27,178 bases of DNA, taken from an uncultured archaeon. GTDB taxonomy: Archaea; Asgardarchaeota; Heimdallarchaeia; Heimdallarchaeales; Heimdallarchaeaceae. The stretch's first letter is position 1, and each line of letters begins with the position of its first letter. The notes beneath the pieces were generated by a model, which was not told the DNA's origin, ran no database searches, and saw only the letters and a program-made list of their open reading frames with translations. The stretch covers positions 1-27,178 of the forward strand of contig CAZEQQ010000001.1 in assembly GCA_964514425.1 (NCBI GenBank). Reading direction: 5' to 3'. This document shows, one piece after another, positions 1 to 27,178 of this stretch. Both the position numbers and the translations under genes were made by a program.

Positions 1-108
1 GGAGCTTCATCAGAAACAGGAGCTTCATCAGAAACAGGAGCTTCATCAGAAACAGGAGCTTCATCAGAAACAGAAGTTTCATCAGAAACAGAAGTTTCAT
101 CAGAAGCG
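1..108. repeat. 18-bp coding tandem repeat encoding (S-D-E-A/T-P/S-V)n
   Basis: Four exact copies of GGAGCTTCATCAGAAACA (1-72) plus two variant copies starting GAAGTTTC (73-108); no spacers. Confidence 0.97.
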
Positions 109-212
109 TTCTGACCATCAATAATGGTTTGCTCGTTATCAGTCAAAGATGTTTTATCTTTGTTCTTGATTTCGATTTTATCATCTTCTTGTGAGGGATA
201 TTTATTAATCAA
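1..212 (-). CDS. Partial (3'-truncated) acidic, repeat-rich hypothetical protein; not in the ORF track
   Basis: Hand translation of the minus strand: TTG at 212-210, preceded by GGTG and an in-frame TGA. Reads (M)INKYPSQEDDKIEIKNKDKTSLTDNEQTIIDGQNASDETSVSDETSVSDEAPVSDEAP... and stays open to the window edge. Confidence 0.75.
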   Translation of the reverse strand, partial: MINKYPSQEDDKIEIKNKDKTSLTDNEQTIIDGQNASDETSVSDETSVSDEAPVSDEAPVSDEAPVSDEA

Positions 213-312
213 AGTGATAACACCAATTATTAACTGTCAGAGTCTAAGAATTATAGAGAGTGTTTATTTATAAAGTATAATGTTATGCAAGAGATATGTT
301 TCGAGTTTGATT

Positions 313-360
313 TAGAACAATAAAAATTGTTTCTTAGATAACTTAAAATAGAACAATAAA
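313..360. promoter_or_regulatory. Candidate operator: 12-bp direct repeat plus inverted repeat upstream of degV
   Basis: TAGAACAATAAA at 313-324 and 349-360; AACAAT-AAAA-ATTGTT inverted repeat at 316-331. Confidence 0.35.
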
Positions 361-373
361 TTTACAACTACAA

Positions 374-1267
374 GTGACTATTATGAAAAAATATTGTTTG
401 ATAACCGATTCTGGAGCTGATTTAAGCAAAGAATTGATTGAGAAATATAAAATAAGAGTAAATCCCTTTTTTGTTATTCTGCCTGATACTGAAGAAAGCC
501 TAAAAGAAGGTGTAGATATAACGAATAAAGAATATTATGAAAGAGTACTAACGGCGAACAATCACCCTAGCACAGCACATGCAAATCCCCATGATATTTT
601 AGAATTATACAAAGCCTTAGAAAGTGAAGGATTTGAAGAGATTTTCTATGTTACTATGGCATCCTCAGTAACAGGAACAAACAATACAGCTCATCTTGCA
701 AAAAGACACTACTTGAGACAAGGAGGAAAAGCAAACATAACAATTTATGATTCAGCTCAAGCATCTATGGCAATAGGCATACAAGCAATTAAAGCTGCAA
801 AACTTTTTGAGGAAGGATTATCCGCGGAAGAAGTTGTAGAAAAGTTAAATCATTTTAGAATGAATGAGTTAAAGTCTACACTTACGGTTGAAACACTGAA
901 ATATCTCATGAAAAGTGGAAGAGTTAGTAAATTTCGATATGCTGTTGGAACAGCTTTAAAACTCACACCATGCTTAGAAGGGACATATAGTGGAAAATTA
1001 GAAGCTTTCGGAGCTGCAAGGTCATATGAAGCAGCAATTAAAAAAATAATTGATAGAGCATATAGTGACATTAAAACAAAAGCAAATTTGGCTGTTTACT
1101 TAACAAGTGGGAAAGCTGAGGAAGGTCTAAAAATTGCTAAAGAATATCTGAAGGAGAAATACAACCAAATAAAAATTTTGGGAGATTTGGATATCGGAGC
1201 ATCTATATTCACACATACAGGACCGGGTATAGTAGCTATAATAATGTTTCACTATTTTGATCATTAG
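374..1267 (+). CDS. DegV/FakB (EDD-domain) fatty-acid-binding protein; the real start is probably ATG 383
   Basis: ITDSGADL N-terminus, PSTA, MASSVTGT, IYDSAQASMAIG, LKYLMKSGRV and HTGPG match the DegV family pattern. Confidence 0.92.
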   Translation: MTIMKKYCLITDSGADLSKELIEKYKIRVNPFFVILPDTEESLKEGVDITNKEYYERVLTANNHPSTAHANPHDILELYKALESEGFEEIFYVTMASSVTGTNNTAHLAKRHYLRQGGKANITIYDSAQASMAIGIQAIKAAKLFEEGLSAEEVVEKLNHFRMNELKSTLTVETLKYLMKSGRVSKFRYAVGTALKLTPCLEGTYSGKLEAFGAARSYEAAIKKIIDRAYSDIKTKANLAVYLTSGKAEEGLKIAKEYLKEKYNQIKILGDLDIGASIFTHTGPGIVAIIMFHYFDH

Positions 1268-1529
1268 GAAACTTTTTTTTCTTTTTTTGTAAAATTTATT
1301 AAAATTTAATATTATAAATATTTGTGACAAGTATCTATTTTTTGCTAACAACTCGACTAACTCAATTATTATGTTCCCTACCTTCTTATAACTGTACTTA
1401 TGGTATATGGCTCATTACAATAAAGATACGGAATATAAAAAGATAGGATTTTACAATAAGGTAGGAGGAGAATGTAAAAAAGAATATGCTAAAATAAGTA
1501 AAAAAGTTGGAAAAATTGAAGAAATAATA

Positions 1530-1922
1530 TTATTCTTTATTCTCGATGCAATTGAAAAGTTTGTTATGAATTTCAGCGAAATATTTATTGGCTTCATCAA
1601 ACAATTCGCTTCCAAATTCTGTTAAACTGTAATATTTTCGATCTAATCGTATACTGGATGCTTTAGATTCGACTCTTTCCACTATACCTTCTTTCTCCAA
1701 AAGATAGAGAACAGTATAATTAGTTACAGTGGCAGGACAAAAACCAAATCTTTCTTCAAATTCTTGTCTTAATTCATAAGCGTACTTTGGACCATCTTTC
1801 AATAATCTTATTACCCATAACCATAATGTGTCAATGGTAAGTTTTTTTTCTAAGCGTTGAAATGCTTTTGACTTTCTAGGTTCTAGAAGGTCATTTTCTA
1901 TATCTTCGGGATTCATTGGCAT
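1530..1922 (-). CDS. PadR-family winged-helix transcriptional regulator
   Basis: LWVIRLLKDGPKYAYEL...YTVLYLLEKEGIV...RKYYSLTEFG. Confidence 0.9.
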   Translation of the reverse strand: MPMNPEDIENDLLEPRKSKAFQRLEKKLTIDTLWLWVIRLLKDGPKYAYELRQEFEERFGFCPATVTNYTVLYLLEKEGIVERVESKASSIRLDRKYYSLTEFGSELFDEANKYFAEIHNKLFNCIENKE

Positions 1923-1942
1923 AATAAAAAAAATGAGGTTAT

Positions 1943-2494
1943 TTAAAAAACTTCAGTTATCCTAACTTCTTTTTCTAAGATACTTATTTCTTTAACTTTC
2001 AGTTCTGAGAGGAAATTTTGTTGTTGTGTATCTAGATCATTCTGACTACCCAAAATAAAACAAAGGGAAGAAGTTTTTTCAATTTCATTTAGAATGTAGT
2101 CGATTTTTTTACCCTCAGAGGTAAGGTAGTACAGCGTACAAGTTTCTTTTAACCTAAAAATGAGATCTTGAAAACCAATTGATTCTGATGTGCTTATGTT
2201 AGAATGTTTTTGATTTAACACATCTATAACTAATTGAAGTGCATCATATTCAGTATAAAGAGGAACGACGAGTTTTGATAACGAAAGAAAGTATGCACAT
2301 TGTTCGTCTTCGTGAGCCAAATAAAGGATTATGTTTACATCATAATTTGAACGCGAAGCAATATGACTTGTATTTAAGACACATCTAGCTAGAACATCAA
2401 CACGTTGGTAACCACTTGTTAAACTTTTAATATTTGTGTTCTGCTTGGATCTAACAGTAAAGGAAGGGATAAGGAAAGTTAGAGATGTTATCAA
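1943..2494 (-). CDS. trmY: tRNA pseudouridine(54)-N1-methyltransferase-like SPOUT protein, divergent with a short C-terminus
   Basis: RVDVLARCV, LYYLTSEG and FILGSQNDL resemble the TrmY motifs; TTG start. Confidence 0.7.
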   Translation of the reverse strand: MITSLTFLIPSFTVRSKQNTNIKSLTSGYQRVDVLARCVLNTSHIASRSNYDVNIILYLAHEDEQCAYFLSLSKLVVPLYTEYDALQLVIDVLNQKHSNISTSESIGFQDLIFRLKETCTLYYLTSEGKKIDYILNEIEKTSSLCFILGSQNDLDTQQQNFLSELKVKEISILEKEVRITEVF

Positions 2495-2647
2495 TTTACG
2501 TCATAAGTCCAGAATAAAGTAAGCTAAAAAGGTTATTGCTAAAACACATTATCAATTGCGGTTTAAGCTAAAAGGTTTAAGTGTAAACCTAGAATGTAAA
2601 GGAATTATTCTTACATATAGTTCAGTTATACTTTGATTTTAACCGTT

Positions 2648-2675
2648 TTAGGGAGTGAATTTTAAAACTCCTTAA
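2648..2675 (+). promoter_or_regulatory. 9-bp RNA hairpin 5' of the microprotein cassette
   Basis: TTAGGGAGT (2648-2656) pairs with ACTCCTTAA (2667-2675), including one G-U pair that works only on the + strand. Confidence 0.5.
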
Positions 2676-2690
2676 TAAAGGTGAGTCTCT

Positions 2691-2705
2691 ATGTATAGTA
2701 GGTGA
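2691..2705 (+). CDS. 4-codon leader ORF (MYSR*)
   Basis: SD GGTGAG at 2680-2685, ATG at 2691; its TGA (2703-2705) lies inside the AGGTGA SD of the next ORF. Confidence 0.4.
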   Translation: MYSR

Positions 2706-2711
2706 AAAAAA

Positions 2712-2828
2712 ATGGCAGAAAAAAATAAACAAAATCAAACAAATTGGAAAGAAAAAGAAAATGGAAAAGAATTCAGCAAAATAGAAATGCTAACCAAATT
2801 AGCAAAATATCAACTCATAGGAAATTAA
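2712..2828 (+). CDS. 38-aa microprotein A (MAEKNKQNQTNWKEKENGKEFSKIEMLTKLAKYQLIGN)
   Basis: AGGTGA SD followed by ATG; paralogous to the adjacent microprotein B; below the ORF-track size cutoff. Confidence 0.75.
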   Translation: MAEKNKQNQTNWKEKENGKEFSKIEMLTKLAKYQLIGN

Positions 2829-2846
2829 ACAAAAAAGGTGAAAAAA

Positions 2847-2966
2847 ATGGCAGAAAAAGTAAAAAGAAATGAATACAAAGAAAAAGAATTACGAGAATTG
2901 ACAAAAAAACTCTCACAAGTAGAAAGACTTACTCTTGAATCATTCTACAAATTGATTGGTGCATAA
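2847..2966 (+). CDS. 39-aa microprotein B (MAEKVKRNEYKEKELRELTKKLSQVERLTLESFYKLIGA)
   Basis: AGGTGA SD followed by ATG; shares MAEK.K.N..KEKE...S..E.LT....Y.LIG with microprotein A. Confidence 0.75.
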   Translation: MAEKVKRNEYKEKELRELTKKLSQVERLTLESFYKLIGA

Positions 2967-3050
2967 AATTATTATAATTCTATGTGCCTACTTTATTTAT
3001 TCTATTGCACTAAAATCACATACAATACCAATTATCATGAAATCATAAGG

Positions 3051-3086
3051 AAGGAGTTTCTAGTAAGACGTTCTTAGTCGCTCCTT
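3051..3086 (+). promoter_or_regulatory. Two-tier hairpin 3' of the microprotein cassette
   Basis: Outer stem AAGGAGT/GCTCCTT with one G-U pair; inner stem TAAGA-CGT-TCTTA. Confidence 0.4.
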
Positions 3087-3139
3087 AGTTCACTACAAAT
3101 ATACGAAACTATTTATTTAAGTTGTTTAAATAGCAGTTA

Positions 3140-3616
3140 ATGAGACCATCTATACATGAGTATTATTTAAAAATGACAGAACTTGTTGCTAGTAGGGCAA
3201 CATCACCACATAGAAAAGTTGGTGCGGTAATAGTACACGACAAACGTGTTTTAGCTACAGGGTACAATGGTGCCCCAAAAGGTTTCCCTCATGAAACGGA
3301 TGTAGGTTGTTGTCGCGAGGAATTGAAGAAGAAAGGAGAGATAAAGTCAGGGGAACGATATGAGTTGTGCACTGAGGTTCATGCAGAAATGAATGCAATT
3401 ATTCAATGTGCGCTATATGGTGTTTCTTGCCGAGATGCTACACTATATTGTTCAACTGTTCCTTGTACTATGTGTGCTAGAGTTTTAGTAAATGCTCAGA
3501 TTAGAGATATTTTTGTAATGAACGATGACATGGGTTTTGATGGGAAAGATTTTTTGAAAAAAGGGGGTATTCCCGTTTATATGATTATTGAGGGAGAAGT
3601 AAAAAGAATAATTTGA
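3140..3616 (+). CDS. dCMP deaminase (ComEB-like)
   Basis: VGAVIV, ATGYNG, HAEMNA and PCTMC zinc-deaminase motifs. Confidence 0.93.
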   Translation: MRPSIHEYYLKMTELVASRATSPHRKVGAVIVHDKRVLATGYNGAPKGFPHETDVGCCREELKKKGEIKSGERYELCTEVHAEMNAIIQCALYGVSCRDATLYCSTVPCTMCARVLVNAQIRDIFVMNDDMGFDGKDFLKKGGIPVYMIIEGEVKRII

Positions 3617-3708
3617 TTCTTCACTAATTTATTACTAATTTTTTTATTTCCACTTTTTAAAAGGTTCCAGAAGTGAATGATCAACTTCCACTCCCAATAA
3701 AATAAAGT

Positions 3709-3725
3709 GGCGTATTATTTACGCC
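3709..3725 (-). terminator. Hairpin directly after the eS26 stop, followed by a U-rich tract
   Basis: On the minus strand: GGCGTA-AATAA-TACGCC then ACTTTATTTTATT. Confidence 0.5.
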
Positions 3726-4000
3726 TATTTATCTTTTCTTTCTTTATCTTGGCGAATATGAATTCGTCCTCTATGTATTGCACAAGAAACACAGTAATAA
3801 ACAGTTTTAGATTGTCGAGGGAGGTACCCACCTTCAGCTTTTATTTCAGCTGCCAATCTATAGTCTACAGCACTTGAATATGTTGTAAATTTCTTTGCTT
3901 TGTCTCTTGTTGTCAGTTTAGAACAGGAAGCACATTGTACTTGGGAAGCTACTCCTTTACTTCCTTTTGTACGACCTCCAGATTTTCGTTTTTTAGGCAT
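3725..4000 (-). CDS. rps26e: 30S ribosomal protein eS26
   Basis: MPKKRKSGGR, CxxC...RDKA, YCVSCAIH zinc motif; SD AGGTGA. Confidence 0.96.
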   Translation of the reverse strand: MPKKRKSGGRTKGSKGVASQVQCASCSKLTTRDKAKKFTTYSSAVDYRLAAEIKAEGGYLPRQSKTVYYCVSCAIHRGRIHIRQDKERKDK

Positions 4001-4177
4001 TAAAAATCACCTTTTTTCCATATCATAAGTCATTTTTTATATGTAAATTTATAAGTCTTTTTTTAGGAGTTTGATTATAGAATTGAAGTTCTTATAATGA
4101 TCAAAAGAAGTTATGAATAGTTGTCCACACTATTTTATTCAAAGTTCTAAAAAAGTAGTTTCTTTTGACTTTTGTGC

Positions 4178-4210
4178 AGAAAGGAAAGGAAAGAAAAGAA
4201 AAGAAGAAAG
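4178..4210 (-). terminator. Poly-pyrimidine (U-rich) archaeal terminator after rps19
   Basis: 33-nt pure purine run on the + strand, just downstream of the minus-strand stop at 4223. Confidence 0.55.
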
Positions 4211-4222
4211 CTTGAATAAGCT

Positions 4223-4636
4223 TTATTTGAGAGGAACATAAAGAGAAGACTTTGTCGCACCAATACCTGGTGATCCGTGTCGTACTACTTTAATGCTTGG
4301 CGCAAATTCAGCGAATGTGTATCCTAACATTTCAGGACGTACTTGAAACTCTAAAAATTCTTTCCCATTATATACTGCAACGTGAGCACCTAATATTTCA
4401 GGGATTACAGGAAAAGATCTTTCATGAGTTTTTACAATAATTTTATCTCCTTTTCTTGCTGATTCTGCTGATTCTCTTAATTTTTCTAATAATAATTTTC
4501 TTCTATGTGTCCAAAATTGAGCTCTCATTAAGTTTCTTCTTCTCCTTGAAGGTAGTAATTTAGCTACATCATCAAGTGAAAGTTCTGATAACTCTTCAAG
4601 GCTCTTTCCTCTATAACGAAATCTTCTCAAAGACAA
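4223..4636 (-). CDS. rps19p: 30S ribosomal protein uS19 (archaeal S19 / eukaryotic S15 type)
   Basis: FRYRGKSLEEL, LPSRRRR, KTHER, YNGKEF, PEMLG, GIGATKSS; TTG start. Confidence 0.97.
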   Translation of the reverse strand: MSLRRFRYRGKSLEELSELSLDDVAKLLPSRRRRNLMRAQFWTHRRKLLLEKLRESAESARKGDKIIVKTHERSFPVIPEILGAHVAVYNGKEFLEFQVRPEMLGYTFAEFAPSIKVVRHGSPGIGATKSSLYVPLK

Positions 4637-4724
4637 ATTCTATCAACCAATCCAACCAATATTATGTTTATTTTAAATGTTTTGTTGCTTGTGAGAGCGA
4701 TTGAAGTTGATTTATTGTCAAGAA

Positions 4725-5606
4725 TTACATAATAAAACAGTATCCTGTGATAATAACAATGGATGATAAAATGACAGGAAATGTTAAGCCAGGAAATTTA
4801 CCATACTTTCTTACTCCTAACTCTGAAGCTTTTACACCGATGATTAAGGCGAATAACACTATAATCCCAACCAAAAAGCCAAGATATTTTGTTGAAAAAG
4901 TTATAACTGCGCCGTATAATACAAGATCACCAATTCCAATATCAATAAAATAGGTTTGACCTCTTTCTATTATTGCAGGAGGTAGCCAATCTGATTCGTC
5001 CATCATTTTTTTTATAGGACCTTTGAAAACAGAATAGAAGTCAAACACAGCTAGAAAGTTTGCAAAGACTAAGAAAGCCCAAAAAGAGAGAGTGATTCCG
5101 AATATTGTACCATATAATACACTCAAAGCAAATATTGTGGCATTTCTTTCTAGCAAACCTCCCTTTTTTTTTATTAAATAGATTAAGGAACTACCCGCTA
5201 GTAGAATACCAGTGAAAAAGAGTACTATTTCAACCCATATAAAGTCAATGAAAAAAGTAACGCGTATTATGTATCCGTGCACCCAACTTACACTAAGAAT
5301 GGAAACTATCAAACATATTGAAAATATATAGAAAATATATTTTTTCAAATTCCTTTTCATTGTAAACATGATAAAAAGCGCACCAAAAATCGATACTAAA
5401 AGAAGAAGGAACCCATTAGCAATTTGATATATCATCATGTCAGAATTGGGTGAGTTAAAGAAAAGAGTAAATTCTCCAGTAAAACTTTTGAACACCAAAC
5501 CATAGACAAATCCAATCAAACAGAATGGAAGTGCTATAATCCAAGGATTAAAAGTACTTCTCCAAGTTAAATGGGGGAGAAATGATATATCATTGTTCAT
5601 ATTCAC
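4725..5606 (-). CDS. Presenilin/SPP-like GxGD intramembrane aspartyl protease (family A22)
   Basis: About 9 hydrophobic segments; VFDFYSV (YD-site equivalent), IGIGDL (GxGD) and PGL (PAL equivalent). Confidence 0.88.
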   Translation of the reverse strand: MNMNNDISFLPHLTWRSTFNPWIIALPFCLIGFVYGLVFKSFTGEFTLFFNSPNSDMMIYQIANGFLLLLVSIFGALFIMFTMKRNLKKYIFYIFSICLIVSILSVSWVHGYIIRVTFFIDFIWVEIVLFFTGILLAGSSLIYLIKKKGGLLERNATIFALSVLYGTIFGITLSFWAFLVFANFLAVFDFYSVFKGPIKKMMDESDWLPPAIIERGQTYFIDIGIGDLVLYGAVITFSTKYLGFLVGIIVLFALIIGVKASELGVRKYGKFPGLTFPVILSSIVIITGYCFIM

Positions 5607-5676
5607 AATAAAAAATAAAAAAAGGGTATTTGAGCATTTTCTTTCTGTTTATGTAAAAAAAGAAATTTTAGTTAAA

Positions 5677-6672
5677 TCAGTTTTTGAAGTGCTCATATGA
5701 TGATGAAGGAATTTTCCTTTCTTGAAAAAGTGGGTCAATAATAGAGATTTTTTCTTTTTCTTCATTGAAAGTTCCGATAGGATATAGGGGTAGACCGTAT
5801 TGTTTTGCTTTTTTTTCTACTATTTGTCCATTCTCAGGTGACGTTACTAACAGTAACTCAAACTCTTCTCCTCCACAAAAAGTTAATTCTAGGGGATCAA
5901 GTTGCTCTTCATTTGCGATAGAAAGAATTAATGGATCTATGGGGACAGTTGAGATATTTACGCCCACACCATTTAGGCCCATTAAATCATTTAAACTAGT
6001 TTGTAATCCATCTGATGAATCAATACATGCTTTTATCGGAGTAGAATTCATCAGTTCTAAGTATTCAATTCGGGCTTTGGGTTCATATACTGAATCGAGT
6101 ATACTTTTAGTTAAACAACTTGTTATCTCTGTTTTTTTTAGAAACTTTTTGAAGCAAAGAGTGGTATATCCGAAATACCCTGTAGTATATAATAAGTCAC
6201 CATTTTCTATGCTTTTTCTTTTTATTATTTTTTCTTGAGAGGTTATACCAAAAGTTGTTATATCAATAATAGTGTCTATGCTTGAATTCAAATCTCCTCC
6301 TAAATAAAGAGAGTTATAGAGAGTAGATTGTTCCTTGATTCCTTCTATAATTTCTTTTGCTTCAATAATTTCCATGTGAGAGGGAAAAGCAACACTAGCT
6401 AAACACCCAAGAGGATAAACTCCTTTTGCTATTATGTCGCTAACAGATATTGTAACCGCTTTTTTCCCTATCTGTTTAGGAGAGGTACCGGATAAGATAT
6501 CTGTAGTTTTAACTAACATGTCTACATTTATTACTAAAACATCACCAGAAGGAAGGAGATAAGCTGATGCATCATCACCAAAGCCTAAGATGGTATCGTC
6601 TATTAAGTGAGAGATACTCTTTAGAAAACCTCTCTCACCTATATCTGCCATAGTAATTTTTCTATCCTTCAT
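5677..6672 (-). CDS. thiL: Thiamine-monophosphate kinase
   Basis: IGERGF, GFGDDAS, SVSDIIAKG, GGDLN, DSSDGL, GGEEFELL. Confidence 0.93.
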   Translation of the reverse strand: MKDRKITMADIGERGFLKSISHLIDDTILGFGDDASAYLLPSGDVLVINVDMLVKTTDILSGTSPKQIGKKAVTISVSDIIAKGVYPLGCLASVAFPSHMEIIEAKEIIEGIKEQSTLYNSLYLGGDLNSSIDTIIDITTFGITSQEKIIKRKSIENGDLLYTTGYFGYTTLCFKKFLKKTEITSCLTKSILDSVYEPKARIEYLELMNSTPIKACIDSSDGLQTSLNDLMGLNGVGVNISTVPIDPLILSIANEEQLDPLELTFCGGEEFELLLVTSPENGQIVEKKAKQYGLPLYPIGTFNEEKEKISIIDPLFQERKIPSSSYEHFKN

Positions 6673-6731
6673 TATTTTATTATTTTTGTTTTGTTTAATG
6701 AATTTTTGGTAAAAAACAAAAGAGAGAAGAG

Positions 6732-7985
6732 TTAGCGAATATTTCTGTAAATAGCTTTTTCACCTAATTCTTCTTCAATCCTCAATAATTGGTTGTATTT
6801 TGCAGTTCTTTCTCCTCTTGCAGGTGCACCAGTCTTGATTTTTTCTGCAGATAGAGCAACTGCTAAATCGGAGATAAAGGCATCCTCTGTTTCACCAGAT
6901 CTATGGGATATAACAATTCCCCAGTTATCTGTTCTTGCCAAATCCACAGCATTAATTGATTCGGTAATAGTTCCTATCTGATTAACTTTAGTTAAAAGAT
7001 AATTTGCAGATTGTTTCTCTATTGCCATTTTTATTCTTATGGGGTTTGTAACAGTTAAATCGTCAGCTACAATTGCCAGAGTAGGATTTTTTTTCTTTAA
7101 AATTGCAAAAGCTTCAAAATCACTTTCGTCAAATGGGTCTTCTATTGAAGTAATGGGAAAACTTTTTGCTAATTCAACATAATAATCGGATAACTCGTCT
7201 GCATTGAAATTCTTGCCATCTAGATTGTAAGTTCCATTTTCATAAAACTCTGATGCTGCACAATCTAATCCCAGAGTTACTTCTTTATCTGGTTGATAAC
7301 CTGCTTGTTCTATAGCTTTTACCAATATCTCTAGTGCTTGAGGTGCAGTATCTAAAGAAGGAGCGAAACCACCTTCGTCACCAACATTTATAGCTGAAGG
7401 ACTAATTTTTTTCAGTTCTCCTTTCAAAACTTGATAAATCTCACAAGATGATTGAAGAGCTTCTCGAAATGTTGAGAAACCATGTGGTATTAGCATAAAT
7501 TCTTGAATTTTCAGATTGCCTCCAGCATGTTTTCCTCCATTTATTACGTTTAGCATTGGAACGGGAAGATATTGTGCTTCAGGATTCAAATATTTGTAAA
7601 CAGGTTGATTTAAAGATTGAGCACCAGCTTTACATACTGCAAGTGATACTGCTAACATCGCATTTGCGCCAAGTTTACTTTTATTTTCTGTACCGTCTAA
7701 TTCAAGCATTAGATTATCAATAGAACTTAATTCAGTAACATCTAAACCCATAATTTTGGGAGTTATTAGTTCTTTTACGTTTGTTAAAGCTTTTTTTACT
7801 CCTTTGCCAAGATAACTTTTTTCTTTATCTCTTAACTCAAGAGCTTCAAATTTCCCTGTTGAAGCACCAGAAGGGACCATACCTCGTCCAAATGCGCCTG
7901 TATCCGTTATTACATCAACTTCAACAGTAGGATTGCCTCTTGAATCAATAATTTCTCTAGCAACAACTTTATTTATTTTAGACAT
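6732..7985 (-). CDS. eno: Enolase
   Basis: DSRGNPTVE, PSGASTG, GDEGGF, SHRSGET, KTGAPARGER. Confidence 0.99.
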   Translation of the reverse strand: MSKINKVVAREIIDSRGNPTVEVDVITDTGAFGRGMVPSGASTGKFEALELRDKEKSYLGKGVKKALTNVKELITPKIMGLDVTELSSIDNLMLELDGTENKSKLGANAMLAVSLAVCKAGAQSLNQPVYKYLNPEAQYLPVPMLNVINGGKHAGGNLKIQEFMLIPHGFSTFREALQSSCEIYQVLKGELKKISPSAINVGDEGGFAPSLDTAPQALEILVKAIEQAGYQPDKEVTLGLDCAASEFYENGTYNLDGKNFNADELSDYYVELAKSFPITSIEDPFDESDFEAFAILKKKNPTLAIVADDLTVTNPIRIKMAIEKQSANYLLTKVNQIGTITESINAVDLARTDNWGIVISHRSGETEDAFISDLAVALSAEKIKTGAPARGERTAKYNQLLRIEEELGEKAIYRNIR

Positions 7986-8072
7986 CTAAAACAACTCAAT
8001 AATCACGACTCTTCTTTTAAAATTTATTAAAGAAACTAAAGTAGTAATTTCATAATTCGAAACAGAAATTAC

Positions 8073-8126
8073 AAAGATAGAAAAGAAAAATAAAAAGAAA
8101 GATAAAAAGGAAAAAGAGATAGGAGG
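8073..8126 (-). terminator. U-rich terminator region after the 605-aa gene
   Basis: Long near-pure purine run on the + strand immediately after the minus-strand stop at 8127. Confidence 0.5.
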
Positions 8127-9944
8127 TTAATCCTGTATTTTAATAGTTGCTTGCTGTTGTCTCAAAGGTCCTTCTGATTTCACAGTAAGAACAATTTTCA
8201 CTATTTCACCAATGTTAATTCGCTTGATATGGCATTTAACATTGCTTCCTTCAACTTGAACATCTACAGTAGGAGGTGTATGTGCAGTGTATTCTGAATT
8301 AAATATTGGTTGTGTTACCAGAACATTGTCTAATGGTACCTCTCCACTATTTTCTACAGGTATCTCTATTTCGAACTCATTTTCTGTTAATTTCTTGAAG
8401 ATTGAAGTTATCTTGTAGGAACGTTTTTTGTAGTCAACAATTAGTTTAGGTTCTTTTCCTTCAAACTTTGCTTCTGTTCTGTAAGCTTTTGTTGGATTAG
8501 GTGCAAAGGCATCGATGATTGCGGGAGCAGGGTGATCACCACCGACTTTGGGCTTATTAGCTTTTCCAATCACTTTAACTTTCACAATTTCACCAGGAGC
8601 GATTTCTAAAGCTTTTAAGTCATAGTGATATTTCCTTACTTCAGAGATATCTTCGGGTTTAGGAGGTAATACTTCTTCTACTTTTTCTTCTTTGTCCCCT
8701 TCTAATTCCTCGAATGTTGCGACTTCTCTATGTTCTTCTTGTACTTTTACTTCTTCTTTAGGTCTTTCAAGAAAATCAATATCTAAAGCTTTTTGTGCGG
8801 ACTCAGCTAATACTTTATCGACCATCATATATGCAGGAATTGTATCTTCAATTTTTAATGAACCGACATTACTTGTTCCACTATTTTTAATGTCAATTGT
8901 TGCAACAAGTGGCACTACGGTATAAGTTGTAGCATGAGCTGGTTCAAATGTTTTTACAACATCAACTTTTGTAACATTTATGATATCATTGTCTTTTTCA
9001 TAGTGTATAACTGAATGTTCAGTTACTTCATATTGAACATAATAATCGAAGGATTTTGTTATTTCAGGGTAATCATTGGATGTAACAACAATTTGTTGTT
9101 TCCATGATAATTGATCAGATTTAGCGTCAATATGTTCTTTGGGTTCTTGATTGAATTTGTCTACATCGTTGACAGAAATTGTCACTTTGGTAAGCATTAG
9201 TTCAAACTCACTGCCATTTCTTAATCCAAATTCTACATTCCATTGGTTAGCAGTATCACTTTCTAAAGCTTTTACTTCCAAATCTACATTATCAGCTTCA
9301 GCTTTAATAGAAGGTGTTATTGAACTCATTTTGCTATTTCCTTCACATTTGCAGAATATTTGTCCTGTTTTATAAGGTTGTACAGTAGTGGGATGACAAA
9401 GTGAGGATACTATAAGTGTTGCACTTTCTCCAGGTTTTAAGAAAGGTATAACCCATTTTGCTTTCCTTGCATCTGTTTCTATAGTAATTTCTCCAGGAAA
9501 AGGATCAATTGCTCTAATTTCTTTTGTGTCAATAGGTAGATATTTTTCAACTTTGATGTTTTCCAACTTAAACGTAAAATTGTTTTTCACTGTTATTTGG
9601 AAAGCCAAGTTTTGATCTATTCCAAAAACAAGATCTTTATTTTTAACATTAATTGTAGTTCCATCAAAATTGGTATCAACCTTTTCATTTATTTCGAGTA
9701 AGGGATTAACAGTAGTTCCGTAATTTCGAGTAAATGATTTACTTGCTTCAATATGAGGAACTGTTTCTTCAGGAAAACCTGAGATATCAGCACCTATTTC
9801 AGCACGTAGGTCAATACCCCATAGGGTAGTACTTGAACTTTTATTGTTTATGCTCAGAACACCGTTTGAGTCAGAAGAAACAATCTTTCCCTTATTATCA
9901 GCCTTAATATTAAGATTTTCTTCTAAATGAATATTTGCTTTCAT
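8127..9944 (-). CDS. 605-aa soluble multi-beta-sandwich protein: mu-homology-like N-terminus, DUF11-like Ig folds, acidic insert
   Basis: Repeated (I/V)xNxG...(K/V)(I/V)ED/Q.(I/L)P and W.I..L.PGE motifs; no signal peptide or TM segment; Glu/Lys/Pro-rich insert at about 8650-8765. Confidence 0.6.
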   Translation of the reverse strand: MKANIHLEENLNIKADNKGKIVSSDSNGVLSINNKSSSTTLWGIDLRAEIGADISGFPEETVPHIEASKSFTRNYGTTVNPLLEINEKVDTNFDGTTINVKNKDLVFGIDQNLAFQITVKNNFTFKLENIKVEKYLPIDTKEIRAIDPFPGEITIETDARKAKWVIPFLKPGESATLIVSSLCHPTTVQPYKTGQIFCKCEGNSKMSSITPSIKAEADNVDLEVKALESDTANQWNVEFGLRNGSEFELMLTKVTISVNDVDKFNQEPKEHIDAKSDQLSWKQQIVVTSNDYPEITKSFDYYVQYEVTEHSVIHYEKDNDIINVTKVDVVKTFEPAHATTYTVVPLVATIDIKNSGTSNVGSLKIEDTIPAYMMVDKVLAESAQKALDIDFLERPKEEVKVQEEHREVATFEELEGDKEEKVEEVLPPKPEDISEVRKYHYDLKALEIAPGEIVKVKVIGKANKPKVGGDHPAPAIIDAFAPNPTKAYRTEAKFEGKEPKLIVDYKKRSYKITSIFKKLTENEFEIEIPVENSGEVPLDNVLVTQPIFNSEYTAHTPPTVDVQVEGSNVKCHIKRINIGEIVKIVLTVKSEGPLRQQQATIKIQD

Positions 9945-10075
9945 AGTTCTTACCTTTTTCGCCAGTAATAGTTTATTGCATACTCTTAATAATATGCTTT
10001 ACTGTTTGGGTAATCGGTTTGGGTATATTAAAACTTTATGTATAAAACTGCTTATATATTCTACTAGACCTTTGT

Positions 10076-10621
10076 TTATAATTTGTAAGTCTTATGCCTT
10101 GCAGAACGAAAACGCTCTAAAACGTTTTTATGGGTTATTGGTTGAAAGAGAGGTCTGGGCAAGCATAGAAGGGAAATAGTAGATTCAATGAGATCAGGAG
10201 TGCCTTCAATTTCGATAACTGCGCCAATATGAGTGAAATAGTCGATTGAAATGGAGGTATTATTAAAGTTTATGAGTTTCCTTTTTTTTATTATTTGTTT
10301 TCTTTTCTTAAAGCCTATTTTTTCCAAAATTCTATGTAAAGTTTCAAAATCATCAACATTGAGGTTAAGTTCTTCTCTTTTTTTATAGCCACCAGACAAA
10401 TCTATTACACCTTTATAGGTTAAAGTGCTAGTTCCATTTATTTCTCTACATCTTAAATCAAAACTAGGTGGAAAGTGAAATGGATAAGGATAATAAAAAG
10501 TATCTCGTATATTGTGTTCTATCCAATTTGAATTCGTAATAGAGGAGATATGGGTCTCAATGTTTTTGAGAGAATCTAGTTCCCAAGGAAAGAAATAGGC
10601 TTTTAATTCAATTTCATCCAT
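10076..10621 (-). CDS. CYTH-domain protein (class IV adenylate cyclase / triphosphate tunnel metalloenzyme)
   Basis: N-terminal EIELK (ExExK), LRCRE, LTYKG, REE, KKR, IEIE. Confidence 0.9.
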   Translation of the reverse strand: MDEIELKAYFFPWELDSLKNIETHISSITNSNWIEHNIRDTFYYPYPFHFPPSFDLRCREINGTSTLTYKGVIDLSGGYKKREELNLNVDDFETLHRILEKIGFKKRKQIIKKRKLINFNNTSISIDYFTHIGAVIEIEGTPDLIESTISLLCLPRPLFQPITHKNVLERFRSARHKTYKL

Positions 10622-10641
10622 ATAAGAATGAAAAACTCTAA

Positions 10642-10917
10642 TTATTTATTTTTTGTCTTTCTACGTTTAAGTTTGAAAGAGATCATAATGCCTAATGTAA
10701 TCCATGCAATCATTAAAATACCAATAGATTGCCATAATATCATCATATCATCAACATTTTGAGAGATTAAATAAGAAACATATATCCATACAGGAGGAAG
10801 AATAGCCAAAGTTAGAGCCACAATTTTGAATATAGGTTTTTTTTGTGTTTTTCTTTCTTTTTCAGTTTCTTTCTCTTTTTCAGTCCTATTTTTGCCAATA
10901 GTTTCTTCTTCAGCCAT
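10642..10917 (-). CDS. Small 2-TM membrane protein
   Basis: Charged N-terminus, two hydrophobic helices, basic C-terminus; SD GTGA. Confidence 0.75.
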   Translation of the reverse strand: MAEEETIGKNRTEKEKETEKERKTQKKPIFKIVALTLAILPPVWIYVSYLISQNVDDMMILWQSIGILMIAWITLGIMISFKLKRRKTKNK

Positions 10918-11050
10918 TGTAAATCACTTAATTGAATTATCACAAATCTTACTCTCTCGAGTAGATTGATGTTATTAAAAAAAAGTACTGTTATAAAAGG
11001 ATAACTCCGAATAAATTAAGCTTTTAAGGAGTTAACTGAAATGCTTTTCA

Positions 11051-12079
11051 ATGACGAGAACAATCTGTGTGTACTTATTCGGCAGTGAACCTGAAATTAG
11101 GGCAAAATTAGCTGGAAAGTTAGGAAAAAAGGGAACTGCTTCTGATATACGACTATACAGTTATAGTAAAGATTTTGTTATAGAGGTGGTCGACCCAATT
11201 CAATTCCCTCAAAAGAAACTAAGTTTGTATCAAACTGCTTTAATGACAGATGTTCCAATAATTTTGATACCTCTTTCAGGACCTGATGTGTATACGGGTG
11301 AATTTGCTTTGTTACTTGAAGCATTAAAATTTAGAAACGGAATTATTATTATCGCACATGAGGATGAATATGTCAATGTAAATGAGATTAAAGAGAAAAT
11401 TCAGAAAATTTTTACTAAATTAGAGATAAGTAAATTCCCGATTTTAGACATAAATTTCTCGGATGGTGAATCTTTGCTTAAACTAAAGGAGTTGATTTGT
11501 CTTCAAGCAGAAAAAAGACCAATTTATTCTTTTTCTCCACAAGAGGATATTTCGAGAATCGATGTTGACCATATTTTTCCTGTAACGGGTGTAGGGACAG
11601 TAATTTTAGGGAGAATACGTGCAGGCCAATTAAAAAGAACAGAGAAGTTATTTGTTTTTCCCTCTAAACGTACATGTATTGTGCGTTCTATACAAATCAG
11701 TGATGTTGAACAAAATAGCGCAAATGTGGGTGACAGAGTAGGATTAGCGCTTAGAGGGTTGTTGCCAAAAGATGTTGAAAGAGGTTTTATTTTATCTAAT
11801 TCCGATAAGTGGGAAATAAAGAAGAGATTGAGAGTGAGGTTAACTGCTTTACCTTACTCAAAAATTCCTGAAAAAGGGAAAACACGTCATATAATAATAG
11901 GATTGCAATGTGTTCTCGCGACTGTCGTAGATATTGAAAAAATCTCTGAAACTGAGAGTAAATATTGGGTTGACTTAGAGTTAGACGAAGAGATTACTTT
12001 TACGTTTGACGAAGCCGCTTACCTCGTCGACTTAAATAATAAACCTTCTACTATTGGTTTTTGTGAAATTAAAGAATGA
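11051..12079 (+). CDS. Archaeal SelB-like protein (aSelBL) with degenerate G-domain and EF-Tu domain II
   Basis: LGKKGTASDI, IDVDHIFPVTGVGTVILG, VRSIQ, VGDRVGLAL; canonical P-loop absent. Confidence 0.85.
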   Translation: MTRTICVYLFGSEPEIRAKLAGKLGKKGTASDIRLYSYSKDFVIEVVDPIQFPQKKLSLYQTALMTDVPIILIPLSGPDVYTGEFALLLEALKFRNGIIIIAHEDEYVNVNEIKEKIQKIFTKLEISKFPILDINFSDGESLLKLKELICLQAEKRPIYSFSPQEDISRIDVDHIFPVTGVGTVILGRIRAGQLKRTEKLFVFPSKRTCIVRSIQISDVEQNSANVGDRVGLALRGLLPKDVERGFILSNSDKWEIKKRLRVRLTALPYSKIPEKGKTRHIIIGLQCVLATVVDIEKISETESKYWVDLELDEEITFTFDEAAYLVDLNNKPSTIGFCEIKE

Positions 12080-12084
12080 AAGAG

Positions 12085-12981
12085 TTAAAGTTTTAACTCT
12101 TCAATCGAAATTTTTACAGGTTTATTATCCAATTTCACATCATCAGTTAAAAGGAGATCATCAACATAATATACTGTTCCCGCTACAGTAACATTTGGGC
12201 CAAGTTTAACTAATTTTCCTTTTACATTATTCTCAACATGAACATCTTCAACTTCAATAACATTGTGTGCGAAGATACTACCGGACACTTCAGATAATTC
12301 GCGTTTTCTAAACATTTTTTCGAAAGCAGAACGCTTACCACTTAATTCTACATCTTGCCCTAATACATTTCCATCAACCCTAGTTTTTCCACCTAAAAAT
12401 ATCTTACCTTGTGAAGAAACAGTGCCCTTAACTTCAAATGAACCAGAAGCAGAAATTGCTTTTTGAGCAAAAACATTATCACTGGCAGAAAATGAACCAC
12501 TTGTATCCAATTCACCTTCAGTATCAACAGTACCATCTACTGAGGCAGAACCACTGCAAGAAATGTTTTCTTTAGCTTCAAGTTTACCATTTGACTTAAA
12601 TGAACCTGAACATTTAACATAACCATGCGCAACTACACTTCCCGTCGCTTTGAGAGCACCTGATACTTTCATATTTTTGCACTCAATGTCACCATCAATT
12701 TTCCCTGCACCAGCTATTCTAATATCCCTTAGCACTTTACCACCAGTTATTTTGGTTGCACCAGCAAATGACATAGCATCATTTGATATACTGTGTGATC
12801 CAGCAACACTTATTATGGACGGAGTGGTCTCTGCTTCTTTTTCTGCTTCCTTTGCGTTTCTAAGTTTATCATCATATCTTGCTTTTAACTCTTCATAACT
12901 TTCTTTATCTATTTCTCCTTCTTTATATCGTTTTTCTAACAATTCTAGGAGTTCTTCATACATTTTGACATCTTTATTCAT
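12085..12981 (-). CDS. Bactofilin-like (polymer-forming) beta-helix protein with an N-terminal SHOCT-like helical domain
   Basis: About 9-10 repeats of 17-18 aa (xxx[SA]G[SA]xx[hydrophobic]xG); N-terminal ELLEKRYKEGEIDKESYEELK. Confidence 0.75.
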   Translation of the reverse strand: MNKDVKMYEELLELLEKRYKEGEIDKESYEELKARYDDKLRNAKEAEKEAETTPSIISVAGSHSISNDAMSFAGATKITGGKVLRDIRIAGAGKIDGDIECKNMKVSGALKATGSVVAHGYVKCSGSFKSNGKLEAKENISCSGSASVDGTVDTEGELDTSGSFSASDNVFAQKAISASGSFEVKGTVSSQGKIFLGGKTRVDGNVLGQDVELSGKRSAFEKMFRKRELSEVSGSIFAHNVIEVEDVHVENNVKGKLVKLGPNVTVAGTVYYVDDLLLTDDVKLDNKPVKISIEELKL

Positions 12982-13124
12982 TTATATCACCAATATATAT
13001 TAGGAGGGGTATTTAATAATGATTCTTTAAAACGGCTTTTTAACTTGTTTTTACTCCAAGTTTTATTCTTATACCAAAAGGTTAAAAGCGCAATATTTTA
13101 ATTCATGAACAGTATAACAAATGT

Positions 13125-13559
13125 ATGGAGCTAGAAGTATTAGATAATTCGATAGCTGAATCAATTTTTAGTATTTTTCGAGATCAAACTCGGAGAAAGA
13201 TACTAACTATGTTATCAGACGTTAAAATGACAGCTGATGAGTTAACGCAAAATCTAGAAATATCTCGACCAGCTGTTGAAAAGCATTTGAAACAGATGCT
13301 AGAAGTAGGTTTAATTGAAAGAAGAAGTGAATCTTATCCAACTTTGCGTTATATTTATTCCATTCCGCAATTTACCCAAGAATTAATTTCAAGTTTTCAT
13401 GATGTTGTAGAACAATTTATCATTTCCATGAAAGACGAATATACAAGAAGATTAGAAAATGAAGAACAAATGTTTCTTTTAGGTAGATCTACAAAAGAAA
13501 GGTATTTTGCTGTAAAAGAGGCATATGGAACAATACTAGAAAAGATTAAATTGGAATAA
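13125..13559 (+). CDS. ArsR-family HTH transcriptional regulator
   Basis: DQTRRKILTML, LEISRPAVEKHLKQMLEVGLI. Confidence 0.88.
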   Translation: MELEVLDNSIAESIFSIFRDQTRRKILTMLSDVKMTADELTQNLEISRPAVEKHLKQMLEVGLIERRSESYPTLRYIYSIPQFTQELISSFHDVVEQFIISMKDEYTRRLENEEQMFLLGRSTKERYFAVKEAYGTILEKIKLE

Positions 13560-13567
13560 GTGATAAG

Positions 13568-14071
13568 ATGGAAATTAAAAACAGACACATATTGTCTAAT
13601 AAAGATAAAAGAAATCTACTTTCAGAGTTGAAAAGTTTATATGGAGAGGGAAGTAGCAGTTTCATTAGTAAGTCAGATATAATAGAACAAGTAAAAACTG
13701 ATCAATATTTGACATATATAAAAGATAAAAAAATATGGTTGTTTTATTATCAATTAAATGATAAGGAGATTTTACTCCCTTCAATTCATTGCATACGTGA
13801 AAGCGGTTTTAAACTACCAGCTATTGTTGTTGATAAAGGGGCGATAAAATTCATTCTTAATGGTGCAGATGTTATGGCGCCAGGAGTGGTGTCATTTGAA
13901 TCAGGAATAGAGGAAGGAGATATTGTAACAATCCATGAAGAAACCGCAAATAGCATCTTAGGTATTGGTTCAGCTCTTGTGACGCCAGAAAAATTTGCTA
14001 AAAGCAAAAAAGGAAAAGTTGTTCATACTATTCATTACCTAAAAGATATTATTTGGGAATTCCAAATATAA
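13568..14071 (+). CDS. Pre-PUA (DUF1947) + PUA RNA-binding protein, MCTS1/Tma20-like
   Basis: LSNKDKR, LLPSI, VVDKGAIKFILNGADVMAPG, HYLKD. Confidence 0.92.
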   Translation: MEIKNRHILSNKDKRNLLSELKSLYGEGSSSFISKSDIIEQVKTDQYLTYIKDKKIWLFYYQLNDKEILLPSIHCIRESGFKLPAIVVDKGAIKFILNGADVMAPGVVSFESGIEEGDIVTIHEETANSILGIGSALVTPEKFAKSKKGKVVHTIHYLKDIIWEFQI

Positions 14072-14072
14072 T

Positions 14073-15986
14073 TTATCTTAAACGAATAGATGAACCATTT
14101 GGAGGAGCAATTGCTTCTTTCTTTGTGGTTTTATAAATCCAAGACGCAAATTTATTAACTTTTGATTCTTCTCCATGAATTACCACATAACGTTCAGGTT
14201 TAGGTTGAACACGTTGGACATAATTTTCTAGTTCTCTACGGTCGCTGTGACCTGTAAAACCAGAGATACTATGTAGTTGCATAGCGATATGATACATAAC
14301 AGTTTTACCGCCTTCAACAATAGACACTTCTGTTATTCCCTTTTGTATCTTACTGCCTAAAGTTCCTTTTCCTTGATAACTGACAAAAACCATAGAGTTA
14401 TTTTCATCAGCGCATAACTCTTTGAAGTAGAAAACGCTAGGTCCTCCATTAAGCATACCACTTGTTGCCACAATAATAGCTGAATCACCTAAAACGATTT
14501 TTTCTCGTTCTTCTTGGCTTGTCACGTGTTTGAATTCTTCAGCTAAAAAGGGATTCTGACCAGAATGAAAGATTCTTTCTCTTAAAGTTCTACTTAAAAA
14601 CTCGGGATGACAGGTAGTAATTGCTGTTGCTTCACGAATCATTCCATCGGTGTAAACAGGAATAGTTGGTATTAATTTTTCACGCATCATTGTTTCAAGA
14701 ATAATGAGAAGTTCTTGTGCTCTCCCTACAGCTAAAACAGGAATAAGAATTTTTCCTCCTTTCTTCACAGTATTTAAGATGATATTTCTCAACTGTTTCT
14801 CACATTCAATCCTATTAGGCAAAATATCTTGTGGTTTACCATATGTAGATTCAATAAATAGGGTCTCTAAACGAGGAAAGCGAACAACAGCGGATTCTAA
14901 GAGATTAGAGCGTGAAAATTTCATATCTTGTGCAAAGGCAATATTATAGATACCCTCACCTATATGTAAGTGAGTTATAGCACTTCCCGCAATATGACCA
15001 GCATTGTGGAAAGTTAAACGTAAATCAGGAGAGATATCGGTAACCTCACCATAGTCTAAAACAATGGTATGTAGAACTGTTTCAGTGATATCTTTCTTTA
15101 AGTAAGGCAACATTTTTCCTTCTTTTTCCGCTATATCCAAAAAGTCAATCTGCAGCATGGTCATTAAGTCCCTAGTAGGTTTTGTACAGTACACTGGACC
15201 TTGAAAACCATATTTGTATAGATAAGGTACAAAGCCGGAATGGTCTAGATGTGCATGTGATACAATTATTGCATCGAGGCTTTCAACATCAAATTCAGGT
15301 AAATCAAATCTAGGAAACATGTTTCCAGGAGCGTGAGCACCTACATTTATACCACAATCCACAAGAACATTGCTTTCACCTGTTTGAACTAAAGAACAGC
15401 TTCTTCCAACTTCAGCATAACCGCCTAATGCTGTTACTCTGATGGTATCATCTCTAAATATAAGAGGCCGATGAATACGTTGTCCAATTAATCTAAGTAT
15501 TCTTTGTCTTTTAACAGAATGCTCTTGATATAGATGTCTTATTGTTTTAATTACTCTTGATTCAATTGGAGGCGTTCTCATCACACGAGGGCGCCATAAA
15601 GTTTCAGCAATAATTTTTCTTAATATTTCTCCAGATTTACCAATAATAACACCGGGTTTGTTAGCTTCAACTATTATTTCCCCTAAATTATCATCAAAGT
15701 CAAATGAAGTTATTTCCCCTTCTTCTCCTATCAAATTCTGTACATAGTTCTTTGTTTCCTCTTTAGGTAAACGAACATTTGGATCGGAACGAATGACAAT
15801 TCTTTTTCTTATTTTCTTTGCTAAATCTTTAACAATGGTTTCATCATTTACAAGAACACCAGGATTCTTTGAGTATATTGCGACTTCAGGTCCTTCAAAT
15901 TCAATCTGTGTAACACTTTTTGAATCTGAACCCAATTCTTCCTTAATATCTTCCTTAATTTTATCGAGAACTTCTTTATAGCTCAA
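14073..15986 (-). CDS. fttA: aCPSF1/FttA beta-CASP ribonuclease with KH domains (transcription termination factor)
   Basis: KH GVIIGKSG, EVGRSC, HAHLDH, AGHIAGS, ESTYG, GHSD; TTG start. Confidence 0.97.
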   Translation of the reverse strand: MSYKEVLDKIKEDIKEELGSDSKSVTQIEFEGPEVAIYSKNPGVLVNDETIVKDLAKKIRKRIVIRSDPNVRLPKEETKNYVQNLIGEEGEITSFDFDDNLGEIIVEANKPGVIIGKSGEILRKIIAETLWRPRVMRTPPIESRVIKTIRHLYQEHSVKRQRILRLIGQRIHRPLIFRDDTIRVTALGGYAEVGRSCSLVQTGESNVLVDCGINVGAHAPGNMFPRFDLPEFDVESLDAIIVSHAHLDHSGFVPYLYKYGFQGPVYCTKPTRDLMTMLQIDFLDIAEKEGKMLPYLKKDITETVLHTIVLDYGEVTDISPDLRLTFHNAGHIAGSAITHLHIGEGIYNIAFAQDMKFSRSNLLESAVVRFPRLETLFIESTYGKPQDILPNRIECEKQLRNIILNTVKKGGKILIPVLAVGRAQELLIILETMMREKLIPTIPVYTDGMIREATAITTCHPEFLSRTLRERIFHSGQNPFLAEEFKHVTSQEEREKIVLGDSAIIVATSGMLNGGPSVFYFKELCADENNSMVFVSYQGKGTLGSKIQKGITEVSIVEGGKTVMYHIAMQLHSISGFTGHSDRRELENYVQRVQPKPERYVVIHGEESKVNKFASWIYKTTKKEAIAPPNGSSIRLR

Positions 15987-16030
15987 ATCAACAACCCTAC
16001 ATAAATTGTTAAGTTACAATTTAACTAAAT

Positions 16031-16048
16031 GAAACTAAAAATAGTTTC
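16031..16048. promoter_or_regulatory. Perfect inverted repeat about 45 bp upstream of fttA
   Basis: GAAACTA-AAAA-TAGTTTC. Confidence 0.3.
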
Positions 16049-16230
16049 TACAGTTTAAACAAAACTACAAGCTGTATTTCTAAAGTTGGTATAAATACTT
16101 TGTGTTTATTTAAAGTTTTAATAAAGACTAAGAAGAAATTGTAACCATAGAAAGCCTACAAGATAAGGGGTTATTGTTTTTGATAGCAGAAATAACAACT
16201 AAATTTTGTTTAAGAGTTTCATTTCCCCAT

Positions 16231-16776
16231 TTATCCGCCTTTGCGTAAATACCATCCACGATCGAAAGGAGTATTTTTCTTTCCTTTTATTAAAATATCA
16301 TTAGGTTTAGCATGATTAAGTTCATTGGAGCTCAGAAGTGTTTCACCAACGCCATAATGCAAACCATCATTTCCATAAACTGATACAATATCTCCTTTTT
16401 TGAAAGGAGAAGTAAAATCAAAAACATTTGCAACAAATATTGAACGACCATAAAGAAATTGTTGTGTTTTCACATGAATTTTCTTTGTTAAAAGGTAATC
16501 AAAGTATTTAGCACCTTCAATTTCTAAGTGAAAAATGTCATCCTTTATTATGCCAATCGATATCCCAGCAGAATAAACGATTAAAGAATACGATGAAATA
16601 AGTTCAGAGAGATCAGAAGGAACAAGAAATACTTCTTTTACTTTTCCCTCTTTTATCCAGAGGTCCATATGAACAATTGACCCCAATGAAGACTTTAATC
16701 TAGTAATAAAGAAGTCGCTAAGTATAGCTGCTTCAGTTTTGGATATCTGTCTAAAAATAAAAGTACTTTCATTCAC
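16231..16776 (-). CDS. NIP7-like PUA-domain ribosome biogenesis protein
   Basis: YSAGISIG, QQFLYGRSI, DRGWYLRKGG; overlaps the upstream NOP2-like gene. Confidence 0.82.
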   Translation of the reverse strand: MNESTFIFRQISKTEAAILSDFFITRLKSSLGSIVHMDLWIKEGKVKEVFLVPSDLSELISSYSLIVYSAGISIGIIKDDIFHLEIEGAKYFDYLLTKKIHVKTQQFLYGRSIFVANVFDFTSPFKKGDIVSVYGNDGLHYGVGETLLSSNELNHAKPNDILIKGKKNTPFDRGWYLRKGG

Positions 16777-17737
16777 TGTTCTTCACCATCTTTGTTATAA
16801 AAAATCCTTCTCCTTTTGTTTTATGGGGATAAAGCCGTTTAGCATTTACTAATTGAGAGTTGAAAAACTTTCCTTGAAAGTCTAATAAACCCGGGTCACC
16901 TTCAATGTCAAGAGGAAGGAGAGAGAGATCATAGTGTTCCAAAATTTTAGATATTACAGCTTCATTTTCTTCTGGTTCTAATGAACACGTACAATAAACA
17001 ATGTTCCCACCAACATTTAAAGATTTAATTGCAGTTTCCAAGAGTTCAACTTGTTTTGTATAGAACCTGTTCAATTCTACCTCATTTATACTGTTCTTTC
17101 TGCTTTTATCAGAAACAATGATACCTGAGCCTGAACAAGGGGCATCAAGCAAAATTTTATCAAATTTTAACGAGGTGGTAAGAATGTTTCTAGCGTCCAT
17201 ATTCAAAATGATTGTATTTTTAATCCCCATTCGCGAGAGATTAGCTTTAAGGGATCGGCATCTATTTGCACTAATTTCAACTGCTATAATTTTCCCTTTA
17301 TTTTTCATTAGCTGTGCAAGGTGAGAAGTTTTACCTCCTGGTGCAGCAGCAAAATCACCAACTAAATCATTTTGAGAAGCATCAAGTAATCGAGAAGGAT
17401 ACATCGAATTTTTTCCTTGTATAAAATATGAACCATTTAAAAATTCTGGCGTACTAGATAAAGCAACAGGAGAGTTGATAACTGTATACCCTTCAGGAAT
17501 AGAAGGGATATTGGAAAGAATAAACCCTTTCTTTTTTAGAGAGGCAAGTATAATTTCTTGTGAATCGTTAATTGTATTGATTCTAATAGTTTTCTCTAAA
17601 TATGTTTCATTAAAATGTAGTAAGGAATATGCTTCCTGAAGACCAAGAAGAGTGAGATATCTCTGTATCATGTAGGGTAAATAACCCAGTTTTTGCCCTA
17701 GTTCCATCACCTTTGAGATATTGTCTTCAGTTTTCAT
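16769..17737 (-). CDS. RsmB/NOP2 (NSUN) RNA m5C methyltransferase
   Basis: DFAAAPGGKT, LDAPCSGSG, YCTCSLEPEENE. Confidence 0.96.
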   Translation of the reverse strand: MKTEDNISKVMELGQKLGYLPYMIQRYLTLLGLQEAYSLLHFNETYLEKTIRINTINDSQEIILASLKKKGFILSNIPSIPEGYTVINSPVALSSTPEFLNGSYFIQGKNSMYPSRLLDASQNDLVGDFAAAPGGKTSHLAQLMKNKGKIIAVEISANRCRSLKANLSRMGIKNTIILNMDARNILTTSLKFDKILLDAPCSGSGIIVSDKSRKNSINEVELNRFYTKQVELLETAIKSLNVGGNIVYCTCSLEPEENEAVISKILEHYDLSLLPLDIEGDPGLLDFQGKFFNSQLVNAKRLYPHKTKGEGFFITKMVKNSE

Positions 17738-17921
17738 AGATATTGTTAAAACAAGATTGTTTTAACTTTTTTGAAATATTAAAATGTGACTTTGAAAACA
17801 TAAATAGCCTTGTACTTAGCGCTATAAAACTTTTTAACGTAATTGACTAAAAGTTAAATGGTTTAAGCAAAAAAGAAAGAATAGAATAGTTAATAAATAG
17901 AGGTTTTATGGAATTTTAATC

Positions 17922-18359
17922 ATGGTATTAACTCTTATCCCCAAATTTGTTGCAGAGAGAGATTATGAATTTATTCATTTAGGGGGTATTGAGATTTGTG
18001 AAAATTGTTCTTTAAAAACTGTTTGTATCAATTCTATAAAAGTTCACCATAGCTATAAGGTAATTGAAGTTAGAAAGAAAGAGCATAAATGTCCAATTGA
18101 TGATAGTGTAATGCTTGTTTGTGATGTTCAAGAGACAAAAACTATCATTTCTGTATTAAATCAAAAATTTCTAGAAGGTATTGTTTTATCAAGAAAAAAG
18201 CTAGAATGTAATGAGACTTTGTGTGAGTATTACGAAAACTGCTTACATCCCTTATTTAATGAAGAAACAAAGGTCAAAGTAATGAAGATTATTAAAAAAA
18301 TAGATTGTCCACTAAATTACAATTTGATGTTAGTTGAAGTAAATAAAGAAGAGAAATAA
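17922..18359 (+). CDS. UPF0179-family Cys-rich protein
   Basis: MVLTLI, CENCSLKTVC, Y.V.EVR.KEH.CP, C...C..Y..C pattern. Confidence 0.8.
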   Translation: MVLTLIPKFVAERDYEFIHLGGIEICENCSLKTVCINSIKVHHSYKVIEVRKKEHKCPIDDSVMLVCDVQETKTIISVLNQKFLEGIVLSRKKLECNETLCEYYENCLHPLFNEETKVKVMKIIKKIDCPLNYNLMLVEVNKEEK

Positions 18360-18361
18360 CT

Positions 18362-19054
18362 TTAGCCTTGTTCAATAGTATATTTTTCAATAAATTCAAC
18401 TACTTCATAGTTTTTTGCAAAAGGCGCAATATCTCTTGTTACACCGTTTTTGATAAATTGGATATATTCCATAAAACGGGATTCTTTAGGTAATTCTACG
18501 ATTATTTTCTTTTTATCTAATTCTATCTTTGTTGTGGAAAAATCAAGACCAGGGAGACGCTTTTCAAGTAAAGCTATAAATTGCGCTTTGATATCGGTTA
18601 TGCATTGGATTATTTCGACTTCATATACCAAATCATGACCAGCTAAATCGTGATTAAAGTCTACCTTCACACGACTACTAGAAACTTTTAATATTCTCCC
18701 TTCTGATCCTCCTACCTCTACTTTCATATTCTCCTTTGGTTTAATTTGTAATCGTTGGAATTCACGTCTTTGAATTAACCGAATTTTTGACCTATCTTTT
18801 AATCCAAAACCCTTTTTTGCTTCAACAGTGAAGGTTTTCTTTTCATTTTCTTTCATTCCAATTAATTGTTCTTCCACACCTGGAGGCAACCAGTTTTTAC
18901 CAATTATAATAAGACAGGGAGTATAGAGAAGTTTTTCATCATAAATATCATGGGCTTTTGCTACACTTTCAATTGTTGTATCAAAAACGGAATTATCTTC
19001 CTTCTTCATTGCAGTATAATTAATTTTTACCATATCATTCATTGCCAAAGACAT
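18362..19054 (-). CDS. slyD: FKBP-type peptidyl-prolyl isomerase (long archaeal SlyD type)
   Basis: VKINYT, VFDTT, VDFNHDLAGHDLVYEVEI. Confidence 0.9.
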   Translation of the reverse strand: MSLAMNDMVKINYTAMKKEDNSVFDTTIESVAKAHDIYDEKLLYTPCLIIIGKNWLPPGVEEQLIGMKENEKKTFTVEAKKGFGLKDRSKIRLIQRREFQRLQIKPKENMKVEVGGSEGRILKVSSSRVKVDFNHDLAGHDLVYEVEIIQCITDIKAQFIALLEKRLPGLDFSTTKIELDKKKIIVELPKESRFMEYIQFIKNGVTRDIAPFAKNYEVVEFIEKYTIEQG

Positions 19055-19144
19055 TACAGCACCTATACAACTTCTACTTTCAATATCAAATAATCATTAA
19101 GGGTATATAAAGGCTAGGTTTTGGACGGTTTAGAAAGACTCTAT

Positions 19145-19795
19145 TTAGCGGTCTTCAAGTTGTTTAAGAAGAGAGTGAAAATCACTCGTAATTAAAGAAT
19201 CATTAATACCTTCAACAAAAATTCTAAGAAATAAAGTTCTTTCTTGTGCCATTTTTTTGGAAGATTCGAAGTGCATTAAGTGTTCTAGTTTTAATAGTTT
19301 ACTATAAAAATGCTCTATAATCTCATTCAAGTTCTTATTATGTTCAATACCATAGTGAATGACACGATATAAACCAATAGTTCCCAAAGCATCTAACATA
19401 TCGGCATCACGTAAAATTTTCCCTTCTATGCTTGAAGGAGTAAGGTTTTTACTGAATCTATGTGAAAGAATCGCGTCGCAAATATCGGGGATCATAACAG
19501 TTAAGTGCATTTTTTCTAAAATATCTTTTGCCATTTTTGCTCCTTCTTCTGCATGACATGACCCAGTTAACTTTTCCTTTTCTCTAGCAATATCGTGCAA
19601 TAAAGCAGCTATAACAACAATATCAACATTAGCTCCAATCTCTAGAGCAAGTGAGAGAGATAGTTCTGCTACACGGATAGTGTGTTCTAATGAATGGGAA
19701 GAAGGACATTGTACAAATTGTTCTTGTATAAGTTTGTAAATAGCTACAAGACTTTTCACAAAGTCTTCTTTAGTAGTAAAATATTTTAGTATCAT
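19145..19795 (-). CDS. HD-domain phosphohydrolase
   Basis: HSLEHTIRV, ALLHDI, HAEEGA, HRFS, DADMLDALG. Confidence 0.92.
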   Translation of the reverse strand: MILKYFTTKEDFVKSLVAIYKLIQEQFVQCPSSHSLEHTIRVAELSLSLALEIGANVDIVVIAALLHDIAREKEKLTGSCHAEEGAKMAKDILEKMHLTVMIPDICDAILSHRFSKNLTPSSIEGKILRDADMLDALGTIGLYRVIHYGIEHNKNLNEIIEHFYSKLLKLEHLMHFESSKKMAQERTLFLRIFVEGINDSLITSDFHSLLKQLEDR

Positions 19796-19807
19796 TCTTT
19801 CACCTAA

Positions 19808-20449
19808 TTATGAATAAAGGTTACATAACTCACCAGAAAGGGCAGAAGAGGTAATATCGACGATAGCATAATTACCTGTTGTTACAGGACCAGGATTAAT
19901 AATGGTATTAGAACCTAATTGTTGTAAGCATCGTGATTCGTGGATATGACCACAAACAGATAAAATAATGTTTTCAGAGTAGTCATCTATTAATTTTCTT
20001 ATATTCTTAGACCCTGCATGTTTATTCACTCCAACTAAATCTGCAAGAGTGTTATATGGAGGAGCATGAGTAAGAAGAAGAATTCTCTTTTTTTGTTTTT
20101 TTAATTTTTCAAAAATTGATAAATTAGGAAAAGGTTTATGGCCACTAATGCCCACAATACTAAAGAAAGATTCATGGATAAAAGAATTGTTTAAAAGCAA
20201 GCAATTCTGGATGTTAATAGTTTTAACCAAAGAATCGCAGTTACCAAGACAATAATAAATTTTAGGTATAAACTCTAAAATTTTCGCCATTATTATTATT
20301 GCGTCCTCACTTCCGCCAAAATTTGTTACATCACCAGCTATTAAGCAACAGTCAACTTTTGGTTTTAAAGTTTTTATTTTCTGCAATATTGCGTCCAATG
20401 TTATGATTTGGCTATGAATATCGGAGAGAAGAAGGAGTCTAAAAGACAT
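19808..20449 (-). CDS. Calcineurin-like metallophosphoesterase
   Basis: SDIH, AGDV, GNCD, THAPP, GHIHE, NPG. Confidence 0.93.
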   Translation of the reverse strand: MSFRLLLLSDIHSQIITLDAILQKIKTLKPKVDCCLIAGDVTNFGGSEDAIIIMAKILEFIPKIYYCLGNCDSLVKTINIQNCLLLNNSFIHESFFSIVGISGHKPFPNLSIFEKLKKQKKRILLLTHAPPYNTLADLVGVNKHAGSKNIRKLIDDYSENIILSVCGHIHESRCLQQLGSNTIINPGPVTTGNYAIVDITSSALSGELCNLYS

Positions 20450-20458
20450 GATAAAACC

Positions 20459-21088
20459 TCAGATATAGTGAGTAACTAATAAGAATGTAAATAATCCTGT
20501 ATATAGAAAGGTTCCAGATCGTGAGCTGTAGGCAAACAGTTCAAAAACAATGCTTATTTTTGCAGAATTCCCAAAAAGACTATGAAGAGTGTTATCAGCG
20601 TATAGATCAACTAATTGAGGGCCCCAAACGTGATCACCAGAAAAAATATCGACATTTTCTATATCACTGCGTTGCCCAAATGGTAAAATTTTCTCGAATT
20701 TTTTATCGTCGTAGAGTTTATAGTGTAGTTGTTCTGATATAGGGTGATGAGAACTTAATTCAACGTCTTGTCTAACTACAGTTATGCGAAGTTGATAATA
20801 CTTCACTGTTTGCTCGAAGTTTCTTACCATAAAGTAAACAGTTTCGTTGGTTCCACGATTAAGAACCTTAGGAAAACCCAAAGGCTCATATTGTTCTGCT
20901 TCTTCATTGAACATCAATAAAGATAACTCTGAGAAACCAGGATTGGAGGGAGGTAAAAGGGTAGCGAAAACTAACGCAATAATAAACATTACAGATAAAC
21001 CGATAGAAATAATTGTTAAAAAACCACGATTTTTGTTAAAATGTGATTTTATTTTATTTTGAAGGGATTTTTCCTTTTTTATGCCCAT
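20459..21088 (-). CDS. Membrane-anchored DUF1616-C-like protein
   Basis: N-terminal TM, then GFSELSLL, V.NFE....YY, FEL... Confidence 0.6.
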   Translation of the reverse strand: MGIKKEKSLQNKIKSHFNKNRGFLTIISIGLSVMFIIALVFATLLPPSNPGFSELSLLMFNEEAEQYEPLGFPKVLNRGTNETVYFMVRNFEQTVKYYQLRITVVRQDVELSSHHPISEQLHYKLYDDKKFEKILPFGQRSDIENVDIFSGDHVWGPQLVDLYADNTLHSLFGNSAKISIVFELFAYSSRSGTFLYTGLFTFLLVTHYI

Positions 21089-21606
21089 TATTCACCCCTC
21101 CTTTTTGATTCGTTCTTACCATTATATTTTATTTCCAATTCTCCATATGATTCTTGTTGTATCATCTTATACCAAGGGTAAATTTTTCTAATGAATAGCC
21201 AACTAAACGAGATATAGCCAAATATAGAGAGAAGACCAAAAATGACATAAAGAGCAATACTGCTTGTGTTCTTTGTGGTTATTTTGTTGCCTAATTCCGT
21301 ATTTATCTGATTTAAGGTATTTATTGCATCCAAAGCCAAAGTAAAAGATAGACTAAATGTGCCATTTCCATGGTATAATTTTGCAGTACTAATGTTCACC
21401 CTTATAATATCAACTTGTACTGCGTAAAATACAATATCTATACGCTTTTTAGAGGCTATTTCCAGAAGATGGATAGTTTCTTTTAGTTTTGTTTCAGCTT
21501 GTTTTATAGCTGCTTCACTTTCTATTGATGATTGTGATTGAGTTTTTGCTATAGGCAAGAAGACTATAAGGAAAAACAAAAGGAAAAAATAACTACTCTT
21601 TTTCAC
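21088..21606 (-). CDS. Signal-peptide protein with a helical ectodomain and C-terminal TM
   Basis: Hydrophobic N-terminus, Ala-rich helices, TM at the C-terminus; TAATG coupling to the next gene. Confidence 0.7.
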   Translation of the reverse strand: MKKSSYFFLLFFLIVFLPIAKTQSQSSIESEAAIKQAETKLKETIHLLEIASKKRIDIVFYAVQVDIIRVNISTAKLYHGNGTFSLSFTLALDAINTLNQINTELGNKITTKNTSSIALYVIFGLLSIFGYISFSWLFIRKIYPWYKMIQQESYGELEIKYNGKNESKRRGE

Positions 21607-22270
21607 TTTTTTCAGCTCTTTTAGTTTTACTCAAAACAACATTTTTTACATTTTTAGTAAAAGAATTTAAAATATTTTTCGAGATGAGAATACGTATGAA
21701 GGAGGATAGAAGAAGGCAAAAAACTGTAAATAAACTTAGAACTGTAGCTATAGGGATAGCAGAGATTTCCCATATATCATTCAATAATAACGCAAAAAGG
21801 ATGGTGACAACTACACTTCCACCAAAAGCTAACATAGATCTTTCAAACTGGTCTATTTTTTCGTAAAGTTGCGGAAAAAGAAGATTAATTAAGACCCAAC
21901 CTGGAATAAAGAGTGTGAAAAGTAAACCCATCACAAGTCTGATAAATTGTAAAAAACCATATTCTGGGAAGTACAAGGCGACCAAAATAAACACTGATGT
22001 AATTGTTACTATTCCCCAAAATTCTATAGCAAAGTAATTAAGTGAGAAAAAAAACTTTCTAATCGAAGAAGGAATAAAACGCTCATAGTTGGGTGAACCT
22101 AGGATTATATCTCCTACTTCCTCCATTTCTTTTATCACAGAATAAATAACAGATTTCTCTACCTCAATTTCTTCTTTTGTAAAATCAACCAATTTGCTTA
22201 CAGTTGTCGGTTTTTCTTTCTCTAAAACTTGTAAAACAACTTCTCTTATTTTTTCTGTCTTTATGCTCAT
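21593..22270 (-). CDS. DUF1616-N-like membrane protein with an N-terminal winged-helix-like segment
   Basis: R...GLLF.LFIPGW.LI.LLFP, ID.FER..L..G.SV; soluble N-terminus IREVVLQVLEKEKPTTV. Confidence 0.7.
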   Translation of the reverse strand: MSIKTEKIREVVLQVLEKEKPTTVSKLVDFTKEEIEVEKSVIYSVIKEMEEVGDIILGSPNYERFIPSSIRKFFFSLNYFAIEFWGIVTITSVFILVALYFPEYGFLQFIRLVMGLLFTLFIPGWVLINLLFPQLYEKIDQFERSMLAFGGSVVVTILFALLLNDIWEISAIPIATVLSLFTVFCLLLSSFIRILISKNILNSFTKNVKNVVLSKTKRAEKSEKE

Positions 22271-22328
22271 TACTACTCTAATTTAAAAGAAAAAAAGGGA
22301 TAAAATAAAGTTTTTTGCTTGATAAAAA

Positions 22329-24821
22329 CTATAATTCACTTAATAGTTTTTTTAAGGCATCAACCTTATCTGTTCGTTCCCAAGTAAATTCAGGTTCAGT
22401 ACGACCAAAATGTCCATATGCAGCTGTTTTTTTGAATATTGGACGTTTCAAGTCAAGTTCAGCGATTATATGACCAGGACGAAAATCAAAAACTTTATTC
22501 ACTAAAAAGTGTATTTTTGCAAGTTCTATTTTCTCTGTACCAAAACAGTCAATATTAATTGACAAAGGAATAGGCTCCCCTATAGCATATGAAACCTGTA
22601 TTTCACACTTTTCTGCCAGTTCTGCAGCAACAATATTCTTTGCTGCATAACGAGCATAGTAAGAAGCAGAACGATCCACTTTTGAAGCATCTTTACCAGA
22701 GTTATGACAGATGAAACCATTCGCGGTAAAAGTATGCATTCCTGGAACCTCAAAATCATAAACATGAGTTCGTCCTTTAGAGATACTTTTTATTTGTGTA
22801 TAATAGTGATTAAATACATAGAAACTTTTTAAGTTTTCATAATCCAAATCGCCTTCAAATTTATCTTTGTAAGTATCTAAGAATTCAATTAGTTTTGTAT
22901 AAGTCAAGTTTTTTGTCCCTTTAGAACTTGGATTTCTTAACCATCGTCCTATATTTGCATTATCCGCTTGATGTTCTTTTGAAGACAATTTATCCCATAG
23001 TCGTTTTACTCGTAATCTTTGGTGAGGAATAATTTTGAAGTCTTGTTTTAACGACAGATCAACAGAATTCAAAATTATAGCCTTTCTAGGTAATCTAAAG
23101 CCAATATGTTTTTGGAAAAGTTTTACGCTTGAACTACCTTTAATTCTTAGATGATAACGCATTCTTTTTGGATGAATCTGTCTCCCTTGAATAAAATAAG
23201 TATATTTTCTTGGATCAATACTCTGAATAGCACTTACAATATCAAAATTCAACAACAATTGTTGCGTTTGTTTTATAAGAGGTAAGGAAGTAGATGCTAA
23301 ATTTATTTCAATAGAGTTCATATTCCTACCTGTTTTTCTAACAGTACCATCTGTATCAAATAAACCTTGGAGAAATGCTGCAACGACAGGTTTAGGAGAG
23401 GTAAATACACTTTTGGGTATTTGCTTTTGCCAAGAGCGCTGATAATCTAATCCCATATGATAAAGATATGCTCTTAACTCTACACCACAATAATGTGCCC
23501 AATGACCAAAAATTTTACCTTCATCACCGAAGAGTCTTCTGTATAGGTTTTGGACAATAATTTTCATCTCATCATCGCAAACACATACTTGGACACCATC
23601 CTTTGAAGTACATCTACCATCACCTATCAACAATCCCATCAAATAGCTATAATCTTCTGTAAGAGTGTCTGGAAAGTTAAATTCATTGCTACGGAAGGTT
23701 CCTTCTTTATGTTCAAAATCGAATTGAATTTTGTGTTGAGAGCCAAATAATCTATTTTTTTTCTGAATAGCTATCCAATCATCAGGTTCTAGGGAATCTA
23801 ATCTTCTCCAAATATAATTTCCGTTCTTATCTATAACACGTATATTTTGATTTTCTGTACCTTCTAAACGATATCCATCTAATGTTTCAACAATTATGGT
23901 GGTCATTTCACCATTATCAATCCATCTGCCTAGAGGTGTAGGTGAGATATCAGTTTTTATTAATGTACCTTCCTCTACATTACTGAGTTCTGAAATTGGC
24001 TTGGTACCATATTCATAATTAACTAAAGAATCTCCTGAAATGCAAAACGCTCCTCCACCATGGTTTTCAACACCATGAGAGTCTACAATGATTTTTCTTC
24101 CTGTTAGTCCAGAGTCGCCATGTGGCCCTCCAACAACAAACTTACCTGTACGGTTGATATAGATTTTAGTTTTATCATCCACTAAGTCCATTGGAATAAC
24201 TTGTTTTATGACATGTTCCATTATACCTTTCTCAATTTCTTCATGGTTCACATCTTCTGTATGCTGAGCTGCAACAACTATTGCGTTGATTCTAGATATT
24301 TTACCGTTAGTGTATTCAATAGAAACCAAACTTTTACCATCGGGTCGTAAAAATGGTAATAAGTTACTCTTTCTAGCTATTGCAAGTTGTTTTGTTAATT
24401 TATGTGCAAGAACTGTAGCAAGAGGCAAATATTCGGGAGTTTCGTTACAAGCATATCCAACCATAATTCCTTGGTCGCCAGCTCCTTGAGTATCAAGTGA
24501 ATCTCTTACTACGCCTTGTGCTATGTCAGGAGATTGAGAGTGAATTACATTAAGGATAGCACAGCCTCTATAATCGAAACCAATGGAAGAGTCATCGTAG
24601 CCTATCTCTTTTATCATTTCTCTTACAATGTGCTGATAATCTATGGCTATTGGTTTAGTTGTGCTTATCTCTCCTCCAATTAATACTAGTCCTGTTGTAA
24701 CAAAAGTTTCACAAGCTACATGAGCATCAGGGTCACTTTGTAAAATCGCATCAAGGATAGCATCAGAAATTTGATCAGCTACTTTATCAGGATGTCCCTC
24801 AGTAACAGATTCTGAAGTCAA
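22329..24821 (-). CDS. metK: Methionine adenosyltransferase (bacterial/eukaryotic type), intein-containing; the real start may be ATT at 24839
   Basis: [35 protein letters not shown]|SGKD split by the intein, TAAYGHFGR; spliced length 382 aa from TTG. Confidence 0.97.
22701..24044 (-). mobile_element. 448-aa intein with a LAGLIDADG homing endonuclease
   Basis: Starts with Cys (CISGDS), ends His-Asn with Ser at +1; [10 protein letters not shown] and [10 protein letters not shown] motifs; block F VYDFEV. Confidence 0.96.
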
Positions 24822-24925
24822 ATAAGTTATATTGCTAATTTTTACCCACCTAGTCTAGTTTGTATGGGAGTTTTAACTAATCTTTAAAAATAGTTCGATT
24901 TTAAGAAAAATGGGATAATAGTGTT

Positions 24926-25564
24926 TTAGCCCAAACGCCCAATTTCGTTAATTTCAGTGATTAAACTTTCTTTGGAGGGTGTGCTAGCAGGATTAATACT
25001 TTTTGCACTATGAGACAGTCGTGTTGCAAGTTTATCAATTTCATACAAAGTTTTATGACTTTGACCCTTTTCTACGAGAAGATCACGTAACATAATTAGA
25101 TTTTCGACTATGCGGTGCAAATCTTGATGAAGATTTTCACTTGCTTTGATTAATTCAATAATTCGAGTTAAACCGTCATTTAATGATGATATTTTGATTT
25201 TAAATACTCGATTTAGATGATCTTTTATATCATCGGCAATCTTACTTTCTTTTTCTTCTTTTGTAATGGCCCCAGGTAAAGGATATTTGGCAACAAGTGC
25301 AGAACTCAGATTTCTTAGAGTATTTTCCATTATTTCGGGTGATTCAATTTCTGCTAAAAGATGAATGAGGTGGGACTTAATGAGGATTTTGCGTTCGTTT
25401 TTCTTTAAATAAACCACTTCTTCTTTAGATAAAACACTGTTGTTCTGTAGACGATCCACAACTTCTTTGAAACTTTTTCTATCTCCTTTTCCAGCCCAAT
25501 AAGAAGAATCAAGATTAGTTCTTAATTTCTCTACAATTGAATCAATTTTGGAAATCTTTGCCAT
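24926..25564 (-). CDS. Hypothetical soluble alpha-helical protein
   Basis: 212-aa ORF with protein-like composition; no family recognised. Confidence 0.7.
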   Translation of the reverse strand: MAKISKIDSIVEKLRTNLDSSYWAGKGDRKSFKEVVDRLQNNSVLSKEEVVYLKKNERKILIKSHLIHLLAEIESPEIMENTLRNLSSALVAKYPLPGAITKEEKESKIADDIKDHLNRVFKIKISSLNDGLTRIIELIKASENLHQDLHRIVENLIMLRDLLVEKGQSHKTLYEIDKLATRLSHSAKSINPASTPSKESLITEINEIGRLG

Positions 25565-25666
25565 AATTATCTATTTAAATTTCTTTTAATAGTTAATAAA
25601 ACTTCTCCAAAAACTTATCATATACAATAGACCACAATAATTTTAAAACCAGATTGTAAATTAGAA

Positions 25667-26428
25667 ATGATTATAATGGAAGACACTGTCGGAGTATTAT
25701 TTTGTGGTGGAGAAGGAACTAGAATGAGGCCCTATTCCTACATTTTCCAGAAGGTTATGATGCCTCTTGGAAATGATCAAAAACCGATATTAGAGTATAT
25801 TATTAAACATTTTAAGAATCATGGAATCAAGGATCTTATTCTCCTTGTAAACTATAAAAAGGAACAAATACAAGGATATTTTGGCGACGGTAGTCAGCTT
25901 GGTGTTAATATTGAGTATGTTGTAGATAAACCCGGACCAATAGGAACAGGAACTGCATTGCTTAATGCTGAAAATATAATAAAAAACAGAAGAATGATTA
26001 TTTTTTATTCAGATATAATAACTAATGTAAACTTCAGTGAAATGCTCAACTATCACAGAAAACATGGGAAACTTGCTACTGTGTTATTATCCAAAGGGAT
26101 GCAAATCAGAGTAGGAATTGCAGAAGTCAATGAAAAAAATGAGGTTACTGAATTCAAAGAGAAACCCATCATTCCTTTAATAGTTAATACAGGAATAAGT
26201 ATTTTAGAGCCTAAAGTATTTGAGTATTTAACAGAATTTGATTCAACTAAAAGTATAGACTTATCCAAAGATATTTTCCCGAGGTTTGTTAGCTTACATG
26301 AAATGATGGGATATGAAGAAAACAATTTGTATTGGGAAGATATAGGATCAGTAGAAAGATATGAAAAACTCGATCATAAAATGATTTCAGAGATTATGCA
26401 AATCAATAAAAGTGAGGAAACACAATGA
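25667..26428 (+). CDS. NDP-sugar pyrophosphorylase / nucleotidyltransferase
   Basis: CGGEGTRMRPYS..FQK, GDGSQLGVNIEY, GTGTAL, EKP, WEDIG. Confidence 0.92.
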   Translation: MIIMEDTVGVLFCGGEGTRMRPYSYIFQKVMMPLGNDQKPILEYIIKHFKNHGIKDLILLVNYKKEQIQGYFGDGSQLGVNIEYVVDKPGPIGTGTALLNAENIIKNRRMIIFYSDIITNVNFSEMLNYHRKHGKLATVLLSKGMQIRVGIAEVNEKNEVTEFKEKPIIPLIVNTGISILEPKVFEYLTEFDSTKSIDLSKDIFPRFVSLHEMMGYEENNLYWEDIGSVERYEKLDHKMISEIMQINKSEETQ

Positions 26429-26820
26429 AACACAGACTTATGGATCTTTTAGCATGTCCTATTGATAAATCATGGCCAGTTAAATTGAAAATTGAAAAAG
26501 AAACTTGTGAAGAAAAAGAAAATCTTATTCCCAAGGCTAATGAAAGCACAGGTGTGGTTTGCAGATATTATTGTAATTTTAAAAACTTCTTTTTAGTTAT
26601 AAATGATGAAAATGAAGAGGAGAAAGCAAAAGAAAAAAAAGTCATTGCGGATACAGTAACTATAGAAGATTGTAAAAAATGTTTCCAAATTGAGATAATA
26701 GAAGGGACTATAACTTGCGTAAAAAATCCAGATGAACACTATTTTGAAATCAAAGAAAGTATTCCGGTTATGTTAACGACAAAACAAAAAGAAGAGATAT
26801 TTGGAAAAAGGAGAAAATAG
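26425..26820 (+). CDS. trm112: Trm112-like methyltransferase activator (long form with Cys-rich insert)
   Basis: MKHRLMDLLACP...IIEGTITC...FEIKESIPVML; ATGA overlap with the upstream gene. Confidence 0.82.
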   Translation: MKHRLMDLLACPIDKSWPVKLKIEKETCEEKENLIPKANESTGVVCRYYCNFKNFFLVINDENEEEKAKEKKVIADTVTIEDCKKCFQIEIIEGTITCVKNPDEHYFEIKESIPVMLTTKQKEEIFGKRRK

Positions 26821-26848
26821 GATAGAATAGAAGCAAAAATAGTATAGT

Positions 26849-27178
26849 TTAATTTTCCTTTGAATTTTTTTGTACTCGTTTTAAGTGAAGAAAGGTGAAA
26901 TGTCCAATCTCAACCGCTATCCCTAACCCAAATAAAACATTAATTGCAAGTAATTGAGGCCGGATGACATCAAAAAATGCTATTTTAGTTTGAAGAACTA
27001 AAAATAATATGAAGCCTAGCACAACTAATAAAATCATCGAAAGTTGTAGCCTTTCAAGTTTATTAAAGTAAAATAGTTTAAGTGGGGTTAATGTTTCTTC
27101 TTTCTCCATTTGAGGGGCTATAATCGTTTCCTTTTCAGTTTCTGTTACAGGTTCCTTTTCAGTTTCTGTTACAGGTTC
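26849..27178 (-). CDS. Partial (5'-truncated) membrane protein with an acidic repeat and two C-terminal TM helices
   Basis: The frame is open from the window edge (EPVTETEKEPVTETEKETIIAPQ-MEKEE...), so Met 27109 is probably internal. Confidence 0.75.
   Translation of the reverse strand, partial: EPVTETEKEPVTETEKETIIAPQMEKEETLTPLKLFYFNKLERLQLSMILLVVLGFILFLVLQTKIAFFDVIRPQLLAINVLFGLGIAVEIGHFTFLHLKRVQKNSKEN
27128..27178. repeat. 24-bp coding tandem repeat (EPVTETEK)
   Basis: TTCCTTTTCAGTTTCTGTTACAGG x2 plus TTC, cut by the window end. Confidence 0.92.

Follow-up and report, generated by a model that had tools for sequence, protein, structure and literature searches.

The seemingly empty gap between the genes for a TrmY-like RNA methyltransferase and a dCMP deaminase holds two small open reading frames, ORF A and ORF B, which very probably belong to a real protein-coding family. 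This lineage-specific family is an orphan of narrow distribution, with members in only three genera of one Heimdallarchaeota family, and it shows that a seemingly empty intergenic gap in Heimdall genomes can hold real genes. The window (the whole stretch of DNA that was analyzed, 27,178 nucleotides) was compared with its own assembly (3.36 Mb in 705 contigs, 32% G+C, 91% complete), with other archaeal genomes and with protein collections. Positions 2650-3007 of the window could be read as a self-contained two-gene operon, with a promoter, a Shine-Dalgarno (SD) site for each ORF and a hairpin with a U-rich tail. For this reading as a whole, the helix-based mechanism discussed below included, we place the chances a little under even. 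The features are as follows.

1943-2494, minus strand: TrmY-like RNA methyltransferase gene (PF04013)
2574-2589, plus strand: inverted repeat GGTTTA-AGTG-TAAACC, read from the sequence
2652-2679, plus strand: putative promoter core, a palindrome GGAGT-N10-ACTCC around the TATA-like AATTTTAAAA (2658-2667), then a CTTAATAAA box (2671-2679)
2700-2705, plus strand: SD site AGGTGA of ORF A, six bases (all A) from the ATG
2712-2828, plus strand: ORF A, 38 aa, ATG at 2712 and TAA at 2826-2828, ending L-I-G-N (A-type)
2836-2841, plus strand: SD site AGGTGA of ORF B, inside the 18-nt spacer between the cistrons
2847-2966, plus strand: ORF B, 39 aa, ATG at 2847 and TAA at 2964-2966, ending L-I-G-A (B-type)
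2958-3007, plus strand: terminator-like element, a hairpin (2958-2988) with the Gly-Ala-stop codons of ORF B as its 5′ arm, then a U-rich tail
3140-3616: dCMP deaminase gene (PF00383)

The gap measures 645 bp, against the 640 bp given in the first-pass annotation, and both ORFs were found exactly where that annotation had placed them. As it had also proposed, the two start contexts are nearly identical: ATGGCAGAAAAA opens both ORFs after AGGTGA and an A-run. At ORF A, seven A residues lie between AGGTG and the ATG, the last six of which are the SD-ATG spacing. The two products are indeed paralogous, with 18 identities over 38 positions (47%, E 1e-7 in a single BLASTP comparison), and the DNA identity of their aligned codons is just 55%. 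Rfam covariance models gave no match at gathering score anywhere in the window, and a search of the window for tRNA and tmRNA genes found none. The pair also lies near the genes for ribosomal proteins S26e and S19.

The coding status of the pair was assessed from its homologues. The pair goes beyond chance: at the base composition of this genome, the chance of a 39-codon open frame is ~0.046, and all of the more than 45 distinct homologues collected from the three genera have an ATG, an SD site and an open frame of 30-42 codons. The length differences between copies are whole codons. In genus g3, column entropy at the first, second and third codon positions is 11.8, 8.3 and 17.7 over the conserved C-terminal 17 codons and 18.6, 16.2 and 19.6 over the N-terminal 23. 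The C-terminal core thus shows the classical coding pattern (position 2 lowest, position 3 highest), and the N-half evolves close to neutrally. The constrained residues are K4, the hydrophobic column 5 and the block S/N-x-I-E-Q-L-T-x-x-A-K/R, and the conserved C-terminal core reads S-R-I-E-Q-L-T-x-A-A-K. Selection at the protein level, proposed because the residue pattern is kept while the DNA has diverged, is borne out by this core. Pairwise dN/dS values, which are noisy for such short and AT-rich sequences, range from 0.04 to ~1; many pairs at 0.04-0.5 and the constrained core agree with that proposal, but the median of ~0.6 and the near-neutral N-half count against it.

The window's own genome (genus g1) holds at least 11 copies of the family at five loci, mostly as units of an A-type followed by a B-type copy:

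Contig C1 (the window): A, B
Contig C192: five consecutive copies, A, B, a short A-like copy, A, B
Contig C207: A, B
Contig C420: A, then a degenerate ORF
Contig C22: one solitary B-type copy

A-type products end in L-I/L-G/R-N and B-type products in I/F-G-A, and a short inter-cistron spacer with GGTGA is present in every array. ORF A of the window is 79-84% identical to the A copies on C192 and C207. In the family tree, ORF B of the window forms a sister pair with the second B copy on C192 (support 96/89), and the A and B of the first C192 unit are each sister to the A and B of C207. Because the A and B copies pair as sisters across these two loci, the A-B unit itself was duplicated. The family shows birth-and-death dynamics, with duplication of the A-B unit, tandem arrays, and gain and decay of copies. 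The first-pass annotation had described a duplicated microprotein family, and these copies, together with arrays or single orthologues in two related genera, strengthen that description.

The distribution of the family was surveyed by searching a 47-sequence profile against 83 genomes of the class. In genus g2 the family is present in both genomes, with 4-7 copies per genome in arrays of 2-4; the two genomes have two syntenic arrays in common, which differ in copy number (2 vs. 3 and 2 vs. 4). In genus g3, which includes the MAG AB_125, a single copy is found in 23 of the 25 genomes, and in the three g3 genomes compared it is flanked by an MFS transporter gene and an Exo_endo_phos gene. Within the same family, the profile matched nothing in genus g4, represented by two closed genomes, or in genus g5, and neither has such an ORF upstream of its Exo_endo_phos orthologue; the gene is therefore dispensable in these two genera. 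Six further families of the class, with 52 genomes searched, likewise gave no match. When HMMER was run against 1.84 billion representative proteins, 18 matches were obtained, of which 17 are true members (all 30-41 aa) and the eighteenth is a spurious repeat protein of 697 aa. Metagenome contigs added a few members, including one frameshifted and one without a stop codon, and a promoter-pattern search of IMG/VR viral contigs found no family member. Contrary to the refuting outcomes of missing homologues and disrupted frames named at the outset, homologues exist, and they have intact frames and SD sites. No conserved gene neighborhood was found across genera. The trmY-dcd adjacency of the window is not kept in relatives, and because of this an insertion event could not be shown.

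The promoter and leader of the family are more conserved than the N-half of its products. In an alignment of 28 first-in-array upstream regions from three genera, the DNA is near-invariant from about -75 to the ATG. The blocks follow in the order AGTTTAAC; a TATA-like AATTTTAAAA or AATTAATTAAAA; C-T-T-(T)-AATAAA; a ~19-nt leader; and TAGGTG with an A-run; the stretch TAGGTG(A/C)-A-run-ATG hardly varies among family members. A palindrome surrounds the TATA box of several copies, GGAGT-N10-ACTCC in the window; elsewhere, in several genera, it takes the near-perfect form AAGGAA-TTTTAAAA-TTCCTT. Folded as RNA, the promoter palindrome gives a z of -3.4, although transcription most likely starts downstream of it. 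Within the window's own genome the promoter module occurs only in front of family members; a shared regulon was rejected, since the module is found nowhere else there. A search for the promoter-plus-start DNA pattern in 185,579 species genomes returned 43 stretches, 25 of which are family members in Heimdallarchaeota MAGs. The copies on C420 and C22 have a different upstream region with a TGACCA-N5-TGGTCA palindrome; three such sites are present in the genome (0.4 expected), and two of them precede family members. Repeats of the GGTTTAA type, as at 2574-2589, recur ~100-130 nt upstream of other first-in-array copies, and with low confidence the GGTTTA-AGTG-TAAACC repeat could be a regulator site. 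A four-codon leader ORF (ATG TAT AGT AGG TGA) was also considered; it is shared by just the three close paralogues within this genome, whereas g2 and g3 lack it or have another version, and it is probably incidental to the conserved 5′ leader.

Downstream of ORF B, the hairpin has a predicted RNA fold of -10.1 kcal/mol (z -1.8). Both B genes of C192 end likewise, with other stem sequences followed by a T6 run, so that a hairpin plus T-run is seen in three loci. A scan for bacterial-type terminators found none. The hairpin and U-rich tail may act as a terminator, and it may be this RNA structure, not the protein, that keeps the conserved Gly-Ala end of the B-types in place. Judged from the DNA, the promoter is probably dedicated, strong and repressor-controlled, and would drive a bicistronic mRNA.

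Each product is predicted to be one continuous amphipathic α-helix of ~32-36 residues. AlphaFold2, run on monomers with the 47-sequence alignment, models ORF A as one uninterrupted helix over residues 2-37 (mean pLDDT 75), and a monomer model of a g3 orthologue has a helix over residues 7-38 (mean pLDDT 77; 83-91 over residues 11-30), a single helix being nearly the default output for a 40-mer with a shallow alignment. The hydrophobic columns 15/16, 19, 23, 26, 29, 33 and 37/38 are spaced by 3-4 residues, with a periodicity peak at 100-120 degrees. In the predicted helix, Lys, Gln, Asn and Glu abound in a variable N-terminal half, and the C-terminal half carries the conserved face I26, E27, Q28, L29, T30, A33 and K/R34. 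This agrees with the charged N-half and amphipathic C-helix first described from the two ORFs, the conserved part being the C-terminal helix. GRAVY values range from -0.15 to -1.4 and the pI is near 10 in most members. Residues 1-20 of ORF A include ~5 Lys vs. 4 Glu, which leaves its N-half nearly charge-neutral; in the g3 orthologues, five of the first 14 residues are Lys. The members checked have no Cys, signal peptide, transmembrane segment or hydrophobic stretch, and members lack a Cys- or Ser-rich core. The product is most probably not secreted, modified or membrane-spanning.

The first-pass annotation had recognized no family for the pair, and comparison with known families leads to the same result. 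Pfam returned no family for six members at E values up to 10, and hmmsearch with the 47-sequence profile found no match among PDB sequences at the same limit. NCBIfam gave one chance-level match (E 0.089) for one of 23 members, PADLOC matched one of 47 members (E 0.013, not significant), PHROGs yielded only scattered matches with E above 0.005 to unannotated families, and the ESM Atlas only unnamed clusters below the reliable score. The pair is not a fragment of a larger, decayed gene: apart from the spurious 697-aa repeat protein, the profile searches of the own genome and of the 1.84 billion proteins match only proteins of 30-41 aa, and a 458-aa frame in G007 is of low complexity. The neighbors of the family encode DegV, PadR, TrmY-like methyltransferase, dCMP deaminase, S26e, MFS transporter, Exo_endo_phos, HEAT-repeat, GNAT, DUF5054 and DUF1846 proteins, a set of housekeeping and transport functions with no relation to one another; no C39-peptidase ABC transporter and no modification enzyme, export, immunity or defense gene was found in the neighborhoods inspected.

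Several known systems resemble the family in design. The CopG/Arc/MetJ mini-repressors resemble it in size (~40-50 aa), in their basic N-terminus and S-R-x-E-like helix cap, and in having a palindrome within the promoter of their own gene, and a ribbon-helix-helix fold was considered for this cap and for the Arc-like I-G-A end. It was rejected: a PF01402 search of the genome retrieved six other genes and none of the 11 family copies, hhalign of the family alignment against the ribbon-helix-helix alignment of the same genome gave a probability of 0.1%, and, unlike these repressors, the AlphaFold2 monomer models have neither a strand nor a helix break. Double-glycine class II bacteriocin leaders and NHLP/Nif11 precursors share with the family a helical segment, the L/I spacing and, in many copies, a Gly-Ala or Gly-Asn end. 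In the family, however, the stop codon comes directly or 1-4 residues after Gly-Ala or Gly-Asn, so that there is no core peptide, no C39 transporter lies nearby, and the C-terminal residues vary across members (GN, GA, RN, NY, SA, AN, AY, GC, GAIK). A Pup- or ubiquitin-like C-terminal tag was rejected on the same variability, and because nothing follows these residues.

In Firmicutes, enterocin L50A/B and psm-alpha are encoded by tandem peptide genes, each with its own ribosome-binding site, under one promoter. They are like the family in being tandem, paralogous, helical peptides of ~20-45 aa without a signal peptide; they differ in that theirs act on membranes, are hydrophobic or rich in Trp, and are encoded beside export or immunity genes, whereas the family's are hydrophilic and without such neighbors, and genus g3 keeps a single conserved chromosomal copy. 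A leaderless or two-peptide bacteriocin or a phenol-soluble modulin therefore fails on hydrophobicity (GRAVY -0.15 to -1.4) and on gene context. AtpTheta and NblA of cyanobacteria and small protein 26 of Methanosarcina mazei, of ~20-60 aa and mostly helical, dock onto a larger enzyme or complex. They too are small cytosolic helical peptides with dedicated promoters, but they have no sequence relation to the family and are single genes with known partners, whereas the family is amplified in arrays. Eukaryotic bZIP proteins have a single continuous helix, a polar or basic N-part, a heptad-like C-part and a promoter palindrome, a resemblance of design only: the family has ~40 residues, its N-part is unconserved and not always basic, and no homology was found.

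We tentatively favor a cytosolic helix-pairing or docking mechanism, which we regard as possible but short of likely. The peptide would be cytosolic, well expressed and regulated, and unable to fold alone. Its C-terminal helix would self-associate, join its operon partner in an A-B coiled coil or small bundle, or dock into a groove of some conserved partner in the cell; solubility or electrostatic contacts would come from the charged, fast-evolving N-half. Pairing of the helix with itself, the operon partner or another protein is the simplest reading because a 35-residue amphipathic helix is not stable alone. A bolder version, in which the Heimdallarchaeota-born family is an abundant single-helix protein forming homo- or hetero-oligomers that regulate a core machine or its own promoter DNA, is speculative and improbable. 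It would include, for example, a miniature basic-zipper-like autoregulator or a docking peptide for a eukaryote-like system (cytoskeleton, ESCRT or chromatin, for instance), with A and B as combinatorial pairs.

Other readings were weighed against the same evidence. A DNA-binding or chromatin-type autoregulator, similar to a mini basic zipper, would dimerize through the C-terminal heptads, place its basic N-half in the major groove and bind the palindrome around its own TATA box. The pI near 10 in most members, the five Lys in the first 14 residues of the g3 orthologues and the continuous predicted helix are as expected, as are the near-perfect palindrome AAGGAA-TTTTAAAA-TTCCTT around the TATA box in several genera and the TGACCA-N5-TGGTCA palindrome upstream of two other copies (three sites vs. 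0.4 expected). We nevertheless consider it unlikely: the N-half of ORF A is nearly charge-neutral, the N-half is the least conserved part, the opposite of what a DNA-reading region should be, a zipper of ~24 residues and a basic part of 14 fall short of the usual bZIP, a ribbon-helix-helix fold was rejected, and no homology to any DNA-binding family was found. Alternatively, the gene might be young and self-propagating, evolving largely neutrally and doing little or nothing for the cell, or it might be a non-coding RNA with incidental ORFs. Its orphan distribution, median dN/dS of ~0.6 with a near-neutral N-half, flux in copy number, decayed copies, and a promoter and leader more conserved than the N-half of the protein would all fit. 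The single syntenic copy that 23 of the 25 g3 genomes retain although these genomes are incomplete, the coding signature of the core (variability low at position 2 and high at position 3), the start codon, SD site and frame kept in more than 45 distinct copies, and the absence of any Rfam match render this decidedly unlikely.

A peripheral, lipid-associated amphipathic helix, like membrane-targeting sequences and tied to the expanded DegV fatty-acid-binding proteins, is suggested by the Lys-flanked amphipathic C-terminal helix and by three of the five own-genome loci, which lie within ~2.5 kb of one of 12 DegV paralogues, DegV being the sole neighbor that recurs. This proximity is not a recent block duplication, because the DegV paralogues are just 23-30% identical to each other. 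The hydrophobic face, however, is narrow and includes Thr, Gln and Ala, the mean hydropathy is negative, no DegV gene lies beside the single-copy gene of g3 and the nearest in g2 is 6-7 kb away, and we rate the membrane helix as very unlikely. Rated about as low is a small basic protein associated with the ribosome or translation, be it a hibernation factor or an accessory protein of the ribosome: small size, a basic, Lys-rich N-terminus, a strong promoter and SD site and the S26e and S19 genes near the window copy speak for it, but the family occurs in only three genera and is absent from close relatives, its copy number is variable and its sequence fast-evolving, other loci show no consistent linkage to ribosomal genes, and no ribosomal family is matched. 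Least probable of all is an exported or modified peptide, that is, a double-glycine-leader or RiPP precursor, a leaderless two-peptide bacteriocin, a toxin or a defense peptide. Tandem ~40-aa paralogues with their own SD sites do resemble two-peptide bacteriocin and phenol-soluble-modulin operons, and many copies end in Gly-Ala or Gly-Asn; yet no core peptide follows this widely variable end, the peptides are strongly hydrophilic without a signal or transmembrane segment, no transporter, modification, immunity or defense gene is nearby and neither NCBIfam nor PADLOC gave a significant match, and the gene is single-copy, syntenic and chromosomal in g3 and was not found in viral contigs. The modified-peptide precursor, toxin and phage-defense roles listed in the first-pass annotation are disfavored for these reasons and for want of a Cys- or Ser-rich core; the heteromeric regulator or chromatin-type binder listed with them is a possible role.

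Few known archaea are as closely related to eukaryotes as the Heimdallarchaeia, whose small proteins are, to our knowledge, essentially unexplored; orphan small proteins as such are common. The signature of the present family is unusually clean: it has a conserved promoter of its own and a helix face of 10 strictly conserved residues, and it is kept as a single copy in one genus and expanded into arrays in two, which makes it a tractable test case for the origin, amplification and functional gain of lineage-specific Asgard microproteins. The peptides are short enough for chemical synthesis, so that structure, oligomerization and partner binding could be tested without culture, and if the function proves trivial the family is still a useful marker. 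No description of this microprotein family was found in the literature. The pair had been called unannotated, which can hold at most for the record that was read: peptides A and B are both present, exact and unnamed, in public gene-call collections (NCBI, JGI/IMG, ENA).

The microprotein arrays of the sister-genus (g2) type recovered from metagenomes (loci L134, BART01006462.1; L171, JABUBN010000640.1; and L179) show signs of decay. One third copy carries a frameshift after 7 codons, another copy has lost its stop codon so that the frame reads on, and in one the C-terminus is altered. These decayed copies are evidence of birth-and-death turnover.

At 3 of the 5 loci in the window's own genome a paralogue of DegV (fatty-acid-binding, PF02645) lies within ~2.5 kb:

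Window 374-1267, DegV paralogue
Contig C207, 115-1023, DegV paralogue
Contig C420, 2156-2875, DegV paralogue

This genome holds 12 DegV genes, a high count for an archaeon, and the linkage was not found in the AB_125-like genus, beside its single-copy orthologue. Two further neighbours were recorded:

Window 1530-1922, strand opposite to the cassette and ~800 nt upstream of it, PadR-family regulator gene
Contig C192, 1-600, leucine-rich-repeat protein gene truncated by the contig end, on one flank of the five-copy array

Since the PadR-family regulator showed no linkage to family copies at other loci, it is probably unrelated to the cassette. Genes with DUF5054 and DUF1846 domains occupy the other flank of the C192 array.

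The C420 and C22 copies of the same genome have an upstream region that differs from that of the other copies (loci L071 and L072 cover both sites):

Contig C420, 2079-2127, region with a TGACCA-N5-TGGTCA palindrome
Contig C22, 4559-4607, region with a TGACCA-N5-TGGTCA palindrome

At both, a third TGGTCA half-site is found ~32 nt gene-proximal to the palindrome, and the whole genome contains 3 such palindromes vs. 0.4 expected. The element looks like an operator for a putative dimeric regulator.

At the loci of the AB_125-like genus (e.g., L064:8427-8549, contig C1 of genome G012), the microprotein gene is convergent with an MFS transporter gene, and only ~6 nt separate its end from the transporter stop codon. 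With this spacing, the pyrimidine-rich terminator region of the microprotein gene would lie antisense to the transporter gene's 3′-end.

In the window, a mini-ORF of 4 codons (ATG TAT AGT AGG TGA, 2692-2706) overlaps the SD of ORF A. It is retained only in the three close paralogues of this genome and is missing or altered in the copies compared from the other genera (the sister and AB_125-like genera), so that it is probably incidental, a by-product of a conserved leader. Between the U-rich tail of the cassette and the dCMP deaminase start lies a second hairpin:

Window 3051-3086, AAGGAG...CTCCTT hairpin, -11.3 kcal/mol, z -1.5

This hairpin may be part of the deaminase promoter or leader.

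Follow-up and report, generated by a model that had tools for sequence, protein, structure and literature searches.

The mu-homology domain (MHD) is a two-subdomain beta-sandwich, the hallmark of which is a nested arrangement of the sandwiches, and with it AP mu subunits, the COPI delta subunit, and the muniscins recognise short peptide motifs in cargo and in accessory proteins. The peptide sites known on MHDs are the YxxPhi pocket of mu2, the WxxF site of delta-COP, and the DPF site of the muniscins. In the eukaryotic proteins that carry the domain (the mu subunits of AP-1 to AP-5, COPI delta, and the muniscins FCHO1/2, SGIP1, and Syp1), the MHD lies at the C-terminus. Among the archaea, the Heimdallarchaeia are usually placed closest to the eukaryotes.

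For Asgard archaea, our literature search combining the group with mu-homology, muniscin, or Adap_comp_sub retrieved only one paper that joins them (Eme et al. 2023, Nature 618:992, PMC10307638). According to that paper, each AP domain type is present in at least some Asgard archaea, and both domains of the mu subunit are present in most Asgard phyla, in unfused form. Its Supplementary Table S3, in the part available, holds 44 entries labelled "Adap_comp_sub PF00928", and the occurrence of Adap_comp_sub in Asgard archaea is described there as a "sparse distribution, due to high divergence". In the structure-based ESP papers, adaptor proteins come up in passing only. [quoted passage not shown]

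Here we describe a 605 aa protein, P0001, encoded on a contig of a Heimdallarchaeaceae genome within a 27,178-nt window (the whole stretch of DNA that was analysed; G+C ~32%). Its features are given below with positions in the window.

8127 to 9944, minus strand: whole gene, 605 aa (P0001), from the ORF list and translation; reads as a soluble cytoplasmic multi-beta-sandwich protein.
8988 to 9944, minus strand: MHD-like module, residues 1-319; every alignment of the model to an MHD structure stops at 318-321.
9669 to 9944, minus strand: residues 1-92, with which the outer subdomain begins; six strands by DSSP of the model.
9294 to 9632, minus strand: inner subdomain, residues ~105-217, also a beta-sandwich of DUF11/CLIPPER type.
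8988 to 9287, minus strand: residues 220-319, extra beta strands together with those by which the MHD-like module is closed, from DSSP and conservation.
8460 to 8972, minus strand: second beta-sandwich region, residues ~325-495, of DUF11-repeat type and split by the acidic loop; TIGR01451 repeat at 349-371.
8640 to 8762, minus strand: disordered acidic insertion, residues ~395-435; pLDDT <50 for 395-425.
8703 to 8735, minus strand: conserved motif E-R-E-x-A-T-F-E-x-[LIM]-[ED] at residues 404-414, within the disordered loop, from an alignment of 10 orthologues.
8130 to 8453, minus strand: C-terminal beta-sandwich, residues ~498-605, DUF7507/CLIPPER_2-like, with strands at 500-603.

P0001 lacks a signal peptide, a TM helix, and a sorting signal: in a hydropathy scan of the whole protein the 19-residue Kyte-Doolittle mean peaks at 1.15, and the N-terminus is charged. 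A sequence-only reading of the window had likewise seen neither a signal peptide nor a TM segment, and had placed in the N-terminal part of the protein an MHD-like series of five segments, which we locate in the same order at residues 6-32, 74-89, 113-140, 151-177, and 196-209 of the 605 aa ORF. The start of P0001 is kept in nine full-length orthologues of 606-613 aa with 47-57% identity, and all the named ones belong to Heimdallarchaeaceae or Heimdallarchaeota, in agreement with the Asgard origin proposed in that reading. Within the module, residues conserved across the family include G28, N34, W42, Y75, and E87 in the first part of the outer subdomain, W164 in the inner subdomain, and E228, W235, N243, S245, F247, W281, and P293 in residues 220-319. 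The architecture of the family is fixed and non-repetitive, with the module in single copy and no variable tandem array.

The genes around P0001 are ordinary archaeal housekeeping genes (enolase, AIR-synthase-like, CYTH, bactofilin-like, FttA/aCPSF1, RsmB, and an intein-containing MetK), and the CYTH-X-AIRS-enolase synteny is restricted to close relatives and is broken in one locus (L005). When neighbours were clustered across 21 family loci, the sole recurrent neighbour was a gene of ~233 aa encoding a Lactamase_B_3 (metallo-beta-lactamase-fold) protein, which lies upstream in nine loci of families f13, f14, f30, and f31 and is absent from the P0001 lineage. No conserved operon with GTPases, ESCRT, or other trafficking genes was found in the window or the 21 sampled loci, and the same survey revealed no longin or propeller genes beside family members, including the loci L012 and L018, where the neighbours are Mrr-like, nucleotidyltransferase, UvrD helicase, and histidine kinase genes. 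Gene context gives no lead on the function of P0001.

Against the Pfam profile Adap_comp_sub (PF00928), P0001 scores 17.6 bits over its first 230 residues, which is under the gathering score of 31.6 bits, a cut-off that is operational and does not define a structure. Residues 109-180 exceed the cut-off of PF01345 (38 bits vs 24.6), and TIGR01451 scores 29.4 on P0001 with a cut-off of 24. Collinear sub-threshold matches to PF00928 were recovered in five of ten orthologues, the best being P0003, in which residues 4-184 match positions 16-199 of the 259-position profile (27.8 bits, E 2e-6); in P0002 and P0003, profile positions 16 to ~120 align to the opening part of the outer subdomain. P0011 (618 aa), a paralogue encoded on another contig of this genome, is over the cut-off for PF00928, at 39.6 bits, as well as for DUF11/CLIPPER, and P0001 is collinear with it over ~370 residues (BLASTP E 6e-11, 22% identity). 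A more distant relative, P0037, reaches 40.9 bits on PF00928 positions 12-236 of 259.

Searches of PDB with P0001 by phmmer, with a profile of the ten orthologues, and with P0037 by phmmer returned nothing useful. A profile built from 79 diverse family members (A2), searched against 177,635 PDB sequences, retrieved AP mu chains as all of its best 24 matches (AP-3, AP-2, and AP-1, with E-values of 3.5e-4, 0.01, and 0.06), and family positions 108-214 align to residues 291-397 of AP-3 mu. The signal in these searches is weak but specific to mu subunits, and homology to eukaryotic MHDs is supported at the level of the family, as judged from profile comparison.

We generated a predicted structure of residues 1-390 with AlphaFold2, without templates and from alignment A2. 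The model is all-beta (mean pLDDT 95.9, pTM 0.86), and the top 50 Foldseek matches to it in PDB were all MHDs (mu2, mu1, mu3, mu4, and delta-COP), with E-values down to 1.8e-10 and TM-scores by target of up to 0.70. In an exhaustive structure search, ten MHD representatives ranked first, above every single-domain match, and aligned twice as many residues as these, with both subdomains in one rigid superposition. The single-domain matches aligned ~120 residues spread over model residues ~80-325, which indicates that one sandwich is discontinuous in sequence, i.e. that the two are nested. The predicted module therefore consists of two nested beta-sandwich subdomains that superpose as a rigid unit, and a string of independent DUF11/Ig domains, the outcome that would have counted against the sequence-only reading, was not borne out, and neither was a lack of MHD signal. 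That reading had confined the MHD-like region to positions 9300-9944 (residues 1-215); the module does start there, and runs on to residue ~319 (window position ~8988). Among AlphaFold DB clusters, the first five matches were archaeal "DUF11 domain-containing proteins", followed by eukaryotic mu and MHD proteins.

P0001 differs from the eukaryotic MHD proteins in several respects. The module is N-terminal and not C-terminal, shares 10-15% identity with eukaryotic MHDs in structural alignments, and is followed by sandwiches of CLIPPER type, and no tetramer partners such as those of the AP and COPI proteins were detected. Structural alignment of the predicted model also leaves ~96 residues inside 1-319 without a eukaryotic counterpart, and these probably fall within residues 220-300 of the model.

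Downstream of the module, a full-length AlphaFold2 model of P0001 (pLDDT 91.9, pTM 0.78) contains beta blocks at residues 327-387, 437-491, and 500-603, the first two of which, with pLDDT >90, form the second beta-sandwich. The last block coincides with the C-terminal sandwich, in which orthologues have DUF7507 matches at ~530-577; an R-Q-Q-Q-A-T-I motif there is invariant, and the invariant columns of the 10-orthologue alignment run over 592-603. Between the halves of the second sandwich, the segment 388-438, where the acidic insertion lies, measures 51-59 residues in ten orthologues, with an Asp+Glu content of 30-40%, and 20-28 residues in distant relatives. On this alignment, the acidic insertion of ~50 residues is specific to the Heimdallarchaeaceae orthologue group. 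The "further Ig-like domains and acidic linker" of the earlier reading are thus present as further beta-sandwiches and an acidic disordered stretch, but what was taken for a linker is a lineage-specific insertion of ~50 residues. Within it, R406, A409, T410, F411, and E412 are invariant in all ten orthologues. The F-E-x-[LIM] in the loop has a YxxPhi-like pattern and may be a candidate element for docking of a partner or for self-regulation; AlphaFold2 leaves the motif undocked, with pLDDT <50.

The phyletic check that had been proposed for Asgard archaea gave a wide distribution. Of 400 genomes of the phylum, 326 have a match to the orthologue profile, as do 76 of the 90 that are of high quality and 78 of 85 genera, and 12 of the 30 Heimdallarchaeaceae genomes contain a full-length orthologue. 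Beyond the order, matches cover only profile positions ~2-372, which marks this region as the conserved module. The family is much wider in Asgard archaea than Pfam alone shows, with PF00928 giving matches in 21 of 101 Asgard genomes and over the cut-off in 5 of 101, always in genes that the family profile also finds (for example G002:C1, G005:C42, and G113:C5); the Pfam result agrees with the sparseness described by Eme et al. 2023. The family is nearly universal in Asgard archaea, and P0001 is a divergent Heimdallarchaeaceae member of it.

A profile search of 1.84 billion representatives gave 221 matches, 127 of them at E <=1e-10. Ten of these global matches were looked up and four were named: three come from Promethearchaeota (Asgard), and the fourth, a DUF11 repeat protein of a bacterium, matches in the inner subdomain alone. 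An ESM Atlas cluster in which the commonest phylum is Thermoplasmatota contains the whole ~390-residue module, with the same fold as P0001 by predicted structure (TM 0.83, 381 residues aligned), so that the module reaches beyond Asgard archaea.

We compared P0001 with the candidates of Eme et al. 2023 as listed in the available part of their Table S3. Jord-, Hel-, Hermod-, and Lokiarchaeal entries carry the conserved motifs of the P0001 family, and these candidates share with P0001 an N-terminal MHD-like module, DUF11-type sandwiches, a length of ~590-720 aa, and the lack of a longin. In contrast to those candidates, the P0001 group stays below the Pfam cut-off, has its own acidic loop of ~50 residues with an invariant ATFE, and differs in the C-terminal half. 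A search of that part of Table S3 for the motifs at the N-terminus of the Heimdallarchaeaceae orthologues found none of them, and the one Heimdallarchaeaceae entry seen there is a different sequence without the motifs of the P0001 family. P0001 is therefore a new, divergent Heimdallarchaeaceae member of an already published but uncharacterised candidate family.

Taking the profile matches to AP mu chains and the structural matches to MHDs together, the likeness to MHDs lies well beyond chance, the MHD-like N-terminus seen in the sequence-only reading stands, and we consider it highly probable that P0001 is a soluble cytoplasmic protein, the first ~320 residues of which are a true, very divergent MHD homologue, without its being a mu subunit. 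An AP or COPI mu/delta subunit was rejected as an identity, as the MHD begins at residue 1 and there is neither a longin nor any partner domain. Longin (PF01217, Clat_adaptor_s) is absent from P0001 and from the whole genome (91% complete), and the N-terminal extensions of relatives that have them contain no longin and no Pfam domain. Adaptin_N (PF01602) gave only HEAT matches of 14-17 bits in this genome, a chance level also seen in control bacteria; the search thus brought up neither a sigma-like nor an adaptin-like partner, at a completeness that leaves absence unproven.

How such a protein would act can be proposed tentatively, and we regard the following as a plausible reading that falls somewhat short of being probable. 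P0001 would be a stand-alone adaptor or scaffold resembling the muniscins, in which the MHD-like module might recognise short linear motifs in its partners, the C-terminal sandwiches might serve as rigid spacers or as an assembly surface, and the acidic loop, with its invariant A-T-F-E-x-[LIM], might be a docking or self-regulating peptide. What the analysis shows for P0001 is its sequence, predicted fold, homology, distribution, and lack of export signals; that it would bind peptides, have any link to membranes, or make use of its loop is inferred, and the trafficking role which the sequence-only reading had proposed is of the same kind, as something that the protein may do.

The alternative that survives best is that P0001 is a genuine relative of MHDs which acts as a non-membrane cytoplasmic scaffold, for example associated with the cytoskeleton or forming part of a protein assembly, the fold having been recruited later by eukaryotes. 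It differs from the adaptor reading only in the nature of the ligands, and the lack of AP/COPI partner domains in the genome, the lack of a trafficking gene context (the one neighbour that recurs is the metallo-beta-lactamase-fold gene beside members of other Asgard families), and the shared 390-residue module of the Thermoplasmatota cluster all speak for it. To our knowledge, the Thermoplasmatota are a lineage without other trafficking-type signature proteins, which we count in its favor as well. There is no direct evidence against a scaffold; binding of motifs would be the simplest transfer from the characterised MHDs, and every one of these that we know of (AP mu, delta-COP, and the muniscins) binds short peptide motifs. 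We hold the non-membrane scaffold to be only slightly less likely than the adaptor, and about as open.

A further alternative is that P0001 is an ordinary archaeal DUF11/CLIPPER protein, i.e. a string of Ig domains of the adhesin or surface-layer type, the likeness of which to MHDs would be the generic resemblance of one beta-sandwich to another. Against this, MHDs outrank the single-domain matches with twice the aligned residues and both subdomains placed rigidly, the PDB matches of the family profile are mu subunits and not adhesins, and the module is a single copy in a fixed architecture. The CLIPPER domains of adhesins are exported; P0001, in contrast, carries no signal for export, and the nesting of a CLIPPER-like sandwich inside another gives it the arrangement of the MHD. 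A typical DUF11 adhesin was rejected, as P0001 lacks signals for export or anchoring as well as a variable tandem array, and we find this explanation very improbable. Least credible, and in our view close to negligible, is that archaea have a cryptic AP/COPI-like heterotetramer in which P0001 is the mu-like subunit and the partners are too divergent for detection by sequence, for which the occurrence of every AP domain type in one Asgard archaeon or another (Eme et al. 2023, PMC10307638) can be cited, but against which stand the missing longin on P0001 and on its N-terminally extended relatives, the absence of PF01217 and chance-level PF01602 in the genome, and the lack of longin or propeller neighbours in the window and the 21 sampled loci.

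Returning to P0001 as a divergent MHD homologue, its anatomy also suggests that the MHD arose from nested sandwiches of CLIPPER type, because the inner subdomain is covered both by DUF11/CLIPPER and by PF00928, each over its cut-off in P0011. We did not find this origin stated in the literature searched. Read jointly, these observations might mean that the eukaryotic MHD descends from a cytoplasmic archaeal protein with nested CLIPPER sandwiches, that the module is an old archaeal one (near-universal in Asgard archaea and present in Thermoplasmatota) and not an Asgard-only signature, and that the acidic F-E-x-[LIM] loop of the Heimdallarchaeaceae is a built-in regulatory ligand; as a whole, we think this combination doubtful, with the balance leaning against it.

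For the biology of the family, the Thermoplasmatota module and the lack of detectable AP partners call for caution toward a reading in terms of eukaryote-like trafficking, since a fold that is also present in Thermoplasmatota need not signal such trafficking. The MHD is at the same time linked to a prokaryotic domain, DUF11/CLIPPER, and a candidate that in 2023 was based on sequence is now backed by a predicted structure. The confidently modelled MHD-like module in the Heimdallarchaeia provides a concrete protein for work on peptide and membrane binding.

As judged from predicted structures, the whole 390-residue module of P0001 (residues 1-390, the MHD-like domain plus the sandwich that follows) is common to a 52-member archaeal cluster in the ESM Atlas (TM 0.83), in which the commonest phylum is Thermoplasmatota and 23% of the members additionally carry PF27408 (AF2028_C). 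A distant second paralogue of P0001, P0011, is encoded elsewhere in the same genome:

L002:525-2381 (contig C378 of G000), + strand, P0011, 618 aa

P0011 has a net charge of -66, with an acidic N-terminal extension of approximately 40 residues, and passes the Pfam cut-off for the adaptor-subunit family PF00928 at 39.6 bits; the DUF11 cut-off is also passed, on residues overlapping the PF00928 match.

In 9 of the 21 sampled Asgard loci, belonging to genome families f13, f14, f30, and f31, the family member has a metallo-beta-lactamase-fold gene (about 233 aa, Pfam Lactamase_B_3) immediately upstream, in the same orientation (L010:7268-7975, L011:9379-10068, L013:9241-9954, L020:7202-7906, and five more). 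Among the 21 loci, this arrangement is absent from the window's own lineage. Other genes of the window include the following:

10642-10917, - strand, 91-aa protein that has two hydrophobic segments and a head rich in lysine and glutamate
11051-12079, + strand, 342-aa protein with EF-Tu domain 2 (residues 182-248) as its only detected Pfam domain
22329-24821, - strand, S-adenosylmethionine synthetase split by an intein of the LAGLIDADG type (Pfam families Intein_splicing and LAGLIDADG_3)

At 26.8 bits, the 91-aa protein barely clears the 24.8-bit threshold of Pfam's actinobacterial CrgA family, a match probably driven by composition. No GTPase-domain family was detected in the 342-aa protein by Pfam at E <=0.001.

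Two conserved motifs were found in P0001:

8130-8165, - strand, C-terminal G-P-x-R-Q-Q-Q-A-T-I-x-I, residues 592-603
8703-8735, - strand, E-R-E-x-A-T-F-E-x-[LIM]-[ED], residues 404-414

The former is nearly invariant across all ten orthologues, a conservation stricter than is usual for a C-terminal strand. The latter, invariant in the orthologues, sits within a disordered acidic insertion (aligned segment of 51-59 residues) confined to those from Heimdallarchaeaceae. The AF2 model of P0001 shows no docking of this acidic-loop motif. As a pattern, its F-x-x-[LIM] may be likened to the tyrosine-type sorting motifs that are ligands of eukaryotic MHDs.
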